The notes under the pieces: model-generated | What the model was told of the DNA's origin: nothing | Database searches by the model: none | The model's input: only the letters and a program-made list of their open reading frames with translations | Assembly: GCA_963727445.1 (NCBI GenBank) | Contig: CAVSGI010000013.1 | Coordinates: 288,001 to 352,000, forward strand | DNA length: 64,000 nt | Source: an uncultured delta proteobacterium | GTDB taxonomy: Bacteria; Myxococcota_A; Polyangia; Polyangiales; B10-G4 | Reading direction: 5' to 3' | In this document: one piece after another, positions 1-64,000 of the stretch | Numbering within the stretch: position 1 is the first letter of the stretch | Layout of the letters: every line of letters begins with the position of its first letter | Position numbers and translations under genes: made by a program

Positions 1-6
1 GCCCAC

Positions 7-669
7 GTGATGTGGGAAGGAGAGCAGCGAGGGGCTCTGAGCGCCATGGTCGAGTTTCTGGGCAGCACGCTCGGGCGTGAGGCCTGGGCCACTGGCGAAG
101 AGCTGGCGGACGCAGCGCTCGCGAGCGGTCCGAGCATGCGCCGGCGCGGCGATCTCTGGGAGATCCGATACGCCGATCGCTTGGTACACGTCGCGCAGTC
201 GAAGGGGTTGGAGGATCTCGCCGTTCTGCTGGCCAACCCGAACAGCGACGTGCGCGCTCTCGACCTGATGATGCAGTTCGCTGTCGACGAGGTCGACGAC
301 CCGGGAAGCGATCCCGTCCTCGACGAACGCGCGCGGGCGGAATTCGCGGAGCGGGTCGCGTTGCTCGAAACCGAGCTGGACAAGGCGCAAACCGACAGAG
401 ACCTGGGTCGCGTGGCCATCTTGCGCCGGGAGCGGGAGTTCATTCTCGCCGAGCTCGAGCGCAACGTGGCCAACCTCGAGCGCGCGCGCAAATTCACCGG
501 TCCCGCCGAGCGAGCACGCAAGGCGGTGACCGCTAGGGTGCGCGCCGCCGCCGACAAGATCCGTGAAGTGCATGCGCCCCTGGCCGCGCACCTCGACGCG
601 AGCCTACGAACCGGGCTGATGTGCTCCTACCGCCCTGATCCTCCCGAGATCTGGAGCGTTTCGAGCTGA
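7..669 (+). CDS. C-terminal part of a large ATPase/TPR-type transcriptional regulator (likely 5'-truncated by the window edge)
   Basis: Motifs GDLWEIRY..SKGLEDLAVLLANP..DPVLDERAR..ERARKAVTARVR..LAAHLDASLRTGLMCSYRP resemble the C-terminus of ATPase-fused regulators. Confidence 0.65.
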   Translation: MMWEGEQRGALSAMVEFLGSTLGREAWATGEELADAALASGPSMRRRGDLWEIRYADRLVHVAQSKGLEDLAVLLANPNSDVRALDLMMQFAVDEVDDPGSDPVLDERARAEFAERVALLETELDKAQTDRDLGRVAILRREREFILAELERNVANLERARKFTGPAERARKAVTARVRAAADKIREVHAPLAAHLDASLRTGLMCSYRPDPPEIWSVSS

Positions 670-678
670 GAGAGACGC

Positions 679-719
679 CGCCAGATCCGACATGGCGGAG
701 CGCCAGGTGGGATCTGGCG
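679..719. promoter_or_regulatory. Inverted/direct repeat operator candidate upstream of the OsmC-like gene
   Basis: Perfect 10-bp inverted repeat CGCCAGATCC (679-688) / GGATCTGGCG (710-719); CGCCAG(A/G)T direct repeat at 679 and 701 (22-bp period). Confidence 0.4.
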
Positions 720-763
720 CCTTCCTCGTGAGTGCCGTGCAGGCGCAAGCCGAGGAGGACAGC

Positions 764-1375
764 ATGAACGTAAACGCACAGGACATCGCGAACGCCCCGC
801 GGATCGAGGGCGCGACGGAAGAGGTCCGCAAGGGGACCGCCAAGCGCCAGAACGAGCTCATGGCTCGCTACCAGAGCGATCCCGACGCGGCGTGGGTCGT
901 CGACACCGCCCAGACGCATTCGACCGGGGATTCGGCGCGCGAGGTTCGGTACGGGCAAGTCGCGATCGGCTACGGCGCCGCCGCGCTCGACTTCGGCGCT
1001 CACGCGGGTGTCGGAGGGCCGGGGGATGCACCCGTCTCCGGGGACATTCTCGCGGCGGCGCTCGCGAGCTGCGTGGACACGACCCTCCGGCTCATCTCCA
1101 ATCGCCTCCGTGTGGAGCTCACGGAGCTCTCGGTTCGGGTCGAGGCGCACTGTGATCTACGCGGGACCATGTGCGTTGACAGCGCCGTGCCGGTCGGATT
1201 TCAGCGGATGGAGGTCGACCTACGGCTCCGGGCCGCACCTGGAACGGACCCCGCGAAGATCGAGATGCTTCTGGCGGCGACCGAGCACTGTTGCGTCGTG
1301 CTTCGGACCCTACGGGACGGCGTCGCCGTCGAAGTCGAAGCGAATACGACCGACGCCTCCGATGAGCCCTCCTGA
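764..1375 (+). CDS. OsmC/Ohr-family protein
   Basis: RBS GAGGAGG at 752-758 before ATG 764; GDILAAALASC and EHCCVVLRTL Cys motifs. Confidence 0.8.
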   Translation: MNVNAQDIANAPRIEGATEEVRKGTAKRQNELMARYQSDPDAAWVVDTAQTHSTGDSAREVRYGQVAIGYGAAALDFGAHAGVGGPGDAPVSGDILAAALASCVDTTLRLISNRLRVELTELSVRVEAHCDLRGTMCVDSAVPVGFQRMEVDLRLRAAPGTDPAKIEMLLAATEHCCVVLRTLRDGVAVEVEANTTDASDEPS

Positions 1376-1626
1376 GGAGGGAGAAGATCACCAAAAAGGA
1401 GGGGTCACCCCTGGCCCGCCGATGGAAGGGACCTACCTGTGAATCGGCGCGGCGTTCCGTCGTCCGATGAACGATCCCGACCGAGGGGGACACACAGGGA
1501 AAGAAGGGGAAGGTGCTGGAGCCCGGAGGCGGGAAGCCGGGGAGGGAACGTGGGCTATGCGCAACCCAAGCGGCCTCCTCGTCTTCCCGCCTGCGCGCTC
1601 GAGCTCGATCCGAACGCTCGTCGGAG

Positions 1627-2430
1627 CTAGAGCGACGTCGGCAGGATGTCGTAGCCGCATTGCGCGGGGCAGGCGTCGGGGGTGGACGCGCAATCGGGAA
1701 GCGTCCGTTCCTCGCGCGCGGGCACGGGCTCGGGCGGGTCGTCGAAGCCGCCCCCTTCCTCTTCTTCGTACTCCGAGGGCCCGACCGCGACATGGTCGGC
1801 ATCGACCCACACGACCGGCAGCCGCCAGCTCGAGCCCGAGGGCGGATCGCCCTCCGCGACCTCCGTGCTGAGCGCTACGGCCGCGAAGCGAAGTCGCGGC
1901 GCGCCATGTGCGAAGCTCACGAGCCAGAAGGTCTGGTTCTCGCTCGCGCCCTCCGAGTCCTCGGAGTTGGTTTCCGCGGCGAGAGCGACGCCGCCGGCTT
2001 CGGCGTGCGCCTGCATGAACAAACCGCCGTCGTGAGCACCTGGCGACACGTACGCGTCCCGTGACTCGAGAACGTACCACCGGCTCCCCGCCTCGAGCGC
2101 GAGGAGCGACCACCACGACGACTCCTCACCCGGGAGCGTCAGCTGAACGACGCGGGTGATTCCGCCGGCGTCGCCGGTGAAGAGCGCGTTCTCCTGACAG
2201 GATGAGACGTCGGCGTCCTGGCCGCCTTCCCGCAAGTCCGCGACCCACGCTGCGCACACCTCGTCGAGATCGGCGTACGCAGCACAAGGGCCGGGAGGAT
2301 CGCCGGTCGATTCGGGCGTCGCGCTTCGTTCGTTCGCCGCGGCAGGCGGCGCCTCGACGACGGGACGCGAGGGACCGCCGCATCCCCAGATCGACGACAG
2401 AACGACGAAGGCGAGTCCCCGATGGTCCAT
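1627..2430 (-). CDS. Hypothetical lipoprotein
   Basis: MDHRGLAFVVLSSIWGC lipobox; starts just after the clpB stop. The longer ORF-track extension is off-frame clpB sequence. Confidence 0.65.
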   Translation of the reverse strand: MDHRGLAFVVLSSIWGCGGPSRPVVEAPPAAANERSATPESTGDPPGPCAAYADLDEVCAAWVADLREGGQDADVSSCQENALFTGDAGGITRVVQLTLPGEESSWWSLLALEAGSRWYVLESRDAYVSPGAHDGGLFMQAHAEAGGVALAAETNSEDSEGASENQTFWLVSFAHGAPRLRFAAVALSTEVAEGDPPSGSSWRLPVVWVDADHVAVGPSEYEEEEGGGFDDPPEPVPAREERTLPDCASTPDACPAQCGYDILPTSL

Positions 2431-2450
2431 GGCGACAGACGCTGGGCCCC

Positions 2451-5047
2451 TCAGGCCTTGTCGAAGGTGAACTCTTTTCCGTCGTAGTCGATCTCGACGA
2501 CGTCGCCGGCGCCGTAGCCGCCCTTGAGCATCGCTTCGGCCAGCGGGTCCTGCAGGTTCTTGAGGATCACTCGCTTGAGCGGGCGCGCGCCGAAGGCGGG
2601 CTCGTAGCCGAGCTCGACCAGCTGGGTCTTGGCGGCGTCGCTCACGTCGATCTTCACCCGCCGATGCGAGAGCAGGCGTCCGAGGGCGCGCAGCTGGATC
2701 TCGACGATCCCGCGGAGGTGTTCCTTCGAGAGCTGGTTGAAGATCACCGTGTCGTCGATGCGGTTCAAGAACTCCGGGCGGAACGAGCTCTTGAGCGCGC
2801 CCTCGACCTTCTCCTCGAGCTCCTCGGCCGTGCCCTGGTGATCGAGGATGTCGTGACCGCCGACGTTGCTCGTCATGATGATCACCGTATCGGCGAAGTG
2901 CGCCAGGCGCCCCCGCGAGTCCGTGAGGCGACCGTCGTCCAGGACCTGAAGCAGGATGTTGAAGACGTCCGGATGGGCCTTCTCCATCTCGTCGAAGAGG
3001 ACGACCGAGTAGGGCCTGCGCCGAACCGCTTCCGTGAGGTAGCCGCCCTGATCGCTGTCGACGTAGCCCGGTGGTGAGCCGAGGAGGCGCGCCACCATGT
3101 GCTTCTCCATGAACTCGCTCATGTCGAGGCGGGTCAGGGAGGCCTCGTCGTCGAAGAGGAACTCGGCGAGCGCCTTGGCGAGCTCGGTCTTGCCGACGCC
3201 GGTGGGGCCGAGGAAGAGGAAGGAGCCGATGGGCCGGCGGGGATCGCGAAGGCCCACCCGACCGCGGCGCACCGCCTTGGAGACGGCGACCACCGCCCTG
3301 TCCTGGCCGATGACCCGCTCGCGCAGGCGATCCTCCATCTCGAGGAGCTTCGCGGTCTCCTCCTGGAGCATCTTCGCGACCGGCACCCCGGTCCAGACCG
3401 CGACCACGTCCGCGAGGTCTTCGGGCTGCACGGTGTCGTGCACCATCGAGCCGCTCGAGGACTCGAGCTTGGCCTCGGCCTCGGCGAGCTGCTTCTCGAG
3501 GAGCGGCAACGTGCCGAAGCGGAGCTCGCCCGCGCGATCGTGATCGTCGGCGGCGCGGGCGCCCTCGTGCTCGCGGCGGGCTGCGGCGAGCTCCTCCTTG
3601 AGGCGGCGCACTTCGCTCAAGGTCTCGAGCTCCTTCTCCCATTCGGCGCGCATCGCCTTGGCGCGCGGCTCGAGGTCCGCCGCCTCCTTGGCGAGCTGCT
3701 CGCTGGTGTGAAGCGACTCGTCGTCCTGGTCGTCCTCGAGGCTCTTGCGCTGGATGGCGATGTCCTCGAGGCGCCGCTCGAGGCGGTCGAGCTCGGCCGG
3801 CACGCTGTCGGTCTCGACGCGCACCCGCGCCGCCGCTTCGTCGATGAGATCGATGGCGCTCTTCGGGAGCTGCACGCCCTGAACGTAGCGCCGGGCGAAG
3901 CGCACCGCGCTCACCAGCGCCGGGTCGGAGATGCGCACCCCGTGAGCGATCTCGAAGCTGTTCACCACGCCGCGAAGGACGGCGATCGCCTCTTCGATGG
4001 TGGGCGGCTCGATGTCGATGGCGACGAAACGGCGCGCGATCTCCGCGTCCTCGTCGGACAACTTGCGGACCTCATCGGGTGTCGCTTTCGCGATCACCCG
4101 GAGCTCCCCGCGCTCGAGGGCCGCCGCCAGCATGCCACCCGCGCCCCCCGAGGCCTTGTCGCCGCTGAGCGCCGAGAGGTTCGGCAGATAGAGGATGACC
4201 TCGCCTCCCGAGTCTCGGATCGCGTCGAGGATGCTGCGCATGCGCTCCTCGAGCTGGCCGCGGAGCTTCGCGCCGGCGACAAGCGACGCCATCTCGAGAG
4301 CGACGATGCGCTTGTCCTCGAGGAACTTGGGCACGTCGCCTGCGGCGATGCGCTGCGCGAGGGCCTGCACGATGGTGCCGCGACCGATGCCCGCCTCGCC
4401 GACGAGGAGCGGGTTGTTCTCGCGGCGGCGCGCGAGGATCTGAAGGATGCGACGCAGCTCGGCGTCGCGGCCGACGGTGGGATCGAACTTGCCGGCGGCC
4501 GCCATGCGGGTGAGGTCGCGCCCGAACTGCTCGAGGGGATCGCCGCCGTCGCTCGCCGCCGCGGACTTGGTCGGCCGCTTCTGCGCCGGTGCCTCTTCTT
4601 TGGTCACGTCCGCGCCGCCGATGGTGGCGCGGAGCAGCGGAGCGCTCAGCCCGCACGCGGAGAGCACGGTCTTCACCGGACCGTCGGTCTCCTGCGAGCA
4701 CGCGAGGAGCAGTGAATCCACCGAGACCGGATGACCGCCGTTGCGCGCGGCCTCGCCCTCGGCGCGAGAAGAAGGTCGAGGAGGCGCGGCGACAGATAGG
4801 CCACCGCGTCGGGCAGCCGCGCGAGCCGGCGCACCTGCGCCTCGCACTCCACCAGGACGTCCGCCGGATCGACACCCGCGCGACGGACCGCCTCCTGCGG
4901 ACCGGTCTCGCGCTCCATCAGTCGGTACAACACGTGGAGCGGCTCGACCTCGGTGTTCTCCCGGTCGTCAGCGAGGGTCTGCGCGCCGGCGATCACCTGC
5001 CGCGCGTCCTTGGCGTAGGCCTCCAGCCTCAGGGTCAGGGTGCTCAT
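2451..5047 (-). CDS. clpB: ClpB-like Hsp100 AAA+ chaperone, split by a 1-nt frameshift near 4770
   Basis: Clp N-domain in ORF 4673-5047 continues in the frame of ORF 2451-4847; coiled-coil M domain; intact NBD2 (GPTGVGKTE, VLFDEMEK, FRPEFLNRID, GARPLKR). Confidence 0.85.
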
Positions 5048-5125
5048 AGGGGGCGGAGTGTACGCGATCTCCGGGGGCGGAGGGCGGAGGCCGGAGCGGA
5101 GGCTGTGGTGTTGCGCGAAGCGCGT

Positions 5126-5641
5126 TCAGGTCGGTTCCGAGGCGTAGGCCATCCAGCGGGCGGCGAAGCGGATGGTGGTGGGCTCGCGGCTCTCGGGAAA
5201 GCGCCACGTGCTCACCTCCTTGATCACGCACTCGGCGAGCGCCGGCGCTTCGGGGCCTTCGAAGACGACCTCGTCGGGGGCGCCATCGGGCGTGAGCACC
5301 ACGACCACCGATGCGTCCCAGGTGGCTTTGGGGTCGGGAATGTGGGGGCGGCACGCGTCGATCTCGTGGCGATGACGGCGGATGGCGGCGCGCACCAGCC
5401 GGCGATCCGGATGCCGCGGCAGCGTGTCGTGGACGTAGACGGTGGGAACGGCCTCGGTGGGGGGCGGTGGGGCCGGCTGCTGCTCGGCGGCGGCGCTCAA
5501 GATCGCCACCTCGGTCAGAGCGACCGCCGCCGTCGCGTTCGGGTCTCTCGTCAGCGCAGCGGTGAGCATCGTCGCGCAGCCGGAGTTGCCGACGATCGTG
5601 AACATCGACAATGCGTAGAGGATGAGGTGTTTCGCGGTCAC
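5126..5641 (-). CDS. AgmX/PglI C-terminal (TonB_C-like) domain lipoprotein
   Basis: GTG start, ...VGNSGC; C-terminal IRRHRHEIDAC..VVLTPDG..LAECVIKEVSTWRFP. Confidence 0.65.
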   Translation of the reverse strand: MTAKHLILYALSMFTIVGNSGCATMLTAALTRDPNATAAVALTEVAILSAAAEQQPAPPPPTEAVPTVYVHDTLPRHPDRRLVRAAIRRHRHEIDACRPHIPDPKATWDASVVVVLTPDGAPDEVVFEGPEAPALAECVIKEVSTWRFPESREPTTIRFAARWMAYASEPT

Positions 5642-5775
5642 GCGGCGAGCTACAGCAAGCGTCGCGCCAGGGCAGATCTCGTCGAATTCATCGCCATTCC
5701 ACGGCCTCTCCGTGAACCAGCGGCGTCGACCGTGATGAATCGGCACAGGCCCTCGCCGCGGCGACGACGGAGACG

Positions 5776-6849
5776 TCAGTGGTTCCAGCGGCTGTGCCGG
5801 CTGTGCCGCTTCGCCTCGCGCACCATTCTCAGCATCATCGCGTCGACCCGGGCGCGCATCTCAGCGGCGACCATCGCGTCGAGGGCGCCGGTCTCGACCA
5901 GCGTCGTGTTGATGGCGGCTTCTCCCACGTACTCACCGTGCGCGGCGAAGTGCGCGTCAGCGGCTGCGTTTTCGGCCGCGCGCGCGGCGCGCAGGAAGGG
6001 CTCGTGCTCACCACCGTCGAGGAAGAGCCCACCACAGCAGTTGGCGCGGTCGACTTCGATGGGGCCGGCGATGAAGTCCACGTCGAAGACCTCCATCACC
6101 TCCCCACAGCGAGGACAGCGAAGCGACGAGACGCCCCGCGAGCGAGCGGCGCCCGGTCCCACGCCGAAGAGCACGGCGGTCGGCACACCTTTGGCGTCGA
6201 CCTCCGGGGCGTCGAGGAACATCGAGCCACACTGGGGGCAGACGTCGATCTCCATCCCGTCCTGCCGGTCGGCGCGATAGTTCGCGTGGCAACGGGGACA
6301 GCGGCGCTCGCTGGGCGCGGCGGCGTTCAGGCGATATGGGGTCGAGGGCCGGCCTCGCGGAGGCGGCGACTGCGCGAGACGGCGGAGCGACGCGCCGAAG
6401 GCCTCGCCGCCGGGCGGCGGAGGCGCGGCGAAGGTAGCGCCCGATGCGGTGGTGACGACGCGCTTCGCGGGCGCGGCCTCTTCGGCCGCCATCGCGGCGA
6501 GACGCCCGGCGCGCTGGGCGGCCGCGAGCAGCGGCGTGCTCTCTCCGGGGTCGAGGTAGATGCCACCGCAGCACTCGGCGCGCTCGACGGTCAGGGCGCC
6601 GCTGGGCGCGATCACGCGGTACGAGGTCATCGCCCCACCGTGAACCGGGCACTTCCGCATGGAGGGCCCGAGCGCCGAGCCGCTCCCCGGGCCTCCGCCG
6701 AAGAGAAGACCTACGTCCGCGTCTGCCTCCGCGGCGTCCTCGGAGCTCAGGAACACTCCGCCGCAGGCAGCGCAGGTGTCGTAGACCACCCCGGAAAGCG
6801 GAGCGCGAGTGGTCTCGGAACCACAGCCAGCGCAAATCCCCACGCCCAA
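5776..6849 (-). CDS. Multi-Zn-ribbon (zf-TFIIB-like) protein
   Basis: Four units of CxxC...(D/E)xCxxCG(G/S)x(F/Y)L or CCGGx(F/Y)LD. Confidence 0.75.
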   Translation of the reverse strand: MGVGICAGCGSETTRAPLSGVVYDTCAACGGVFLSSEDAAEADADVGLLFGGGPGSGSALGPSMRKCPVHGGAMTSYRVIAPSGALTVERAECCGGIYLDPGESTPLLAAAQRAGRLAAMAAEEAAPAKRVVTTASGATFAAPPPPGGEAFGASLRRLAQSPPPRGRPSTPYRLNAAAPSERRCPRCHANYRADRQDGMEIDVCPQCGSMFLDAPEVDAKGVPTAVLFGVGPGAARSRGVSSLRCPRCGEVMEVFDVDFIAGPIEVDRANCCGGLFLDGGEHEPFLRAARAAENAAADAHFAAHGEYVGEAAINTTLVETGALDAMVAAEMRARVDAMMLRMVREAKRHSRHSRWNH

Positions 6850-6897
6850 GAGCCTGCCAGCATCAGCCTTCGGATGCGAGCCATGTATGCTTGTGAC

Positions 6898-8313
6898 ATG
6901 GGGGCGTCGACCGGCGCGAAATGCATCGTCCTTGCCGCGGCGGTCTCGCTGCTCGCGGGCTGCGATGGCGATCCGTCGGTGCTGGCGGTCGACGTGCGGA
7001 CGGATCTCGTGCCGGGCGTGGAGTTCACGCGGGTGCGTTCGGCGCTGGATAGCGGCGGGCCGGGGATGATCACGATGGATGCCGCCTCGGCCATCGACCA
7101 GGACTTCGTGGCTGGACAGAGAGTGGCGGAATACGAGGCGCTATCCGCTGGCACCTATCGGCTGGTGGTGGAGCTCCTCGAAGCCGATGGACGCGTGGCG
7201 CTCTCCCGGCCGGTGTCGGTGACCTTCGACGGCACGTCCCTCGGGGTCACGGTGGTGCTCACGCGCGACTGCCGCGGCGTCGTCTGCCCGGAGGGCGGCG
7301 ATCCGTCGGCCACCGCCTGCCTCGGCGGACGGTGCGTGTCGCCCGAGTGCTCCGCTGAGCAGCTCGAGCGCTGCGGAACGCCCGAGTGCACTGCGATCGC
7401 CGAGTGTCCGTTGGGCGCCGCGTGCGCGAGCGTGTCCTGTGAGAGCGGTGCGTGTCTCCTCGCGCCGCGAAACGACCAATGCGCCGCGAGCGAGTACTGC
7501 GATCCCGAAGTCGGCTGTCGGCCACGCCCCGGCGCCGGGGACTCGGGACCCTCCGACGGGGGCACCGACGCCGACGCCGCGCCCGACGGCAGCATCGATG
7601 CGGGCCCGACCGACGCGGCCGTCGACTCCGCCCTTCCGGACGGCGATGCGGGGAGCTCGCTCTTCATGGTCGACATGTCCGGCGGCGATGTCGTGATCAC
7701 TTCGCCAGGCCGCTTCACCCTCGCCTTCGAGGGCGGACATCGCTACCAAACGGGCGCCTGGTACGACCTCGCTTCGAGCGCAGGCGACGACCTCGGTGGG
7801 ATCTCCGGCGACTCCATGCTGCGTCGACGGACCTTCCAGACGCCGATTGGCTTTCACGCCAGTGGCGCCTGGTACCGCATCGACACCGCTGGCGGCGAGC
7901 TCGTCAGCGTCGACACGCCGATGCCGGACGTGATCGTCCTGACGAGCCGCCTGACCTGGACCATCCCCGGCGGCGAAGCCGAGGCGCTGGTCACGAATCG
8001 GATCTCCATCGACGGGCACTGGCAGGTCACGGTGGAGCTGAGCGCCACGGCATCCATCAGCGTCGACGCGGTCGAATACGCCTTCACCAGCGTGGACCGC
8101 GCCCCCACCTGGGACGAGGTCGATACCGCCGACTCTTTCACCTTCACCCGCACGGACGTCACCCCTCCGCCGAGCATCAGCGTGACCAAGATGGCCAGCC
8201 AGCCCGGGGCCTGGGCCACCAACTTCCCCGGCTACAACGCGTACTTCGAAGCGAGCTCCGCGGGAGACCCCTCGACCACCCCCCTCGTCCTCGACTGGGA
8301 AAATCAGATCTAG
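6898..8313 (+). CDS. Cys-rich myxobacterial lipoprotein
   Basis: Lipobox LLAGC; VDVRTDLVPGVEF N-domain, Cys-rich block, DAG-rich linker. Confidence 0.7.
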   Translation: MGASTGAKCIVLAAAVSLLAGCDGDPSVLAVDVRTDLVPGVEFTRVRSALDSGGPGMITMDAASAIDQDFVAGQRVAEYEALSAGTYRLVVELLEADGRVALSRPVSVTFDGTSLGVTVVLTRDCRGVVCPEGGDPSATACLGGRCVSPECSAEQLERCGTPECTAIAECPLGAACASVSCESGACLLAPRNDQCAASEYCDPEVGCRPRPGAGDSGPSDGGTDADAAPDGSIDAGPTDAAVDSALPDGDAGSSLFMVDMSGGDVVITSPGRFTLAFEGGHRYQTGAWYDLASSAGDDLGGISGDSMLRRRTFQTPIGFHASGAWYRIDTAGGELVSVDTPMPDVIVLTSRLTWTIPGGEAEALVTNRISIDGHWQVTVELSATASISVDAVEYAFTSVDRAPTWDEVDTADSFTFTRTDVTPPPSISVTKMASQPGAWATNFPGYNAYFEASSAGDPSTTPLVLDWENQI

Positions 8314-8421
8314 GAAACGACATCGAGAGGCCCTCACTCGTTTGGCGCCCAAGTGGCGAACGTGTTGCCGTCTGGGAGAACGCCCCGAGCCGGGGCGCGC
8401 GGTCGTGCTAGACGAGCCTCG

Positions 8422-9984
8422 ATGCGTCCCCGCCTCGCTTTCCTTCTCCTCCTCCTCTTCCTCCCCACGCTCCTCTCCGCCTGCGGTAGCAAGACCGCGC
8501 TCGTCACCGGCTCGGCGCCGGCGGACTCGGGCGTCGACTCCGCCGTGGACACCTCGGTCGCCGACACCGCCGTCGTCGACACCGCCCCCGACAGTCGCCC
8601 TTCCTGCGTCTCCGACGACGAGTGCGACGACGGCGTCTTCTGCAACGGTGTCGAGGTCTGCACCATGGGCGTCTGCGCGACGGGCCCGGTGCTCGACTGC
8701 ATCCCGCCGCCCGACGGATGCACCGATGGCTTCTGCGACGAGGCGACGCGCGCCTGCGTCTTCGTCCCGGTCGACCGCGACATGGACGGCCAGTTCCCGC
8801 TCGGTTGCCCGATGGGGACCGACTGCAACGACGAAGACCCGACCGTCTTCGAAGGCGCGATGGAGCTCTGCGACTATCAGGACAACGACTGCAACTCGCA
8901 GGTGGACGAGGGGCTGCCCTACGCCGGCCTCGGTGATGCGCGTGACGTCTCGGCCGGCGTGACCGGTGCGAGCCGCCCCGACGTCGGATGGAGCGGCTCG
9001 GAGTATCAGGTGGTCTACGACAGCGAGGACGGCCACGGTCAGGTGTTCCTGACGAACGTCCGGCGCAACGGACAACCGGCGAGCGATCCCACCGAGGTGA
9101 CCTTCTCGATGGTGCTCGCGAGCTCCGCCGATCTCCAGTGGACGGGCAGCGAGTACGGCCTGTGGCACCACTTCCACCTCGACTCACTCGCGCAGGGAAC
9201 GGTCTCCCTCACGCGCATCGACGCTTCCGGATCGATCGTCCGTCGCGCGGTCGCCACGACCCCGGACGTCCCCGACGCCGACGTCCCAGCCGCGGCCTGG
9301 AGCGGGACCGACTGGGGTGTGGCCTTCGTCGCGAGCCCTCGTCGAGGCGCGCGGGAGGTTCGCTTCGTGCGCGCCGCGCGGGACGGCAGCGCCACCGTGA
9401 TGCCCTTCACCCTCTCCGGGCCCCTGGCCATCCCTTTCGTGAAGCCTTCGGTGGCTTGGACCGGGCGCCGCTTCGTCGCAGCCTGGGGCGAAGGGAGCAC
9501 CGTCCGGCTGGCGGCCCTCGATCCAGGCGGGAGTCGTGTGGATTGGCAGCGGCGACTCCCCGCCCTCGACGAGCCTCAGGTCTCGCTCCAGTGGACGGGG
9601 AGCGAGCTGATGGTGACCTTCACCTCGACCACCACCGTCGACCAGGTCCACCTCGTCCGTTACGGCGACGACGGATTGCCGCACGGCGCGACCGTCACGC
9701 TGAGCGCCAGCCCCGCGCAGCAATCCGGCGTCGACAGCGTCTGGACGGGAAGCGAGCTGGCGGTGACGTATCAGAACGGACGGTCCCCGGCCGTCGGCAC
9801 CTGGGTGGTTCGCGTGGGCGAAGGGGCGAGGTGGATCAGCCCACCGGGCATGGTCGACGATCGCGCCGCGACCGTTCTGCCCGGTGCCGCCATCGCGTAT
9901 TCGGGCCGCGAGTACGGCGTGGCGTTCCCGGCGGCGTCCGCGCGCGGCGGCGCCGTCTTCTTCAGGCGCGTCGGCTGCGACTGA
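8422..9984 (+). CDS. Lipoprotein with MopE-like putative metal-binding motif and repeated beta-rich (W[ST]G) domain
   Basis: MRPRLAFLLLL..LSAC; DCNDEDPTVFEGAMELCDYQDNDCNSQVDEG; repeated WSG/WTG units. Confidence 0.75.
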   Translation: MRPRLAFLLLLLFLPTLLSACGSKTALVTGSAPADSGVDSAVDTSVADTAVVDTAPDSRPSCVSDDECDDGVFCNGVEVCTMGVCATGPVLDCIPPPDGCTDGFCDEATRACVFVPVDRDMDGQFPLGCPMGTDCNDEDPTVFEGAMELCDYQDNDCNSQVDEGLPYAGLGDARDVSAGVTGASRPDVGWSGSEYQVVYDSEDGHGQVFLTNVRRNGQPASDPTEVTFSMVLASSADLQWTGSEYGLWHHFHLDSLAQGTVSLTRIDASGSIVRRAVATTPDVPDADVPAAAWSGTDWGVAFVASPRRGAREVRFVRAARDGSATVMPFTLSGPLAIPFVKPSVAWTGRRFVAAWGEGSTVRLAALDPGGSRVDWQRRLPALDEPQVSLQWTGSELMVTFTSTTTVDQVHLVRYGDDGLPHGATVTLSASPAQQSGVDSVWTGSELAVTYQNGRSPAVGTWVVRVGEGARWISPPGMVDDRAATVLPGAAIAYSGREYGVAFPAASARGGAVFFRRVGCD

Positions 9985-9990
9985 GCGGCG

Positions 9991-10287
9991 TCAGCCCTTC
10001 GCCTTGGCGACGTAGCGAAGCTTGAGGTCGGCGAGGACCTGCGTGAGCAGGCGCTCTTCCTCGCCGTCGAGATTGCCCTGCGTCTTCTCTTCGATGAGCT
10101 GCAAGAGATCGATGCTCTGACGCGCGAGGCCGAGGTTGACCTGACCACCCTCGGGGTGCGCCGCCTCGCCGAGGTGCGCGAGCGCGCTCGTGCTCAGCGA
10201 GAGGATGAAGGTGGTGAAGTCGATCGGCGGAACGTCTTCGCCGTCGGGAGAGGGGAGCGGGGCCTCGTCCTTCGCGTCCTCCGACAC
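9991..10287 (-). CDS. DUF1844 family protein
   Basis: IDFTTFILSLSTSALAHLG..ARQSIDLL..EKTQGNL..EERLL..DLKLRYV. Confidence 0.85.
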   Translation of the reverse strand: MSEDAKDEAPLPSPDGEDVPPIDFTTFILSLSTSALAHLGEAAHPEGGQVNLGLARQSIDLLQLIEEKTQGNLDGEEERLLTQVLADLKLRYVAKAKG

Positions 10288-10288
10288 G

Positions 10289-10507
10289 TCAGGCCTCGCT
10301 CGGCTCGGCGGGCGCGGCGGCGGCGGCGGCGGGGGTCGAAGCGGCCTCCTCCTCCTCGGGGGGTGCGAAGTCGATCACCTCGGCGTTGTCCTCCACGTCC
10401 TTCAGGCCGCCGAGGTGCTTGTCGTACTCCTCACGCGAGATCAGCCCTTTTTTGATGTTCCGGTCGACGGTCCGCTTGTCGAATAGGGAGTCTCGGTTGT
10501 CCACCAT
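10289..10507 (-). CDS. Small hypothetical protein
   Basis: LFDKRTVDRNIKKGLISREEY; GAGG RBS; abuts the DUF1844 gene. Confidence 0.7.
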   Translation of the reverse strand: MVDNRDSLFDKRTVDRNIKKGLISREEYDKHLGGLKDVEDNAEVIDFAPPEEEEAASTPAAAAAAPAEPSEA

Positions 10508-10608
10508 GTGCGCCTCTCTCGGGTCGGGGTAAGGTTCTGCGGGTGTCGGGCGCGGAGTGTAGAGTTCGCCCGCCCCGTGTCAAACACGTCCCGCCGGATT
10601 ATCCGTCA

Positions 10609-11196
10609 ATGAAGACCCCTTCCCCCGTCGCCTCGGCCGCCCTCCTCGCTCTGCTCTTCACCGCCGGCTGCACCCGGGCCGAATCCCCTTCGGAGCGCCG
10701 GAACGAGGCCCTGAGCGAGAGCCAGCCGACGCCCGAAGCCTCGGGCCTGACCCGGGTCGATCCCACCGACCTCCCCTCAGCGGCGGAGCCCCCCCAGGCC
10801 AACACCCCCGCCAGCCCCGAACAGGCCCGCCTCAATCAGCTCCTTCGCGCCATGAACGAGGCGTCCGAGGAAGCCGCCGAGGCCGAAGGCGCGACCGAGT
10901 GCGAGCGCGCCTACGACAGCAGCCGGCGCTTCGCCGAAGCCCTGCGACAGCGCATGGGCGGCGACCCGCTGCCGCCGGACACGCCGGCGCGCCGCGACGC
11001 GTTCGTCAACGCATGCGGCCACCTCCCGGCGGACGTGCAGAGGTGCATGGTGATGTCCTACTCGGTGTCGCATACCGAGGAGTGCACCAGCGTACGGCGC
11101 GACATGAACGACGAGACCCGCGAAGGCGTGCGCCGGTTGATGGCCGACCTCGGGCCGCTGGCCGCGGCGGCCGTACCCGAAGAAGAAGCGGAGTAG
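10609..11196 (+). CDS. Hypothetical lipoprotein
   Basis: MKTPSPVASAALLALLFTAGC lipobox; four further Cys. Confidence 0.65.
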   Translation: MKTPSPVASAALLALLFTAGCTRAESPSERRNEALSESQPTPEASGLTRVDPTDLPSAAEPPQANTPASPEQARLNQLLRAMNEASEEAAEAEGATECERAYDSSRRFAEALRQRMGGDPLPPDTPARRDAFVNACGHLPADVQRCMVMSYSVSHTEECTSVRRDMNDETREGVRRLMADLGPLAAAAVPEEEAE

Positions 11197-11203
11197 CGCA
11201 CCG

Positions 11204-12709
11204 ATGCCCGACAGCGTGCTCCCCAGCCTCGATCAGATCCGAGATCTGGAGATCCTGATCAAGGCGCACCACCCGTTGATCCTCATCGAGACCATCGAAG
11301 AGGATCGGGTCGGCACGCTCATCGAGTACCTCGCCGACCGGCTGAAGCTGCCCCTCTACACCTGGACGGCGCACCGCGGCCTCTCCACCGCCGAGGGTCC
11401 GCCCCTGGCGGGAACCGACGCCGCCGACCGCATGCTCGACTTCGTGGCCCAGAGCAACGCCGAAGCGCTCTATCACCTCCGCGGTTTCACGCCGGCCTTC
11501 ACGGACCCGCCGCTGGTGGCGCGCCTCAAGGATCTCTACAAGCAGCTCTTCGCCCACCGGGGCGCGCTGATCATGACTGGGGTGGACGCGAGCCCGTCGC
11601 CGGACCTCGAAGCGCTCTTCACGGTGGTGGACCTCGAGCCGCCGACGCCCCACGCGTATTACCAGTTCGTCTCCAACGTCCTTCGCGACCTTCGAAAGCG
11701 CATGGAGATCCAGGTCGACCTCTCGGGCGAGGACGTGGCGGTGCTGCTGAGCCACCTGCGCGGGCTGACGTTCTTCGAGGTGAAGAAGATCGTGACCCAG
11801 GCGGTGATCGAGGATGGGCGCCTCGACCGCAGCGACATCGAGAAGGTGCTCGAAGCCAAGAAGCGCGCGATCCAGCGCTCGGGCGTCCTCGACTACTACC
11901 CGGCCGACCAGAGCCTCGGCGACCTGGCCGGCCTCGACAACCTCAAGACCTGGCTCCGCAAGCGGAAGAACGCCTTCGCCAACCCCGACGAGGCCAAACG
12001 CTTCGGCCTGAGCGCGCCCAAAGGGCTGTTGCTGCTGGGGGTGCAGGGCTGCGGCAAGAGCATGTGCGCCAAGGCGGTCGCCGCGGAATGGCAACTGCCG
12101 CTGATCCGCCTCGACCCGAGCTCGCTCTACAACAAGTTCGTGGGCGAGTCGGAGAAGAACCTGATGCGGGCGATCAAGACCGCCGAGCAGATGGCGCCCA
12201 TCGTCTTGTGGATCGACGAGATTGAGAAGGCCTTCGGCGGTCAGGAGGGCTCCGGGAGCGACTCGGGCACCACCAGCCGCATCTTCGGCACGTTCCTGAC
12301 GTGGCTCAACGACAAGAAGGAGAGCGTCTTCGTCATCGCCACGGCGAACGACATCTCGCGCCTGCCGCCCGAGCTCCTTCGCAAGGGCCGCTTCGACGAA
12401 ATCTTCTTCGTGGACCTGCCCGACGCCGAGACCCGCGCCCGCATCTTCGCCGTGCATCTGAGCCGCCGCGATCGGGCGCCGGAGGGCTTCGATCTCGAGG
12501 CGCTGGCGGCCGCGACCGAAGGCTTCAGCGGTGCGGAGATCGAGCAGGTGGTGATCAGCGCGCTCTACACCGCCTTCAGCGATGGCCGTGCGCTCGACGA
12601 CGTGCTGCTCCTCGAAGAGGCGCGCGGCACCCGGCCACTGTCGGTGACCATGGGCGAAAAGATCGCCGAGCTCCGCGCCTGGGCGGAGGACCGCGCCGTC
12701 CCCGCCTGA
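11204..12709 (+). CDS. Ycf46-like AAA+ ATPase
   Basis: Walker A GVQGCGKS, Walker [36 protein letters not shown]. Confidence 0.9.
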
Positions 12710-12799
12710 CCTTTCACTCCTGCATTTTCATCATTGCAGATGCGAAGGATTTGCGGCTGTCGCGGCGCGAGTTCGGCAATGATTCTCCGACTGACACCC

Positions 12800-12816
12800 T
12801 TGGCACTCCGTTTGCT
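12800..12816 (+). promoter_or_regulatory. Sigma54 (-24/-12) promoter
   Basis: TTGGCACTCCGTTTGCT: GG at 12802-3 and GC at 12814-5, exact consensus spacing. Upstream palindrome CTGCA-N10-TGCAG (12720-12739) may be an enhancer site. Confidence 0.8.
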
Positions 12817-12825
12817 TTGTCTCCC

Positions 12826-12929
12826 TCGCGAAGCGACAGTGGGTGAAAGCAACCCCCCCCCACGCCGACGCCCACGCGCTTCAATCTGGCCCGCGATCGT
12901 ACCCCCCACGGTCGCGGGCCTTCATTTTT
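12826..12929 (+). ncRNA. Candidate Pxr-like small regulatory RNA
   Basis: Starts ~11 nt after the -12 box; SL1 TCGC-GAA-GCGA; SL2 GTGGGTG..C9..CGCCCAC; SL3 GGCCCGCGATCGT-ACCCCCC-ACGGTCGCGGGCC followed by TTCATTTTT; no credible ORF. Confidence 0.65.
12888..12929 (+). terminator. Intrinsic terminator (SL3 of the sRNA)
   Basis: 13-bp GC-rich stem with one G-U pair, followed by a U-rich tail. Confidence 0.75.
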
Positions 12930-13013
12930 GTCGTGTCGGATCGGCGGCGCCGTGACTCGACAACGGGCGGGTGCGTGAAGGCCGGCCGGGAGGCGGGATG
13001 CGCGTTTCGCTTC

Positions 13014-13180
13014 ACGGGGACGGTCTACACTTTTCAACTTTCGCCTTGGCCGCGGGTATGCGGGTGGAACCCCGACGTGCGTGGCGAAAGTTGAAAAGTG
13101 TAGACCGTCCCCACTAGCCTGCGGGTGGAACCCCGACGTGCGTGGCGAAAGTTGAAAAGTGTAGACCGTCCCCATTAGCC
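13014..13180. repeat. REP/MITE-like repeat cluster 1
   Basis: GGGGACGGTCTACACTTTTCAACTTTCGCC (13016-13045) is perfectly inverted at 13083-13112; a 61-bp unit is tandemly duplicated (13059-13119, 13120-13180, one mismatch). Confidence 0.9.
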
Positions 13181-14511
13181 TTCGGATCGGTATTCGAGGT
13201 AGCCGCTGACCAGGGCGTCGTAGAGCCAGCCGGCGACGATGCGGCGGCCGTGCGGGCTGAGGTGCTTGAGGTCCGAGGCGGCGAGGCCCTCGTGCAACCA
13301 CCGGCGAAAGGAGCCGGCGCCACCCATCGCGGCGTAGGTGTCGAAGAAGGCGCAGCCGGCCTCGTGCGCCGCCGCCCGCTGGGCGTCGACCGCGGCCTGC
13401 ACCTCCTCGGGACGAATGTGGCTCCGGCCGCTCATCTCGTGCTCGATGATCCCGGTGAGGAGGCAGCCCGACTCGGGCAGAGCGCTCCGCACCCGCGCCA
13501 GCACCCGCCGGGTCTCCTCCTGAAACTCCGCGGAGGAACCCGCGCGCCCCACGTGGCGGCGCAGGTCGTTTCCGCCGTAGGTGAGGATCACCAGGTCCGA
13601 GGCCCGGGCGCGGAGCTGGCCGGCGAAATGTGGCTCGTCGTACTCGAGGAGCCGCGTGGTGAAGGCGCCGATCATCGACAGCGTGTCCCAGACCACCCCT
13701 GGCCCGTCGGTCTCGAGCACCACGCCATACGCGCGCGTGCGCCCGCCGCCCGCATGGCGGAGCCGCACCTTGTGGTGACCGGCGGGCATGCGCATGCGAT
13801 GGAAGCGGTCTTCGAGCGCCTCCGCCGCCGTGTCGAAGATCAGCTCGGGCTCGCCGTCGACCTTCAGTCCCAGCCGCCCGCCGCGCCGCTGCGTCGCGTA
13901 CCACAGCTCGAGTCGACTCGCGGTCGTGCCGTATCCGCCCTCGCGGCGGGTCTCGATGATCGTACGCGCCCCCCGCGAGCCGAGGGTGGCGACGCCCCCG
14001 AGACCGTAGTGGCCGTCGTCGAGGCAGCGGAAGATCAGGTAGCAGAACTCCCATGGCGGACGGTTCGCCAGGTGAACGGTGTTGTTGCGGTACGAGGTGG
14101 AGTGCGGTTGTGCGAGGACGAAACCGGTGCCGCCGTCCCCGAAGCGATCCTGAAAACGGCGGCGGAGGTAGTGAGGGAGCTGATCCATCCCGATAGAGGA
14201 GTCGCCCATATGGGTCACGCGGGTGATGGCACCCCTCGCGCCGTCGTCGGTGCGCGCGAGCGCGCGGTAGAACCCGTCGAGGGAGTGGGCGGGGTCGGTG
14301 ATGGGATGCTCCGCGGCCCGCGGATCACCGTCGCGCGGCTGCCAGCTCGGGGTCGCTGGCCGCACCGGCGAGGGGGCCGGTGCGTCGACCGCTGGCGGCA
14401 CCGGCGTGGGTCGATCCGTGTGGGCGTCGGTGTCGCTCGCCCCCTGCGTCCCGCAGGACGCGAGCGCGAGCGAACACGCCAGCGCCGCGAAGAGCCGCGA
14501 GGGTCGTCTAT
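13175..14511 (-). CDS. SGNH/GDSL-family lipoprotein (PatB/Ape-like acyltransferase or esterase); start codon apparently damaged
   Basis: GDS block (HMGDSS), YGGND, DLKH; in-frame RRPSRLFAALACSLALASC signal peptide upstream of the ORF-track start at 14401. Confidence 0.75.
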
Positions 14512-14542
14512 CGAAGGAGGGGTAGCCGCGCGAGTCGATGGA

Positions 14543-15562
14543 CTAGCGTAGCGCGCCGGAGGCGAGGATGGCGCCGATCGTTTCAGCGGCCGTGTCGAGC
14601 GCCCGCCGGCCCGGACGGGCGGCCATGGCGACGACCCAGCGCTCGCCGGTATCGGTCCGCTCGACGAAGAGGACGTCGCTCACCCATTCGTTCGCGAAGC
14701 CGGGCTTGTGATAGACGCGGACCGGAACGTCACCGAAGGCCCGCTCCACGATCTCTGCGATCTCCCGGTTCTGTGCGTGGGCCAGGGCGTCGCGCATCAC
14801 GGCGAGGTCTTCGGGCGCCAGGTCGTAGCGCATGCCCTCGGGGAGCTCGTCGTGGAGCATGATGCGCGACATCACCTCCGCCAGCTCGAGGAGCGTCGTG
14901 CAGTTGCCCTGGTCGGGGCAGAGGTAGTGCCCAGCGCCCACCCGCGGAGGCAGCACGTAATGACGGTCGCCGCGTTGGATGAAGATGCGCGGCGAGATGC
15001 GGTTGAGCCCGTTCTGCGTCTCGGGGTCGATGTGACGCCCCGAATAAGCGCGCAGGAAGACGGTGTCGGCGAAACCGTTTTCCGGGACGAAGAACTCGGT
15101 GTTGATGCTGTCGAAGCCGACCAGCTCGACCAGGCGATCGAAGGAAGCGTTGTCGCTGAACTCGAGGGCGTGGCGAACGATCTGATCGAAGCGAAGGGTG
15201 ACCAGGCCCTCGTCGTATTCGTAGGTCAGCCAGGCGTCGCCGCGGAAGCCCAGCGCGTGGATGCGCTCGTAGGCGGCCACGGCAGCGTAGATCTTCACCG
15301 AAGAGGCCGGCCACCAATCGTCACGATCGTCCGCCGTCCCCTCGTAGTCGAAGTAGGTCTCGGAGAGCGCGCCATCGTCGCCCGCATCGATGCGGACCAC
15401 CAACGCCTTGAAATCGGTCGGGGGCGTGAAGCCACGCTCCGTCAGCAGAGCGGCGAGCCGAGCCTGGTCGACGTTGCGAGCCTGAGCACCGGCGCTCCGG
15501 GGCAGAGCGATCGAGGCGAGGGCGAGGGCCGCCGCGAAGTAATGGGGACGCACTGAGGACAT
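14543..15562 (-). CDS. Class A beta-lactamase-like serine hydrolase
   Basis: SxxK (PASSVK), SDN and KPG motifs; signal peptide. Confidence 0.75.
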   Translation of the reverse strand: MSSVRPHYFAAALALASIALPRSAGAQARNVDQARLAALLTERGFTPPTDFKALVVRIDAGDDGALSETYFDYEGTADDRDDWWPASSVKIYAAVAAYERIHALGFRGDAWLTYEYDEGLVTLRFDQIVRHALEFSDNASFDRLVELVGFDSINTEFFVPENGFADTVFLRAYSGRHIDPETQNGLNRISPRIFIQRGDRHYVLPPRVGAGHYLCPDQGNCTTLLELAEVMSRIMLHDELPEGMRYDLAPEDLAVMRDALAHAQNREIAEIVERAFGDVPVRVYHKPGFANEWVSDVLFVERTDTGERWVVAMAARPGRRALDTAAETIGAILASGALR

Positions 15563-15579
15563 TCGATACACGCAATTGA

Positions 15580-16782
15580 TCAGAGAGTGAAGATGCCCCC
15601 GCTCGTCGTGTACTCCCCCTCACCGACAATTCCGCCCCACACCACCATCGACCGATCCGTCGCGCAGGCTCGGTGGTCCCTCCGCGGGCTCGGCGCCCCC
15701 TCGGTGGACAGCGGAGCCCAGGTATCGGTCACCGGCTCGAAGGCGCCGCCGCCGGCCGACAGGCCCTCCGCGGACTCGCCTCCGAAGATCACGACGCGGT
15801 CCGAGACGAGCACCCCGGAGGCGCCGGTCCGCGCGCTCGGCGCCCCCTCCATCGGCAGCGTCCGCCACACGTCCTCCGGCGCGACGTAAGCGGCGCCGTC
15901 GCCCAGCGGCTGGCTGGCGCTCCGTTCTCCGCCCCACACCACCATCTGCTCGCCGGCCCAGACTGCGACGTGCCTCAGGCGGGGCGAGGGCGCGCCCTCC
16001 GCGGCGAGCGGACGCCAGGAGTCCGTGGCCGGGTCGTAGCGCGCGCCGTCGCCGAGCGGACCGTTCGGGCCCACGCCTCCCCAGACGAGCATCTCCTGCC
16101 CCGTCCAGACGGCGGTGTGTCCAGCGCGAGGCGAGGGGGCGCCGACCGTGGACATCGGCCGGAAGGTGTTGGAGCGCGGATCGTAGATGGCCCCGGCGTC
16201 GTGATAGTCGCCGGGCGCGCCGAGCCCCCCGAAGAGGAGGATCGCTTCGCCGGTGTAGACGGCGGTGGCGTCGCTCGAGGGCGGCGGTGCACCCGCGCTG
16301 CTGGTGGGACGCCAGCTCCGCGTGTCGGGATCGTAGAGCCCTCCGTCGCCGAGCGCGTTCATCCCGTCGCGGCCGCCCCAGACGAAGAGCAGCGCATCGG
16401 CGAAGACCCCGACATGTCGCACCCGCGCGCTCGGCGCACCCGAGCTCCCGAGCTCGGTCCAGAGGCCGTCGGCGACGTCGAGAATGGCGCCGCTGTTGAG
16501 ATAGGTCTGAAACTGTCCTTCGACGGTGTGGCCTCCCCAGACGAAGAGGCGTCGCCCGAAGGCGCCCGCCGCGAAGCCGTCCCGACCGACCGGCGCACCC
16601 TCCTCGGAAAGCGCTCGCCAACGCCCCACCGGCTGCGCGGCCTCGGAGGTCGGCGTCTCCGCACGCGCGGCGACCGCCTCGACCGGGGCGACCTGCGCGC
16701 GGGGGGGCGCTGTGTCGTCATCGCAAGCCGCGAGGAGGACGAACGCGAAGCCGATGGAGAGCTGGCGGGTCCAGAGGGTCAA
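15580..16782 (-). CDS. Kelch-repeat beta-propeller lipoprotein
   Basis: Repeats of GAPSxR..AVWTG..VWGG..G.YDP; lipobox LAAC; TTG overlaps the upstream TGA. Confidence 0.85.
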   Translation of the reverse strand: MTLWTRQLSIGFAFVLLAACDDDTAPPRAQVAPVEAVAARAETPTSEAAQPVGRWRALSEEGAPVGRDGFAAGAFGRRLFVWGGHTVEGQFQTYLNSGAILDVADGLWTELGSSGAPSARVRHVGVFADALLFVWGGRDGMNALGDGGLYDPDTRSWRPTSSAGAPPPSSDATAVYTGEAILLFGGLGAPGDYHDAGAIYDPRSNTFRPMSTVGAPSPRAGHTAVWTGQEMLVWGGVGPNGPLGDGARYDPATDSWRPLAAEGAPSPRLRHVAVWAGEQMVVWGGERSASQPLGDGAAYVAPEDVWRTLPMEGAPSARTGASGVLVSDRVVIFGGESAEGLSAGGGAFEPVTDTWAPLSTEGAPSPRRDHRACATDRSMVVWGGIVGEGEYTTSGGIFTL

Positions 16783-17294
16783 CGGTACTTCTTCTTGGGC
16801 CCCACCAGGGTGCGCAGCCACGCGCGCGTCACGACCTCGGAGGCGTCGTTCAAAAGCTCGACCTCGATGCGGTACTCGTGCTCCTCGGAGCTGTCGATCA
16901 CCGGGCAGGTGCAGACGCCGGTGATCGTCCCCCGCGCCTTCTTCACGTACTCGAGCTCCATGCCTGCAACGATGAAGCGCGCATCGTCCGGGAGGGTGTA
17001 GGCGACGGCGATGTTGCCGGTTACCTCGGCGAGGTTGGCCAACGCGATCGCGTGAACGCAGCGGAGGTGATTCCGAACCGCCCGCCTGTCGCGCATGGTG
17101 ACGCGGGAGCGACCCCGCGCGAGCTCCTCGACGCGCGCACCGATGGTGGCGGTGTAGGGGGCGCCCTGACCGATGGCGCGGCTGAAGAGACGCTTGCCAC
17201 CGGGCACCTTGGAGAGGCGGTCCCAGAGCTCTCGGATCACGTTCTTGTCGGCTTCGGCGAGGTCGGGAAGGAGGCGGGCGGCCATGGCGGTCAT
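16779..17294 (-). CDS. Hotdog-fold thioesterase (PaaI/DUF4442-like)
   Basis: APYTATIGARV..NHLRCVHAIALANLAE..LEYVKKARG. Confidence 0.8.
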   Translation of the reverse strand: MTAMAARLLPDLAEADKNVIRELWDRLSKVPGGKRLFSRAIGQGAPYTATIGARVEELARGRSRVTMRDRRAVRNHLRCVHAIALANLAEVTGNIAVAYTLPDDARFIVAGMELEYVKKARGTITGVCTCPVIDSSEEHEYRIEVELLNDASEVVTRAWLRTLVGPKKKYR

Positions 17295-17321
17295 GCGAGG
17301 CTCAATAGTGCTGAGAGCGGC

Positions 17322-20300
17322 TCAGAACAAGCCGATCGAGAAGTGGAAAGTGCCGACCGGCTCCTGGAGCTGCTGGCGGCGCAGGAGGATCAGGCCGTAG
17401 TCGAGGGCGAGGGGACCGACCGGGGTCTTGACCCGGAGCCCGACGCCCGCGGTGGGGCGCAGGGCGAAGAGGTCGAAGAACTGGGGGTCGGACCAGAGGT
17501 TGCCGAGGTCGGTGAAGATGCCGCCGTAGATCGGGCCGAAGATGGGGAAGCGCAGCTCGCCCCGAAAGAGGATGAAGGTGTCGCCGGCGCGGACGACGTC
17601 GGTGCTCCTGAGGTTGTCGGGGTCGGCGGCGATGGCGTCGGCCTTGTCCTGCGGGATCATCGCGTCCTGGTAGTAGCCGCGCATGGTCTCGACGCCGCCG
17701 AGGTAGTAGCTGCGGTTCGGGTAGGTGCGCGAGGTGTTCGTCAGGTGGAAGACGCGGCCGTACCGCGCCGAGATCGCGAAGACCACGTTGCCGAAGAGCG
17801 GGATGTAGCCGCGGGTGTTGAAGGTGAGCTTGATGAAGTTGCTCTCGAAGGGTTGCATCATCGGGCCCTGCGGCTGGGAGGCGAGGGTCACGGCGTACTC
17901 GCCGGTGACGGATCCGAAGAACCCGGCGCTCGGATCGAGGGGGTTGTCGCGGAGGTCGACCGCGAGAGTGAGGGGGAAGGCGAGGATGGTGGACTCGCCA
18001 TCGGGCACGCGAAGGAGGCGGACCAGGCGCTGATTCACCATGCCCGACGCCATCATCATCATCAGATAGTCTTCGAGGTTCTGATTGTCGGTGAAGAGCT
18101 GGACGTTCGAGTTCTCGAGGTTCGCCGCGCCGGAGATCGACAGCTCCCGGAACGCGTGCCAGCTCGCGGTCAGGCTGACGCCGTTGTCGTCGATGCCGAA
18201 GTCGAACTCGTTGTTGCGGCGGTGATAGACGTTGAGCCCGAGGCGCACGTTCTCGAGGCCGGGGATGTGGGGCACCGAGAAGCCCACCGCGACGTTGCGC
18301 TCGATGCGGTCCTGCAGGCTGAGCCGCTCGTAGCGTTGCTGCAGGATGGGGTTCACGAAGATGAACTGGAAGCCAAGCTGCACGCCGACGGTGGTGGTGA
18401 CGCCGTAGCCGAAGAGGTTGCGGTAGCCGTACTCGAAGCCGCCGCGCAGACCCTGGCCGGTGGAAAAGCCCAGGGTGAAGTCGAGGTACTGGGGCTTGCG
18501 CTCGGCGACGGTGACCACCACGTCCTTGACCCGCGCCGGCAGGTCGGGCTCCGAAACGCCGATGTTCACCCCGGAAAAGACGCCGATCTCCAGGAGCCGC
18601 TCCTGGCTCTCGCGGGCGAGAGAGGGCCGGTAGAGCTCGTCGGGCACGAGGACCATGCGATCACGGATCAGCGTCTCGCTGGTGTTCGCCGCGCCCCGGA
18701 TGATCACCCGCCCGACGCGCACCTCGTAGGCCTCGACCACGGTGATGGAGACCTCGGCGCGGGTGCGATCCTCGGAGTAGAGGATGGTCGGCTCGACGCG
18801 GACGAAGAGGAAGCCGTGCTCCTGATAGAGGTCCACGATGCGCAGGCGCGCCTCCTCGAGCGCCAGCGGTGAGAAGGGCTGACCGCGGGTGAGCTCGGCC
18901 GCGACGAGGATCTCCCGCATGGTGAGCGCTTCGTTCCCTTCGACGCTCACCTCTTGCAGCATCGTCTGCGGGCCTTCGCTCACCGGGATCTCGACGCGGG
19001 CGGTGCCGTTGTCGCCGCGCGTCATCTCTATCGGTCCCAGGGAGACGGAGAGGTATCCGTCGAGGGAGTAGAGCTCGTTCAACGACTCGAGCCCGGCCTC
19101 GTAGGTGGGCTCGTAGAAGACGGTGTGGGGATTGGAGTCGAGCGGCGCCGACGTCTGGCGTCTTCGCGGCTGGCTGTAGCGAAAGGTCGAGTCGACGATG
19201 GATGTGTCGACGGGCTCGATGGGCTCGGCCCGGGGCAGATCGTCGTCCAGGTAGCCCTGGAGCTCCGAGCGCAGCCGCTCCTCGTCGAAGTGATGCGCCC
19301 CGGGAAAGGAGAGCTCGACGACGCGCAGGGGCTCGCCCGGCTCCGCCACGATGTCGAGGTAAGCGGAGCCCGGTTCGGGGCCGGCGACACGCCTCACGGT
19401 GGCGCTGGCATCGTAGAAGCCGTGTCGCTGGTAGACGTCCACCACACGCTCCCGGATGCCCTCGACCAAGGCGTCGGTGAGCGGCTCCTCGCCCAGCTCG
19501 AGCACCGCCTCCAGCTCGCTGCGCTCGATCGGCGCGATGTGGCGGTAACGCACCTGGTAGCGGGGCCCGGGGCGCGAGGGGATGGAGACGATGACGCCGC
19601 CCCCGACCGCGCGCGCCACGATCGCGGGGCCCAGCTCCGCCTCGAGCCAGCCTCGCGCCCGCATCTCGAGCTCGGTCTCGCGGATCGACTCGGCGATGGC
19701 GTCGCGATCCAGGATGTCGCCCACGTCGAAGTCCAGACCGCTGGCGGCGCCGCTCGCGGGCGGCGGCGACTCGCCCTGGAACTGCACGCGCGCGATGCGC
19801 GTGGGCGCGCCCTCGTGAACGACGATGCGCATCACCTTGCGGCTGGGGTCGTCGGTGTCGCGAACGATCACCTCGATCCGCGTGTCCTCGTAGCCGATCT
19901 TCGCGTAGGCCTCGGAAGCGGCGGTGACGGCTTCGTCGATGGTGTCCTCGAGGAGCTCGCTGCCCGAGCTGATCGCCACCGTACGGAGCAGGTCGGCGTC
20001 GGAGATCTCGTCGTTGCCTCGCACCTCGACCCGCGAAAGGATCACCACCGGTACCAGGTGCGCGACGACCTTCACGCCGCCCTGCACCCCGACCAGATCG
20101 AGCTGGACGTCGCGCCACCGGCCGCTGTTCGCGAGGCGACGGATCGTGCTGCGCAGGAGGCGCCGGCTCAGGGGCACACCGAGGGGGATGCCGACGTCGC
20201 GCGGCGAGGTGATCCCCGCGGTCTCACCCGCGATCTCCACGTCGACCACCCGCCTGTCTCGGAGCTCGACCGGTACCTGTGCGCGTGCGCCGCTCGTCGT

Positions 20301-20357
20301 CAGAAAGACGAAGGCGAGGACAATCGCGCGGCATATCACTCGAATTCCAGGCGCCAA
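17322..20357 (-). CDS. tamA: Omp85-family outer membrane protein (TamA/BamA-like) with multiple POTRA domains
   Basis: POTRA repeats, YLGGVETMRGY, GVGLRVKTPVGPLALDYG, terminal FSIGLF; adjacent to tamB. Confidence 0.8.
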   Translation of the reverse strand: MAPGIRVICRAIVLAFVFLTTSGARAQVPVELRDRRVVDVEIAGETAGITSPRDVGIPLGVPLSRRLLRSTIRRLANSGRWRDVQLDLVGVQGGVKVVAHLVPVVILSRVEVRGNDEISDADLLRTVAISSGSELLEDTIDEAVTAASEAYAKIGYEDTRIEVIVRDTDDPSRKVMRIVVHEGAPTRIARVQFQGESPPPASGAASGLDFDVGDILDRDAIAESIRETELEMRARGWLEAELGPAIVARAVGGGVIVSIPSRPGPRYQVRYRHIAPIERSELEAVLELGEEPLTDALVEGIRERVVDVYQRHGFYDASATVRRVAGPEPGSAYLDIVAEPGEPLRVVELSFPGAHHFDEERLRSELQGYLDDDLPRAEPIEPVDTSIVDSTFRYSQPRRRQTSAPLDSNPHTVFYEPTYEAGLESLNELYSLDGYLSVSLGPIEMTRGDNGTARVEIPVSEGPQTMLQEVSVEGNEALTMREILVAAELTRGQPFSPLALEEARLRIVDLYQEHGFLFVRVEPTILYSEDRTRAEVSITVVEAYEVRVGRVIIRGAANTSETLIRDRMVLVPDELYRPSLARESQERLLEIGVFSGVNIGVSEPDLPARVKDVVVTVAERKPQYLDFTLGFSTGQGLRGGFEYGYRNLFGYGVTTTVGVQLGFQFIFVNPILQQRYERLSLQDRIERNVAVGFSVPHIPGLENVRLGLNVYHRRNNEFDFGIDDNGVSLTASWHAFRELSISGAANLENSNVQLFTDNQNLEDYLMMMMASGMVNQRLVRLLRVPDGESTILAFPLTLAVDLRDNPLDPSAGFFGSVTGEYAVTLASQPQGPMMQPFESNFIKLTFNTRGYIPLFGNVVFAISARYGRVFHLTNTSRTYPNRSYYLGGVETMRGYYQDAMIPQDKADAIAADPDNLRSTDVVRAGDTFILFRGELRFPIFGPIYGGIFTDLGNLWSDPQFFDLFALRPTAGVGLRVKTPVGPLALDYGLILLRRQQLQEPVGTFHFSIGLF

Positions 20358-23300
20358 TGGAGATCGACGCCCACGTTACCCAAACTCGAGGCCGTCGTGG
20401 TGTTGTAGTTGTCGTAGACGGCCTGAACGCTGGTCTGTTCGCCGAGGCGCCACTCCACGCTGGCGCGCACCTCGCTCGACGCGCTGATGCCGGTCGAGGC
20501 GGTGAGGCGCACTCGGTCGCTGATGCGCTTGCCCACCGTGACCTGGGGCTCGGTGCGGTTCGTGCGCCGGCTGTAGCGCGACGAGACCGAGAAGTCGTCG
20601 ATCACCGGCAGCGCCCGCTGGACCTCCCGGTCGATGCCGGTGACGGCGGCCAGCGCCTCCACGGCCAGCGTGCTCCCGACGTCGCCCGCCTGGAGCTGCT
20701 CGAGCTCGGCGCTGGTCATGCCAATGGTGAGGAGCAGGACGATGTCCTCCTGGCTCAGCTCGGGATCGGAGTGGGTGTCGAGCTGGAAGTTGTCGCTGTT
20801 GCCGGTGGCGTCGAGGGTGATCCGCCAGTTGGGAGCCGACAGGTTGCTGGCGCGGCGCACGTCGGCCACGGCGGTCACCGCGAAGTTGGGATCGACCCGG
20901 TAGGGATCGTCGAACTCGATGGTGCCCCGGCGGACGTCGAACTCCTTGTTGCGGAAGTAGATGACGCCGCGCGGAATGTCGAGGTTGCCGATGGCGCCGA
21001 AGCGCTGGTCGGTGCCGACGATGCGGAAGGGACGCTCCGAGTCCTCGATGCGCACCTCGGCGTCGATCAGGTTGTTCTGGACGCGCATCGGCGTCGCCTC
21101 GACCAGGCGCACGTCGAGCTCGAGATGATCCTCGTCGGGATCGTACTGCTCGATGTTGGTCCGCCCGGGTCGGCCACTCATGCCTTCGCGCGCCGCCGCA
21201 CCGACCATGGCCGCGATCTGGATCGGCTTCTCGTAGGAGACGCGCTCCAGGCGCACCGTGCCCGTGAGCCGGGGAAGCCGCTGCCCCGACGTCCACCCGA
21301 GGTGAGCGAGCCCGCCGAAGGTCACGTCGACGTCGCGGTCGGGGTGCAGGGTGACCTCGCGCGCCTCGACGTCGAAGTCGTAGCGATCGAGGCCGCGACC
21401 CTCGAGGGTGGCCGCGCCGCTGAGCGCGAGGTGGCCACCCGCCATCTCCGCGTTGAAGCCTTCGAAGAGGATCCGCCGGGCGCTGAAGGTGATCTCGCCA
21501 TCGAGGTCCGTGAGGGGGTCGCTCATCCCGGCGTAGCGGAAGCTGCCGTCGCGGACGGTGGCGCGCCCGTAGATGCCCGGCGCCTCGAAGGGCCCCGTGA
21601 CGTTGACCTGAGCGGCGATGGTCCCGCCCGCCTGGGTGAGGTTGGGGGAGAGGCTCGCGAGGAAGGACAGGTCGAGGTCACCCGCCACCTCGAGGGCGAG
21701 GCCGCGTTCGTTGCTGCCGCCGCCGGTGATGCGAACCGTGGAGGAGGGGCCCGCGAGGCGCGCGCGGTCCACCGTGAAATCGCCCCGATGGAGGCTGACC
21801 TCGAGCGGTCCCTCGTTGCGCAGGCGAACGTCGCCCTGGCCGACGTCGAGCTCACGCACCACGAGCGCCCCGGATAGGCTGTCGTGATCGATCATCGAGC
21901 CGCCGGTCAGGGCCAGCTTCGCGCTGAGGCGCCCGCTGAGTGGATCGTTGCGATCGACCTCTTCGAGGAACGGGTCGAGGGAGAAGCCCGCGAGCTCCAC
22001 CTCGCCCCGGAGCGGGAAGGTCATCGTCTTGCCCATCGCCATGTCGACGTGGACCGCGCCGCCCAGACCGTCGCCACAGACGAGGAAAGCGGTGGGCCGC
22101 TGAACACGCTGCACCGGCCCCTCGGGTGTGTCGAAAGGTGGGTCTGCGCGCCAGCGCCCGCGGTAGAGGCCGTTGCGCGCCGCGGCGCAGGGCTCGTCGG
22201 GAAGCGCGTCCGGATTCCAATCCGCGGCGGCCGTGACCCAGGGGTCCTGGTTGTCCGTGAGTCGCACGTAGAGCCGCGCGTCGCCGAGCATCGACGTCTG
22301 CCAGCTGAGCCCCGTCATCACGACGTCCATGTCCATGCGCGGCAGATCGGTCGTTCCACTGATCTCGCCGAAGACGCTGTAGAACCCTCCGAGGTCGGGG
22401 AAGCGGTCGCCGAGGCCCTCGGTGTCGCGGACCGAGATGCGATCCGCCGACGCCGTCATCGCGAGCGCGCCGTTCAGACCCATCCGGCCGTCGATGGTCA
22501 CCACGCCTCCGCCCTTGCGCAGGTGGAAGTGCTCGATGTCCAGCTCGCCCCCTGCCATCCCGCGGCCCGGCTCGAGCCAGTTGAAGTCGGCGCGAAGCTG
22601 GCCGTCGGCGAACTGGTAGTCGCCGATCGACATCTCGATGACGTCGAGATCCATGTTCGCGGTCATCGTTCCGCGCTCGGAGTCGCCGGGATAGCCGAGG
22701 GTGTAGTGCAGGAGCACGTCGCCGGTGACCAGCCCCTGGTAGTCGGTGAAGCGCTCGTCCTCGTCCCAGTGGAAGACGTCGAAGAAGTCGGCGAGGGTGA
22801 GGCGGGCGGCGTTCATCCGCGCGTCGACCGCGAAGCCGCCGTTCCGAAAGTCGAGGAAGAGGTCCTCGACGCGGTACTGGCTGTCGTTCTTCTCGGCCTC
22901 GAGGACCGGGAAGCGCACCGCCATCGAGTCCTCTTCGAGATGGAACGTGGTGCTCACGTCGCCGAGGGGATAGGTGTTGAAGGCGAAGCCCTCGATGGAC
23001 ACCTCACCGCCGACATCGGGCTCGGAGAACTCGCCGTCCACCTCTACGTTGATGTGCGCCGTGCCCGCCATGGGGATGTCGATCAGGGGCGACGCATCGG
23101 CGAGGTTCAGGTTCGAGCTCTGCACGCTCACCCGAAGCCGATTGTCGAAGCCGAGGAGGACGTCGCCGGTGAGCCGAGACGAAGGCGTGTCCGCGATGAT
23201 GCGGTTGAAGTAGAGCCCCTCGGGCCGGATGCGGGTGGTGGTGCGGATGTTCGCGCGGGTCACGCCGATGATCCGTTGCTGTGGCTCGACGTGATAGGCG

Positions 23301-24568
23301 TCCTCCGTGACGAGGAAGTCGGTGGTCTCGAAGCTGGTGGGCCCGCTGATGTTGAGCGGGTCGAGGGTGCCGGCGAGCTGGGTGCGCCCGTCGAAGCTCC
23401 ACTGGACGATGGTGTTCGGGGTGACGCCGAGCTGATCCATCAGATGCGAAAAGGACAGGTCCTCGATCGAGGCGTTGATCTCGATGGGGTAGCCCTCGCC
23501 GAAACCGACGGTCGCCGTGAGCCCCACCAGGCCGCCGTCGTCGATGATCTGCGCCGAGCCCTCGGTCACCCGGAGCTCGTCCGGGCTGAGCTCGAAGGCC
23601 AGGTCGAGATCGCCGGTGCCGAACTGTTTGATCACCGCCCGCTCGACCTGGATGGTGCCCTCGCCCGTCGGACCCTCGGCCGAGCCCTCGAACTCGCCCT
23701 CGACGGTCACCCGCCCTTCGAGGGGCGGCAGCTCCCAGCCGTGCGGCAGGTCGTCGATGTGCCCGAGGTTGAGCGACACGCGACCTTCGCCGCGCCACGA
23801 CTCCTCGTCGAAGGGGATGGGGATCCAGCCGTCTTCTGCTTCGATGGAGAGGTCGGCGGTGCGGAAGACGATGCGGTCGACCTCGGCCCCGCGATCGGGA
23901 TCGACGAAGCCGTGGACCTCGAAGGCCTGCAGAACCTCGGAGCCGCGGAGGTGATCCCAACGCCCGCCATGCACCGTGAGATTGAGATTGAGCTTGCGCC
24001 CGTCGTCGACGTCGAGACCGATGTTCACGCCGTCGAGATACGCGCTGCCGAAGGTGTCGGCGTCGAGGGTGAGCGTCGCGCCGCGCACCTCGAGGCGGGA
24101 GAAGGGAAGCTCGTCGGCTCCGCTCGAGCCGCCGCGACGCACGCGCGGCAGGTTGCGGATTTCTCCTTCGCGCAAGACCAGGTTCAGGACCGGTCCGTCG
24201 ACCTCGATGGTGTTGAGGTCGACCTTGCCCTGCATGAGCGCCCAGAGCGACGGGCGGATGGTGAGCGCATCCGCGGTGGCGAAGCGTCCGTAGACGGGAT
24301 CATCGAGGACGATTCCCTGAGCCCGCACCCGGGGGGACGGGAACATCGCCACCTCGACGTAGGCGAGCTGCGCCGTGAGACCGAGCTCGTTGCGAATGGC
24401 GTCGATGGCGCCGTCCTTCATGCGCTCGCGCCCCCACTCGGTGTTCACCATCACGAAGACGGAGCACAGCGGTGCCCCCAGCACGAGAATCGTGAGGAAT
24501 AACAGCCGCCTCGGCCACTTACGTCGAAACGTCTTGCGAAGCTTCGGCGGAAGTATGGATTCGTACAC
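20336..24568 (-). CDS. tamB: TamB/AsmA-like translocation and assembly module protein
   Basis: N-terminal TM helix, long beta-rich body, C-terminal DUF490-like region (SDPELSQEDIVLLL..GVDLHWRLEFE). Confidence 0.85.
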   Translation of the reverse strand: MYESILPPKLRKTFRRKWPRRLLFLTILVLGAPLCSVFVMVNTEWGRERMKDGAIDAIRNELGLTAQLAYVEVAMFPSPRVRAQGIVLDDPVYGRFATADALTIRPSLWALMQGKVDLNTIEVDGPVLNLVLREGEIRNLPRVRRGGSSGADELPFSRLEVRGATLTLDADTFGSAYLDGVNIGLDVDDGRKLNLNLTVHGGRWDHLRGSEVLQAFEVHGFVDPDRGAEVDRIVFRTADLSIEAEDGWIPIPFDEESWRGEGRVSLNLGHIDDLPHGWELPPLEGRVTVEGEFEGSAEGPTGEGTIQVERAVIKQFGTGDLDLAFELSPDELRVTEGSAQIIDDGGLVGLTATVGFGEGYPIEINASIEDLSFSHLMDQLGVTPNTIVQWSFDGRTQLAGTLDPLNISGPTSFETTDFLVTEDAYHVEPQQRIIGVTRANIRTTTRIRPEGLYFNRIIADTPSSRLTGDVLLGFDNRLRVSVQSSNLNLADASPLIDIPMAGTAHINVEVDGEFSEPDVGGEVSIEGFAFNTYPLGDVSTTFHLEEDSMAVRFPVLEAEKNDSQYRVEDLFLDFRNGGFAVDARMNAARLTLADFFDVFHWDEDERFTDYQGLVTGDVLLHYTLGYPGDSERGTMTANMDLDVIEMSIGDYQFADGQLRADFNWLEPGRGMAGGELDIEHFHLRKGGGVVTIDGRMGLNGALAMTASADRISVRDTEGLGDRFPDLGGFYSVFGEISGTTDLPRMDMDVVMTGLSWQTSMLGDARLYVRLTDNQDPWVTAAADWNPDALPDEPCAAARNGLYRGRWRADPPFDTPEGPVQRVQRPTAFLVCGDGLGGAVHVDMAMGKTMTFPLRGEVELAGFSLDPFLEEVDRNDPLSGRLSAKLALTGGSMIDHDSLSGALVVRELDVGQGDVRLRNEGPLEVSLHRGDFTVDRARLAGPSSTVRITGGGSNERGLALEVAGDLDLSFLASLSPNLTQAGGTIAAQVNVTGPFEAPGIYGRATVRDGSFRYAGMSDPLTDLDGEITFSARRILFEGFNAEMAGGHLALSGAATLEGRGLDRYDFDVEAREVTLHPDRDVDVTFGGLAHLGWTSGQRLPRLTGTVRLERVSYEKPIQIAAMVGAAAREGMSGRPGRTNIEQYDPDEDHLELDVRLVEATPMRVQNNLIDAEVRIEDSERPFRIVGTDQRFGAIGNLDIPRGVIYFRNKEFDVRRGTIEFDDPYRVDPNFAVTAVADVRRASNLSAPNWRITLDATGNSDNFQLDTHSDPELSQEDIVLLLTIGMTSAELEQLQAGDVGSTLAVEALAAVTGIDREVQRALPVIDDFSVSSRYSRRTNRTEPQVTVGKRISDRVRLTASTGISASSEVRASVEWRLGEQTSVQAVYDNYNTTTASSLGNVGVDLHWRLEFE

Positions 24569-24694
24569 TGAGATGGCAGCTCAGGGGTGCTCGGGTAGTG
24601 ATGCTAAAGGTAGCACGCCCGACCCTTTCAGGCGTGATCCCTGCAGACGCTCAGGTACGCGACAAGATTCACTTTTCGGCGTCGCCCGGCAGCG

Positions 24695-26503
24695 CTAGAG
24701 CCCCATGGGGCCGAGATGATGGGGGATCGGCGTGTGGCTCCCCGGTGGTGGCACCTCCGAGACCACCAGCGTCTCCCCATCCCACCGACCCAGACAGGCG
24801 TGCGCGAGCCCGGGTGCATAGCGCGCACGGATCCGGGTCCAGAGGCCATCTTCGACGGCGAGGATCTCCACGTGCATGTCGCCCGCATCGAAGCGCTCGC
24901 CCACCTCCATCGGCGCCGCGCGGTAGATGCGCTCGAAGGGGTTCGGGTAGCGCGGCGCGTCGTCGTCGATCGCGAGCTCGAAGGTGCGATCGTCCATCAC
25001 CTCGAGGATCTGATCGTGCGCCGCCATCGAGAGGGTGCGCGGCGGCGGCGCGCCGGGCGGCGGCGGACGGTAAAAGAGGATGGCGTCGATCAGGAACATG
25101 CTGAGGGTCGGGTCGGCGCCGGTCGCGACCAGGAGCTGGCGATCACCACAGCGCGCGATGTCGACGTTCTTCGCGATGTCGGCCTGGGCGTCGGACAACA
25201 ATGCGTTGCCGGCGGCGATCCCGACGCGGAGCAGGGAACCGAGGCCGAGATGCAGGACCGCGAGCAACACGACGATGGCGCGTGCACCGCGTCCGCCGCT
25301 ATCCCAGGTGCGCACGAAGGCCACCGCGAGGACGGCGCTCGATCCGACGAGGCTGACGAGGAGCATTCGGCCACCGATCGAGCCGCCGATGACGGGGATG
25401 ACACAGGCGAGGGTGGATAGCGCGAGCCATCCGAGCTTCTTGCGCGCCGAGTGATCGAGCTCGGCGCGCACGCGATAGAGGAGCGTGGCGACGGTGGCCA
25501 TGATCACGACGCCGGCCGCGGCGAAGGCGATGGACGTGGCGGTGGTGATCTGACTGAGCACCGAGGGCAGACCGCCGTAGAGCTCGGTCAGCAGATCGAG
25601 GAGGCGCACGAAGCCCTTCGACACGAAGGCGCCGGCATCGTCGAAGGGCGAGAGGTAGAGCCCGCTGTGGGAGACGCCGTATCCGCTCGCGACGTAGAAG
25701 ATCGTGTAGGCGGCGCCCACCAGGATGGTGGGCAGAGCCGAGAGGGCGCGGGCGCGGAGGGCTCCCTCTTTGGCGAAGGCCTCGTAGAGGACGATGAAGA
25801 GGATCCCGCAGACGGCGATCTCGCTCGAGAGCAGGCCGAGGACGAGCACGAAAGGTGCGGCCACGGCGCGCCGGAGGTCGCCGGTCTCGCGGTAGCCGAG
25901 ATGAAGGGCGAGGGCGCTGACCGCGAAGGCGGCACCGATGACGGCGTGGCGCGCGGCGATCCACGAAAGGGGTATGGCGTGCGCGCCGGCGAGACAGAAG
26001 AGGAACGACGCGACGCTCGCGGGTTTCGGAGGAAGCAGGCGGCGGAAGATGGCGATGGCTGCGCCGCTCAGGAGCGCGAACCAGAGCAGGGTCTGAAGGT
26101 GCGGAACGAACGTGCTGCGACCGGCGAGCGCGTAGTCGAGCCACAGCGAGAGGCTCGACAGGGGGCGGAAGAAGCGAAGCTCGAGATCGGGATCGGTCCA
26201 CCAGGGAAAGGCGCCCATGTGGAGGAAGCGTGAAACGACGGAGTGGGTCGGCGTGAAGTCGTAGAGCGCCCAGGGCGGCTCCACCAGCTCCGGGGACGAG
26301 CCTTCGAGGATGACGCGATGAACGGTGTCGTCGTGGAGGAAGCCGACGGCGAAGGTGGGGAGCACCAGGAGCATCCCGAGCAGCCACGCGACACGCGGCG
26401 CTCGGTCCGAGGCGAGGAAGCGAGCCACGAGGCGAGGATGGGGCCACTCGGACGACAGGTACAGCGCGTGAGGAGAGCTTGGCGGATGTTGACCCTCGTC
26501 CAT
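24695..26503 (-). CDS. Polytopic membrane protein, possible GT-C glycosyltransferase
   Basis: Many TM helices; GFLHDD..FFRPLSSLS..WIAARH pattern. Confidence 0.6.
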   Translation of the reverse strand: MDEGQHPPSSPHALYLSSEWPHPRLVARFLASDRAPRVAWLLGMLLVLPTFAVGFLHDDTVHRVILEGSSPELVEPPWALYDFTPTHSVVSRFLHMGAFPWWTDPDLELRFFRPLSSLSLWLDYALAGRSTFVPHLQTLLWFALLSGAAIAIFRRLLPPKPASVASFLFCLAGAHAIPLSWIAARHAVIGAAFAVSALALHLGYRETGDLRRAVAAPFVLVLGLLSSEIAVCGILFIVLYEAFAKEGALRARALSALPTILVGAAYTIFYVASGYGVSHSGLYLSPFDDAGAFVSKGFVRLLDLLTELYGGLPSVLSQITTATSIAFAAAGVVIMATVATLLYRVRAELDHSARKKLGWLALSTLACVIPVIGGSIGGRMLLVSLVGSSAVLAVAFVRTWDSGGRGARAIVVLLAVLHLGLGSLLRVGIAAGNALLSDAQADIAKNVDIARCGDRQLLVATGADPTLSMFLIDAILFYRPPPPGAPPPRTLSMAAHDQILEVMDDRTFELAIDDDAPRYPNPFERIYRAAPMEVGERFDAGDMHVEILAVEDGLWTRIRARYAPGLAHACLGRWDGETLVVSEVPPPGSHTPIPHHLGPMGL

Positions 26504-26525
26504 GCTGGCTACAGGCTCCGTCCAG

Positions 26526-27008
26526 ATGGATCCCGCGCAGATGCTGAAGGGGCGGACCCGCGAGACCGCGATCCGGCGCGACGCCGCCGGGCGGTGGTGG
26601 AATGGCGAAGACCGGATCGATCACCCGAACCTGGTGCGGGCCTTCGACGCCTGGATCGACGTGGCCGAGGACGGGCGCTACTGCCTGAAGAACGACATCA
26701 ACTGGGCCTACGTCGCGATCGAGGGCGCGCCCCTCTTCGTCCGGAGCGTCGGGATCGGCGACGGCGTGGTCACGCTTCGGCTCTCGGACGGGAGCGAGGA
26801 GCCGCTGGACCCGGCGACCCTGCGTCAGGACCGAGATGGGGTCCTGTACTGCGACGCCCGCCGCGGCCGCCTCGCCGCCCGCTTCGATCGGGAAGCCATG
26901 CAAGGGCTCGAAGCGCTGCTCGACGAGGACGCGGTCGGGGTCTTCCTCCGGATCGGCGAGGGCACGGCGCGTCCCCCGACAGTCGACGATCCGCTCGATA
27001 GAGAATAG
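26526..27008 (+). CDS. DUF1285-like protein
   Basis: IRRDAAGRWWNGEDRIDHPNLVRAF..YVAIEGAPLFV..RLSDGS. Confidence 0.6.
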   Translation: MDPAQMLKGRTRETAIRRDAAGRWWNGEDRIDHPNLVRAFDAWIDVAEDGRYCLKNDINWAYVAIEGAPLFVRSVGIGDGVVTLRLSDGSEEPLDPATLRQDRDGVLYCDARRGRLAARFDREAMQGLEALLDEDAVGVFLRIGEGTARPPTVDDPLDRE

Positions 27009-27020
27009 GCTTCGCCCCTC

Positions 27021-27842
27021 ATGGAGGACGCAGCTCTCTACATCGGCGCAGGCGCCATCGTGGTCGGTGGCCTGGTCGGGCTTCTTCTGAAGCTGCGGTC
27101 ACAGCTCGGCGACGTCGGGCGCACCGGCGGCAACAGGCGGGAGTTTCTGGCGGGGGTGGTCGCAGTGCTGGTCGGCGCGCCGCTGGTCTACATGTTCGCC
27201 GCCGCCATCGCGAACGGTCAGCTCCGCGTGAACGAGGCGCCCTTCCGGGCCATCATCGGGCCGGACTACGACGCGGTGCGAGAGGGCGACACGCCGACGA
27301 ACTACGTGGGCAACGACCGGCGCGCGCCCGACTTCACGGTGCGAGACCGCTCGGGGCGCGCGTGGAAGCTCTCCGATCATCGCGGCCAGGTCGTGGTGAT
27401 GAACTTCTGGACGAAGACCTGCCGGCCCTGTCTCGAGGAGATGCCCAGCCTCCTCGAGCTGGCGACGCGGCTGCACGATCGCGAGGACGTCGCGCTGGTC
27501 GCGATCTCGACCGACGACGATTGGGAATCGGTGCGCACGATCTTCCCGCCGCAGAACGACCTCGAGATCCTCTTCGATCCACAGAGCGCGGTGGTACGCG
27601 ACAAGTTCGGCACGCGCCTCTTCCCCGAGACGTGGTTCATCGACCCGGACGGGATCATCCGGCTGCGCAAGGACGGGCCCTTCGACTGGAGCCAACCGGT
27701 GGTCGAAGAGCTCATCAACGCGATTCTCGAGCTGACCGTCGTCGCGCGAGCGGCTCAACGAATTCCGCCGAGGCTCGTCCCCATCGACGCTTGCTGCTCG
27801 CCGCCGGTGGTCGCCGGCGTGGCGCCCTGTGACTCGGCGTAG
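27021..27842 (+). CDS. Membrane-anchored TlpA/ResA-like thiol-disulfide oxidoreductase (3' end uncertain)
   Basis: APDFT..GQVVVMNFWTKTCRPCLEEMP..FPETWFIDPDG; last 88 nt overlap a convergent gene. Confidence 0.85.
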   Translation: MEDAALYIGAGAIVVGGLVGLLLKLRSQLGDVGRTGGNRREFLAGVVAVLVGAPLVYMFAAAIANGQLRVNEAPFRAIIGPDYDAVREGDTPTNYVGNDRRAPDFTVRDRSGRAWKLSDHRGQVVVMNFWTKTCRPCLEEMPSLLELATRLHDREDVALVAISTDDDWESVRTIFPPQNDLEILFDPQSAVVRDKFGTRLFPETWFIDPDGIIRLRKDGPFDWSQPVVEELINAILELTVVARAAQRIPPRLVPIDACCSPPVVAGVAPCDSA

Positions 27843-28318
27843 TCGTGCAGGAGCTGCTCGTACATGACCTCGACCAGGTCCTCGAGCTGCCGCTGGCCAC
27901 TGCTCGCGAGGCCGTTTCGGGGCACGGGTCGCCCGGCGAAGGTGCCCACCTGGGTCCCATCGGGCGCGAGCCAGCGGCCACGCACCCGCGCGGACAGGAC
28001 GTTCACGTAGCCCACGTGCTCGAGGAAGAAGGCGCACTCGTCGATGACGAGCACCGTCGCCTGGCCGCTGTCGTCGGAGACGGCTCCCTGGCCGAGGGCG
28101 TTGTAGAAGCCGCGCGCGAGGGTGGCGCGCACGTCCATCATCTTGATGTTCTCGAACTGCTGCTCGTCCTGAACGGCGGGCGCGATCTGCAGGGCGAAGG
28201 TGCCCGTCGGGACGACCGCCGTCGGGTGGGGATTGCCGCCACGGACGATGTGAGGTCCACAGCCGACCGCGAACGAAGCGGCGAGCACGAACGAAGTGAG
28301 GGTGACGAGGTTCTTCAT
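27755..28318 (-). CDS. Hypothetical lipoprotein
   Basis: MKNLVTLTSFVLAASFAVGC; AGGAAG RBS. Confidence 0.7.
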   Translation of the reverse strand: MKNLVTLTSFVLAASFAVGCGPHIVRGGNPHPTAVVPTGTFALQIAPAVQDEQQFENIKMMDVRATLARGFYNALGQGAVSDDSGQATVLVIDECAFFLEHVGYVNVLSARVRGRWLAPDGTQVGTFAGRPVPRNGLASSGQRQLEDLVEVMYEQLLHDYAESQGATPATTGGEQQASMGTSLGGIR

Positions 28319-28337
28319 GACTCTTCCTTTTCTCGAC

Positions 28338-28874
28338 TCACGGAGTCAGGACCTGGAGGCGATAGATACCTCCACCCGAGCTCCCATAGGCATCCACGAC
28401 GACCGTCACGCGCTCCGAGGCGCGGAGGTCGACGGTCACACGCGACGCGGTTCCGCCGCCGCTGTCGTCGTCACACGCGAGCTCGCTGCCGGTGCAAGGG
28501 CCGCTCAGCACGTAGAGGACGGTGTCGAAGTCGGCCCCGAGCGTCTCGAAGGTGTAGAGCCCCGAGCGACGCGCCGTGTAGACGAAGGAGCTCTCGGGAC
28601 CGTCGCCCCCGCACGAGCCGCGGAGCCGACTCGCGCCGCTCGGCAGGTAGCTGTCGACGTCCCCGTCGAGGGCTGGTCCGCAGGAAGACGGCGGCGCAAT
28701 CGTCCCCGCGTCGTCTTCGGCGCTCGGTGGATAGTACCGGGCAGGAGCGCGGCAGGCGTGCTCCTTGGGGTTCGACCCTTCGGGGCAATCGCCGGTCTCC
28801 CGAAGGAGGCAGCCCGAGGTGAGCAGGATTGCGAGGACCGCGAGCGCGGCCGGCGTTCGAGTGAAGCGCGTCAT
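28338..28874 (-). CDS. Lipoprotein with PPC-like beta-sandwich domain
   Basis: LLTSGC lipobox; FDTVLYVL..ELACDDD..VVVDAY; TGATG coupling with the upstream protease gene. Confidence 0.7.
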   Translation of the reverse strand: MTRFTRTPAALAVLAILLTSGCLLRETGDCPEGSNPKEHACRAPARYYPPSAEDDAGTIAPPSSCGPALDGDVDSYLPSGASRLRGSCGGDGPESSFVYTARRSGLYTFETLGADFDTVLYVLSGPCTGSELACDDDSGGGTASRVTVDLRASERVTVVVDAYGSSGGGIYRLQVLTP

Positions 28875-30589
28875 CAGAAGTACCACCCCAGCGTCGTGTC
28901 GAAGGATCGGAAGACCGAGAAGTTGCCCCGCTGCGCCTCGGACCAGGAGACGCCGAAGGTGAAGTTGCGGATGCGTGCGCCGAGGCCGATCGAGTAGCCG
29001 TAGGGCGAGAACGAGAGCTCCTGCTCGATGGTGCCGAGGCCGACCGCGTAGTAGATGGGGAGCTCGATCATGAACGTCGGCGATCCGAGCGCGAGGCGGA
29101 TGCCCGCGGTCGCGTAGCCGGCGAAGACGAACGAGTCGCGCCACATGCCGGTGACGACCTTCAACCCGTAGTCGAGGCTCATCATGAAGGGCCAGTGGGA
29201 GTCGAGGGCGAACGCGGAGGAGGTGAGGCTCAGCGACGCCACACCGCCGCCCACGAAGTCCTGACCCTCGAGGGGATCGATCACCACGCCCCCGCTGAGG
29301 CGAAAGACGCTCTGGCCGAGAGCGACGTGCTCTTCGAGCTCTGCAGGCCGCTCGGCGTAAGCGCTCGGCGTCGCGTTCGCGTCCGCGTTCGTGTTGGCGT
29401 TCGCGGCGCCCATCGGCGTCATCACCGGCGGGGCCCCGACGGCGTGGGACAGACGGGCGGTGATACGAGAGACGCCGGGCTGCGTTCCGTCGGCGCGGCG
29501 CCTGCGCACCGCCATGACGACGATCAGCCGCCGTCCGTCGCCCGCCTGGACGTCGAGGACGTTGTTCGCCGCCACGCGGATCGTCGCGCGGGGGCGATCG
29601 AGCGACAGGAGGATCGCGTTGGCAGCGACCGGGCTCTCCATGGTGCGGTCGACGCCGAGCTGGATCCGGCCGACGTAGCCGTCGGGGACGCGAAGGAAGA
29701 AGAGCTCCTCACCCTGCACCACGAAGCCCGAGCCGGCGGAGCGGACTCCGATCTCGTCGGTCGAGAGCTCTTGCGCAGGCGTGACGCGCACGTCGTCGAT
29801 GGGACCGGTCGCGAGCTCGCTCAGCCATTCCGGGGGCACGCGCTCGACCGGACGCGCCATGCGGATCGGCGCGATGGTCGTTCGCGAGCGCGCGACGAGG
29901 GTCGGCACACCGACCAGGCGACCGGCGCCGTCGAGGAGCATTCCGCCGCTGTTGCCGGGGTTGAACTCGGCGTCGACGCGCAGGTACGCCAGCGCTCCGT
30001 CGGCATCCATGTCGAGGCCGGTGATGCGCCCGCTGGTCAGCGTGACGCTCCGCATGCCCAGGGGATAGCCGAGGGCGAAGACCGGATCGGAGAGCTCGAC
30101 CGGCTGCGTGGCGAGAGGGAGCGAGGGGAAGGTCGTCCCGTCGGGGATCGGCGATCCGTCGACACGCTTCTCGATACGAATGAGGGCCAGGTCCGCTTCG
30201 GGATCGGTGCGAACGACCCGACCCTGCCAGGTGGGGCGCGCCTCTTCTCGGGACGAGGTCGTGTGAGAGAGGGTGACGAGCCCGTCCTCGCGAAAGAGCT
30301 GGCCGGGAGTGCCGCCGTCGAAGGGGTGCAGATTGCCGACGACGTGGAGATTCGTCAGGACGTAACCGTGGCGATCGATGATGGAGCCAGAGCCCTCCGA
30401 TACCCCGTTCTCGGTCTCCACGCGCAGCAACACCGAGGCCTGGATCGCGCGATCGCGGAGGGCCGGGCTCAGGGCCTGGGCCTCGGCTCGACCGGCGAAA
30501 GGCAGGGTCGCCAGCAGGGCCAGAGCGAGGAGGAGATGGATGGTTCGTCCGAGCACGCCAGCCCTTACAGAGGCGGCTCGGGGGCTCAT
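28874..30589 (-). CDS. Trypsin-like (S1/HtrA-type) serine protease with C-terminal beta-rich domain
   Basis: Catalytic triad TNLHVV / DLALI / NPGNSGG; signal peptide; ends TTLGWYF. Confidence 0.85.
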   Translation of the reverse strand: MSPRAASVRAGVLGRTIHLLLALALLATLPFAGRAEAQALSPALRDRAIQASVLLRVETENGVSEGSGSIIDRHGYVLTNLHVVGNLHPFDGGTPGQLFREDGLVTLSHTTSSREEARPTWQGRVVRTDPEADLALIRIEKRVDGSPIPDGTTFPSLPLATQPVELSDPVFALGYPLGMRSVTLTSGRITGLDMDADGALAYLRVDAEFNPGNSGGMLLDGAGRLVGVPTLVARSRTTIAPIRMARPVERVPPEWLSELATGPIDDVRVTPAQELSTDEIGVRSAGSGFVVQGEELFFLRVPDGYVGRIQLGVDRTMESPVAANAILLSLDRPRATIRVAANNVLDVQAGDGRRLIVVMAVRRRRADGTQPGVSRITARLSHAVGAPPVMTPMGAANANTNADANATPSAYAERPAELEEHVALGQSVFRLSGGVVIDPLEGQDFVGGGVASLSLTSSAFALDSHWPFMMSLDYGLKVVTGMWRDSFVFAGYATAGIRLALGSPTFMIELPIYYAVGLGTIEQELSFSPYGYSIGLGARIRNFTFGVSWSEAQRGNFSVFRSFDTTLGWYF

Positions 30590-30670
30590 TAACCCATCGG
30601 CGACAAAATCGAGGGACGGCCTCGGGGCCGTGCGCGGCTCCTGTGCCTGCGCTACATAGGGGCCAACGCC

Positions 30671-32665
30671 ATGCGTCGGTGGCCATACCTGGTGATGCTC
30701 GCAGCGGCGGGTGCCGCATGCGGCGATGACGCCGGCGTCACGGATGCGTCGACCGACAGCGCGATGCCGATGGAGGTGATGGTGACGCCGCCGGCGGATC
30801 CCGAGGCGCCGCGCCTCGGCGATTGCCCCGACGGATGGGCGACGCTCGATCGTGACGGCCTCGCTTCCTGCGCGCCCTGGGCCGACAGCGTCACCGCCGA
30901 GAGCTGCGGGCCGGGGGAAGCGCTCTTCGTGGGCGAGGGATGCGCGCGCATCGGACCGCCCTGCGGCGCCGGCCGCTTCGCCGAGGACCTCCCCTCGGGC
31001 GCGAGCGTCGTCTACGTCGACAGCGACGCGACGGCCCCCGGGGACGGCAGCGAGGCCAGCCCCTTCGCCTCCCTCGAAGACGCGCTCGGGGCGGCGAGCG
31101 CCGGGGACGTGATCGCCCTGTCGCGCGGGACGCACGAAGCGCCGCTCGTGAGGCCGGGAGCCAACGTGACCCTCGTCGGCGCCTGCGTCGAAGAGACGAC
31201 CATCGAAGCGCCGACCGCAGACACGAGCGGCGGCACGGTGATCGTGGCTGAAGACGGTGTGGTGCTTCGAAACCTCCGCATCACCGGGCCGCGGATCGGC
31301 GTGGCGATATCCGCCGAGGCACGCCTCGAGTCGATCCTCGTCGACCGGCCGCGAGGCGGTGGCGTGATCGTGAACGCGTCCGTCACTGGAGAGCGAGTCG
31401 TCGTGCGCGACGTGATGCCGGAGGCGGGCTCGTCGGGCGGCGAGGGCATCGTCGCCATCTCGGGCGGCCAGGTGGACCTCGAAGCGGTGGTGCTCGAGCG
31501 CACCCAGGCGCTCGGCGTGCTCGGGCTGTCGAGCACCACCCGGATCGATCTGCGGCGCGTCCGCATCGCCGACGTGGGCGGGATCGGCCGGGGCATCGAG
31601 CTGCAGATGGGGGCGACCGCCAGCTTGACGGAGGTCGCGATGGAGACCGGCGGCCTCTATGGCTTCGCGACAGACGCTTCGAGCCTCACGCTCTCGCGGG
31701 CACACCTGCGCGAGGGGAGCACGATCGAGCTGCACGCGGGCTCGACGCTGACGATGAGCCAGGCCGATCTCGATCAGAGCTTCAGCGCGTCCGTCGCCGT
31801 CTTCGACGCGAACGCGACGATCGAGGACACGCTCATCACCGCCACCACGCCGGACCTGGCGGGCGAGAGCGGCTTCGGCATCTACGCTGAGAACGCCGAC
31901 CTGACGGTCGACCGCACGATCGTGGCGGACTCACGAACCGTCGGCGTCTTCGTGGTGGGCGGCACGGTGTCGCTCTCGGACCTCTCCGTGCTCCGCACGC
32001 GCCACCACGAAGCGTGGGGGGTGCTCGGGCAGGGGATGCAGGTGGTGGAGGGCGCGTCCGCGACGATGCGGCGTGTCCTGCTTCGCGAGAACGAAGAGGC
32101 GGCGATCACCATCGCTCAGGAAGGTACGCACGTCGACGCGGAGGACCTGCGGGCCGAGGCTTCGACCGGGCGCGAGAGCGACGGGCTCCACGGCGTGGGC
32201 GTCTCTGTGTTCGGGGGCGCGACGTTGATGGGCGCGCGGGTGGCCGTCACCGGCAACCGACAGACGGGGATGGCGGCGATGCAAGGTGGGCGCGTCGTCC
32301 TCGAGGACGTCGAGATTGCCGAGACACGGGAGCGCGCGTGCGCGGGCGAGGGTTGTGGCGAGGTCGCGTTCGGCTCGGGGCTGGTCACCGACCAGGACGG
32401 CAGCGCGACCCTCGGCACCTTCGTCGTGCGGGACAACGCCCTGTGCGGCGTGCGGGTCCTGGGCACGGGGGCGGCGGACCTCTCGGAGGGGCGGGTGGCG
32501 AACAACCCGATCGGCGCGAATGTCCAGGCCGCCGACTTCGACACGGACCGTCTGGTGGACCGGGTCGTGTACGAGGGGAACGAGCGAAACCTCGCGCGCG
32601 ACAACCTCCCGCCGCCCGGCCTGCCCGAAGACATCGCCCCCAGCAGCAGCGGCGGCGGCGGCTAG
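30671..32665 (+). CDS. Right-handed parallel beta-helix lipoprotein
   Basis: Lipobox GAAC; VYVDSDA..GDGSEASPFASLEDAL..GDVIALSRG; beta-helix repeats. Confidence 0.75.
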   Translation: MRRWPYLVMLAAAGAACGDDAGVTDASTDSAMPMEVMVTPPADPEAPRLGDCPDGWATLDRDGLASCAPWADSVTAESCGPGEALFVGEGCARIGPPCGAGRFAEDLPSGASVVYVDSDATAPGDGSEASPFASLEDALGAASAGDVIALSRGTHEAPLVRPGANVTLVGACVEETTIEAPTADTSGGTVIVAEDGVVLRNLRITGPRIGVAISAEARLESILVDRPRGGGVIVNASVTGERVVVRDVMPEAGSSGGEGIVAISGGQVDLEAVVLERTQALGVLGLSSTTRIDLRRVRIADVGGIGRGIELQMGATASLTEVAMETGGLYGFATDASSLTLSRAHLREGSTIELHAGSTLTMSQADLDQSFSASVAVFDANATIEDTLITATTPDLAGESGFGIYAENADLTVDRTIVADSRTVGVFVVGGTVSLSDLSVLRTRHHEAWGVLGQGMQVVEGASATMRRVLLRENEEAAITIAQEGTHVDAEDLRAEASTGRESDGLHGVGVSVFGGATLMGARVAVTGNRQTGMAAMQGGRVVLEDVEIAETRERACAGEGCGEVAFGSGLVTDQDGSATLGTFVVRDNALCGVRVLGTGAADLSEGRVANNPIGANVQAADFDTDRLVDRVVYEGNERNLARDNLPPPGLPEDIAPSSSGGGG

Positions 32666-32849
32666 AAAAGCGCGCGTCTCTTTAATGAGCGGCCGGGCCG
32701 CTTCTGTAGTGAAGGGCACGGGCCAACGTGCCCGCGCGATCATGATATGCGACCTGTGGCCGAACGACCTCTGGGAGTACGAGCGATGGCTCGGCTACGA
32801 GCCCTCTGCTACCGTCTCGCCGGTGGCAAGGATCGACGACGACACCGCG

Positions 32850-33587
32850 ATGGGCGAAGGGGGTCGATCGTTTCCCGCCACGAATCGGTCGGCGGTGCTC
32901 GGCTCGGGGAGCGACGATCCGGTCCACAAGGCGCGAGCCTTCAATCGACTGGTGAAGGCCTACTGGCGCCCGGTCTACAAGCACATCCGCGTGCGATGGC
33001 AGAAGTCCAACGAGGACGCCAAGGACCTGACCCAGGGCTTCTTCGCGCGCGCCTTCGAAAAAGACGTCTTCGCCGCCTTCGATCCCGAAAAGGGGCGCTT
33101 TCGGACCTACGTCCGCAGCTGTCTGGACAACTTCCTCACGAACACCGCGGTCGCCCAGAAGGCGCAGAAGCGCGGCGGGGGCCTCGCGCCTCTGAGCCTC
33201 GACTTCGCAGACGCGGAGGAAGAGCTGGCCGCTTCGGCGATCGTCGTGGAGTCGAGCGCCGAGGACGTCTTCGACCGGGAGTGGGCGCGCTCCCTGGTCC
33301 ACGCGGCGACGAAGACGCTCGCCGAGGAGCTCGAAGAGCGAGGGCGCGCCGTGCCCTACCAGGTCTTCGTGCGCTACGACCTCGCCGGCGACACCGACGA
33401 GCGCCCGACCTACGCAGCGCTCGCGGAAGAGCTCGGCATCAAGAGCTCGGACGTGAGCAACTATCTCAACGCCTCGCGCAAACGCTTCCGCGAGATCGTA
33501 TTGGACACGCTCCGCGAGCTCACGGCGAGCGAAGAGGAGTTTCGCCTCGAAGCGACCGAGCTGCTCGGAACGGAGGGGGGCGAGTAG
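32850..33587 (+). CDS. ECF-family sigma factor
   Basis: FPATNRS..YWRPVY..EDAKDLTQGFF..RFRTYV..FDREWA..YAALAEELG..VSNYL. Confidence 0.85.
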   Translation: MGEGGRSFPATNRSAVLGSGSDDPVHKARAFNRLVKAYWRPVYKHIRVRWQKSNEDAKDLTQGFFARAFEKDVFAAFDPEKGRFRTYVRSCLDNFLTNTAVAQKAQKRGGGLAPLSLDFADAEEELAASAIVVESSAEDVFDREWARSLVHAATKTLAEELEERGRAVPYQVFVRYDLAGDTDERPTYAALAEELGIKSSDVSNYLNASRKRFREIVLDTLRELTASEEEFRLEATELLGTEGGE

Positions 33588-33601
33588 CCCTCCGACAAGA
33601 C

Positions 33602-35002
33602 GTGCGCACACCGCTCGCCACGACGATCGTATTGCTCGCCCTCTCGGCGGTCCTCGGAGGATGTGGGGGGGACGGGATCTGCGACGCCGACGGCCTCTCC
33701 GCCGCCCTCGCCGCCGCCGCGCCCGGCGACGTGGTCGCGCTCGGCGAGTGCGAGGTGACCGGCGCCTTCACGGTGCCTGCGGGCGTCACGCTGCGCGGCG
33801 CCTCGACGACGGCGAGCGTGCTGCACGTGAGCGGCGGGGAGCGTGGGCTGACCCTCGCGACGCGCAGCGGGGCGACCACTTCGGTCGAGTCGCTCGCGGT
33901 CGAGAGCGACGGCTGCGCGGCGATCGTCGCGGACGGGCCCGGCGCGGTGAGTCTCTCGGAGCTGGAGATCAGCGCGTCGCGCGGGGTGGGGGTCGCGGTT
34001 TCGGCGGTGAGCCTGTTGACGATGAGCCAGGTGAACGTCGCTGGGGCGATCGGCGACGACGCGCCTTTGACCATCCCCATGCCGCCCTACACCTGCGCCG
34101 GCGCCGACCCCGCGACCCACGGCATCGTCGTAGCCGGCGCCACCGAGGCGCGCCTCGACGACGTGAGCGCTCGCGGCTTCGCGGCCTTCGGCGCGCTCTT
34201 CTTCGAGTCGACGGCGACCTGGACCGGAGGCACCGTGGAGAACAACGTCGGCACCGGCCTCGAGGTCTATGGCGGCGAAGTGATGCTCGACGGCCTGAGC
34301 CTCTGCCGGTCGCGGATGGGGGTGCTCCTCGTCGAGTCGTACAACGGCATCTTCGCGGCGGGCGCCTCGGTTCAGTCGCGCGCACTGACGGTCTGCGACT
34401 CCGAGTCCTTCGGCTTGATGCACGACGGCGTGACGGCGATGCACGAGGATCTCAGCGCGACCGACAACGCCTTCGCCGCCGTCTGGGCCCAGGGCGGCGG
34501 CAGCCTCTCCCTCGGCGGGAGCGCGCCGGTGCTGACGGGAAACGGCTTCGGCGGGGTGGTGGCGTTCGAGGTGCCGGCGGTGAGCGTCGCGGGCGCGCGG
34601 ATCGAGGGGACGAGCGCGCGGACGACGGCGGCCGGCCCCTTCACCATCCGCGCGGGCGACGGCGTGCACGTGGTCGGCGCCGACGACCTTCGGCTGGACG
34701 CGCTGACGCTGAACGACAACGAGCGCGTGGGCCTTCTGCTCGATCTCGAAGGCGCGACCCCGACCACCTTCGACGTGGGCACGGTCACGGTGTCCGGCGC
34801 GGGCTCGAGCCTGGGCGCGGTCGCACAGAACGGCGACGTCCCGGCCGATTGGGACACGGAGGTGATGCGACTCGGGGCGACGGCGGCCAACGACGCGGCC
34901 TTGACCGAGGCCCTCGAGATCGTGGGGGCCATCGGACCCTCGTGCCTGCCCGATCCCTCCGACCTCGGCGCAGCGGGCATCGACGCGTTGGTCGGCCGCT
35001 GA
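33602..35002 (+). CDS. Parallel beta-helix lipoprotein
   Basis: GTG start, VLGGC lipobox, AALAAAAPGDVVAL..VPAGVTLRG. Confidence 0.7.
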   Translation: MRTPLATTIVLLALSAVLGGCGGDGICDADGLSAALAAAAPGDVVALGECEVTGAFTVPAGVTLRGASTTASVLHVSGGERGLTLATRSGATTSVESLAVESDGCAAIVADGPGAVSLSELEISASRGVGVAVSAVSLLTMSQVNVAGAIGDDAPLTIPMPPYTCAGADPATHGIVVAGATEARLDDVSARGFAAFGALFFESTATWTGGTVENNVGTGLEVYGGEVMLDGLSLCRSRMGVLLVESYNGIFAAGASVQSRALTVCDSESFGLMHDGVTAMHEDLSATDNAFAAVWAQGGGSLSLGGSAPVLTGNGFGGVVAFEVPAVSVAGARIEGTSARTTAAGPFTIRAGDGVHVVGADDLRLDALTLNDNERVGLLLDLEGATPTTFDVGTVTVSGAGSSLGAVAQNGDVPADWDTEVMRLGATAANDAALTEALEIVGAIGPSCLPDPSDLGAAGIDALVGR

Positions 35003-35003
35003 A

Positions 35004-38000
35004 TCAGTCTCCGGCGTGCTCCGCGATGAGCGCGCGGTGCGCGGGAACGTCTTCGAGGAGAGCTCTTCGGAGCTCGCCGTCGAGCAGACCGTCGGCCTGA
35101 GCGAGCAGCCGCCGGTGGCCCTCGGCGATGACCTCCGCGGCGTCCTCTTTTCGTCCCGCCGCGGACAGCGCGTGCGCGTAGGTGAGGTAGACGTCGGTCT
35201 CGTCTTCCTCCACCCCCCCGAGAGCGACGCAGCTTTCGTAGGCGCGTCTCGCGATCGCCTCCGCTGCTTCGACGCGACCGAGCGCGAGCGCTGCCCGCGC
35301 GGCCGAGACCTCGGCCATCACCGCCACCGTGTCGATCCCCGCCGCGCGCGCTGCCTCGGCGGTGCGCTGCCCGACCTCGAAGGCGTCCTCGTGGCGAGAG
35401 GCGAGCGCGAGCGTGCGTGCGCGGTAGGCATCGCAGAGGAGCGCGAGCCGCACCTCGCCGGTCGCCTGCGCCAGGTGCGCCGCGCCGTCCAGGCTCGCCT
35501 GTGACGCTTCGGTCTCGCCGAGCCCAGCCTGGGAGTAGCCGAGGTTCAGGAGCACGTATCCCTCCATCACCCGATGGCCCACCGCGCGGCACGCCTCGCG
35601 CGCCGCCGTGAGCGCGTTCACCGCGTCCGCGTAAGCGCCGAGGCGATTGTGGATGTCGGCGAGGTTCGCCCGCGCGCCCGCCGCCCGGCGCGCGTCACCG
35701 ACCAGCTCGTGCAGCTCCGCCGCCGAAGCGTACGCCCGCATCCGCGTGCCCAGATCGCCAGACGCGCCCGCGACCTGGGCACGCCAATCGAGCACCATGG
35801 CCCGGAGCTCGGGGGCCTGCCCTTCGGAGACCAGGGCGCACTCGGCGAGGAGCTCGCGCGCCCGCTCGGGATCGCCGCTCTGCACCAGCGCCAGCGCGAG
35901 ACGACCGAGCGCGATCGCGATCAGGGCCGGGTCCCCTGCGGCGCGGGCCGCGGCGACGGCTTCCGTGCCGACCTTCTCCGCCTCCTCACCGGCGCCGGAC
36001 CGTGAGAGCGCGATGCACCGGTCCGACAGGACGCGCGCCCGTTGCCGATCGTCGCTCACGTATCGAAGCGCGGCGTCGAGCTCCGCCATCTGCGCCTTGC
36101 GCGAACGGAAGCGCAGCGCGTCGACGCGGGCGATGTGCAGGCGATACCGCAGCGCATCCGGTGCGCCCAGGCGTAGCGCGGCGTCGCTCGCTCGGAGCAC
36201 GCTGTCGGCGTCGCCGCGTCGCGTCGCGAGCTCCACCGCGCGCGCATAACACTCGGCAGCCCGGGCGCCCTCGCCGGCTTCCTCGTGATGATGCGCGACC
36301 TCCTCCGGGTCGACATCCTCGCGCGTCTCGAGCCAGCGCGCCGCGTCGCGATGGAGCGCCACGCGCAGGTCGTCGGCGAGCATGCGGTATGCCACGTGGC
36401 CAGTGAGGGCGCTCCGGAAGTCGAAGAGACCGCGCTTGCGCGGCACGACGAGGTCGCGACGGCGCAGGGAGCGGAGGAGGAGCCCCGGCTCCACCGGACC
36501 GAGGGCCTGTACGTCCGGCGCGGAGAAGGGCCTTCGATAGATCGCGGCGCGCTTCACCAGATCTTTCTCCGCGGAGGGCAGGAGATCGAGTCGCGACTGA
36601 ACCGCGGCCTCGACGGTGAGGGGGATGGGCAGCTCCTCGGGCGGCTGCTGCAGCTCCCCCCGCTCCGCGAGGGCCGCGACGATCTGCTGCACGAAGAAGG
36701 GATTGCCGGCGGTTCGCTCGTGGATCCGCGCGGTGAGCGCGTCGGGGAGGCGCCGCTTCGCCGCGTAGGTGGCGAGGCGGCCAACGTCGGCGCGGCTCAG
36801 ACCACGGAGCTGGATCGCATGGACCTCGGCAGCGCTGAAGAGATCGGGGTGGGATTCGATGAAGGTCCGGACGTGCACACGCGATGATCGCGAGGGGCGC
36901 ATCCCAGCAGCGCTCCACGAGGCGATCGAGCACCTCCAGAGACTCGGCGTCGGCGAAGGAGAGATCTTCGAGGACCAGCACCGTGGGTCCCTGGCGGCAC
37001 GCGGCTTCGAGCCACTCGAGCAGAGACGACCGCAGCCGATCGTCGATCCGCCGCAGATCGGTCGCGGCGACGGAGTAGCCGGCTCGGTCTGCGGCCGAGT
37101 CGCGCACCAGGAGGGAGAGATCCGAGACGATGCGATCGGCGGTATTCGGGGTCGCGATGAAGCGCCGGACGAGGACGTCGAGGGTGTCGGCGCCGCCCGA
37201 GTCGGTCATCGCTTCGCGGATCAGCGACTGGAAGAGCGAGAGCGCCCGTCGCGATCGCTGCGCGGTGCCGCGCGCGCGGAGCACCCGAAGCGGGCGTGCA
37301 TCGTCGGCGAGCCGCGCCATCACGGCCTCGCGCAGGCGCGACTTGCCGATGCCCTGCGGCCCGCTGATCAGCGCCACCGTCACGCGCTCGTCGGTGATCG
37401 TGTCGTCGACCGCACGAAGGGCCATGGCGAGCTCGAGCTCGCGGCCGAAGAGGGGACCTTCGTCCCGAAACGCATCGAGCAGAGAGAGCACCTGGGTGTC
37501 GGGGGCGAGTTGGAAGAGCGAGCCCTCGAGCGCCTGCAAGGGAACCGACTCGGGGAGCCCGCGCGCCGCTTCGGCCGACACCCCCACACCTTCGAGAACG
37601 ACCGAGCAGGCGCTCTCCGCCTCGTCGAGGGCCGAACCGCTGATGCCGGTCTTGCCCCCCGACGCACGCCCCGACCCGATCGCGATGCGCTCGGCATGCC
37701 CGCGACAGCGGAGCGCGACCGAGGCCGCCCGGAGCAGCTCGTCGCCCGCGGTGGTCTCGGCACCGAAGAGGCCGACCAGGCGATCGCCGATCAGCCGGAG
37801 CACCCGGCCCCCTTCGTCCCGGATCGCAGCGGACAGACGCGACTCCTCGCGGACGCCGCGAGCCAGGAGCACCGCGACCACGCGCTGTTCTCCCGCGGGG
37901 ATGGTCGGAGGGCGCTTGGTGAGCGCGGCGTCCCCGCGCGCGGCGGCGAGCGCGTCGGCGAATTCGAGCGCATCGGCGAAGCGATCGCGCGGGCTCTTGG

Positions 38001-38751
38001 CCAGCGCGCGGAGGATCGCCGTCTCGAGTCCGGCGGGCGTCTCCACCCGTTCGTGATGCGGCGGGATCGGGTCCGAGAGTAGGGTGGCGACGAGGGTGCT
38101 GAGGGGAGTGTCGTGATGGAAGGGCGGCCGGCCGACCAGCGCTTCGTAGAGCACGGCGCCGAGGGAGAAGAGATCGGTCGACGCCTCGATGTCGGTGCGC
38201 CCTTCGGCCTGCTCTGGCGACAAATACGACAGGGTTCCGACGACCTGGCCGGCCTCCGTGAGGCGCGTCTCGTGCGTGGAGAGCCGGGCCACCCCGAAGT
38301 CGAGGAGCTTCACGCCGCCGTCGGTGGTCAAGAAGACGTTCGACGGCTTGAGATCGCGGTGCACGATCTTCTCCCGGTGCGCGGCGGCGAGCCCGCTGCA
38401 GATCGCGATGCCGAGGTCGATGATCCCGTCGAACTCCATCACGCCGCGCGCGAGGCGCTGGTCGAGAGTCTCGCCCTCGAGAAGCTCGAAGGCGATGAAG
38501 GGCATGCCCTCGGAGTCGGTCCCCGACTCGAGCACGCGCACGATGTTGTCGTGCTCGATCCGCACGGACGCTTCTCGCTCGAAGCGGCGGAGCGCCTGGG
38601 CGCTGGTGAAGGACGCGCGGACGACCTTGATGGCAGCGGCGCGGCCCGCGCTGTCGACGCCACGGTAGACGACGCCCATGCCACCGCCGCCGAGGACACC
38701 CTCGATCTGGTACGAGCCGATGACCTCGGGATACGCGCCTTCCGCCGTCAC
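35004..38751 (-). CDS. Ser/Thr kinase - degenerate cyclase-like - AAA ATPase - TPR multidomain protein, split by a 1-nt frameshift near 36862
   Basis: LGGGGMG, HRDLKPSN, DFG, YLSPE; GPQGIGKS and LVLEDL; continues in ORF 35004-36902 (TAGNPFFV, TPR-like helices). Confidence 0.85.
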
Positions 38752-38811
38752 GGGAGCGCTGAGTCTCGCACGGCGCTCATCGGCCGTCGAATCCGGGCGC
38801 CGCGCGCCGCA

Positions 38812-39696
38812 TCACTCGACGGGCGGCAGGCCCCATTCGTCGGCGAGCGCCTGGTAAACGGTCGCCGGAAGCTGCACCAGCATGTTCTGTTCGGGGGCGA
38901 GGCGCTGGATGACGTCCTCGAGGGCTTCGCGGCGCATGGAGGTGCAGCCGGCGGTGGGCGTGTCGGGCGACGTCCAGACGTGGAAGAGGATGCAGCTGCC
39001 GCGTCCGGGGACCGGGGCGGGCTCGGTGTTCTGCGCGACGAAGACGAGGAACTCGTAGAGGCCGTCGTCGCGACGGAGGCGATCGGTGCTGTCCCAGTCG
39101 GGGGTGATGAGCGCGCGATCGACGATGCGGTTGTAGTACGCGGAGCTCTCGTCCTCGATGCATTGGAGCGTTGGCGTCATCGCCTGGTAGGCGATGCGCG
39201 TGCCGGCGGGAGCGGTGGATGCGTATCCGAGCGCGTGGTCTAGCCAGAAGGCGCCCGCGGGGGAGCGTCCGTCGCCCTCGTGCTTGACCGGTCCGTCGTA
39301 GCCGGCGGGGGCGGCCTCGCCGTGCAGACCCCGTCCCCAGCCGACACCGCTCCGGCCGAGGATGATCGGGATGTCGTCCGCGTCGCGTGTCCAGGCGCCG
39401 GCGGCGTCGCGGCGATACCGTGCGAGGGTGCCGGCGGAGGTGTCCCAGTCCGGCGTGCGCACGGTGACGAGATAGCTGGCGGCGTCGGTGAGGCGCGGGG
39501 CGGGTGCGGCGGTGTCGGGATCGCTCGCGGCGTCGGTGGGGGCGTCCGCGTCGGGCGTGGTGGCAGCGTCGACCGCCGTGGAGGCGTCTTCTTCGGGGGC
39601 CGGCGGCGCGCCGCGGCTCGACATGCGATCGCCGCCGCAAGCTGCTGCTCCGACGAGCAGGGCCGTGATCAGAAGAGAGCGAGGACGGGGCGTCAC
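38812..39696 (-). CDS. L,D-transpeptidase (YkuD-like) family lipoprotein
   Basis: EGDGRSPAG..GSCILFHVW..PTAGCTSM His/Cys motif; lipobox AAAC. Confidence 0.8.
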   Translation of the reverse strand: MTPRPRSLLITALLVGAAACGGDRMSSRGAPPAPEEDASTAVDAATTPDADAPTDAASDPDTAAPAPRLTDAASYLVTVRTPDWDTSAGTLARYRRDAAGAWTRDADDIPIILGRSGVGWGRGLHGEAAPAGYDGPVKHEGDGRSPAGAFWLDHALGYASTAPAGTRIAYQAMTPTLQCIEDESSAYYNRIVDRALITPDWDSTDRLRRDDGLYEFLVFVAQNTEPAPVPGRGSCILFHVWTSPDTPTAGCTSMRREALEDVIQRLAPEQNMLVQLPATVYQALADEWGLPPVE

Positions 39697-39761
39697 CGGC
39701 AGACTGTACGGGCTGCGGCGAGGGTTGTCGCGCGCGTGTAGCCAGGACTGTGGCGCCGCCC

Positions 39762-40439
39762 TCAGTCGCTGGTCAGCGGCTCGAAGAGCGTGATGGAGCC
39801 GGCGACGAAGACGAGGTCGAAAGCGCCGAGGATGCGGAGCCAGGCGAGGGTGTCGCCGAGGGGGGCGTCGGCGAGCAGATCGCGGGTCGCGACGACACCG
39901 GCGAGCAGCGCGGGGCTGACCAACGGGAAGAGGATGATGGAGAGCATGAGGTCGCGGGCGCTGGTGCGGACGCTCATGGCGGAGAAGAGCGTGCCGGCCG
40001 CGACGAAGCCGAGGGTGCCGAGGAAGAGGACCATGGTGAGGCGGCCGAGGATCGGGAGGAGATCGAGCTGGAAGAAGAAGGTGACGAGGGGCAGGAGCAT
40101 GAGCTCGACGGCCGTCAGGAAGAGGAGCGCGCCGAGGGCCTTGCCGATGTAGATGGAGGCGCGGGGGATCGGGGTCAGGAGCAGGCCGCGCATGGCGTCG
40201 TGGTCGCGCTCGCGCATCCAGCTGCGGCCCATGGCCAGGACGCCGGAGAAGGTGATGGTGATCCACAGGACGCCCGGGGCGATCTGCTTGGAGGCGTTTT
40301 GATCGATGTAGAAGGAGAGCGACGCCAGGACGGTGAGGAGGAACGCGAAGAGGCCGACCGTGACGAGGATCTCGCCGGTGCGGAGCTCGATGCGCAGGTC
40401 CTTACCGAGGACGAGGAGGGCGGCGCGGAGGGTGGTCAC
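39762..40439 (-). CDS. ccmB: Heme exporter permease CcmB
   Basis: KDLRIELR, APGVLW, multiple TM helices; coupled to ccmA. Confidence 0.85.
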   Translation of the reverse strand: MTTLRAALLVLGKDLRIELRTGEILVTVGLFAFLLTVLASLSFYIDQNASKQIAPGVLWITITFSGVLAMGRSWMRERDHDAMRGLLLTPIPRASIYIGKALGALLFLTAVELMLLPLVTFFFQLDLLPILGRLTMVLFLGTLGFVAAGTLFSAMSVRTSARDLMLSIILFPLVSPALLAGVVATRDLLADAPLGDTLAWLRILGAFDLVFVAGSITLFEPLTSD

Positions 40440-41089
40440 CGGTCGTCCCCGCTGACGACGCGGCCGCGGTCGAGGCGAACGCGGACGTCGCCGACGCGAT
40501 CGGCGAGGGCGGGGTCATGGGTGATGAGGACGCAGATCGCGCCGCGCTCGCGCTCGGCTTCGACGACGTCGACGAGCCTCCGGACGGCGCTCTCGTCGAG
40601 GCCGGTGGAGGGCTCGTCGAGGAGGAGGAGGCGCGGCGCGTGGAGGACCGCGCGGGCGAGGGCGACGCGCTGGAGCTGTCCGCGCGAGTAGGTGCGGGTC
40701 GGGCGGTCGAAGAAGCGGCCCAGCTCGAAGCGTTCTTCGAGGGCGGGGATGCGCTCTTCGGGATCGAGGGCGTAGAGGCGAGCGTAGAGGGCGAGGTTCT
40801 CGCGGCCGGAGAGGTCGGGGTAGAGCATGGAAGCGTGGCCGAGCACGCCGAGGTGGCGGCGGATCCCCTTTCGCGCCGCGCGCTCGGACAGCTCGCCGTA
40901 GCGGACCTTCCCGCGCGTGGGCCGCGCCAGCTGCGCCAGGATAGACAGGAGCGTGCTCTTCCCCGACCCGTTCGGCCCCTCGACCACCGTCACCTTCCCG
41001 GCGACCAGCTCGAGATCCACCCCCGCGAGCGCGCGAGTCAACCCGAACATCTTCGTCAGCCCCTCAGTCCGAACCCGCTCGAAGTCCAC
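40436..41089 (-). CDS. ccmA: Heme exporter ATPase CcmA
   Basis: GPNGSGKS, YSRGQ, LLLDEP, ITH. Confidence 0.85.
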   Translation of the reverse strand: MDFERVRTEGLTKMFGLTRALAGVDLELVAGKVTVVEGPNGSGKSTLLSILAQLARPTRGKVRYGELSERAARKGIRRHLGVLGHASMLYPDLSGRENLALYARLYALDPEERIPALEERFELGRFFDRPTRTYSRGQLQRVALARAVLHAPRLLLLDEPSTGLDESAVRRLVDVVEAERERGAICVLITHDPALADRVGDVRVRLDRGRVVSGDDR

Positions 41090-41099
41090 CCCCGAATGC

Positions 41100-41295
41100 T
41101 AACGGGGACGGTCTACACTTTTGAACTTTCGCGCCGCCCAGCCAACGGGGACGGTCTACACTCTTGCACTTTCGGGCCGCCCGGCTTCGGAAAGTGCAAA
41201 AGTGTAGACCGTCCCCATCAGAGGCGGTCCCCATCAGAGGCGTCCCCGTCAGAGGCGGGGGACGGAAAGTGCAAAAGTGTAGACCGTCCCCGTTA
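41100..41295. repeat. REP/MITE-like repeat cluster 2 (nested inverted repeats)
   Basis: Outer 31-bp inverted repeat TAACGGGGACGGTCTACACTTTTG(A/C)ACTTTC (41100-41130 / 41265-41295); inner pair ~41144-41173 / 41190-41216; three GTCCCC(A/G)TCAGAGGC units at 41211-41256. Confidence 0.9.
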
Positions 41296-42450
41296 GAAGA
41301 GGCGGGTGACGATGGTGTCTAGGTGGAGCCAGCGGTCTGGGGGGACACAGAGGTGGGTGGCGTCGCGCCGGAGGTCGCCGGATTCGAGGGCGCGGGCGAT
41401 GGGGCGGGCGCGAACGGTGCGGGGATCGAGGCCGGTTCGGCGCGTGACGTCTTCGAGATCGACGCCTTCGCGGGTCCTCAAGCCGAGCATCAGCGCCTCG
41501 TTGAGCAGCGTCTCCGCATCGAGATCCTCGCTCTCCATCTCGAAGCGCCCCTCGCCCACCGCGGCCACATAGTCCTCGCCCACCGCCACGTTCCGCCACC
41601 GCCGCGCCCGACCCGCACCCTCTTCCAAACACCCGACCGCCGCCGCCCCCAACCCCAGATAGGCGCCCCCCCGCCAGTAGTGCTGGTTGTGCAGCGACTC
41701 CTCACCGGGCGCCGCGTAATTGCTCACCTCGTAATGCGCGAGCCCATACGCCGCGAAACGCGCCTCCGCCGCAACGAACATCGCGGCGTAGTCGTCTTCC
41801 TTCGCCACCTCGAGCCGCCCCTTGCGATACAGCTCCCCGAACTGCGTCCCCGGCTCGATCGTCAACGCATACGCGGACACGTGCCTGAGCCCCATGTCCA
41901 ATAGACGCGTCAGGTCGTCGTCCACCGACGCCTGCTCCGGCATGCCGAACATCACGTCCGCGCTCACCCGGGGCACTTCGGCCATCGCCGCCTCGAGCGC
42001 CGCCCTCCCCTGCGCCGCATCGTGAAAGCGCCCGAGATATCTCAGCCGCGCGTCGTCGAGGCTCTGCACCCCCACGGAGAGCCTCCCCACCCCGGCCGCG
42101 ACCAGCGCCGCCGCGTGCCCGCGATCCAGCGACGAGGGGTTGCACTCCACCGTCACCTCGACGTCCTCCGCATGTACGTCGAACGCAGCGCGCACACCGG
42201 CGAGCACACGCCCCAGCGCCTCCGCCTTCCACAGCGAAGGCGTGCCGCCACCGAAGAAGACGCTGATCAACCGCCGGCCCGCGAGCGACGTGCGCCGCGC
42301 CTCGAGCTCCGCGAGAACCGCGTCCGCATACGCGTCGTGCGGCACGTCCCCGCGATCGATCTTACGCGTCGCGAAGTCGCAGTACGGGCACTTCTTCAGA
42401 CACCAGGGGAAGTGGACGTAGACGGATGTGTCAGTCGCTCGAGGCGCCAT
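41293..42450 (-). CDS. hemW: Radical SAM heme chaperone HemW
   Basis: YVHFPWCLKKCPYCDF, FFGGGTPS, YEVSNYA, HNQHYW. Confidence 0.9.
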   Translation of the reverse strand: MAPRATDTSVYVHFPWCLKKCPYCDFATRKIDRGDVPHDAYADAVLAELEARRTSLAGRRLISVFFGGGTPSLWKAEALGRVLAGVRAAFDVHAEDVEVTVECNPSSLDRGHAAALVAAGVGRLSVGVQSLDDARLRYLGRFHDAAQGRAALEAAMAEVPRVSADVMFGMPEQASVDDDLTRLLDMGLRHVSAYALTIEPGTQFGELYRKGRLEVAKEDDYAAMFVAAEARFAAYGLAHYEVSNYAAPGEESLHNQHYWRGGAYLGLGAAAVGCLEEGAGRARRWRNVAVGEDYVAAVGEGRFEMESEDLDAETLLNEALMLGLRTREGVDLEDVTRRTGLDPRTVRARPIARALESGDLRRDATHLCVPPDRWLHLDTIVTRLF

Positions 42451-42988
42451 GGAAGATCGTCGTCCGGTAATACGCGAGCTCTTGCAGGCTCTCCCGGATG
42501 TCGTCCATCGCGCGATGGGTCTCCTGCTTCTTCGGCGCGTTCGCGAAGGCCTCGGGATACCACCTTCGCGCCAGCTCCTTCACCGAGCTCACGTCGACCT
42601 GCCGGTAGTGAAGGAACGCGTCCAACTTCGGCATGTAGCGCCGGATGAACCGCCGATCCTGATGGATCGAGTTGCCGGCGAGAACCGCACGCTTCGGCAC
42701 GCAGTGCTGCGAGAGGAACTCGATCACCGCCGTTTCCGCAGACGCCTCGTCGACGTCGCTCTTCCGCACCCGCTCCGTCAGGCCCGAATCGCCATGGTGC
42801 TGGGTGTTCCACTCGTCCATCGCTTCGAGGATCTCGTCGGGCTGATGGATCACCAGGTCGGGCCCCTCCGCCACCAGCGTCAGGTCCCCCTCGGTCACGA
42901 GGACGGCGATCTCGATCAGCCGTTCCTTCTCCGGATCGAGACCCGTCATCTCCATGTCGATCCAGACCAGTCGCTCGTCCTTCCCCAT
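42431..42988 (-). CDS. orn: Oligoribonuclease
   Basis: WIDMEMTGLD, GNSIHQDRRF, HYRQVDVSS, HRAMDDI. Confidence 0.95.
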   Translation of the reverse strand: MGKDERLVWIDMEMTGLDPEKERLIEIAVLVTEGDLTLVAEGPDLVIHQPDEILEAMDEWNTQHHGDSGLTERVRKSDVDEASAETAVIEFLSQHCVPKRAVLAGNSIHQDRRFIRRYMPKLDAFLHYRQVDVSSVKELARRWYPEAFANAPKKQETHRAMDDIRESLQELAYYRTTIFHGASSD

Positions 42989-43101
42989 TGGCCGGCTTTT
43001 TTAGCCTGAATCGGCCGCCGGGGCCACGCCGAGATTGGACCCGGGCAGCCTCGCCCCCGACCTGCTAGGGTTCGGCCCCCGCTCGGCGGGAGCTTTCTGA
43101 C

Positions 43102-43890
43102 ATGCAGCGCATCGTCTTCGCCACCGGACCCATCGCCCGCGCGCCCATGCGACGCCAGCCGCGGCGGCTATTCGCCCAGATGCTCTCGCGCTCACTCGAC
43201 GTCGAAGTGGTGGTGGTGGTGGCGAGCACCTACAACGAGCTCGCCGGTCTCATGCACCGCGGAGACGCCCAGGTCGCGTGGCTCCCCCCGGCGGTCTACG
43301 TCCGCAGTGCCGAACGCGACGGCGTCGAGCTCCTCCTCGAGACCATTCGCCGCGGAGGCTCGCGATTTCGCAGCGTGCTCTTCGTGCGCGCGGATTCCGC
43401 CTACACCTGCCTCGAGGACCTCCAAGGCCACGCGGTCGCCTGGGTCGATCAGAATTCCTGCTCGGGCTACCTCTTCCCCCGCATCTCGCTCCTCGATCAA
43501 GGCATCGACCCCCGCACCTACTTCAAGCGCGAGCTCGTGCTCGGCAGCCACGAGGCCGTGATCCGTGCGGTCGAGGTGGGCACCGCGGCGGTGGGCGCGA
43601 CCTTCATGGACCAGAACGGAAAGGGCTCGATCCCCGGCTGGACCATCGAGGTCGAGGCCGACGACATGCGGCCTTTGCTGCTGAGCGAGCCCATTCCCGC
43701 CGACACCATCAGCGTCCGTGGCGACCTGGACCAAACGCTCCGCGACGATCTTCGCGAGGCTCTCCTCAGCCTACACGGCGTCGACGGGGGCGCCGACTGC
43801 ATCTACGGGCTCTTCGGCGCCGAGCGCTTCGAGCCCGGGACCACCGACGATTACGAGTCGATCCGCCGCGCCATCGCCGCCTCCTGCTGA
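43102..43890 (+). CDS. PhnD/phosphonate-binding-like protein, no signal peptide
   Basis: AWLPPAVYV, AWVDQNSCSGYLFP, GSHEAVIRAV. Confidence 0.75.
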   Translation: MQRIVFATGPIARAPMRRQPRRLFAQMLSRSLDVEVVVVVASTYNELAGLMHRGDAQVAWLPPAVYVRSAERDGVELLLETIRRGGSRFRSVLFVRADSAYTCLEDLQGHAVAWVDQNSCSGYLFPRISLLDQGIDPRTYFKRELVLGSHEAVIRAVEVGTAAVGATFMDQNGKGSIPGWTIEVEADDMRPLLLSEPIPADTISVRGDLDQTLRDDLREALLSLHGVDGGADCIYGLFGAERFEPGTTDDYESIRRAIAASC

Positions 43891-43962
43891 GCCCAGACGC
43901 CCGAAGTGCGCCAAGCGCAACCCAAGCGCACGAGATTGCACGGATCTTCAGTTGTCACCGGG

Positions 43963-43991
43963 CTTGACCCAACCTGCGAACGTCTTATCTT
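43963..43991 (+). promoter_or_regulatory. Heat-shock (RpoH-like) or sigma70-type promoter of dnaJ
   Basis: CTTG-N17-CTTATCT; also readable as TTGACC-N16-TATCTT. Confidence 0.55.
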
Positions 43992-44006
43992 GCGGCGGTT
44001 CGCGAT

Positions 44007-45074
44007 ATGGTCAAACGCGACTACTACGAAGTTCTGGGCGTCGAGCGGAGCGCGAGCACCGTCGAGATCAAGAAAGCCTATCGAAGGCTCGCGCTCGACC
44101 TGCACCCGGACCGCAACCCCGACAACCCCGAGGCTGAGGAGAGCTTCAAGGAAGCCTCCGAGGCGTACTCGGTCCTGAGCGACGGAGACAAGCGGGCCAC
44201 CTACGACCGCTACGGTCACGAGGGACTGTCCGGGCGAGGCTTCGAAGGCTTCGGGGACGTGCAGGACATCTTCAGCCACTTCCAGGACATCTTCGATGGT
44301 GTCTTCGGTGGTGGCTTCGGCGGCCGGAGCGTTCGTCGCCGCCGCAACGCCCCCTCCCGCGGCGCCGACGTGCGCGCCGCCGTGCTCCTGTCTTTGCGCG
44401 AGGCCGCCTTCGGCGCGAAGAAAGAGCTCGAAGTGACCCACCCGATGCCCTGCGAGTCGTGCAGCGGCACCGGCGCGAAGGAAGCGAAGCTCTCCACGTG
44501 TACGGCCTGCGGAGGAAGTGGCCAAGTCGCCCACGCCCGCGGGCCGTTCGTGCTTTCGACGACCTGTGGGCAATGCGGCGGCGAGGGCGCGGTCGCCGAG
44601 ACGCCGTGTGAAGACTGCAGCGGTCGCGGCGAGGTCGAGTCGACGCGCACCGTCAAGCTGACCGTTCCCGCCGGCGTCGACACCGGACAGACGCTGCGCC
44701 TCTCCGGTCAGGGTCAGGCGGGGCGCCTCGGCGGTCCCCCGGGTCACCTCTACGTGACCGTCGAGGTCGCCAGCGACGACGACTTCCAGCGCGATGGATA
44801 CGATCTCATCCACGAGCTCCATTTGAGCTACCCACAGGCCGCCCTCGGGGCGGCCGTCGAAATTCCGACCCTCGAAGAGACGCACTCGCTGAAGATCCCT
44901 GCCGGCATCCAGCCCGGAGAGACGGTCGTGGTGAACGGCGCCGGCGTTCCGCGCCTCGACGGCAGAGGCCGCGGCGACCTCATCGCCGTCGTGCAGGTCG
45001 ACGTCCCGAAGGAGCTCAGCCCGCGCGCCCGCGAGCTCCTCGAAGAGCTCGCCACCACCTTCGACGAAGGTTGA
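44007..45074 (+). CDS. dnaJ: Chaperone DnaJ
   Basis: J-domain HPD; four CxxCxGxG repeats. Confidence 0.92.
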
Positions 45075-45083
45075 GGCTCCGCC

Positions 45084-46091
45084 TCAAGCGAGGACCACGC
45101 CTTCGTGAATGGCGAGCTCGCCGCCGATCCGCACCGAGGAATCGGCCTGGCAGGCAGGAAAAGAGGTGCGTGCAGACCAGCCCGCGCCCGTCACCTTCGA
45201 GGCCGGATCACCGATCACCAGGTGAAGCCCCGGCACGTTGAGGTCGGTGTGCGCCTCTCCCGTCGGCGCATCCATCCCCAGGTTCACGCCGATGCTGACG
45301 AGTCCGATGCGATTCGAGTTATCCCCGAAGCCGAGGATCGATTCGATGTCCTTCTGCAGCTGGCGTGAATGCGCTTCCACTGAGACCACACGGCACTCGC
45401 GGATCTCCATCCGCACCGGGCTCTCCACGAGCGAGCCTTCACGCAGCCCGAAGAACTCGCCGAGAGAACCGTTGACGACGAAGACGCCATTCACCGCTTC
45501 CGGTGCAGAGTAGAGCGCGCCCGATGGCAGGGTGCACCACGCGCCGGGGTCGACCTCGCCCAGCTCGGGAAACCAGGGCGTGCCGGAGACGCGCAGCGAG
45601 AGCTCGGTGCCCCATCGCGATTCACAGGTGACCTCCTCCGACTCGGCGAGCGCTTCCATCATCTTGCGCCCGACGCGCGAGATCTCCCGATAGTCCCCCT
45701 GCATGCCTCGAACGAACGCGAGCTCGCTGATCCCCTCCATGTGTGCGTGCCGGAGCTCGTGCGTCGCGACGAGCGCGAGGAGGTGCTGGCGCATCCGCGC
45801 CTCCTGATGCGGAGCGCTGGCGAGGAAGGCGCTGCCGCGCGCGCGGGACAGCCGCCTCGCCAAGGAGTCGGGGATGGCGGGGAGCGGGCGGCGGCCGAGC
45901 TCCTCGAGCCACACCTTCCAGACCATGAGCTCGTGGGCTTCGCCCGCCGCGGCGATGCTCTCTACCATCGAACGCGACCTCTCGTCGCCGATGAGGACGA
46001 GCCCATCACCCGCAGAAAGCCGGAGCGCCGAGTGGACGACCTGCCGCCCGGCACGTGAAAGCTCGCTCGCGCTGACCCCCGAGAGGCTCAT
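45084..46091 (-). CDS. M29/aminopeptidase T-like protein
   Basis: GTELSL..TLPSGALYSAP..NGVFVVNG..IGLVSIGVN..GLHLVIGDP. Confidence 0.7.
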   Translation of the reverse strand: MSLSGVSASELSRAGRQVVHSALRLSAGDGLVLIGDERSRSMVESIAAAGEAHELMVWKVWLEELGRRPLPAIPDSLARRLSRARGSAFLASAPHQEARMRQHLLALVATHELRHAHMEGISELAFVRGMQGDYREISRVGRKMMEALAESEEVTCESRWGTELSLRVSGTPWFPELGEVDPGAWCTLPSGALYSAPEAVNGVFVVNGSLGEFFGLREGSLVESPVRMEIRECRVVSVEAHSRQLQKDIESILGFGDNSNRIGLVSIGVNLGMDAPTGEAHTDLNVPGLHLVIGDPASKVTGAGWSARTSFPACQADSSVRIGGELAIHEGVVLA

Positions 46092-46283
46092 GGGGCGCCG
46101 ATGCTACTGCCACGCCTCCGCTGGGGGTAGACCCAGAGGAGGTCGCCCGGATGGCGTCCCAGGATGTGGGCGCGACCTCGGATCGAGGACCTCGAAAACC
46201 CCGACTTCCTTCCACCCATCGCTGGCGGTACATTAGGGGGACATGAAGGAGTAGGCCGCGACTCGGGCGCGGCGAGGACGGGA

Positions 46284-46955
46284 ATGGGAAATCGGATTTA
46301 CGTGGGGAACCTGTCGTACGGCACGGCGGAAGACGGGCTCAGGGCAGTGTTCGAAGAGAGCGGCTACAAGGTCTCGGACGTTCACATAGTCACGGATAGA
46401 GAGACGGGTCGCTCCCGCGGCTTTGCTTTCGTCGAAGTCGAGGATAGCGGGGCGCTCAGCGCCGCCATCTCGTCCCTCGACGGAAAGGAAGTCGATGGGC
46501 GTCGGCTCGCACTGAGCGAAGCACGACCACGTCGCCCTCGCGAAGGCGGTGGTGGTGGTGGCGGTGGCGGCCACGGCGGTCACGGCGGCGGCGGCGGCGG
46601 CGGACGCTACAACAACGATCGCCGGCCACCGGTGCAGGAACGGCGGCGCCCCTACGGCGGCGGCGGTGGTGGCGGTGGTGGCGGTGGCCACAGCAGCAGC
46701 GGCGGCGGCCCTCCCGGCGGCGGCGGTGGTGGCGGTGGTGGCGGTGATCGCCCGCGCCGCAGCTTCGACAACTTCAGCGCGGGCCCGCCGCCCGATCCGC
46801 TGGAGCAACCCTCTGGCCGCGCCAGCAAGCGTCGCAAGAAGTGGGACAACAAGGATCGCGACGGTGGCGCGGGTCGCAGCGATGACCGCCGCGGCAACAA
46901 CCGCCGCTCGGGCAACCGCAAGCGCCGCGGCTGGGACGACGAAGGCGACTGGTAG
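46284..46955 (+). CDS. RRM RNA-binding protein with Gly/Arg-rich tail
   Basis: RNP2 IYVGNL; RNP1 RGFAFVEV. Confidence 0.9.
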   Translation: MGNRIYVGNLSYGTAEDGLRAVFEESGYKVSDVHIVTDRETGRSRGFAFVEVEDSGALSAAISSLDGKEVDGRRLALSEARPRRPREGGGGGGGGGHGGHGGGGGGGRYNNDRRPPVQERRRPYGGGGGGGGGGGHSSSGGGPPGGGGGGGGGGDRPRRSFDNFSAGPPPDPLEQPSGRASKRRKKWDNKDRDGGAGRSDDRRGNNRRSGNRKRRGWDDEGDW

Positions 46956-46967
46956 GTCTCGACCGGT

Positions 46968-49307
46968 TCAGCGGGTGGGAAGCCGCTCGCTGAGCTCCGG
47001 CAAGCGGCCCTCGTCGAGCCAGGCGTAGGTGCCCCAGGTCTGAAGGACGCGCCGGGTGTAGCGGCGGGTTTCGTCGTAGGGGATGTCCTCGATCCAAGCG
47101 TCGAGGGTGGTATCGCTGCGCTGGCGGAGCCATCGGTCGGAAGCGCCCTCACCGGCGTTGTAGGCCGATGGGATGATCGCGGGGTTGTCCTCGTAGCGCC
47201 GATACAGAAAGCCGATGAAGCGGGTGCCGATGCGGACGTTGATCTCGGGCGTCCGGAGGGCGTCGGGAGTGCTCGGCAGACCGAGCTCGTCACCGAAGCG
47301 CCGCGCCGTGGGTCGGATGAGCTGGATCAGCCCGTAGGCGTGCGCGACCGAAACGGCGCGCGGGTCGAAGGCGCTCTCCTCGCGGGCGATGGCGCGAACC
47401 AGCGCGCTGGGCACGCCCTCGGCGGCGGCGGCGTCTTCGATCAGCGGTGCGAAGGCGCGCGGATACGCGATGCGCCATCGGTGTCGTGACTCGCCCACGG
47501 GCGCGTGATCCAGGAAGTCGCGCAGGTGGCGGCGTGCGAGGAGGCTGGCTTCGGGATGCGCGCCTGCCCGATCGAGCACGGCGGCCGCGAGCCACATGGC
47601 CTCCTCGTCCGCCTCGTCGCCGAGGAGCCCGGCGGCGCCCAGCTCGCGCATCGCCACGTCCGGCTCGTCCACGCGGAGGAGCTCCACCGCGCGAACGAAG
47701 GCGGGGGCGGTGAGCTCGGGCCGGAGCGGAAAGGTCAGCGGCTCGGATGGCTCGGCCGACATCTCGGCGCGCACGGCAGCGGCGCGCTCCGCATCGAGGA
47801 GCTCGAGGCGATGGAGCGACTGCTGCGCGTAGTAGCTGAGCGGATAGCGGCGGGCAATCTCGTCGAAAGCCGCTACGGCCTCGCCGTCGCGACCGAGGTC
47901 GGCCAGGGTGCGCGCGCGCCAGTAGGCCGCACGGCCGCGCAGATCCACCGTGTGCTCCATCGGGCCATCGGCGAGGGAGGCCTCGAGGACGGTGAGCGCC
48001 TCTTCGAGCGCGGCGCGTCGCGCTTCGGGGTCATCGGCGGCCGCCGCGCGTCCGCGCGCGTCCCACGCCAGATGGAAGCGGGCCTCCCCGCGCATGTCCC
48101 CTTCGGGGAAGTCGTTCGCGGCGCGCGCCATACGGAGGTGCGCCGCCTCCTCGTCCCCGAGCGCCGCGGCCGAGAAGGCCGAACGGAAGACGGCATCGTC
48201 CGCCAGCCGATCCTCGGGGTCGGCCAGGACCAGGGCGTCGTAATGGTCGAGGGCCTCCTGATGCCGCCCCCGGCGACCGTGCGCTTGCGCTGCCAGGTAA
48301 TGCGCGGGCGTGCGCACCGACTCGTCCTCGCATCGGCGGATCACCTCTTCGAGCACCGCCGATCCGTCGTCGCGCCGGCGCATGCGCAAGAGCGCCTTGC
48401 CCTGCATCAGCTTCGCACGACAGGACTCGAGCCCCGAGGACTCGCGCGCGAGGGCGGCGAAAGCGTCCTCCGCTTCGTCGTGGCGCATCGCATTGAAGAA
48501 CGCCTCGGCGCGAACGAAGCGATCCTCGAAGGGGATGGTGGCCAGCGCGCGGCGACGCTCCGCCGGCAGCGTGGCGAGCACGGCCTCGGCCCGCTCCATC
48601 GCGATCTCTCCGATGCGCGCACCCGGCGCGCGTGTCGCCACGCGCCGATAGAGGAGCAGCGCCTCCTCGCGCTCCGCGGCATCCTCGCTGTCGGCGAGGA
48701 TTTCGGCGAGAGGCATGCCGGCGCTCGCCGCGCCGACGTGCGATGGCGTGCGGTCGACGATCGCGCGAAGCGCGCTCACGGCCTCGTTTAGATGACCCGC
48801 CTTCGCGAGCGCCACCGCCGTGAGCGACTCCGCGCGCTCGCGATCGGGGAAGTCGTCGGGCAGGTCCGACAGGAGCGCGATCACCTCGTCTCCTCCGTCG
48901 GCGCCGATCAGCTCCGCCAGCTCGAGACGCGCCCAGGGCGCGAGCGGGTGGTCCATCTCCGACAGCGCCGCGAAGTGGCGTCGGGCGTCGTCATCCAGAT
49001 CCTGGCGCAGCGCAGCCCTGGCCGCGATGAAGTGCAGCCGCCCGAGGACGGAGGGCTCCGGCGCACCGGCGATGGCTTCTTCCGCGAGGCGCTGCCGCTC
49101 GGCGGGATCGGTCGCGGCGAGCACGGCGCGCACGGCCTCGTCGCCGACGACGCTCGCGGGATCGAAGCGTGGAGGCCCGGCAGGCGCACGGGCCGGTGCC
49201 TGGGCTGACGCCGCGCCCGGGCGGTTGGCCGGCGCGTCGCAAGTGCAGAGCGCGACGGCAAAAAACGCCGCGATCGTCGCCCTGGTGATTCGTGCGTCGC
49301 CCCGCAT
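46968..49307 (-). CDS. slt: Soluble lytic transglycosylase with TPR-like repeats
   Basis: AIAREESAF, GLIQL, AYNAG, IPYDETRRY. Confidence 0.85.
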   Translation of the reverse strand: MRGDARITRATIAAFFAVALCTCDAPANRPGAASAQAPARAPAGPPRFDPASVVGDEAVRAVLAATDPAERQRLAEEAIAGAPEPSVLGRLHFIAARAALRQDLDDDARRHFAALSEMDHPLAPWARLELAELIGADGGDEVIALLSDLPDDFPDRERAESLTAVALAKAGHLNEAVSALRAIVDRTPSHVGAASAGMPLAEILADSEDAAEREEALLLYRRVATRAPGARIGEIAMERAEAVLATLPAERRRALATIPFEDRFVRAEAFFNAMRHDEAEDAFAALARESSGLESCRAKLMQGKALLRMRRRDDGSAVLEEVIRRCEDESVRTPAHYLAAQAHGRRGRHQEALDHYDALVLADPEDRLADDAVFRSAFSAAALGDEEAAHLRMARAANDFPEGDMRGEARFHLAWDARGRAAAADDPEARRAALEEALTVLEASLADGPMEHTVDLRGRAAYWRARTLADLGRDGEAVAAFDEIARRYPLSYYAQQSLHRLELLDAERAAAVRAEMSAEPSEPLTFPLRPELTAPAFVRAVELLRVDEPDVAMRELGAAGLLGDEADEEAMWLAAAVLDRAGAHPEASLLARRHLRDFLDHAPVGESRHRWRIAYPRAFAPLIEDAAAAEGVPSALVRAIAREESAFDPRAVSVAHAYGLIQLIRPTARRFGDELGLPSTPDALRTPEINVRIGTRFIGFLYRRYEDNPAIIPSAYNAGEGASDRWLRQRSDTTLDAWIEDIPYDETRRYTRRVLQTWGTYAWLDEGRLPELSERLPTR

Positions 49308-49474
49308 TCCTCGCCTTCGTCATAGAAGAGGTGATCGCCCGCGGCAAATTCTCTCCCGCCGACCTCGATGAAGAGGACGCCCGAGACGCCCCCGCCTCTT
49401 CCCGGCGGACGCGGCCGCGAGGAGGCGCACACCCCCACCCTTGACCCCCCAAGAGGCCGCCACACCTTGAACGG

Positions 49475-49897
49475 GTGATTCGGAAGTGCCCCTCCTGCGG
49501 CTCCAAAAACCGCATCCCCGCCGCTCGCCTCCACGAGGTGCCGCGCTGCGGCAAATGCAAGACGCCCCTCGGCGCCGTGGCCGAGCCGATCGTCCTGTCC
49601 GACGCTTCGGCCTTCGACGAGCTGATCGGTGGCTCGAAGCTCCCCGTCCTCGTCGACTTCTGGGCGCCCTGGTGCGGTCCCTGCCGCATGGTGGCCCCCG
49701 AGATGGAGAAGCTCGCCCGTGACAAGTCGCGCGCCCTCGTCGTCGCCAAGGTCGACACCGACAGCGTCCCCTCCATCGCCGCCCGCTTCGGCATCTCCGG
49801 GATCCCGACCATGATCCTCTTCGAAGGCGGCCACGAATCGAAGCGCCTCAGCGGCGCCATGCCCGCCAGCGCCATCGCCTCGCGCCTCGGGATCTAG
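49475..49897 (+). CDS. trxC: Thioredoxin 2 (Zn-finger thioredoxin)
   Basis: CPSC..CGKC followed by WCGPC. Confidence 0.9.
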   Translation: MIRKCPSCGSKNRIPAARLHEVPRCGKCKTPLGAVAEPIVLSDASAFDELIGGSKLPVLVDFWAPWCGPCRMVAPEMEKLARDKSRALVVAKVDTDSVPSIAARFGISGIPTMILFEGGHESKRLSGAMPASAIASRLGI

Positions 49898-49902
49898 CTG
49901 AG

Positions 49903-50385
49903 CTAGTCCGAGCCGTGGTGACGACGGGCCTGGGCGAGGTCCTCGGCCTCCGCCTCTGCTCGACGCTCGCGCTCGCGCTTCTCGTCGCCCCGGAAGCGGT
50001 CGTGGTGGCGCTCCACCACGTCCTTTTCGGCCTGGGCTTCGGCCAGCGTCGTGCGCGCCTCGTCCACCTTCGATTGGGCATCCCCCACCGCCTTCTCCGC
50101 CGCCCGAATCGCCGCTCCCAGCGCCTCTTCTTCGTTCCGCCGACGGGAGAGGAACGCGCTGCCCCGCGCGAGCTCGGCCGCCGAACCGCCAGCCTCCTCC
50201 CCGCGGGCGAGCGCGTCCTTCTCCTGCTTCACGCGCTCGAGGTGAGCCCGCAAGGCCCCCCGCGCCTCGTCGAGCGCCTGCTTCGCTTCCTCGAGCGCAG
50301 ACGTACGGACCGCGAGCTCCGCCTCGGCCTGCTCGACGCCGTGTGCGCGAACGGTGCGCGCGGCTTCGAGCGGGTAGCGCTTCAC
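49903..50385 (-). CDS. Coiled-coil protein resembling FliJ/YscO (SctO)
   Basis: GTGA coupling; KRYPLE N-terminus; EKDVVERHHDRF..ERRAEAEAEDL C-terminus. Confidence 0.5.
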   Translation of the reverse strand: MKRYPLEAARTVRAHGVEQAEAELAVRTSALEEAKQALDEARGALRAHLERVKQEKDALARGEEAGGSAAELARGSAFLSRRRNEEEALGAAIRAAEKAVGDAQSKVDEARTTLAEAQAEKDVVERHHDRFRGDEKRERERRAEAEAEDLAQARRHHGSD

Positions 50386-52046
50386 TCGATCACGCGGGCG
50401 CCGCTGACGGTGGCGACGACGTCGTCGTAATCCGAGCCGTCGGGGCTCTCGTAGCGGCCGTCCATGGCGTCCGATGAGAAGGCGTCGACGCTGAGGTCGC
50501 CCCCCTCGTCGCGCGCGTCGACGACGCCCGAAAGGGTGATGTCGGTGCGGGAGAGATCCAGCGTGCGGAGCTCGGTTTCGATCGCATCGGCGATGTCCAT
50601 GAGCGCGTCCTGGCACACGACGCCAACGCACGTCGCGTCGCAGGCGGCGTCGATGACGGGCTCGGTGCCCGCCCAGCTGACGAGGGTCCCGCAACCGCCG
50701 CGGGCCTCGAGGAGGGAAGCGACGTCGTCGGCCCCGGCTTCGACCACCAGCGCATCGTCCAGCGCCACACCCAGGCTGCCGAGCGGGATGGTCGCCCCGA
50801 TCTCGTCGATGGAGATGGCGTCCGCCTCGGGCATCGGCGTGTAGGCGAGGCGCCCGCCGACCGTCCCCAGCGCGGTCAGGTCCACCACCAGCGACGGCAT
50901 GGAAGAGGTCGCGTCTCCGGTCGAGACGCTGACCACCTCGAAGCTGGGATCGGTGGCGTGGAGCGTGACCCGCCCGTCGATCGCCAGGCGCGCCGCGCGC
51001 GCCCGGAGCTCCTCGGAGAGCGCATCGACGGCGCGCGTCGGACCGCTCATGTCCGTCGTGAGGCTCGCGCTCAGGCCGTCGTCGAGGAAGGCGCTGACGC
51101 GCTCGGAGGCGACCGAGTCGGCGGCCATCGTATCGCCCCCGTCCCTGAGATGCTGCTCGAGGCGGTCGAGGAAGAAGGTGGCGTCGCCACCCCCCCCTTC
51201 GACGAGTGAACGTCCGCCGCGGGTCACGGCGCGGGAGAGGGCTTGTGCCGCAGCCGCCGCGTCGACGTCGAGGAGCGTCGCGTAGGTCCCCATCGCCTCG
51301 AGGGGCAGGTCGCTCATCGTCACCGTGATCTCGGTGTCGACGTCAGCCTCGATCGCGACGCTGTCGGTGCAGCCCTGCGCGACGACGTCGCCCATCGGCC
51401 CGAGCCCGGACGCGGTGACGGCGTAGACGAGGCCCGCCGGGAGCGCGAGGAACTGGGCCTGCGTCTCGTCGGCGACGAGCGTCTTTTCGCGGTCGGCCTC
51501 ACCCGCGAGCACGTCTTCGTCGTCGCAGGTCATCCCGGTGAAGACACCGACGCGACGGGTTTCGACCCGCCGCGAGCCCATCCACTCGACGTTCACCACG
51601 AGCCCGCCGAAGCCCGCGTCGCTGACGGAGACCCCGATCAGGATCGGCGCCGCCCTGGGCGCGGTGACGCGCACGCTGAACGCGGAGGCGGTGGTGCCGG
51701 CCATCACCCGAAAGCCTGCCTCGCCGTTCACGTCGGTCTGCACGCTGAGCTCCGAGAGGCTCGCGTCGTTCGCGCGACCGACGAGCGCCAGCTCCACTGG
51801 CTCGCCCGCGATGGGGCTCCCATCCATCTCGCGATAGAGGATGCGGACCGACGCTTCGTCTCCGAAGAGGAGCGCGAGGTTGGAGTCGCCCACGACTTCG
51901 ATCACCGCCGTGGGGGTGGTGCTGCCGTCCGGTAGTCCGGAGTCCGAGCTGCCCGAGCTGCCATCGTCACAGCCCAGAGCGGGGAGCGCCGTGAGAGCGC
52001 AGACGAGGAGGAACCACCCCCCGCGTCCGACCTTAAGAAAGTGCAT
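50382..52046 (-). CDS. Hypothetical lipoprotein with Ig-like N-terminal domain
   Basis: ALGC lipobox; PIAGEPVEL..TDVNGEA. Confidence 0.7.
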   Translation of the reverse strand: MHFLKVGRGGWFLLVCALTALPALGCDDGSSGSSDSGLPDGSTTPTAVIEVVGDSNLALLFGDEASVRILYREMDGSPIAGEPVELALVGRANDASLSELSVQTDVNGEAGFRVMAGTTASAFSVRVTAPRAAPILIGVSVSDAGFGGLVVNVEWMGSRRVETRRVGVFTGMTCDDEDVLAGEADREKTLVADETQAQFLALPAGLVYAVTASGLGPMGDVVAQGCTDSVAIEADVDTEITVTMSDLPLEAMGTYATLLDVDAAAAAQALSRAVTRGGRSLVEGGGGDATFFLDRLEQHLRDGGDTMAADSVASERVSAFLDDGLSASLTTDMSGPTRAVDALSEELRARAARLAIDGRVTLHATDPSFEVVSVSTGDATSSMPSLVVDLTALGTVGGRLAYTPMPEADAISIDEIGATIPLGSLGVALDDALVVEAGADDVASLLEARGGCGTLVSWAGTEPVIDAACDATCVGVVCQDALMDIADAIETELRTLDLSRTDITLSGVVDARDEGGDLSVDAFSSDAMDGRYESPDGSDYDDVVATVSGARVIE

Positions 52047-52232
52047 TACCCCCGAAGTGTAGCCACCGAGCCAGCGCAGAGCCACCTCACCCCCTCGTGA
52101 AGCTCTCCTACATCCTCCCACCCGGGGCGAAGTTTTGCTACGTTCCGGCGCCCCATCCCGAATACGGCGGGAGCCCGAGCCGTTGGTGCACGGGCTGCCG
52201 AAGACGCGGCCTCTGCGGGGCAATCTCCAAAC

Positions 52233-53921
52233 ATGGCTTACTCCCTGACCATCGGGCTCCGCTATCTGCGCTCCAAGAAGCGATCGACGGTGTCCTTGAT
52301 CACCGTGATCGCCGTGGCCGGTGTCGCGCTCGGGGTGGGAGCGCTGCTCGCGGTGCTGAGCATCACCAGCGGTTTTCAGGACGCGTTTCGCGACAAGGTC
52401 CTGGGTGTCAACGCCCACGTCCTGGTGCTGAAGTACGGTCTCGACTTCGACGAGTACCGCGACGTCATCACCATGGCGGACGAGATGCCCGAGGTGGCCG
52501 GGGCCGCGCCCTTCGTCATCAACGAGATGATGTTGGCCAAGGGCGACCGCATCGGCGGCGTGCTGGTGAAGGGCGTGGACCCGGAGCTGATGCCGTCGGT
52601 GCTGGACCTGCCGAGTCAGATGGTGGCGGGTTCCCTCGACGGACTGCGGCGCCCCGACGCGCATCCGCCTCTGTCACCCGACGATCTCTCCGCCGGCGGC
52701 GATGCGATGGGCGAAGACCTCGACGACTACCTGCGCGGGCTCACCGGCGAGGGCGACGAGGAAGATGCGCCCGACGCGGGCGCGATGACCGAGGAGCAGA
52801 TGGAGGCGCTCCGGGATCGGATCGCGGAGACGGGCGGTGACGAGCCGCTGATCGTCGGCGACGAAGACGCGCCCGACGCGGCCGCGGAGTGGCAGCCCGT
52901 CTGGGAGACGGATCCCCAACTCGCGGGCGACGGCGAAGGCGACGAGATCGAGCCGCTCCCCGAGGTCGAGGTCCCCACCCTCGAGGAGATGCAGCAGGCG
53001 CTCTCCGAGCTGGACGAGGGCGAGGGGCTGCCCACGGACGACGCCGAGCGCGAGCTCTTCGAAGAGGAAGCCCGCGAGCGCGAGCAAGCCGAGGGTGTGG
53101 TCGATGCGCAGGACCTGCCCGGCGTGGTGGTCGGCAAGACGCTGGCCGCGAACCTCGGTCTCGAGATCGGCGACCGCGTGCGGGTCATCTCGCCCCTCGC
53201 CGGCCTCGACACGAGCCTCTGGGCGCCCAACGACCGCACGCCGCGCAGCCGCGAGTTCCGCGTCATCGGCGTCTTCGAAGCGGGCTTTCAGGAGTACGAC
53301 AGCCGCCTGATCTACGTGGACCTCTACGAGGCGCAGTCCTTCTTCGATCAGGGAGACACGGTCACCGGCGTCGAGATGCGCTTGAACGACATCGACGCGG
53401 CGCCCGAGATCGCACGCAAGATCGAACGCGAGCTCGGCGGCGGTCCCTTCCACACGATGGACTGGGAGGAGCTCAACCGAAACCTCTTCACCGCTCTCGA
53501 GATTCAGAAGGTGATGCTGAGCCTGGTCACCTCCGCGATCATGGTGGTGGCGGCGCTGGTGGTGATCGCGACGCTGATCATCCTGGTACTCGAAAAGAAG
53601 CGCGAGATCGCGATCCTCAAGGCGATGGGCGCGAAGGACTTCAGCGTCCTCGGCATCTTCATGGTGCAGGGTCTGGTGATCGGCGCCTTCGGTACGCTCA
53701 TCGGGCTCTTGTTGGGCGGCGGGGCCGTCGCCTATCTCGACCTCTACCAATTCCCGCTCGATCCGAAGGTGTATCTGATCGACCACCTCCCGGTGCGGAT
53801 CAGCTCGTGGGAGTTCGTGCTGACGACCGGTGTGGCCTTCGCCATCTGCCTTCTGGCGACGCTGATCCCGAGCTGGTGGGCGGCGCGCCTGTTGCCAGCC
53901 GACGGCGTCCGCTACGAGTAG
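52233..53921 (+). CDS. LolC/LolE-family ABC permease with a large acidic insertion
   Basis: IGLRYLRSKK..GVALGV..SGFQ; EKKREIAILKAMGA; VYLIDHLPV; C-terminal VRYE. Confidence 0.88.
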   Translation: MAYSLTIGLRYLRSKKRSTVSLITVIAVAGVALGVGALLAVLSITSGFQDAFRDKVLGVNAHVLVLKYGLDFDEYRDVITMADEMPEVAGAAPFVINEMMLAKGDRIGGVLVKGVDPELMPSVLDLPSQMVAGSLDGLRRPDAHPPLSPDDLSAGGDAMGEDLDDYLRGLTGEGDEEDAPDAGAMTEEQMEALRDRIAETGGDEPLIVGDEDAPDAAAEWQPVWETDPQLAGDGEGDEIEPLPEVEVPTLEEMQQALSELDEGEGLPTDDAERELFEEEAREREQAEGVVDAQDLPGVVVGKTLAANLGLEIGDRVRVISPLAGLDTSLWAPNDRTPRSREFRVIGVFEAGFQEYDSRLIYVDLYEAQSFFDQGDTVTGVEMRLNDIDAAPEIARKIERELGGGPFHTMDWEELNRNLFTALEIQKVMLSLVTSAIMVVAALVVIATLIILVLEKKREIAILKAMGAKDFSVLGIFMVQGLVIGAFGTLIGLLLGGGAVAYLDLYQFPLDPKVYLIDHLPVRISSWEFVLTTGVAFAICLLATLIPSWWAARLLPADGVRYE

Positions 53922-53935
53922 CGCGGAGCGAGGCG

Positions 53936-53944
53936 TGATAGGGT
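53936..53944 (+). promoter_or_regulatory. Extended -10 candidate for the radical SAM operon
   Basis: TGnTAGGGT, followed by GGAGG at 53955. Confidence 0.35.
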
Positions 53945-53963
53945 CCCGCCGATCGGAGGGGCC

Positions 53964-54305
53964 TTGAAGATCGTCATGTACGTCCTGGCCGTGTTGGTCG
54001 GCCTTCTCGGTTTGGTCTTCGTCGCGGGGAACCAGGGCGAGGTGCTGCGCATCGTGGTCGGCGCGGTGTTGATCGCCGCAGCGATCGCCATGGTGGTCGC
54101 GGCGCGCATGCGCCCGCAGGTCACACAGCGGAACATCGTCCAGCGCATCGACGTGGGCGGTGACGTCCGCCTCGAAGAGCTGAAGTGCCAGAAGTGCGGG
54201 GCGACGCTCTCGAAGGAGGCGGTGACGGTGCACGAGGGAGCTGTGATGGTCGCGTGCCCCTACTGCCAGGCCAGCTACCAGATGGAGGAGGCGCCGAAAT
54301 GGTGA
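53964..54305 (+). CDS. Small two-TM protein with C-terminal Zn ribbon
   Basis: Two hydrophobic helices; CQKC..CPYC; stop overlaps the next start. Confidence 0.75.
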   Translation: MKIVMYVLAVLVGLLGLVFVAGNQGEVLRIVVGAVLIAAAIAMVVAARMRPQVTQRNIVQRIDVGGDVRLEELKCQKCGATLSKEAVTVHEGAVMVACPYCQASYQMEEAPKW

Positions 54306-55897
54306 TGCTCTTTTCGAACGTGGCGCGCGCCATCCAGAAGGACGTGGGCGCCTTCTTCGGAGCGGTGCGCGGCGAAGACGAGGTCCCCATCCCGCGCGGG
54401 CTGAACACCTACCCGTTCACCGGAAATGGTGGGCAGACGCGGCTGCATCTCCGCGTTCAGGACGACGGAACCGGCCTGCTCTTTCGCGATGTCACCGACG
54501 TCATCCACCTGACCACCACCGCCACCGAGATGATCTGGATGGCCCTCGAGGGCTGGCCGCCGCGCCGGGCGCTCGGCGCGCTCTCGCGGCGCTACCGGGG
54601 CACGCGCGGGGACTTCGCGGCGGACTACGCGCGGATGCAGCGAGTGGTGCAGGTGTTGTCGACGCCCTCCGCCAGCTGTCACACCTGCGCCCTCGAGCTG
54701 CCGCAGGTGCCGCTCTTCAGCCAGCGCGCCCGCGCGCCGCACAAGGTCGACCTCGCGCTCACCTACGCCTGCAACAACCGCTGCCCGCACTGCTACAACG
54801 ACCCGGAGCGCTTCGACATGCGCGCGCTGCCGGTCGACGATTGGAAGCGCATCCTCGATCAGCTCGCGGAGGTCGGCGTCCCGCACGTGATCTTCACCGG
54901 CGGCGAAGCCACCGTCTACAAGGGCCTCGAAGAGCTCATCGCCCACGCCGACCAGGCGGGGATGATGACCGGGCTCAACTCCAACGGACGGCGCCTCCGC
55001 GATCGCGCGTACGTCGAACGGCTTCGCGACGCCGGCCTCGACCACGTGCAGATCACCCTCGAGAGCCACCACGCCGCGGTGCACGACGCCATGGTCGGCG
55101 CCCGCGCCTGGGAAGAATGCGTGGCCGGCGTGCGCGCCTGCGTCGAGACCGAGGGCCTCCACGTCATCACCAACACCACCATCACGCGCGTCAACGCCGC
55201 CGAGATCGGCGAGACGGTGGAGTTCCTGGGCGACCTGGGCCTGAGCACCTTCGCGATGAACGGGATGATCTACTCGGGCGGCGGCGACGCGAACCCCGAT
55301 GCCATCCCCCAGGACGCCCTGCCCTCGCTCCTGATCGAGGTCCGCGACACCGCCGAGGAGCGCGGGCTGCGGTTCCTCTGGTACACGGTCACCGAGTACT
55401 GCGAGATGAACCCGGTCGAGCTCGAGATCGGGGCCAAGCGCTGTAACGCAGGCGAGTACTCGATGTGCATCGAGCCGAACGGCGACGTGCTGCCCTGCCA
55501 GAGCTACTACATCTCCGCCGGGAACATGCTTCGAGATCCCTGGAGCGAGATCTGGCGCGGCGAGCTCTTCCGCTCCTTCCGCGACCGCGAGGACGATCCA
55601 GCGTGGGCGGGGCTCCCCGACAAGTGCCACACCTGCCCGGACCTGCCGCTCTGCGGCGGGGGCTGCCGCATCGAGCGCGAGTCTGCGGCGGGCGTGGCCC
55701 CGGGCGGCTGTCAGAGCTGCGCGAGCGGCGGACTCACGACGGGACGCGGGATCCGCTCGACAGGCGTCAGCGCCGCGAGCCACTGCACCTGCGGCGAAGG
55801 AGAGAGCGCCGGAGCCGGATGCGCGAGCGATGTGCACCGCGCACCGATGGGTCTCGTCACCCTGCGCATCCCGGAGCGGACGGAGGTCTCGCGATGA
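54299..55897 (+). CDS. Radical SAM/SPASM protein with N-terminal PqqD/RRE-like domain
   Basis: RBS GGAGGAG at 54284; CNNRCPHC, FTGGE, NSNG; SPASM CNAG..EPNGDVLPC..CHTCPDLPLCGGGC. Confidence 0.92.
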   Translation: MVMLFSNVARAIQKDVGAFFGAVRGEDEVPIPRGLNTYPFTGNGGQTRLHLRVQDDGTGLLFRDVTDVIHLTTTATEMIWMALEGWPPRRALGALSRRYRGTRGDFAADYARMQRVVQVLSTPSASCHTCALELPQVPLFSQRARAPHKVDLALTYACNNRCPHCYNDPERFDMRALPVDDWKRILDQLAEVGVPHVIFTGGEATVYKGLEELIAHADQAGMMTGLNSNGRRLRDRAYVERLRDAGLDHVQITLESHHAAVHDAMVGARAWEECVAGVRACVETEGLHVITNTTITRVNAAEIGETVEFLGDLGLSTFAMNGMIYSGGGDANPDAIPQDALPSLLIEVRDTAEERGLRFLWYTVTEYCEMNPVELEIGAKRCNAGEYSMCIEPNGDVLPCQSYYISAGNMLRDPWSEIWRGELFRSFRDREDDPAWAGLPDKCHTCPDLPLCGGGCRIERESAAGVAPGGCQSCASGGLTTGRGIRSTGVSAASHCTCGEGESAGAGCASDVHRAPMGLVTLRIPERTEVSR

Positions 55898-57126
55898 CCA
55901 GCCCCCTCACCCACTTCTCCCGCGAGCGCGACGGTCAGGTCGCGCGCTATCACCTGCGCGTCGATCCCGACGGCTCGGGGATCCTCCTCGCCAACGCTTC
56001 GGCCGCGCTTCGCCTCTCACAAACCGGCGTGATCATCGCCCGCGGGATCCTCGAAGGCGCGAGCCCCGGGCGCATCTCCAAGGACCTCGCGCGCAAGTTC
56101 GCGCACGTCGACCGATCGAAGGCGAGCCAGGACGTCGACCGCGTCGGCAAGGCGATCGACGACCTCGCCCGCCCGCGTGACGGGATCGCGCTGACCAGCC
56201 TCGACGACCCAGATGCCACGCTGCACCGGCGCGCGCTCTCGGCGCCGCTCTGCGCCGAGGTGGTCACGCCCTCGGCGGGTCGAGCGAAGGAGATCGTCCA
56301 CCGCCTCTGGGACATCGGCATTCCGCAGGTGCGCTTCGTGCTTCCCGTGGGCCACAACGCCGGCCATCTCGTTCACCTGGTAGAGGCGGCGGAGGACGTG
56401 GGGATGATCACCGGCGTGCGCGCGCGGGCGTCGGACCTGATGCCGGAGACCGTGGTCCGCGGCCTGGCCATGGCGGGGCTCGACCACCTCGACCTGCTCT
56501 GGAGCGGTGTCGACCCGCAGATGCACGAGGACCTCTTCGGCGAAGGGGACCTCGCGCATGCGGAGAGGCTCCTCGCGCTCTGTCACGACCTCGAGCTCTT
56601 CCCGATCGCCGTCATGCCGTTGCTCGGGGCGATCCTCGACGATCTCGACGACCTGGGTCGCGTCCTCGCGAAGCATCGCATCGAGGCGCTGGTGGCTTAT
56701 GCCATCACCGACGAGGACGGGCAGGGTCGCGCACTGTCGAGCATCGAGCTCCCACAGGTGGCGACCAGCCTCGAAGAGGTGGCCGAGCACGGCAACATCA
56801 ACCTCGTATGGGCGGCGCCGGAAGAGCGCGACCCGTCGATCACGCTGGTGGAGCAGGTCGCGGCCGGACCGCGCGCCGCGGGCGAGGCCTGCATCCGCAT
56901 CGAGGCCGACGGGCGGGTGATCGCGCCCAACGGGCCGGCGACGATGGCGGGCAACCTCTTCGACGATCCCTGGGAAAAGATCTGGCAGGCCCCGATCTTC
57001 CACCACTGGCGCACGTCGGTGGACGATCCGCCGCGGTGCACGATGTGCCCGGGGCTCGCCCTCTGCGCCGCCGGCTGCCCGAAAGACCGCGCGACCTGGG
57101 CCACCCTTTCTGGAGGTGAGAAGTGA
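55894..57126 (+). CDS. Degenerate radical-SAM-like paralog (RRE-like + TIM-like + partial SPASM; no CxxxCxxC)
   Basis: ATGA overlap; HLRVDPDGSGIL matches HLRVQDDGTGLL of the neighbour; ends CTMCPGLALCAAGCP. Confidence 0.8.
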   Translation: MTSPLTHFSRERDGQVARYHLRVDPDGSGILLANASAALRLSQTGVIIARGILEGASPGRISKDLARKFAHVDRSKASQDVDRVGKAIDDLARPRDGIALTSLDDPDATLHRRALSAPLCAEVVTPSAGRAKEIVHRLWDIGIPQVRFVLPVGHNAGHLVHLVEAAEDVGMITGVRARASDLMPETVVRGLAMAGLDHLDLLWSGVDPQMHEDLFGEGDLAHAERLLALCHDLELFPIAVMPLLGAILDDLDDLGRVLAKHRIEALVAYAITDEDGQGRALSSIELPQVATSLEEVAEHGNINLVWAAPEERDPSITLVEQVAAGPRAAGEACIRIEADGRVIAPNGPATMAGNLFDDPWEKIWQAPIFHHWRTSVDDPPRCTMCPGLALCAAGCPKDRATWATLSGGEK

Positions 57127-58991
57127 TGCGCCGCCTCTCGACTTGGGCCGCCCTCACGGCCGCGACGATCGTGCTCCTCTTCCCGGCGCTGGCGACGGCT
57201 CCTGCCGCTGCGCAGACCTATGCGTTCTCCGTCCCGCAGGTGACGATGGAGTGCAGGGTCAACACCGACGCCTCGGTGCGCATCCACTACATCATCGAGT
57301 TCGAGAACAGCTCCTACGGCTCGCCCATCGACGTGGTCGACGTGGGGCTTCCCCACGACGATTACCGAATCTCGAACATGCGGGCGTCCCTCGACGGCGT
57401 GGAGACGCACGCCATCGCACCCTCCACCTACATCGACACCGGCGTCGAAGTGCACATCGGCGCCGGGATCCCGGCCGGGGCCCGCGGCGTCTTCGAGTTC
57501 ACGACGACCATGCCGGATCTCGTATTCTCGGACACGACCGACGATGCGCTGGCGTCGATACGCATCACGCCCACCTGGTTCGATGGAGCCCTCGTCACCG
57601 GCGACACCGATCTGCGCATCGCCATCGAGCTGCCGCCGGGCGTGAACGCCGAAGAGGTCCTGAATCAGGGCACGCCGTTCTACAACAAGGCCGACCTCGA
57701 CGATCACGCGCTTGTCGGCTTCCGCTTCGAGCACACGCGCTTCACCGAGGCGCACATGGTCGGCATCTCCTTCCCGCGCCGAGTGATGAGCCGCGTGGTG
57801 GAGATCACCAAGTGGGACCTCCTCGTGAAGTGGTGGGAAGACAACCCGAAGGTCCGCGTCATCGCCGGCATCCTGATGCTGCTGGTGTCGCTCCTCTTCT
57901 TCATGCGCTTCACCGGCTTCACCGGCTGGTCGGTCTTCATCTTCCTCGCAGGCGTGGTGGGGGTGCTCTGCTACTTCGCGCCGTTGGTGCAGCTGGTTCT
58001 GATCCCGGTCATCCCGGTGGTCGGCGCGCTCCTCGAATGGCGCACGCAGCGGAGAAAACGGACGTACCTGCCGCCCATCGCCTCGGTGGAAGGCGGCGGG
58101 ATCAAGCGCGGGCTCACCGCGCCCGAGGCCGCGGTGCTCCTCGAGCTGCCCCTGGGCCGGGTGCTGACGCTGGTCGTCTTCGGGATGCTGCGGAAGCGCC
58201 TGTTGATCCAGCAGAACCTCAAGCCGCTCACCGTGAGCATCGTCCCTGCCATCGCCCAGGCCAAGAAGCACAAGGCGCGGCGGCGGGCGGCGGCTCAGGC
58301 CGGGCTGGTGATCCACGCCTATGAGCACGCCTTCCTCGACGCCATCGACGACAGCCGCGGCCTCTCGGTGAACGAGGTCGACTTCGGCGCGGCGATGAAG
58401 AAGCTCGTCGAGCACGTCGCGGAGCGCGTGCTCGGCTTCGACGTGGACCAGACGAAGAAGTACTACCGGTATCAGATCCAGCGCGCGTGGACCGAGGCCG
58501 AGGCCATCGGCGAGCTAGACATGCGCACCAAGAAGGTCGACGAGAAGCTCGAGTGGTTGCTCATGGACGACGACTACGACGACCGCTTCTCGAGTTGGGG
58601 GACGGGCGGCTACTGGTACCGGCCCACCTGGGGCTACGTCCACACGGGCGGCGGCGTCGATCTCGGCAGCGTCGCCGACGCAGCGGCGTCCGCCGGCGGG
58701 GGCGCCATCGACCACACGCAGACGAGCTTCGGCGACGTGGCGGCGGGCTTCGCCGGGTGGACCGAGCGCGTCACCGGCCAGCTCTCGAACGCCATCCGGC
58801 CGGGCGACGTGAACGCGGCGGCCGCCGGCGGCGTCATCGATCTCTCCGGCGCCGACAAGGTGACGGGCGAGGTCCTCGAAGCCTTCTTCTCCAACAGCGG
58901 CGGCGGTGGCGGAGGTGGCGGCGGCGGGGGCTGCGCGTGCGCCTGCGCCGGCTGCGCGTGCGCGTGCGCCTGTGCCGGCGGCGGCCGATGA
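57123..58991 (+). CDS. DUF2207-like membrane protein with C-terminal Gly10-(Cys-Ala)n tail
   Basis: Signal peptide; VNTDASVRIHYIIEFEN N-domain; three TM helices; LTAPEAAVLL; ends GGGGGGGGGGCACACAGCACACACAGGGR. Confidence 0.8.
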   Translation: MMRRLSTWAALTAATIVLLFPALATAPAAAQTYAFSVPQVTMECRVNTDASVRIHYIIEFENSSYGSPIDVVDVGLPHDDYRISNMRASLDGVETHAIAPSTYIDTGVEVHIGAGIPAGARGVFEFTTTMPDLVFSDTTDDALASIRITPTWFDGALVTGDTDLRIAIELPPGVNAEEVLNQGTPFYNKADLDDHALVGFRFEHTRFTEAHMVGISFPRRVMSRVVEITKWDLLVKWWEDNPKVRVIAGILMLLVSLLFFMRFTGFTGWSVFIFLAGVVGVLCYFAPLVQLVLIPVIPVVGALLEWRTQRRKRTYLPPIASVEGGGIKRGLTAPEAAVLLELPLGRVLTLVVFGMLRKRLLIQQNLKPLTVSIVPAIAQAKKHKARRRAAAQAGLVIHAYEHAFLDAIDDSRGLSVNEVDFGAAMKKLVEHVAERVLGFDVDQTKKYYRYQIQRAWTEAEAIGELDMRTKKVDEKLEWLLMDDDYDDRFSSWGTGGYWYRPTWGYVHTGGGVDLGSVADAAASAGGGAIDHTQTSFGDVAAGFAGWTERVTGQLSNAIRPGDVNAAAAGGVIDLSGADKVTGEVLEAFFSNSGGGGGGGGGGGCACACAGCACACACAGGGR

Positions 58992-59055
58992 CGCATTCGC
59001 GTCCACTTTGGGCCCCAGGCCCAAATTGAACACGAATGCCGCGATCCGATCACAC

Positions 59056-59814
59056 ATGGCCGATATGAGCGAAGGCGCGCCGCCCAGCATCCCGCCAGAG
59101 TCGGTCCTTCGCGCCCAGGACGCGCTGATCGCGCCGATGCGCTCGCGCATCCTGCGGCGCATCGGCATCGGCCACCGCGGGCCCGTCCTCGACCTCGGCG
59201 CGGGGCCGGGGGTGGTGAGCGCGGAGCTGTTGCGGCGGAGCCGCGGTCCGGTGGTCGCCCTCGATCGCGATCCCATCGTGAAGAAGGCGCCCGCCGACGA
59301 GCGCGTCGTCGCCGACGCGACCGCCCTGCCCTTCGCCTCGGGCCGCTTCGCGCTCGTCTACGCGCAGTTCGTCTTTCTCTGGAACGACGCGGCGGCGCGA
59401 CGCCGCATCGCCGAGGAGATCGCTCGGGTGCTCTCACCGGACGGCGTGGTGGTGATCGTCGAGCCGGACTATCACGCCGCCATCGAGCACCCCCCCACCA
59501 TCGCCATCGCCCCGACCGCCGCCGCCGCCATCGCACGCGCGGGTGGGGTGCCCGACGTCGCCCGGCGCCTGCCGGCGGAGCTCTGTGAGGCGGGCCTGAC
59601 GGTGCGCATCGAGCAGAGCCCGGAGCTCGTCCCGCCCAATCCCGCGCGCTTCGCCGCGCTCGAAGGATTGCCGCTCACCGCCGAGGAGCAGGCGCGCATC
59701 GCGCAGGCGAAGAACGCTGACGCCGCGCTTCGCCCCGACGCCCGCTTCGCTCACGTACCGCTCTTCTTCTTCACTGCCGAGTCTGGGGCCTCGGGTCGAC
59801 GACGCGGCCCATGA
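59056..59814 (+). CDS. Class I SAM-dependent methyltransferase
   Basis: VLDLGAGPG, ADATALPF, RVLSPDG..VEPD. Confidence 0.85.
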   Translation: MADMSEGAPPSIPPESVLRAQDALIAPMRSRILRRIGIGHRGPVLDLGAGPGVVSAELLRRSRGPVVALDRDPIVKKAPADERVVADATALPFASGRFALVYAQFVFLWNDAAARRRIAEEIARVLSPDGVVVIVEPDYHAAIEHPPTIAIAPTAAAAIARAGGVPDVARRLPAELCEAGLTVRIEQSPELVPPNPARFAALEGLPLTAEEQARIAQAKNADAALRPDARFAHVPLFFFTAESGASGRRRGP

Positions 59815-61132
59815 AGAGGATCGTCCCCGAGCTCGGCTCGCGGATGGCGAAGAGGAAGGGGCGGTCGGCGCGGATCTCGATCGGCTCGGCGGGTCGCCCG
59901 CCGCCAAAGCCCATCGTGACCGCGGTGGCCGCGGCCGCCTCGGTCCCCTCTTCGTCCACCTTCACGAACACCTGGTGGTACGCCTCGCTCACATAGAGGC
60001 GCTCGTCGGGGTCGGCGGGGCGCCCGATGCCGAAGAAGTCGGCTGCGCCGTCGTCGAACGCGAGACGCATGCCGAGCGCCTTCAGGGCTGTGGAGAGGGT
60101 CATGCGGGTCGACATCTCGAAGCGCGGCATCACCAGGCGCACCCGGTCCTGTGAGAGAAGCCCGACCCATCGCTCGAACTGATCACCCGAGAGCTGGCCT
60201 TCGATGGCTGGCAGGCCCGTGGCCGAGTCGGGGATGATCAGCGTCATCACCAGCTCGTCGCCGCGGTAGGGCAGCTCGACCACCGTCACGTCGCCGCGAT
60301 GCGCGTGCTTCAGGTTCTCGGTCTGCCGCATCAGCGGCACCTCGATGGTCGAGCCATCGGCGAGAGTGAAGCGCTCGTCGCGAGTGAGCGCTGAATCGAA
60401 GGGCTCGGCCCACGCGCCCAGGAAATAGACGGCGTTGACCAGCACCAGGCCGGTGTCGGCGGTGATCGAAGTCGGGGGCAACAGATCGGTGATCCGCTCG
60501 CGTGTCTGTTGGGCGACCCATTCGTTGATGTGCTCGCGCTGCTCGTTCGGCGCGCCGTGGAAGTCCACGCCTTCGAAGGGCGCGGCGTAGGTGGTGCGCG
60601 TCAGCGTGAGGTAGTCCTGCTCGAAGCGAGCGCTCTGCTCGCCGAAGAGGCGATCCACGACGCGCAGCTCGTAATCCTCGCGGTTCGGATCGTTCCAGCG
60701 CGCGAGCACGCGGCCCGCGGCTTCGTGCACCGCGTCGGCGTCCCCAACGAGGCCCATGGTGCGCGCCATCTCCGCTGCGGTCTCACCCCGGGCGCCGCCG
60801 AAGACCATCTCGAAGGCGAGGGTGATGGAGGCCGGCGAGATCGCGAGATTGCCGTCGGCTCCGCGCGCCTGCCCGTAGATCGCGAAGCCGAAGGCGTTGC
60901 TGGTGCGAGCGAAGGCCGAGGCCTGCTCCGCCGTGGGCGGCTCCTGCTCGCGCGGCTCGGGGTTCGAGAAGAACGACTCCGGCGCTTCGTCGTTGCCGGC
61001 GCCCTCGCTTTCGGCCTCGGCCGTCTCCGGCGCTTCGGTGCTGATCTGCGGCGCGGACGGCTGCGTGACGGGCCCGTTCGTCCCGCACTTGCAGGCGCAG
61101 AGCGCCATCAAGACCACGAAGAATCGCCGCAT
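59771..61132 (-). CDS. Serpin (probable lipoprotein)
   Basis: ISPASI, INEWVAQQT, LVNAVYFLGAW, hinge EEGTEAAAAT, ADRPFLFAI..ILFMGRV. Confidence 0.92.
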   Translation of the reverse strand: MRRFFVVLMALCACKCGTNGPVTQPSAPQISTEAPETAEAESEGAGNDEAPESFFSNPEPREQEPPTAEQASAFARTSNAFGFAIYGQARGADGNLAISPASITLAFEMVFGGARGETAAEMARTMGLVGDADAVHEAAGRVLARWNDPNREDYELRVVDRLFGEQSARFEQDYLTLTRTTYAAPFEGVDFHGAPNEQREHINEWVAQQTRERITDLLPPTSITADTGLVLVNAVYFLGAWAEPFDSALTRDERFTLADGSTIEVPLMRQTENLKHAHRGDVTVVELPYRGDELVMTLIIPDSATGLPAIEGQLSGDQFERWVGLLSQDRVRLVMPRFEMSTRMTLSTALKALGMRLAFDDGAADFFGIGRPADPDERLYVSEAYHQVFVKVDEEGTEAAAATAVTMGFGGGRPAEPIEIRADRPFLFAIREPSSGTILFMGRVVDPRPQTRQ

Positions 61133-61143
61133 CGTCCCTCCGT

Positions 61144-62505
61144 TCAACGACTGACGTCGAAGGCCCTGGACGTCGAGATCCGGCGGCAGAGCCCGGGGGT
61201 GAACTCGCACGAAGAGACGGCGGCGGTCAATGCTCCCGGCACCAGGATGGCGTCGCGCGTCTCGATCGGCAGCTCCGGGAAGAGGCCGCGGGCGCGAGCC
61301 GCGCCCCAGTACTGGACGTACCAGCGCGGCGCAGTGTCCACCGCGTAGGTGACGCGCTGGATGGTGTCGGCTGCGGTCGATGTCCAGCGCACGCGCTCCG
61401 TCAACGCGATCCCGTCGGCGGTCGCGACGTCCAGCGTCGGCGGCGAGAGGAATTCGGCGTCGATCGGCGCGCTGGGCGGCCCGTCCCAATCGAGGACGAC
61501 GCTCGACTGACCGCCGCCGTCCGACTCGAGCTGCAGCGTGAGGAAGGACGCTTCGCCCGCCGGCGGATCGACGAGGCCTAGCCGGGCGGTGACCACGCCG
61601 GTGGCTTCGGTGTAGGTGGTCTCGAGAGGGAAGCCGACGGTGGCGCCGATCTGTCCGCGCGGCGTGACCGTGCTGAGCGCGGCGAGTGGTAGCGCGCTGT
61701 CGAAGAACGGCGTGCCGCTCGGCACCACGTAGGCGATGGTCCGCTCCGCGAGCGGGACGTCGGTGGAGAAGTCGAGGACCAGGTCCGTCGTCTCGTCTGC
61801 CGCTGGCGTCTCGAGGAAGGTCGCGTCCACCATCCACTGTCGGCCGCGCGCGCCGAAGGTCGCAGGCGAGAGCGCCCAGGCCCAACCGATCAACGTGGTG
61901 GAGGGCTGAGGCGACATGCGGATGGTCCAGGGGAGCGTGAGAAAGCCGCGGAACTGGAGCGCGTCGCCGTCGAGTGGCTCGACGAAGAGCGTGGACAGGC
62001 CCGCCGGTGCATTCACCACGGTGCCGGAGAGAGAGATGGTGGCGACGCGCTCGAGGGCGATCACCATCTGGGCCTCCTCGGCGGTGACGGGCCAGCCGCG
62101 ATCCTCGTGATGACGGATCACCTCGCGGTCGAAACCGACGTAGGTGGTCGCGATGTAGTCGGGATGGAAGGCGGTGAGCACCAGCTCACCCGCGTCGATG
62201 TCGACCCCATCGAAGGTCACCGCACCCCTGCGATTGGTCGTCGCGGACAGGAGCCCATCCGGGGTGTCGAGGAAGACCTGCGCGTCTTCGATCGGCACGA
62301 GGTCGGCGACGGGGCTGCTCACCACCACCACCGTGAACCGAAGCGGCGCCTGGGCGTCGGCGTCTTCATCGGCGGAGGCGGCGTCCGAAGCGGGGGTGGT
62401 GTCGGCCGTCGCGTCGGTGAGCGCCCCGCCATCGTCGCCACATCCGACCGTCACCGCCGCGGCGGCGAGGAGCAGGCGAAGCAAGCTCTCGGTCGTGAGA
62501 ATCAC
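61144..62505 (-). CDS. Hypothetical lipoprotein
   Basis: TVGC lipobox; PIEDAQVFL..TTNRRG carboxypeptidase-regulatory-like segment. Confidence 0.65.
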   Translation of the reverse strand: MILTTESLLRLLLAAAAVTVGCGDDGGALTDATADTTPASDAASADEDADAQAPLRFTVVVVSSPVADLVPIEDAQVFLDTPDGLLSATTNRRGAVTFDGVDIDAGELVLTAFHPDYIATTYVGFDREVIRHHEDRGWPVTAEEAQMVIALERVATISLSGTVVNAPAGLSTLFVEPLDGDALQFRGFLTLPWTIRMSPQPSTTLIGWAWALSPATFGARGRQWMVDATFLETPAADETTDLVLDFSTDVPLAERTIAYVVPSGTPFFDSALPLAALSTVTPRGQIGATVGFPLETTYTEATGVVTARLGLVDPPAGEASFLTLQLESDGGGQSSVVLDWDGPPSAPIDAEFLSPPTLDVATADGIALTERVRWTSTAADTIQRVTYAVDTAPRWYVQYWGAARARGLFPELPIETRDAILVPGALTAAVSSCEFTPGLCRRISTSRAFDVSR

Positions 62506-63197
62506 GGGGTGCTGCGACAGAGCCCTTCGAGCTCACCACAGCCCACGCAGCAAGTTCCTTCGCAGCAGTGGCGATCGTTGCGGCACCAGAAGCCGCGGTC
62601 GTCGAGGGGCAGGCACATCGCCTGACAGGTCGGCGGCAGGAACTCGCCGGTCATGGCATCGGCCGCGCCGAAACAGAGACCCGACGCGCATTGCCGGTCG
62701 TCGAAGCAGGGCTCACCCACGGCGAGGAGGGTGCCGGGTCCGCCGTCCCCGGCGTCTCCAGCGTCACCCGCGTCACCCGGGCCCGGTCCGCCGTCCAAGG
62801 CTCCGTCGAGGCCACCATCGACGCCACCGTCATCCGGCCCGGCGTCGGCGCCTCCGCACCAGCTGTTCTGATCGATGGTCCCAGCCGGGCACTCGCAGCA
62901 CCCCACGTAGAACGGCTCCTCGTCGCAGGCGTAGGCGCAGAGAGACTCGATGTCGCAGGGCGAGTCGTCGCAAGAGCCGGCGTCGCCGGGGAGCGGACCC
63001 CCGTCGCTGCAGAGGCTCACGTCGAAGGTCCCCGCGGGGCACGGCGCGCACGAGGTCGTTCCCGTACCCGTCCCCGTGCAGGACGAGACGCAGAGCACGA
63101 CGCTGGAGCACGGGCCCGGGCCCACCACGGTCGGCGGCGGGTCGCCGCAGCTGCAATCCCCCAGCGTGACCAGCAGGACGATGAGCAGGATGATCAC
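62502..63197 (-). CDS. Cys-rich secreted protein or lipoprotein
   Basis: Hydrophobic N-terminus, many Cys, DAG/DGG repeats; GTGA coupling to the next gene. Confidence 0.65.
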   Translation of the reverse strand: MIILLIVLLVTLGDCSCGDPPPTVVGPGPCSSVVLCVSSCTGTGTGTTSCAPCPAGTFDVSLCSDGGPLPGDAGSCDDSPCDIESLCAYACDEEPFYVGCCECPAGTIDQNSWCGGADAGPDDGGVDGGLDGALDGGPGPGDAGDAGDAGDGGPGTLLAVGEPCFDDRQCASGLCFGAADAMTGEFLPPTCQAMCLPLDDRGFWCRNDRHCCEGTCCVGCGELEGLCRSTP

Positions 63198-63320
63198 CCC
63201 CCCATCCTAGCTGAATTCGGGTCCCAGGCCCGTGCCCGGCCTCCGTCCCCAAATGAGGCCGCCGACCTGTCGCGCCCGCCTTGACAGCCCGCCGAGGCTG
63301 CATTAGTTGTTCGCGCCTCT

Positions 63321-63395
<75 letters not shown>

Positions 63396-64000
63396 CGAGA
63401 CTTCGCTTAGAGGGGTAGTGATTTCGGCTGGTTGGCGATTCGTCGACCGGCCGAAGTCGTATCTGGGATTTGAGCGTCGAGCCACGTTGACTATCCGGAT
63501 GACTATTTCGTCCGGGGACCGTGCGCCGAGGCGGGGAAGAGCAGCGCCGCGACTTGGTCGCCCGCCTGCCTCGCCTCGTCCGGGAGCAGCGTCGAGTAAT
63601 GCTCCCGCATCCTGTCGGTTGCGTGCCCCACGAGGGACTTCGCGACCACTGGATCCACCTTCGCGCGCCTCAGAAGGTCGGTCATCGACCGCCTGAGCCC
63701 GTGCGAGGTGATGCGCTGCGTGATGCCCGCGCGAGCGCGGGCGGCGGCGAGCGCATCCGAGATACGCGCCGAGCCGAGGGGCGTCCCGACCCTGGATGGG
63801 AACATCAGCCCGCTCGACAAGCCGGGATGCTGCTCGCGAACGAGCCGCGCCCGATGCTCGCGGAGGAGCTCGAGCAGCACGCCCGGCACGCCGACCCATC
63901 GCGCCTTACCCGACTTCGTCGACGGCACGAGCTCGCCCTTCACCACCTTGCGGCGGACCCAGAGCACCCGCTCCTCCTCGACGAGGTCCGCGAACATCAA
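63396..64000. mobile_element. Left end of a tRNA-Gly-integrated element (prophage, ICE or island)
   Basis: Integrase ends about 107 nt downstream of the tRNA CCA. Confidence 0.65.
63503..64000 (-). CDS. Tyrosine recombinase/integrase (C-terminal part)
   Basis: TKSG, HGLRR, LVGH, HY catalytic residues; converges on the tRNA 3' end. Confidence 0.9.
   Translation of the reverse strand: MMFADLVEEERVLWVRRKVVKGELVPSTKSGKARWVGVPGVLLELLREHRARLVREQHPGLSSGLMFPSRVGTPLGSARISDALAAARARAGITQRITSHGLRRSMTDLLRRAKVDPVVAKSLVGHATDRMREHYSTLLPDEARQAGDQVAALLFPASAHGPRTK

Follow-up and report, generated by a model that had tools for sequence, protein, structure and literature searches.

A gene cassette suggests radical SAM modification of the Cys-Ala tail of an integral membrane protein

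Organisation of the cassette and the tail protein

What does a radical SAM enzyme modify when its gene lies in one cassette with that of a membrane protein ending in a Cys-Ala repeat, and no small precursor peptide is evident? This question is raised by five same-strand (+) genes at positions 53964-59814 of a 64-kb window, the whole stretch of uncultured delta proteobacterial DNA that was analysed. From the ORF listing and the sequence, the first four genes overlap. The ATG of the radical SAM gene lies over the TGG-TGA end of a Zn-ribbon/transmembrane (TM) gene (54299-54305), the radical SAM gene and its paralog meet in an ATGA (55894-55897), and the paralog and the membrane-protein gene meet in a GTGA (57123-57126). 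A methyltransferase gene starts at 59056, 64 nt further downstream. A preliminary description had proposed four translationally coupled genes with a methyltransferase at this distance, and every overlap and the spacing were confirmed in the sequence. The intergenic space between 53964 and 59814 leaves no room for a further + strand ORF. The window is ∼70% GC, and because strong homologs of all five products exist elsewhere, we regard the five ORFs as real genes, not chance ORFs in GC-rich DNA. The window's genome is 85.6% complete and its relatives are metagenome-assembled genomes (MAGs) throughout.

The fourth gene (57123..58991, +) encodes the 622-aa membrane protein, which the AF2 model and homolog search support and which we call the tail protein. 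It is predicted to consist of a signal peptide, a periplasmic beta-sandwich, three TM helices, a cytoplasmic winged-helix/helical domain and a disordered C-terminal end of ∼115 residues, in which a conserved motif and a Gly linker precede the tail. In the AF2 model (mean pLDDT 77.8), strands occupy residues 34-217, helices 241-313 and a folded region 332-493, with pLDDT <50 at 506-621. Structure comparison likened the N-domain to OST1 (Z 14.9) and to the M1 aminopeptidase N-domain. The predicted topology places the tail in the cytoplasm, i.e. where radical SAM enzymes work. The protein matches no Pfam family and 0 NCBIfam families at E ≤ 0.01; 1002 representatives match it at E ≤ 1e-3.

As had been described, the protein ends in a (Cys-Ala)n tail with 7 Cys, and the sequence reads GGGGGGGGGGG-CACACAGCACACACAGGGR, with GGG directly before CACACAGCACACACAGGGR. 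The proposed modification site, CACACAGCACACACAGGGR, follows an 11-Gly linker and is encoded at 58932..58988 (+). This tail, the last 19 residues, is a near-invariant Cys-Ala repeat of the general form C(AC)nAG-CACACACAGGGR. All 120 of the 120 homologs among the matches listed end in CAGCACACACAGGG followed by R or V, and the tail is present in 80/82 membrane ORFs from 77 loci. Every complete family member bears it, and short tail-bearing proteins look like fragments of the full-length ∼600-aa family. Invariance is not confined to the Cys: it is just as strict at the Ala, Gly and terminal GGGR positions. Relatives have between 1 and 5 Cys in the first tail block, a poor match for a fixed nested crosslink pattern. 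The 87 tails examined are encoded by 86 distinct DNA versions that use all synonymous codons, in loci of 36-76% GC. Judged by these sequence comparisons, the tail is conserved by selection on the peptide and fixed at the protein level.

The radical SAM enzyme, its paralog and the accessory proteins

The second gene (54299..55897, +) encodes an active radical SAM/SPASM enzyme of 532 aa whose N-terminal domain is an RRE (PqqD-like), as assigned from Pfam, alignment, AF2 and Foldseek. Pfam detected Radical_SAM (E 3.9e-26) and SPASM (E 1.6e-12). The sequence CNNRCPHC at residues 158-165 (54770..54793, +) is the CxxxCxxC motif for the SAM-cleaving [4Fe-4S] cluster; C158, C162 and C165 are invariant in a 32-sequence alignment, and the motif also occurs in 59 orthologous ORFs. 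Invariant in the same 32 sequences is the set of eight SPASM-region cysteines for two auxiliary clusters (C368, C382, C390, C400, C443, C446, C452 and C456). In the AF2 model (pTM 0.82), the N-domain (residues 34-121, pLDDT ∼90) has strands at 34-71 followed by three helices at 73-121, and the predicted fold is RRE, barrel and SPASM. The best Foldseek matches were SkfB, SuiB, CteB and PqqE, with alignments of 390-480 columns to the RRE-bearing SkfB, SuiB and CteB, and sequence matches were found to PqqE (6c8v, E 1.3e-20) and SkfB (6efn, E 1e-18). An N-terminal RRE, a PqqD-like winged helix, is thus predicted from the model. The preliminary description had likewise assigned the RRE, radical SAM and SPASM build of RiPP maturases, and the first enzyme has it.

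No named radical SAM/SPASM family (PqqE, AhbD, GeoRSP, StsB, SkfB, AlbA and others) was matched above its cut-off among the best 25 of 64 NCBIfam families. The highest score was for PqqE TIGR02109 (125.8 bits vs a cut-off of 381), and the haem-pathway families AhbC, AhbD and NirJ gave similar scores. Close structural relatives include MoaA, BlsE and DesII, which act on non-peptide substrates. The fold does not fix the reaction, because the closest relatives perform differing chemistries (C-C, Lys-Trp and thioether).

The third gene (55894..57126, +) encodes a 410-aa paralog that is 26% identical to the neighbouring enzyme over residues 132-406 (E 3.4e-19); the N-domains also match (E 1.9e-4). 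The CxxxCxxC motif is absent from this protein and from 55/55 orthologs (33 type-A and 22 type-B), and it is therefore a pseudo-enzyme. Thus, of the paired radical SAM/SPASM proteins previously proposed, the first is of the active type and the second is a dead paralog. It retains an RRE-like N-domain and a CX2CX5CX3C remnant of SPASM. Its Pfam matches are weak (SPASM E 0.0039 and PqqD E 0.008, both under cut-offs); the latter and a lasso PqqD match (E 8.9e-5) are the sequence-level evidence for an RRE, weak and found in the paralog only. A weak match to the NCBIfam pseudo-SAM/SPASM family TIGR04347 (E 2.9e-6) does not make it a member (26.8 bits vs a cut-off of 525), and the likeness is only that of a radical SAM paralog without cluster cysteines. 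The pseudo-enzyme is fused to the N-terminus of the tail protein in two natural proteins (L039/P0121 and P0246), which share 40% identity and differ in their junctions. It is missing from four loci with adequate flanks (L056 and L058-L060).

The first gene (53964..54305, +; ORF and 25-sequence alignment) encodes a membrane-anchored Zn-ribbon protein of 113 aa, with two TM helices, a CxxC...CxxC arrangement and an invariant C-terminal EExPKW. Residues C75, C78, C98, C101, E108, E109 and W113 are invariant in the 25 sequences; Pfam and NCBIfam matches to zinc-ribbon models are weak. Its gene adjoins the tail-protein gene in 31/44 type-A and 32/33 type-B loci. The last gene (59056..59814, +) encodes a 252-aa class I SAM-dependent methyltransferase, assigned from Pfam (Methyltransf_11, E 1.3e-12) and NCBIfam (DVU_1556-family methyltransferase, 42.9 bits vs a cut-off of 155). 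It is a facultative member, adjoining the tail-protein gene in 30/44 type-A and 18/33 type-B loci and missing from about one third. Since the pseudo-enzyme and the methyltransferase are each missing from some loci, neither is essential to the core.

Co-occurrence of tail and enzyme, and the search for another substrate

The cassette recurs in MAGs labelled Chloroflexota, Armatimonadota, Planctomycetota, Deltaproteobacteria, Hydrogenedentota, Elusimicrobiota, Nitrospiraceae and Cloacimonadota, and the system appears to span at least eight bacterial phylum-level groups. The order Zn-ribbon protein, radical SAM enzyme, pseudo-enzyme, tail protein and methyltransferase is kept in all 6 homologous loci of the window's phylum as far as the contigs extend. 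In the 77 loci taken from named MAGs, the tail gene has an active radical SAM gene next to it in 33/44 type-A and 27/33 type-B cases, with most misses at contig ends. Where a tail gene had no adjacent radical SAM gene, each of the five genomes tested encoded a 50-62% identical enzyme elsewhere. In the 401 genomes of the window's phylum, the tail protein was found in 7, the same 7 that carry the tail-coding DNA pattern. The pattern occurs once in each, always at the 3′ end of the tail-protein gene, and a reversed-pattern control gave 0 matches in the 401 genomes. A radical SAM ortholog is present in 6 of the 7 tail-bearing genomes and in 0 of the remaining genomes; in the seventh, the contig ends inside the radical SAM gene. 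Therefore, of the conserved neighbourhood that had been anticipated for the tail, the co-occurrence of tail and radical SAM enzyme, by locus or by genome, held up, and the pseudo-enzyme and methyltransferase proved facultative.

A separate precursor was sought as an ORF family of at least 30 aa (BLASTP), and no such family other than those of the cassette was common to more than 16 of 84 loci. This agrees with the earlier remark that no small precursor-peptide ORF is evident, although a very short or fast-evolving precursor would escape because of the 30-aa floor and the use of BLASTP. Neither a protease nor an exporter is conserved in the cassette loci; a signal peptidase S26 occurs in 7 closely related type-B loci only.

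In-place modification, its alternatives and related systems

We propose, with a probability of roughly 60% and on comparative sequence evidence, that the radical SAM enzyme modifies the cytoplasmic tail of the membrane protein in place, and that the cassette is self-contained and serves to mature a single integral membrane protein. The tail is taken as the substrate because of its linkage to the enzyme and its conservation. The RRE-bearing enzyme would bind the C-terminal region of the tail protein, much in the way that RiPP maturases engage leader and core, and would direct 5′-deoxyadenosyl radical chemistry at the Cys-Ala repeat. The most likely outcome would be Cys-to-carbon thioether crosslinks, with epimerisation or another Cys or Ala modification as alternatives; thioether crosslinking is one among several possible chemistries. 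Having retained the RRE-like domain, and occurring in some cases as a fusion with the proposed substrate, the dead paralog is probably a stoichiometric scaffold or chaperone that presents the tail protein to the active enzyme. A probable role for the two-TM Zn-ribbon protein is to recruit the complex to the membrane or organise it there, and the methyltransferase, where present, may add a further methyl group. With neither a protease nor an exporter conserved alongside these genes, the product most likely remains on the membrane protein, and the modified tail could then act as an appendage that is rigid, binds metal or is redox-active. The pairing of enzyme and near-invariant tail suggests a chemical modification of an entire membrane protein that has yet to be described. 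More speculatively, and with clearly less confidence, the cassette might be the first case of RiPP-type radical chemistry maturing an integral membrane protein. In this reading, a dedicated enzyme, held on its substrate by a dead paralog turned chaperone subunit, would convert the invariant cytoplasmic (Cys-Ala)n tail to an appendage that is covalently laddered or stereo-inverted. As a protein-derived cofactor or metal site, that appendage would connect the periplasmic beta-sandwich with the cytoplasm.

The tail could instead be a metal or Fe-S site resembling a metallothionein, or an electron or sulfur relay to the enzyme, which would then have a different target at the membrane. Runs of Cys-X-Cys carried by a flexible Gly linker are well suited to metal thiolate clusters, as in metallothioneins, and such cysteines are typical metal ligands, so their invariance could reflect metal or Fe-S binding. 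In addition, the Cys number differs between relatives, and the tail protein has folded domains on both the periplasmic and the cytoplasmic side, so that it may be more than a precursor. The authors of the CrpA study (discussed below) also suspect metal binding by their product (PMC13692751). We nevertheless consider this fairly unlikely: the enzyme combines an RRE-like domain with a peptide-maturase fold, pure metal ligation does not require Ala, Gly and GGGR to be as invariant as Cys, and no other candidate substrate gene is conserved in the 84 loci.

It is also conceivable, but quite improbable, that a RiPP is released with the tail as its core. The membrane protein would then be a giant leader or scaffold, and after modification a protease from another locus would cut the ∼19-residue peptide free at the Gly linker. 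The succession of conserved region, poly-Gly and invariant core recalls leader, double-glycine site and core, and large precursor proteins with a C-terminal core are known in other RiPP classes, borosins providing the precedent. Apart from the few S26 genes, the loci conserve neither protease nor exporter, and the ∼500-residue remainder of the tail protein is 42-57% identical across phyla, far beyond the need of a disposable leader. We likewise give little weight to the possibility that the true substrate is a short peptide that escaped detection, or a molecule from elsewhere that is not a peptide, with the tail protein as receptor, anchor or regulator of the complex. The limits of the ORF search would allow it, as would the structural likeness to MoaA, BlsE and DesII and the AhbC, AhbD and NirJ scores, but no ORF space is left between the window's genes, the RRE-like domain makes a peptide the likelier substrate, and the strict two-way co-occurrence of enzyme and tail would lack an explanation. 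Finally, that the Cys-Ala run is a functionless low-complexity by-product of a GC-rich (TGCGCN)n repeat can be dismissed, even though the tail DNA is a short-period repeat in a GC-rich window, given the 86 DNA versions among 87 tails, the 36-76% GC range, 0 other pattern matches in 401 genomes and a tail that is always in frame at the C-terminus.

We found neither a Pfam or NCBIfam model nor a paper that describes this system. The nearest precedents are CrpC/CrpA (2026) and QhpD. In Methanococcus voltae, the radical SAM/SPASM enzyme CrpC installs thioethers (ranthionine) on the 28.8-kDa Cys-rich CrpA (PMC13692751). Both systems place an RRE-radical SAM/SPASM gene beside that of a large protein with a Cys-rich C-terminal end. 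In CrpA the C-terminal repeats receive RiPP-type chemistry, as proposed for the tail here, and the paralogous helper CrpB raises the extent of modification (PMC13692751). CrpA differs in having ten 17-residue C-X-X-Q/D repeats and, in the accessible text of PMC13692751, no named TM segments, whereas here a 622-aa integral membrane protein bears a single 19-residue tail and the partners are a dead radical SAM paralog, a Zn-ribbon membrane protein and a methyltransferase. Moreover, the CrpC family, TIGR04463, is not among the best 25 of 64 NCBIfam matches. SkfB, AlbA, CteB (SCIFF), SuiB and PqqE share the domain build and predicted fold, with a Cys-rich target as a further likeness, but their precursors are short and separately encoded, and none was found in the cassette loci. 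QhpC is a small soluble periplasmic subunit of quinohemoprotein amine dehydrogenase. The radical SAM/SPASM enzyme QhpD forms Cys thioether crosslinks in this subunit, which is kept in the mature protein (cited in PMC13692751). In contrast to the cassette, QhpD/QhpC involves no Cys-Ala repeat, membrane protein or dead paralog, a distinction drawn from description.

Two families of membrane proteins resemble the tail protein. TIGR04222 proteins, proposed substrates of MNIO (DUF692) enzymes, are likewise integral to the membrane; large extracytoplasmic domains are combined with unstructured C-terminal tails rich in Gly, Ser and Cys, and in-place modification by an adjacent RiPP-type enzyme is proposed (PMC12452194, Microb Genom 2025). 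They differ in the oxygen-dependent MNIO in place of radical SAM chemistry, in variable tails predicted to be periplasmic, and in a looser association with the enzyme, as described in PMC12452194. Membership was rejected, as the tail protein matches 0 NCBIfam families (E ≤ 0.01) and the cassette has no MNIO gene. DUF2207/YciQ-like proteins share the signal peptide, beta-sandwich, TM helices, cytoplasmic domain and Gly-rich end. Matches to PF09972 are weak (2/31 tail-family members, best E 0.055), PF20990 was found in 0/21 related genomes, the window's included, and in the ESM Atlas a weak lead came from a feature match (0.90) with a DUF2207_C cluster. With no match reaching either Pfam cut-off, membership in DUF2207 (PF09972/PF20990) was rejected, and the tail protein may be its remote kin; we know of no invariant Cys-Ala tail or radical SAM linkage as DUF2207 features. 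Among PADLOC anti-phage defence systems, no cassette protein had a specific match, and the Zn-ribbon protein, pseudo-enzyme and tail protein had none at all; domain-level matches linked the radical SAM core to pVip (58.7 bits over 150 residues) and the methyltransferase to mad2 (46.4 bits).

A conserved cassette with two gene orders

The cassette comprises five genes on the forward strand (ORF list and sequence): a 113-aa Zn-ribbon protein with two transmembrane (TM) helices and the motif CxxC...CxxC (53964-54305), a 532-aa radical SAM/SPASM protein (54299-55897), a 410-aa paralog of that protein (55894-57126), a 622-aa membrane protein, hereafter the tail protein (57123-58991), and a 252-aa methyltransferase (59056-59814), which starts 64 nt 3′ of the tail-protein gene. 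As the preliminary description had it, the first four genes overlap, by 7, 4 and 4 nt. A promoter and terminator scan gave nothing informative, and a search of sequencing runs for expression returned no RNA run, only small shares of the query words in three DNA metagenome runs. The idea that the cassette is an anti-phage defence system was rejected, as PADLOC gave domain-level matches only.

The cassette is conserved and tightly coupled. The tail protein was found in 7 of 401 genomes of the phylum, and six phylum genomes other than that of the window have the identical gene order (four loci complete, two cut by contig ends). Enzyme and tail co-occur strictly: an ortholog of the radical SAM protein (E ≤ 1e-60) is present in 6 of the 401 genomes, all of them among the seven with the tail, and in the seventh the contig ends within the radical SAM gene.

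When one genome per species was scanned, relatives were encoded in at least 235 stretches, and the best 77 loci were examined. Their source MAGs are labelled Anaerolineales and other Chloroflexota, Armatimonadota, Planctomycetota, Deltaproteobacteria, Zipacnadia, Hydrogenedentota, Elusimicrobiota, Nitrospiraceae and Cloacimonadota. These 77 loci have two gene orders: type A (44 loci, the order of the window), with Zn-ribbon protein, radical SAM enzyme, paralog, tail protein and methyltransferase, and type B (33 loci, mostly Chloroflexota), with Zn-ribbon protein, tail protein, radical SAM enzyme, paralog and methyltransferase. Within this set, the active radical SAM enzyme adjoins the tail protein in 33/44 type-A and 27/33 type-B loci, the Zn-ribbon protein in 31/44 and 32/33, the paralog in 33/44 and 23/33, and the methyltransferase in 30/44 and 18/33, and missing neighbours mostly reflect loci at contig ends. 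Six loci (L034, L038, L041, L045, L048 and L089) have sufficient flank yet no adjacent radical SAM gene. The genomes of L034, L038, L041, L048 and L053 all (5/5) carry a 50-62% identical radical SAM protein elsewhere, one copy having an internal stop and one being partial. The paralog is missing from L056 and L058-L060 despite adequate flanks, and the methyltransferase from about one third of the 77 loci. Since these two genes are absent from some loci, we regard the other three (Zn-ribbon protein, enzyme and tail protein) as the core. Some MAGs have split or frameshifted cassette genes (tail gene in L088 and L057; radical SAM gene in L063, L079 and L088), which could be assembly errors or decay. 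Related Chloroflexota type-B loci (within L061-L093) have extra genes inside or beside the cassette (e.g. L086:2597-3109, L070:8224-9189, L081:12953-14161 and L069:14927-15601), encoding the PAS-like, DSP-type protein phosphatase, C_GCAxxG_C_C and signal peptidase S26 families counted below.

A membrane protein family with an invariant Cys-Ala tail

No Pfam or NCBIfam model matched the tail protein, its profile had no match among solved structures searched by sequence, and its family of about 1000 representatives at 50% identity is without annotation. The AF2 model (pLDDT 77.8) predicts a signal peptide, a beta-sandwich (residues 34-217), three TM helices (241-313), a cytoplasmic winged-helix/helical domain (332-493) and a disordered end (506-621). 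Structurally, the sandwich is similar to OST1/ribophorin I (Z 14.9 over 179 aligned residues) and to the M1 aminopeptidase N-domain; a likeness of the cytoplasmic domain to GOLPH3/Vps74 (Z 8.1 and 7.1) was set aside as too weak for a helical domain. With an exported N-domain, three TM helices and an RRKR stretch past the last of them, the tail is expected in the cytoplasm. Conserved motifs of the protein include FAGWxE and DLSGxDKVTG. Tandem duplications of the tail-protein gene occur in L017, L018, L027, L035 and L063, with the full tail on both copies; of these loci, the four of type A have a shorter upstream copy (∼536-547 aa, counted from where the match begins) that is missing DLSGxDKVTG.

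The protein of the window ends in the 19-residue tail CACACAGCACACACAGGGR (58932-58988, forward strand), directly after 11 Gly. In all 120 homologues listed, the C-terminus is CAGCACACACAGGG followed by R (118) or V (2). In the best 77 of at least 235 loci, the tail is present on 80 of 82 membrane-protein ORFs, tandem copies included, and the two exceptions (L057 and L088) are apparently truncated or frameshifted. The type-A pattern is C(AC)1-2AG-CACACACAGGGR and the type-B pattern C(AC)2-4AG-CACACAGGGR. Of the 1002 representatives, the best 150 comprise 52 with type-A tails, 59 with type-B tails and 15 whose Cys-Ala tails are variants (AG replaced by AS, VS or DS, or a single block); the remaining 24 have other C-termini and are mostly fragments. 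Selection acts on the tail peptide, since the last 48 nt occur in 86 distinct versions among 87 tails, every synonymous codon is used and the loci range from 36 to 76% GC. A degenerate pattern for the tail DNA matched 7 of the 401 phylum genomes, once each and always at the 3′ end of a tail-protein gene; the reversed-pattern control had zero matches in the same genomes. The tail is thus an invariant feature of this protein family alone, and the predictions make it disordered and cytoplasmic.

A peptide substrate encoded separately from the membrane protein would be the alternative, and the preliminary description had noted no small precursor ORF. Its observation holds: the cassette of the window has no space for one, and when 7242 leftover ORFs of ≥30 aa from 84 loci were clustered, no family occurred in more than 16 loci. 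The widest forward-strand families (a PAS-like protein in 13 loci, a DSP-type phosphatase in 12, a signal peptidase S26 in 7 and a C_GCAxxG_C_C putative redox protein in 6) are restricted to related type-B genomes. A search for shorter homologues of the tail protein gave 166 short matches. The 10 examined, mostly on contigs of a few kb, resemble pieces of full-length family members or products of split genes, and short tail-bearing proteins were accordingly rejected as separate precursors.

One enzyme and a paralog without its cluster motif

The radical SAM enzyme matches the Pfam models Radical_SAM (E 3.9e-26) and SPASM (E 1.6e-12). Against NCBIfam it gave 64 matches, sub-threshold among those listed, the top one being PqqE (125.8 bits, cut-off 381). 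In an alignment of 32 sequences, the Cys of the SAM cluster and eight Cys of the SPASM region are invariant. An AF2 model (pTM 0.82) places a strand/three-helix domain (residues 34-121) N-terminal to the barrel. Foldseek with this model ranked RiPP maturases bearing an RRE first (SkfB, E 4e-17; SuiB; CteB), followed by PqqE, and PqqE and SkfB are also the nearest solved structures by sequence. The enzyme thus has the motifs and the predicted fold of RiPP maturases.

The second protein is 26% identical to the enzyme, and their N-domains match as well, but the paralog of the window lacks CxxxCxxC. Among the best 77 of at least 235 loci, this motif is present in 59 radical SAM ORFs and absent from 55/55 second paralogs (33 type A, 22 type B), a count that leaves out three C-terminal pieces of split radical SAM genes. 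A CX2CX5CX3C remnant is kept in 29/33 type-A paralogs and lost in those of type B. Judged by its motifs, the paralog has lost the catalytic cluster site. Of the radical SAM pair originally proposed, one member is therefore retained as an enzyme, and the other is a pseudo-enzyme, the motif being missing in all 55 paralogs.

Two natural fusions join the paralog, minus its SPASM end, in frame to the N-terminus of the tail protein: P0121 (995 aa; L039:6807-9794) and P0246 (948 aa), whose N-terminal part is 38% identical to the paralog of the window. They share only 40% identity and have different junctions. These fusions suggest to us that paralog and tail protein act in a one-to-one ratio, the paralog either upon the tail protein or together with it. 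The predicted topology is compatible with their layout, in which the former signal peptide, now a TM helix, follows a cytoplasmic domain. A search for longer homologues of the tail protein found none of ≥1090 aa, which is weak evidence; both fusions are shorter than that. A predicted complex of radical SAM residues 1-470, the pseudo-enzyme and tail-protein residues 515-621 gave ipSAE values of 0.02 and 0.02 (mark 0.32, without controls), which count neither way.

The methyltransferase is a generic class I enzyme by Pfam, with zero matches among solved structures searched by sequence. That of the window weakly resembles the DVU_1556 family, which we take to adjoin a C_GCAxxG_C_C gene in Desulfovibrio.

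Proposed modification of the tail and window surroundings

We propose, with a probability of roughly 60% on the comparative evidence, that the tail is the substrate of the enzyme and is modified in place on the membrane protein. The paralog would be a subunit holding the substrate, the Zn-ribbon protein would organise the complex at the membrane, the methyltransferase might add an optional methyl group, and the modified product would remain on the protein. A modification system of this kind had been suggested in the preliminary description; its outline is supported, with one enzyme plus a pseudo-enzyme in place of the pair. Thioether formation is our leading guess for the chemistry, since the tail Cys are invariant and close relatives of the enzyme make thioethers. 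We hold it tentatively, at somewhat less than even odds, because C-C and Lys-Trp links are also among the products of these relatives and some radical SAM enzymes are epimerases. As the number of Cys in the first block varies, a local reaction carried out repeatedly seems likelier than a fixed nested hairpin.

Almost all radical SAM/SPASM maturases known so far make small secreted peptides. To our knowledge their protein substrates are very few, namely QhpC and, since 2026, CrpA; QhpD/QhpC is the older example of such an enzyme acting on a protein. Here, an entire well-conserved membrane protein family, with no cultured model organism and a 19-residue target nearly letter-identical across phyla, appears to be the substrate. 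The system may yield a new post-translational modification, a substrate-chaperone role for pseudo-radical-SAM proteins and a function for some of the many little-understood membrane proteins whose tails are rich in Gly and Cys.

Among published systems, the nearest precedent is CrpC/CrpA, in which an RRE-bearing radical SAM/SPASM enzyme puts ranthionine links into a 28.8-kDa Cys-rich archaeal protein (PMC13692751, which also cites QhpD/QhpC). For TIGR04222 membrane proteins, which have Gly/Ser/Cys tails, a role as MNIO substrates has been proposed, the same idea with another enzyme class and periplasmic tails (PMC12452194). The proteins of the window fall outside the CrpC/CrpA and TIGR04222 families among the Pfam and NCBIfam matches listed, and QhpD/QhpC is set apart by description. 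A literature search, tail sequences such as CACAGCAC included, found no description of the cassette or the Cys-Ala tail family; it covered work outside the supplements of PMC12452194 and PMC13692751 (Supplemental Data set 1, RS-associated Cys-rich proteins), where family members may occur.

The genes flanking the cassette in the window, a LolE-like permease 5′ and a serpin 3′, do not lie beside homologous cassettes in other loci. The LolE-like gene, 42 nt upstream, was ruled out as an operon member, since none of the other loci pairs it with the cassette. This LolC/E-like lipoprotein-release permease (52233-53921, forward strand) has 562 aa against ∼411 profile positions. It matches in two separate parts, implying that the periplasmic domain contains a long acidic insert at about residues 130-295. 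The serpin gene (59771-61150, reverse strand; Pfam Serpin E 1.4e-106) is convergent with the methyltransferase gene, their 3′ ends overlapping by ∼44 nt. Two adjoining reverse-strand ORFs have no Pfam match: one of 453 aa, apparently secreted (61144-62505), and one of 231 aa that is rich in Cys, Gly and Asp with an N-terminal hydrophobic segment (62502-63197). A tRNA-Gly(GCC) (63321-63395, forward strand) is followed by a phage-type integrase gene (63503-64000, reverse strand) that runs off the window end, and an integrated element may begin there.

Follow-up and report, generated by a model that had tools for sequence, protein, structure and literature searches.

A long-retained radical SAM paralogue without the SAM cluster, likely the non-catalytic partner of an active enzyme

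The window analysed here, 64,000 nucleotides in length, contains an unannotated set of five genes encoding a membrane zinc ribbon, an active radical SAM enzyme, a 410-residue paralogue of that enzyme that is devoid of the SAM cluster, a membrane protein with a conserved tail and a methyltransferase (Table 1). The cluster-less paralogue is likely to form an asymmetric dimer with the upstream enzyme as its non-catalytic member, the upstream enzyme being the one predicted to modify the invariant Cys-Ala tail of the membrane protein. Its assignment as a heterodimer subunit, which we likewise regard as likely, draws on co-occurrence, one natural fusion protein and the precedent of TrnC and TrnD, while gene context and conservation make the tail of the 622-residue protein the probable substrate. 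By analogy with TrnD, we consider it reasonably probable that the paralogue is a non-catalytic subunit that holds this tail for the active enzyme. That its gene has been under long-term selection is established.

Table 1. Genes of the five-gene set and features within them (positions in the window)
Feature	Position	Strand	Basis
Zinc-ribbon protein, 113 aa, two predicted transmembrane helices, CxxC...CxxC	53964..54305	+	Sequence features
Active-type RRE-radical SAM/SPASM enzyme, 532 aa, probable catalytic partner	54299..55897	+	Pfam, invariant cysteines
Cluster-less radical-SAM-fold protein, 410 aa	55894..57126	+	RRE; partial TIM barrel lacking both CX3CX2C and GGE; reduced SPASM domain
RRE/PqqD-like domain (predicted), approximately residues 15-92	55936..56169	+	Weak profile matches, secondary structure, conservation
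P118-P144, strand 1 to strand 2, site of the 22-residue SAM-cluster loop deletion	56245..56325	+	Spacing comparison
CX2CX5CX3C (C382, C385, C391, C395), predicted single metal site	57037..57078	+	Motif and conservation
Tail membrane protein, 622 aa, probable substrate	57123..58991	+	Model, hydropathy, fold search
C-terminal tail CACACAGCACACACAGGGR, 19 residues, probable modified core	58932..58988	+	Conservation
SAM-dependent methyltransferase of class I, closing the set; start codon uncertain	59056..59814	+	PF08241, E 1.5e-12

The lost catalytic site and the cysteines that remain

The reading frame of the 410-residue protein runs from ATG to TGA with no internal stop, overlaps its neighbours through ATGA (55894-55897) and GTGA (57123-57126), and has normal codon bias, with a GC3 of 0.89 vs 0.91-0.93 in the neighbouring genes. 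The first-pass annotation, which had described an intact frame coupled on both sides, was correct in this respect. GTG 55465, from which a longer frame is open, is ruled out as the start, because the alignment of most homologues starts at about ATG 55894.

BLASTP aligns the protein with the upstream enzyme at 23% identity over 442 columns (E 1e-24), and the collinearity noticed in the first-pass annotation extends over the full length, beginning with HLRV-DG-G and ending with the final cysteines. In this alignment, as originally proposed, APLCAEVVTPS occupies the position of the enzyme's APHKVDLALTYACNNRCPHC. The loop bearing CX3CX2C, the SAM-cluster motif, has been lost by a clean deletion: P118 and P144 lie 26 residues apart in 108/115 aligned homologues and 26-29 apart in all 115, compared with 48 residues in 119/119 active enzymes. 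The motif is absent from the 410-residue protein and from each of 120 homologues; nor does it occupy its usual place in any of the 59 family-type proteins (those scoring better on a dead-partner profile than on an enzyme profile) among 81 full-length representatives at 50% identity. The SAM-binding GGE motif after strand 2 is also gone, QVRFVLP standing where the enzyme has HVIFTGGE, and the loss of both motifs, as first noted, is thereby borne out. The upstream enzyme carries CX3CX2C (54770-54793), GGE and the full SPASM cysteine set, with the cysteines invariant, and scores above the Pfam cut-offs for PF04055 (E 4e-26) and PF13186 (E 2e-12); its best NCBIfam model, PqqE, is below cut-off.

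The seven or eight cysteines with which SPASM domains bind two auxiliary clusters are not all present in the 410-residue protein. Residues C382, C390 and C400 of the enzyme, at the first auxiliary site, correspond to R327 (115/115), R335 (113/115) and P/A345 in the partner, and only the final ligands, arranged as CX2CX5CX3C, have been kept, as first described. This exact motif occurs in 111/120 homologues; its four columns are 95-98% Cys, fall within the best-conserved region of the family and contain its only strongly conserved cysteines. A scan with radical SAM, SPASM and PqqD profiles, which the first-pass annotation had suggested, yields no PF04055 match at E<=0.1 in Pfam and SPASM scores below cut-off (PF13186, 17.9 vs 21.5; TIGR04085, 24.6 vs 27). 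Matches to RRE profiles are weak and also below cut-off (PF05402, E 0.008, 16.9 vs 23.4; NF033530, E 9e-5, with weak NF033530 matches in 28/115 family members). The HLRV-DG-G region, conserved as RxHLRVDPDGxGLLLANA, is predicted to be an RRE/PqqD-like peptide-recognition domain; three strands and three helices at the N-terminus of the structural model have a fitting topology.

The model as a whole (pLDDT 89.6) predicts an RRE-barrel-SPASM arrangement in which a partial TIM barrel fold is present. Its nearest solved folds are SuiB (Foldseek E 4e-12), SkfB and CteB; these and PqqE share the domain order of the 410-residue protein at 12-15% identity, but all of them contain a SAM cluster and have short peptides as substrates. 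Matches in the ESM Atlas comprise an unnamed cluster of the partner family itself and generic radical SAM/SPASM clusters. Two curated families of radical-SAM/SPASM-like proteins, TIGR04347 (haloarchaeal) and TIGR04304 (from a Geobacter peptide system, GeoRSP), lack a normal SAM-cluster motif and are encoded next to an active paralogue. The best weak match of the 410-residue protein is TIGR04347, at 26.8 bits vs a cut-off of 525; the protein has no match to TIGR04304 at E<=0.01, a model to which 23/115 family members match weakly (best E 2e-5). Pseudo-enzyme partners of radical SAM enzymes are known as curated families, with no experimental explanation found in the literature searched.

Selection and gene context of the partner family

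The loss of the catalytic motif is the sole support for regarding the gene as a recent duplicate in decay, a reading to which we assign a negligible probability. The first-pass annotation had argued against a decaying pseudogene and proposed that orthologues should consistently lack CxxxCxxC with dN/dS<1; both expectations held. Across 67 usable pairs the partner gene has a median dN/dS of 0.158 (range 0.08-0.48), similar to the values for the enzyme (0.249) and the tail protein (0.196), and the 410-residue gene compared with its nearest locus gives 0.30. The partner family forms one clade with 100/100 support that spans several bacterial phyla and sits on a long stem branch (1.3 changes per site). 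Decay is refuted by these values, by the uniform absence of the motif and by the intact frame and normal codon bias. A single origin for all cluster-less copies is rejected (p-AU 9.5e-6).

Gene context was surveyed at 80 partner loci. The cognate enzyme lies within the locus in 64 and the tail protein in 76; an enzyme missing from the locus was found elsewhere in 15/15 genomes tested, and a missing tail protein elsewhere in 4/4. Genome-wide, the cognate enzyme is therefore present in 79/80 genomes (the 80th was outside the test) and the tail protein in 80/80, such that the partner, like TrnD, is encoded together with an active RRE-radical SAM/SPASM paralogue and a multi-cysteine candidate substrate. 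When 43 metagenome contigs were picked by the tail alone, 29 carried a cluster-less paralogue of some kind within 6 kb of it. Five genomes gave a third match, at about 270 bits, which proved in each case to be a separate active radical SAM enzyme.

Where operons are split, the dead partner stays beside the tail protein, while the zinc ribbon accompanies the enzyme. This distribution would suit a protein that serves the tail protein on its own, as reader, chaperone or regulator, binding the tail or a leader-like segment before or after modification and forming no stable dimer with the enzyme. A 948-residue record joining the first 338 residues of the partner to the tail protein points the same way, although it may have arisen artificially, through a frameshift or a deletion; possible frameshifts led us to set it and locus L046 aside. 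Such a reader is rather unlikely in our estimation, given that the enzyme and partner also occur as one natural fusion protein of 901 residues, that TrnC and TrnD provide a precedent for a complex, and that an alternative dead copy, described below, follows the enzyme in its operons. The fusion is a single recent event within one species-level cluster that also contains split forms, and hence demonstrates tolerance more than necessity. No longer homologues appeared among 8000 candidates, a set that also missed the known fusion and from which fusion frequency cannot be inferred. Complex prediction with enzyme residues 28-465 and the 410-residue protein scored 0.00, with controls that did not fold, and is evidence neither for nor against the dimer.

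The probable substrate is predicted to comprise a signal peptide, an extracellular beta-sandwich, three transmembrane helices, a cytoplasmic domain, a disordered Gly/Ser linker and the Cys-Ala tail. It belongs to no NCBIfam family, and none of its 57 aligned members matches a Pfam family at E<=0.01. The tail, with seven cysteines, is almost invariant, CACAGCACACACAGGGR ending 71/73 tail-bearing ORFs in the 80 loci, and the tail-type gene is single copy in the source genome. The first-pass annotation had not named this downstream tail as the probable substrate.

Related operons and the role of the second subunit

Related operons carry either a different, cysteine-free type of dead copy (0-5 cysteines, auxiliary motif absent) or no dead copy, and yet their tails differ little and their accessory genes are of the same kinds. 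One divergent cysteine-free copy, P0355, had no relative in the metagenome scan for its gene context. Among 38 Anaerolineae-class loci the partner was not in view beside the enzyme in 19, several of which are cut by contig ends, and no dead copy was detected in 10/10 partner-less genomes searched whole (genome completeness not given). Because the system occurs without any detectable dead copy, the partner is not universally required.

These configurations bear on the two functions initially suggested for the subunit, substrate binding and electron relay. We retain the first as the favoured role and demote the second to a secondary one, because the related operons manage with a dead copy lacking auxiliary cysteines or with none. 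Electron relay as the main task would have the CX2CX5CX3C cluster pass electrons to the SAM cluster of the enzyme, as proposed for Dph2 in Dph1-Dph2 and, in PapB, for the second auxiliary cluster; PapB needs intermolecular electron transfer, likely via this cluster (PMC10470005). The position of the four cysteines in the best-conserved region is consistent with such a relay, as is the presence in this operon of a small CxxC...CxxC protein, reminiscent of the carrier in the Dph2/Dph3 precedent (PMC11048331). Relay as the principal function is nonetheless improbable: the alternative dead copy fills the same kind of operon, conservation covers the whole RRE and barrel beyond the cluster, and the four cysteines could bind zinc.

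A comparably low probability attaches to a repurposed, non-radical enzyme that would follow the radical step with a further reaction on the tail (addition, hydrolysis or metal loading, for instance) through new invariant residues. The near-invariant, family-specific residues R176, R327, R335 and W139, which replace former cluster ligands and barrel residues, and the long stem branch are what one might expect of a new activity; no known non-radical catalytic motif was recognized, however, and the very similar tails and shared accessory genes of operons with another dead copy or none argue against it.

Under the favoured substrate-holding role, the two paralogues would bind 1:1, and the RRE and empty barrel of the partner would grip the substrate, probably at conserved segments just upstream of the tail, such that the seven-cysteine tail is held while the active subunit processes several sites. 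The 5'-deoxyadenosyl radical would arise from the upstream enzyme only and would most likely install cysteine thioether cross-links; the chemistry may be of another kind, as, apart from cysteine, the tail offers no obvious acceptors other than Ala and Gly. The four kept cysteines would hold one metal centre, either an Fe-S cluster resembling auxiliary cluster II or zinc, whose role may be structural or may be to help electron return. The likely ancestor is a homodimer in which only one subunit worked; the repeated origins of dead copies and the operons without any would both follow from this. More tentatively, and with considerable doubt, one may suppose that radical SAM maturases of this family are half-active dimers in which a dedicated dead subunit has arisen on repeated, independent occasions, their target being a RiPP-like invariant Cys-Ala core left on an integral membrane protein, in an undescribed multi-site modification common to many uncultured anaerobic lineages.

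Comparison with known systems

The closest parallel is the thuricin CD cluster, with two RRE-radical SAM/SPASM paralogues and a multi-cysteine substrate. According to PMC12093266, TrnC and TrnD form a 1:1 complex in which the RRE of TrnD is required and its SAM cluster is dispensable; TrnD keeps CX2CX5C as its only auxiliary motif, yet has CX3CX2C and cleaves SAM. The 410-residue protein would resemble TrnD as a helper with a single auxiliary motif in a pair for which one SAM cluster suffices, but differs in that its catalytic loop is deleted. Unlike TrnA and TrnB, which are short secreted peptides, the probable core here is at the C-terminus of a 600-residue membrane protein. Sactipeptide and ranthipeptide systems have a short ribosomal precursor with thioether cross-links; the candidate seen in this operon is the conserved cysteine-rich end of the membrane protein, in which such links are predicted.

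There is precedent for a SPASM enzyme that cross-links cysteines in a large protein (PMC13692751). In CrpC/CrpA of Methanococcus voltae and in QhpD/QhpC, the thioether links made by an RRE-bearing SPASM enzyme are placed in a cysteine-rich protein, not in a small peptide, although the substrate motifs reported there differ from the tail described here (PMC13692751). The main text of that article mentions neither a membrane protein nor a pseudo-enzyme, and ACAGGGR is absent from three of its supplementary files. A more distant analogy is offered by Dph1-Dph2 with Dph3, where archaea have a homodimer and eukaryotes its counterpart, an asymmetric heterodimer in which one cluster is catalytic and the other regulatory, the latter, in Dph2, being needed for activation by Dph3, a small iron-binding electron carrier; the fold is unrelated and non-canonical, and both subunits carry a cluster motif (PMC11048331). 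Judged by title or opening of the abstract, no paper in our searches concerns this five-gene system; queries with the tail sequence returned titles on unrelated subjects only, those on pseudo-radical SAM proteins and on DUF2207/Anaerolineae returned no paper, and passages of PMC12452194 and PMC8939145 contain nothing on the system.

Whereas the nearest tested helper, TrnD, still cleaves SAM, in the partner family nature has cleanly removed the catalytic loop, a state that has been kept for a very long time. Together with a candidate substrate that is short and defined, and with three arrangements found in nature (operons with this partner, with a cysteine-free one or with none), this renders two questions directly testable: the role of the second subunit and of auxiliary clusters in SPASM enzymes, and whether integral membrane proteins are also modified by chemistry of the RiPP type. 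The operon, whose putative substrate has no family in Pfam or NCBIfam, also gains a functional hypothesis. Among the accessory genes, the methyltransferase is present in 56/80 loci, and both CxxC pairs of the zinc-ribbon protein occur in 56/56 homologues.

The cluster-less paralogue and its family

The 410-residue candidate partner is encoded by a real and intact gene that overlaps its neighbour on either side by four bases, and its product aligns over its full length with the active enzyme encoded directly upstream (23% identity, E 1e-24), which confirms the first-pass annotation's description of an intact, coupled reading frame collinear with that enzyme. The enzyme itself lies above the Pfam cut-offs and has CX3CX2C, GGE and the full set of SPASM cysteines. 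Of the three domains that the annotation had suggested scanning for, the profile scan of the partner returned no match to Radical_SAM and only sub-threshold matches to SPASM and PqqD; it also excluded membership of the curated pseudo-SAM families TIGR04347 and TIGR04304.

Features of the window and their coordinates
Feature	Position	Strand	Length or character
ABC permease	52233-53921	+	LolC/E-like, by eye from translation
Zinc-ribbon membrane protein	53964-54305	+	113 aa
Active RRE-radical SAM/SPASM enzyme	54299-55897	+	532 aa
Partner	55894-57126	+	410 aa
Large membrane protein	57123-58991	+	622 aa, Cys-Ala tail
Methyltransferase	59056-59814	+
tRNA-Gly(GCC)	63321-63395
C-terminal part of an ORF	63503-64000	-

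The annotated loss of the SAM-cluster motif, with retention of the last CX2CX5CX3C ligands, holds at residue level. A clean 22-residue deletion has removed the cluster loop: the two conserved prolines that flank it are spaced at 26 in 108 of 115 homologues, as against 48 in all 119 active enzymes. R327, R335 and P/A345 stand where the enzyme has its first-auxiliary-site cysteines, while C382, C385, C391 and C395 are retained (95-98%). The partner is modelled with confidence (pLDDT 89.6, pTM 0.90) as an RRE followed by a partial TIM barrel and a reduced SPASM domain; among solved structures, the peptide maturases SuiB, SkfB and CteB come closest in fold. The active enzyme has further invariant cysteines beyond the standard motifs, namely a CxxC (C127, C130) between RRE and barrel, C368, and those of a C-terminal extension rich in cysteine (C471xxC474, present in at least 90%); these, too, are lost in the partner.

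A protein search with the partner gave 125 matches at E<=0.001, and among the 120 listed CX2CX5CX3C is present in 111 and CX3CX2C in none. Likewise, a profile search of a 50%-identity library yielded 150 rows (81 of at least 380 residues), and none of the 59 scoring better on the partner profile than on the enzyme profile has CX3CX2C at the usual place. Pairwise Nei-Gojobori comparison of 81 gene copies (two identical) provided 94 pairs at >=66% identity; over the 67 with usable dS, which are not independent, the median dN/dS is 0.158 (range 0.08-0.48), compared with medians of 0.249 (enzyme) and 0.196 (membrane protein). The present gene stands at 0.30 against its nearest locus. The family is monophyletic in both trees (30 rows, SH-aLRT 100; 9 rows, 100/100). 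The consistent lack of CX3CX2C, the dN/dS and the single clade together rule out a decaying pseudogene, in agreement with the annotation, and we regard it as practically certain that the partner is a real, selected, cluster-less radical SAM paralogue.

Named records of the family come from Chloroflexota (mostly Anaerolineae), Armatimonadota, Deltaproteobacteria-labelled bins, Planctomycetota and Sumerlaeota. The distribution of the five-gene system is patchy: the cognate enzyme occurs at >500 bits in 3 of 301 sampled genomes of the source genome's own phylum, and the tail protein in 45 of 301 Anaerolineae-class genomes.

The operon and its candidate substrate

The gene order in the table, from zinc ribbon to methyltransferase, is also the usual one. 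Among 80 loci retained from 144 genome stretches matching the partner, the enzyme is found in 64 (directly adjacent to the partner in 48), the membrane protein in 76, and the zinc ribbon and the methyltransferase in 56 each, many of the missing genes being due to contig ends. Fifteen of the 16 loci lacking the enzyme were searched genome-wide, and all 15 genomes encode it elsewhere (610-870 bits); in the ten whose DNA was inspected, the zinc ribbon adjoins it in nine, the tenth being cut at a contig start. The membrane protein is likewise encoded elsewhere in all four genomes whose locus lacks it. When the operon splits, therefore, the partner gene usually remains with the membrane protein.

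A gene of one family, of about 230 residues, often lies between enzyme and partner (loci L014, L032, L049, L056, L060, L077, L078, L079), sometimes accompanied by a gene reading like a Ser/Thr kinase. Just upstream of the operon, on the same strand, the ABC permease has a long acidic insertion. A second active RRE-radical SAM/SPASM family, at about 270 bits on the enzyme profile, occurs elsewhere in the genomes of loci L108, L109, L110, L116 and L117, with neither tail protein nor partner in the fetched flanks.

The membrane protein matches no Pfam or NCBIfam family. It is predicted to start with a signal peptide and an extracellular beta-sandwich, to cross the membrane in three helices with a basic stretch after them, and to continue into a helical domain in the cytoplasm, its end being disordered; in a fold search of the model, the beta-sandwich resembles the N-terminal domains found in M1 aminopeptidases and in ribophorin I. 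The C-terminus CACAGCACACACAGGGR is present in 71 of 73 tail-bearing ORFs, the whole protein being about 45% identical. The tail is thus predicted to be cytoplasmic, on the side where the enzyme would be. By established RiPP logic, an RRE-bearing SPASM enzyme adjoining an invariant cysteine-rich terminus would represent a maturase and its core peptide.

Some Anaerolineae operons encode two tandem tail proteins, a shorter divergent one and a standard one with the same tail (L014, L017, L032, L056, L060, L077, L078, L079). The last tail block has four cysteines with the partner type (exception L151) and three with other operon types (L149-L188, L218-L295); tail register and operon type both follow lineage, so their match is not independent evidence.

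Proposed association of enzyme and partner

A natural 901-residue fusion (homologue P0162) joins enzyme (residues ~1-460) to partner (494-897). Its 26-member Armatimonadota cluster has six distinct 901-residue sequences among the 15 members listed and also includes split forms of 467 + 433 residues, for which reason we count the fusion as one recent event that lends modest support to a partnership. Loci selected by the tail, not by the partner gene, present three configurations. In 38 Anaerolineae-class stretches, drawn from 45 genomes with a match, these are the partner (5), a different dead copy with GGE and one to four cysteines (7), or the enzyme without a visible partner (19); the enzyme is absent from six stretches and one is ambiguous. 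Ten partner-less genomes of unstated completeness, searched whole, contained no cluster-less paralogue. Of 78 metagenome loci, 46 lie on contigs of 6 kb or more, which makes 43 contigs once the three that appear twice are counted singly; of these 43, the partner occurs in 7, a cysteine-free dead copy in 22, and the methyltransferase directly after the enzyme in 3.

A tree constrained to unite all 18 cluster-less rows in one clade was rejected (p-AU 9.5e-6), for a group that was defined after the first trees were seen and that includes long branches and four divergent rows without gene context. The partner clade and the bacterial cysteine-free copies are joined at 87 in the tree with 30 family rows, separate in another, and form a polytomy in the tree with nine. 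A dead partner that is common, optional and of repeated origin is what would be predicted if the ancestor were a homodimer with one working subunit.

Electron relay, one of the roles suggested initially, is backed by PapB (PMC10470005) and Dph1-Dph2 (PMC11048331). The other dead-copy type has no cluster ligands, however, so that the role common to both types would sooner be to hold substrate or dimer than to carry electrons. In thuricin CD (PMC12093266), TrnC and TrnD form a 1:1 complex, and TrnD has a SAM cluster that can be removed with little loss, an indispensable RRE and an auxiliary motif of CX2CX5C only; the partner looks like the end point of the same path, with the loop deleted outright. 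The 29-kDa protein in which CrpC cross-links cysteines (PMC13692751) provides a precedent for a protein-sized substrate as proposed here. On balance the partner is probably a helper subunit, which would assist the neighbouring enzyme in modifying the candidate Cys-Ala tail, both binding and chemistry being predicted. A literature search whose scope left out most subscription papers found no published account of the five-gene system.

The end of the window

The tRNA-Gly(GCC) gene adjoins an ORF whose C-terminal part presumably belongs to a tyrosine recombinase (HGLRR...GH...Y), and the two probably mark an integration site.

What the first reader, a model, noticed from the sequence alone, without database searches (positions are those of the whole stretch)
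58899..58991. Gly10-CACACAGCACACACAGGGR C-terminal motif
Seen: seven Cys alternating with Ala behind a ten-Gly linker. Codons vary (TGC/TGT, GCG/GCC), so this is not a simple DNA slippage repeat. A signal peptide, three TM helices and RTQRRKR after TM3 predict a cytoplasmic tail, reachable by Fe-S enzymes. Known: DUF2207-like proteins often end in Gly-rich tails. Inference: this is a tethered core peptide for thioether formation or epimerisation, or a metal/Fe-S-binding tail.
Basis: partly seen in the sequence, partly recalled or inferred. Interest (0 to 1): 0.8.

Follow-up and report, generated by a model that had tools for sequence, protein, structure and literature searches.

The report
Radical-SAM-paired Cys-Ala membrane-protein tail
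A large bacterial membrane protein ends in an almost unchangeable cysteine-alanine repeat and is inherited together with a peptide-modifying radical-SAM enzyme, so the enzyme probably alters this tail while it stays attached to the protein, by a chemistry nobody has tested.

Summary
Real and strongly conserved. The 621-aa membrane protein (57126-58991) ends in Gly11 (not Gly10)-CACACAGCACACACAGGGR. Of its 120 best homologues, 120 end in CAGCACACACAGGG[R/V], down to 42% identity. In 301 sampled genomes of one phylum, the close enzyme orthologue occurs in exactly the 25 tail-positive genomes and in 0 of the other 276. More distant enzymes sit beside homologous carriers with a different (CHSA)n tail, and enzyme clades follow tail type. 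Best reading (0.7): the cytoplasmic tail is a tethered substrate whose cysteines are radically modified, by thioether links (about 0.4) or SbtM-like thiooxazoles (about 0.25). An unmodified metal-binding tail is less likely (0.15). Chemistry, binding and function are untested. The system works like CrpC/CrpA or QhpD/QhpC but meets no named family cut-off; nine literature searches found no description. This scan reported the same system before on other genomes (e1-1090200, e1-3186919).

The parts
53964..54305 (+). 113-aa protein: two hydrophobic helices, then a CxxC...CxxC zinc-ribbon-like domain ending EEAPKW; first gene of the cassette, overlaps the next start
   Evidence: (Zn-ribbon Pfams below cut-off); adjacent in 23 of 25 tail-positive genomes
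54299..55897 (+). Active-type RRE-radical SAM-SPASM enzyme, 532 aa: CxxxCxxC at 158/162/165, seven invariant SPASM-region Cys, variable Cys/Gly-rich C-terminal extension
55894..57126 (+). Pseudo-radical-SAM paralogue, 410 aa: RRE and barrel kept, CxxxCxxC loop deleted, only the CxxC-x5-C-x3-C motif retained
   Evidence: profile match over 399 columns, probability 100
57126..58991 (+). Tail-bearing membrane protein, 621 aa (GTG at 57123 is a possible alternative start); no Pfam/NCBIfam family
57126..57212 (+). Signal-peptide-like N-terminus ending AAA|Q (cleavage site inferred from the AxA-Q consensus)
   Evidence: sequence
57216..57791 (+). Predicted extracytoplasmic beta-sandwich (res. 31-222), ribophorin-I/Ost1- and M1-aminopeptidase-N-domain-like fold
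   Evidence: Z 14.9, rmsd 2.8, 179 aligned
57846..58055 (+). Three predicted membrane helices (res. 241-310) followed by RTQRRKR
58110..58778 (+). Predicted cytoplasmic domain (res. 329-551), GOLPH3/Vps74-like fold
   Evidence: (3kn1 Z 7.9, rmsd 3.7, 158 aligned; 2zih Z 6.4): middling scores
58833..58865 (+). VIDLSGADKVT, conserved pre-linker motif of subtype A; candidate leader-like recognition site (inference)
58899..58931 (+). Gly11 flexible linker (Gly/Ser-rich, variable length in homologues; low pLDDT)
58932..58991 (+). Invariant core CACACAGCACACACAGGGR and stop codon
59065..59814 (+). Class I SAM-dependent methyltransferase (ATG at 59056 or 59065)
   Evidence: Methyltransf_11 above cut-off; adjacent in 20 of 25 tail-positive genomes

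Best explanation
The tail is a tethered, RiPP-like core. Shown: the tail is invariant, and it travels with a dedicated RRE-rSAM/SPASM enzyme, usually also a pseudo-enzyme copy, a Zn-ribbon membrane protein and a methyltransferase. Inferred steps: (1) The carrier inserts with its beta-sandwich outside and its C-terminal domain, Gly linker and tail in the cytoplasm. (2) An RRE of the enzyme or of its pseudo-enzyme partner binds the subtype-specific motif before the linker. (3) The linker feeds the tail into the active enzyme, where an auxiliary Fe-S cluster with an open site binds a tail cysteine and the 5'-deoxyadenosyl radical removes a hydrogen. (4) Several cysteines are converted. Most likely these become thioether links to neighbouring Ala/Gly carbons (about 0.4 absolute); next most likely, SbtM-like thiooxazoles with the preceding residue (about 0.25). 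(5) The methyltransferase may tailor the product. The tail probably stays on the protein, as a rigid or metal-chelating cytoplasmic end of a sensor- or scaffold-like membrane protein; that role is a guess.
For: Conservation: 120 of 120 best homologues; 121 of 150 50%-identity representatives and 103 of the 111 that are at least 480 aa. Co-occurrence in the same 301 genomes: tail pattern in 25; close rSAM orthologue (E<1e-100) in exactly those 25; carrier profile in those 25 plus one CHSA-tailed genome, with no tail-less carrier found. Adjacent among the 25: rSAM 24, Zn-ribbon 23, pseudo-enzyme 22, methyltransferase 20. Where the operon is split, the enzyme was elsewhere in 4 of 5 genomes tested. 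Weaker rSAM hits sit next to a homologous carrier with a (CHSA)n tail: 2 of 2 and 7 of 9. Enzymes of subtype A (15), B (47) and CHSA (9) form three clean clades, support at least 0.995, and A and CHSA each span both phyla sampled. The pre-linker motif follows subtype: [DN]L.G.D in 139 of 155 A and 0 of 57 B; TNP-like in 53 of 57 B and 1 of 155 A. The enzyme's closest structures are RiPP maturases, aligned through the RRE: SkfB Z 28.4 and SuiB Z 26.8. Seven SPASM-region Cys are invariant in 71 of 71 enzymes; CrpC also has seven, read by its authors as leaving an open site. Precedent for rSAM thioethers on whole proteins, including an ACAGM motif: PMC13692751.
Against: No biochemical data, and co-inheritance shows a functional link, not a substrate. 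Kin are not independent, and a cassette moved whole would give the same tree. The tail has none of the Asp/Glu acceptors used by QhpD. An eighth Cys (C390) is present in 54 of 62 A+B enzymes and a linker Cys (C127) in 55 of 62, so the open site is not certain. The enzyme reaches no named family cut-off among the 25 best NCBIfam hits, which include PqqE and heme-b synthase models. In split operons the active enzyme stayed beside the Zn-ribbon gene, not the tailed gene (2 of 2 examined). One tail-positive genome of four in the window's own phylum had no strong enzyme hit (its contig ends in the pseudo-enzyme gene), nor did one of five. One metagenome locus of 27 with long flanks had the carrier alone. 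Related TIGR04222 tails are predicted to be periplasmic (PMC12452194).
Confidence: 0.7

Rival explanations
1. The tail stays unmodified and binds metal ions or Fe-S clusters through thiols displayed on one face of an extended strand or hairpin. The rSAM pair serves another step, or loads clusters.
For: Six to eight Cys are kept in strict alternation, while Cys makes up only 0.28% of the rest of the protein. The sister tail adds His and Asp, which are metal ligands. The partner protein has a CxxC..CxxC ribbon.
Against: It does not explain why Ala and the GGGR end are invariant, nor why an RRE-bearing enzyme clade switches together with tail type and pre-linker motif. No tail-less carrier and no enzyme-less tail genome among the 301.
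Confidence: 0.15
2. The enzyme acts on something else (the Zn-ribbon protein or a small molecule), and the tail is a docking site or sacrificial sulfur donor.
For: The Zn-ribbon gene stays with the active enzyme when the operon splits. It carries an IDL[S/P]G stretch resembling the subtype-A pre-linker motif, and a conserved EEPKW end. Heme-b synthase and NirJ models are among the enzyme's top NCBIfam hits, all far below cut-off.
Against: The Zn-ribbon C-terminus looks alike in subtypes A and B, whereas the tail and its pre-linker motif differ with the enzyme clade. The N-terminal RRE aligns with peptide maturases. No conserved small-peptide gene appeared in the neighbour clusters (ORFs under 80 aa were not clustered).
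Confidence: 0.09
3. The enzyme epimerises every second residue, giving an alternating L/D tail.
For: The strict two-residue periodicity; alternating L/D peptides made by rSAM epimerases are recalled (proteusins), not from a call.
Against: The epimerase EpeE/YydG ranks well below thioether and C-C maturases (Z 18.2 versus 28.4; E 1e-4). Epimerisation does not need invariant Cys. The sister tail has four-residue periodicity with a related enzyme.
Confidence: 0.06

Closest known systems
CrpC/CrpA of Methanococcus voltae (TIGR04463; PMC13692751)
   Same: An RRE-rSAM/SPASM enzyme with seven SPASM Cys sits beside a Cys-rich protein and installs thioether links on a whole protein; one modified motif is ACAGM.
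   Different: CrpA is a 28.8-kDa protein with an N-terminal leader-like region and 17-residue repeats with C-x-x-Q/D. Here the substrate candidate is the last 19 residues of a 621-aa membrane protein, with a pseudo-enzyme, a Zn-ribbon protein and a methyltransferase. The enzyme was not among the genome's matches to TIGR04463, none of which reached cut-off.
QhpD/QhpC (quinohemoprotein amine dehydrogenase gamma subunit)
   Same: An RRE-bearing rSAM cross-links Cys in a protein that is not a released natural product (as summarised in PMC13692751).
   Different: Its acceptors are Asp and Glu, absent from this tail; the leader is N-terminal; no membrane carrier.
Sactipeptide/ranthipeptide and related maturases (SkfB, SuiB, CteB)
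   Same: Best structural and sequence matches of the enzyme, RRE included.
   Different: About 20% identity; no short precursor gene, and no conserved protease or exporter in the neighbour clusters.
SbtM thio(seleno)oxazole-forming rSAM (TIGR04082; PMC9204691)
   Same: An rSAM/SPASM enzyme that oxidises Cys and cyclises it on the preceding small residue (Gly-Cys, -4 Da). Here the residue before Cys is Ala/Gly/Ser in 1709 of 1716 cases, and Ala in 158 of 163 in the CHSA tails.
   Different: 33.5 bits against a cut-off of 350; SbtM acts on a short (seleno)peptide.
TIGR04222 / DUF2207 membrane proteins with low-complexity tails (PMC12452194)
   Same: Distant relatives: sub-threshold TIGR04222 hits in 6 of 48 homologues and DUF2207_C in 2 of 48; a CHSA-tailed sister passes the DUF2207 cut-off; nearest named Atlas clusters are DUF2207. 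TIGR04222 tails are Ser/Gly-rich with Cys and are proposed substrates of a modifying enzyme.
   Different: Those tails are variable, predicted periplasmic and paired with MNIO enzymes; this one is invariant, predicted cytoplasmic and paired with an rSAM.

Membership tests
RRE-containing radical SAM/SPASM maturase (gene 54299-55897) | CxxxCxxC motif and Radical_SAM domain | tested here: met
   PF04055 92.4 bits versus cut-off 29.5; motif in 71 of 71 enzymes in the tree
RRE-containing radical SAM/SPASM maturase (gene 54299-55897) | SPASM domain with auxiliary-cluster cysteines | tested here: met
   PF13186 47.8 bits versus 21.5; seven invariant Cys
RRE-containing radical SAM/SPASM maturase (gene 54299-55897) | N-terminal RRE (PqqD-like) fold | tested here: met
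   Model has strands then three helices at the N-terminus, pLDDT above 80; SkfB and SuiB align from model residues 18 and 9; profile hits TfuB1 at E 1.6e-4. No PqqD Pfam hit on this protein itself
RRE-containing radical SAM/SPASM maturase (gene 54299-55897) | SAM cleavage and modification of a peptide or protein substrate | not testable with these tools
   needs reconstituted enzyme
Sactipeptide / ranthipeptide | Short ribosomal precursor with N-terminal leader and released core | tested here: not met
   In metagenome loci 58 of 62 complete tail-bearing frames are at least 380 aa; the four shorter ones were not examined further. No conserved protease among neighbours
Sactipeptide / ranthipeptide | Cys-S to carbon thioether installed by the rSAM | not testable with these tools
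   needs MS and alkylation counts
CrpC family (TIGR04463) | Score above the curated cut-off of 525 bits | tested here: not met
   best match in the genome 61 bits, and not this gene
SbtM family (TIGR04082) | Score above the curated cut-off of 350 bits | tested here: not met
   33.5 bits
DUF2207 (PF09972/PF20990) | Pfam score above gathering cut-off | tested here: not met
   no hit for the window protein; 2 of 48 homologues hit DUF2207_C below cut-off
DUF2207 (PF09972/PF20990) | Distant kinship: signal peptide, outer beta domain, membrane segment, inner domain, Gly-rich end | tested here: inconclusive
   Atlas feature scores 0.93-0.95 to DUF2207 clusters; sister protein passes PF09972 narrowly, 25.5 versus 24.4
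TIGR04222 / MNIO system | TIGR04222 score above 43 bits | tested here: not met
   no hit for the window protein; 16.8-27.5 bits in 6 of 48 homologues
TIGR04222 / MNIO system | Neighbouring MNIO gene | tested here: inconclusive
   no such recurring neighbour recognised in the clusters; no MNIO profile was run
TIGR04347 pseudo-SAM/SPASM (gene 55894-57126) | Score above 525 bits | tested here: not met
   25.7 bits; it is instead a full-length paralogue of the neighbouring enzyme
Metallothionein-like metal-binding tail | Free thiols with stoichiometric bound metal | not testable with these tools
   needs metal analysis

The most novel reading that the evidence does not exclude
An enzyme/pseudo-enzyme radical-SAM pair converts the (Ala-Cys)n tail into a regular chain of Ala-thiooxazole (or minimal thioether) units, further methylated. 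The product is a permanently membrane-tethered cytoplasmic metal chelator or switch on a receptor-like protein. It would be one branch of a wider design in which DUF2207/TIGR04222-type membrane proteins carry interchangeable Cys-repeat tails ((CA)n, (CHSA)n, Ser/Gly-Cys), each with its own modifying enzyme (rSAM or MNIO).
Probability: 0.2. Interest if true: 0.9.

Novelty: new variant of a known kind. Interest (0 to 1): 0.72.

Why it matters
RiPP-type radical chemistry on whole proteins has only a few worked-out cases. This would extend it to the tail of an integral membrane protein. The core holds only Cys, Ala, Gly and Arg, so it must use uncommon acceptors or another Cys reaction. The system also has a conserved pseudo-enzyme partner. 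It is common in some uncultured lineages (25 of 301 sampled genomes of one phylum). Source names among homologues include Deltaproteobacteria, Anaerolineae, Armatimonadota, Pirellulales and an archaeon. It is easy to test: a 19-residue core, a candidate recognition motif and one enzyme, with the (CHSA)n system as a ready specificity control.

Tried and rejected
Complex prediction of enzyme + pseudo-enzyme + carrier residues 528-621: no verdict (score 0.01, mark 0.32); not used either way. Promoter/terminator scan: nothing informative. In one search my rSAM query was in the wrong frame (54300); corrected to 54299, whose output was partly cut, as was that. DNA slippage: rejected. Free-standing short precursor with this core: not seen; the one viral-contig match is a carrier fragment with a shortened tail. 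P0122, an apparent pseudo-enzyme-carrier fusion, was rejected as evidence: one sequence, enzyme part cut before its SPASM Cys, signal peptide left inside. Foldseek matches to M1 aminopeptidases cover only the non-catalytic beta-sandwich, so no peptidase function is claimed. Literature searches without a description of this system: motif; one listed hit, an unrelated mouse-liver paper, not opened; no papers; listings, none on this system by title or abstract; led to the MNIO and SbtM papers. The library lacks most subscription journals. Rows dropped before counts: 42 of 218 proteins without the anchor motif; duplicate loci L065 and L097; short or broken enzymes left out of alignment A2 and the tree; two of nine intermediate enzyme hits had no readable CHSA carrier (L212 none seen; L215 repeat visible only off-frame at a contig end).

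Full report
Observation. The stretch 58899-58991 encodes Gly11-CACACAGCACACACAGGGR-stop, the end of a 621-aa protein starting at 57126. The motif is unique in the 9.47-Mb genome. A reversed control pattern found nothing in 552 genomes.

Conservation. A homologue search found 885 proteins among 8000 scored candidates and listed 120. All 120, down to 42% identity, end in CAGCACACACAGGG[R/V]: 88 with the full window tail, 29 with one CA fewer, 2 ending in V, 1 with two CA fewer. Among the 150 best 50%-identity representatives, 121 carry the tail, as do 103 of the 111 that are at least 480 aa. Of the 8 long misses, one has a Cys-Asp variant, one a shortened tail, and the others look truncated or frameshifted by eye. 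Two main subtypes exist: A, with four CA after the Gly hinge, and B, with three; a few have an uninterrupted run. Each has its own motif before the linker. Codons vary freely while residues do not.

Anatomy of the carrier. The AlphaFold model (148-row alignment, mean pLDDT 87) shows a beta-sandwich, three helices at 241-310, a helical/winged domain and a disordered linker. The sandwich resembles ribophorin I/Ost1 (Z 14.9). The inner domain resembles GOLPH3/Vps74 only moderately (Z 7.9 and 6.4). Subtype A has a median of 62 hydrophobic residues in the membrane region (136 proteins) and subtype B 30 (37 proteins), which I read as three helices versus one. Both are odd, and the following 12 residues are net positive in 107 of 136 and 36 of 37. 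With a signal peptide in front, this puts the tail in the cytoplasm; that is inference from a crude hydropathy scan. The protein matches no Pfam or NCBIfam family and is only a distant relative of DUF2207 and TIGR04222.

The cassette. The window has five same-strand genes, the first four with overlapping stop and start codons: a Zn-ribbon membrane protein, an RRE-rSAM/SPASM enzyme, a pseudo-enzyme, the carrier and a methyltransferase. The pseudo-enzyme is a full-length paralogue whose CxxxCxxC loop is deleted. Subtype A copies keep the last four-Cys motif (23-24 of 24); the subtype B counterparts lack these cysteines (25 of 26). Subtype B uses the order Zn-ribbon, carrier, enzyme, pseudo-enzyme, methyltransferase. 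In 19 genome loci the pseudo-enzyme was adjacent in 17, the other two being short contigs. Of five genomes where the active enzyme was not adjacent, four had it elsewhere. In 27 metagenome loci with long flanks, an enzyme-family gene was present in 26, the Zn-ribbon gene in 24 and the methyltransferase in 17.

Genome-level test. In one sample of 301 genomes from the phylum of G001, the tail pattern occurred in 25. The close enzyme orthologue (E below 1e-100) occurred in the same 25 and in none of the other 276 (only up to five candidates per genome were scored). The carrier profile hit those 25 plus G555. Around the 25 tails: enzyme 24, Zn-ribbon 23, pseudo-enzyme 22, methyltransferase 20 (the Zn-ribbon and methyltransferase profiles were built from this system's own loci). 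In 251 genomes of the window's own phylum the tail occurred in 4 and a strong enzyme hit in 3 of these; the fourth contig ends inside the pseudo-enzyme gene. Kin are not independent, so I give no statistic.

The exceptions are informative. Both 33%-identity enzyme hits that I opened lie beside a homologous carrier ending in CHSA/CVHDA repeats, as do 7 of 9 intermediate hits. G270 holds both systems. A FastTree tree of 71 enzymes separates A (15), B (47) and CHSA (9) completely. A and CHSA each include genomes of both phyla, so the clades follow tail type rather than host; transfer of whole cassettes would give the same picture.

Mechanism. The enzyme's nearest structures are RiPP maturases, aligned through the RRE. 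Seven SPASM-region cysteines are invariant across all three clades and the usual distal cysteine is missing in most. That suggests an open iron site for a substrate thiol, as proposed for CrpC and SbtM, although C390 or C127 could fill it. This favours Cys-directed chemistry over epimerisation. Thioether formation has the closest precedent on a whole protein (CrpA, with a modified ACAGM motif). Thiooxazole formation is a serious alternative: the one feature both tail classes share is a small residue before nearly every Cys (the (CA)n set of 252 includes near-duplicates), and the related TIGR04222 tails pair with MNIO enzymes, some of which make thiooxazoles. I put the tail as substrate of Cys-directed chemistry at 0.7 (thioether 0.4, thiooxazole-type 0.25, other 0.05), unmodified metal binding at 0.15, another substrate at 0.09 and epimerisation at 0.06. 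No step of the chemistry, binding or physiological role was shown.

Papers seen. PMC13692751: abstract, Introduction, two Results sections and Discussion, plus a term search of three supplementary files that found no CHSAC, DUF2207 or Anaerolineae; the two CACAC hits shown of nine were nucleotide text. Its figures and any supplement not held were not seen, and its Data set 1 of homologues might list such loci. PMC12452194: abstract and passages. PMC9204691 and PMC11002830: passages. PMC10457818: abstract only; a DUF2207 protein aids stress tolerance in Streptococcus mutans. Nine searches found no description of this system. Proteusin epimerases and the positive-inside rule are recalled, not from a call.

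Verdict. A real, undescribed variant of rSAM protein modification, not a member of any named family tested. Earlier notes of this scan describe the same system and the CHSA sister on other genomes; they are not counted as support. Interest 0.72.

Noticed in passing
L164:5950-10808, L165:983-5794, L207-L214: Sister system: homologous carrier with a (CHSA)n/CVHDA tail beside a related RRE-rSAM/SPASM; in L164/L165 followed by a coiled-coil protein and a membrane Zn-ribbon protein; no pseudo-enzyme seen.
   Followed up: partly
window 53964-54305 and homologues: The Zn-ribbon protein has an IDL[S/P]G stretch just before its first CxxC, resembling the subtype-A pre-linker DLSG of the carrier; may be chance.
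   Followed up: no
L034, L040, L043, L064, L096: Two tandem carrier paralogues, both with the tail, in some subtype-A operons; the first copy often lacks the DLSG motif.
   Followed up: no
L008-L015, L018, L171, L172: Split operons: pseudo-enzyme plus carrier at one place, Zn-ribbon plus active enzyme at another.
   Followed up: partly
window 55709-55897 (enzyme residues 471-532): Subtype-A enzymes often carry a variable Cys/Gly-rich C-terminal extension starting with a GCxxC-like motif.
   Followed up: no
L051, L060, L087: Tails without the Gly hinge (uninterrupted CA run) go with one enzyme subclade that also lacks the linker cysteine C127.
   Followed up: partly
model of window 57126-58988, residues 619-621: Confidence rises again at the extreme C-terminus and a beta-bridge is assigned, so the GGR end may dock on the protein's own domain.
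   Followed up: no
P0122: Single sequence fusing a truncated pseudo-enzyme to a complete carrier; probably an assembly or frameshift artefact.
   Followed up: partly
P0212, P0236, P0252: Divergent carriers, one named as a Ca. Ranarchaeia archaeon, have a CVSC hinge instead of CAGC.
   Followed up: partly
window 59771-61885 (-): A serpin gene (PF00079, 355 bits) converges on the end of the cassette; not a recurring neighbour.
   Followed up: no
window about 63300-64000: ORF translations suggest a tRNA-Gly-like sequence next to a tyrosine-recombinase-like fragment (recalled motifs; no tool run).
   Followed up: no
L154:265-297 (oriented): One IMG/VR contig begins with the end of a carrier gene bearing a shortened tail; probably flanking host DNA.
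   Followed up: no
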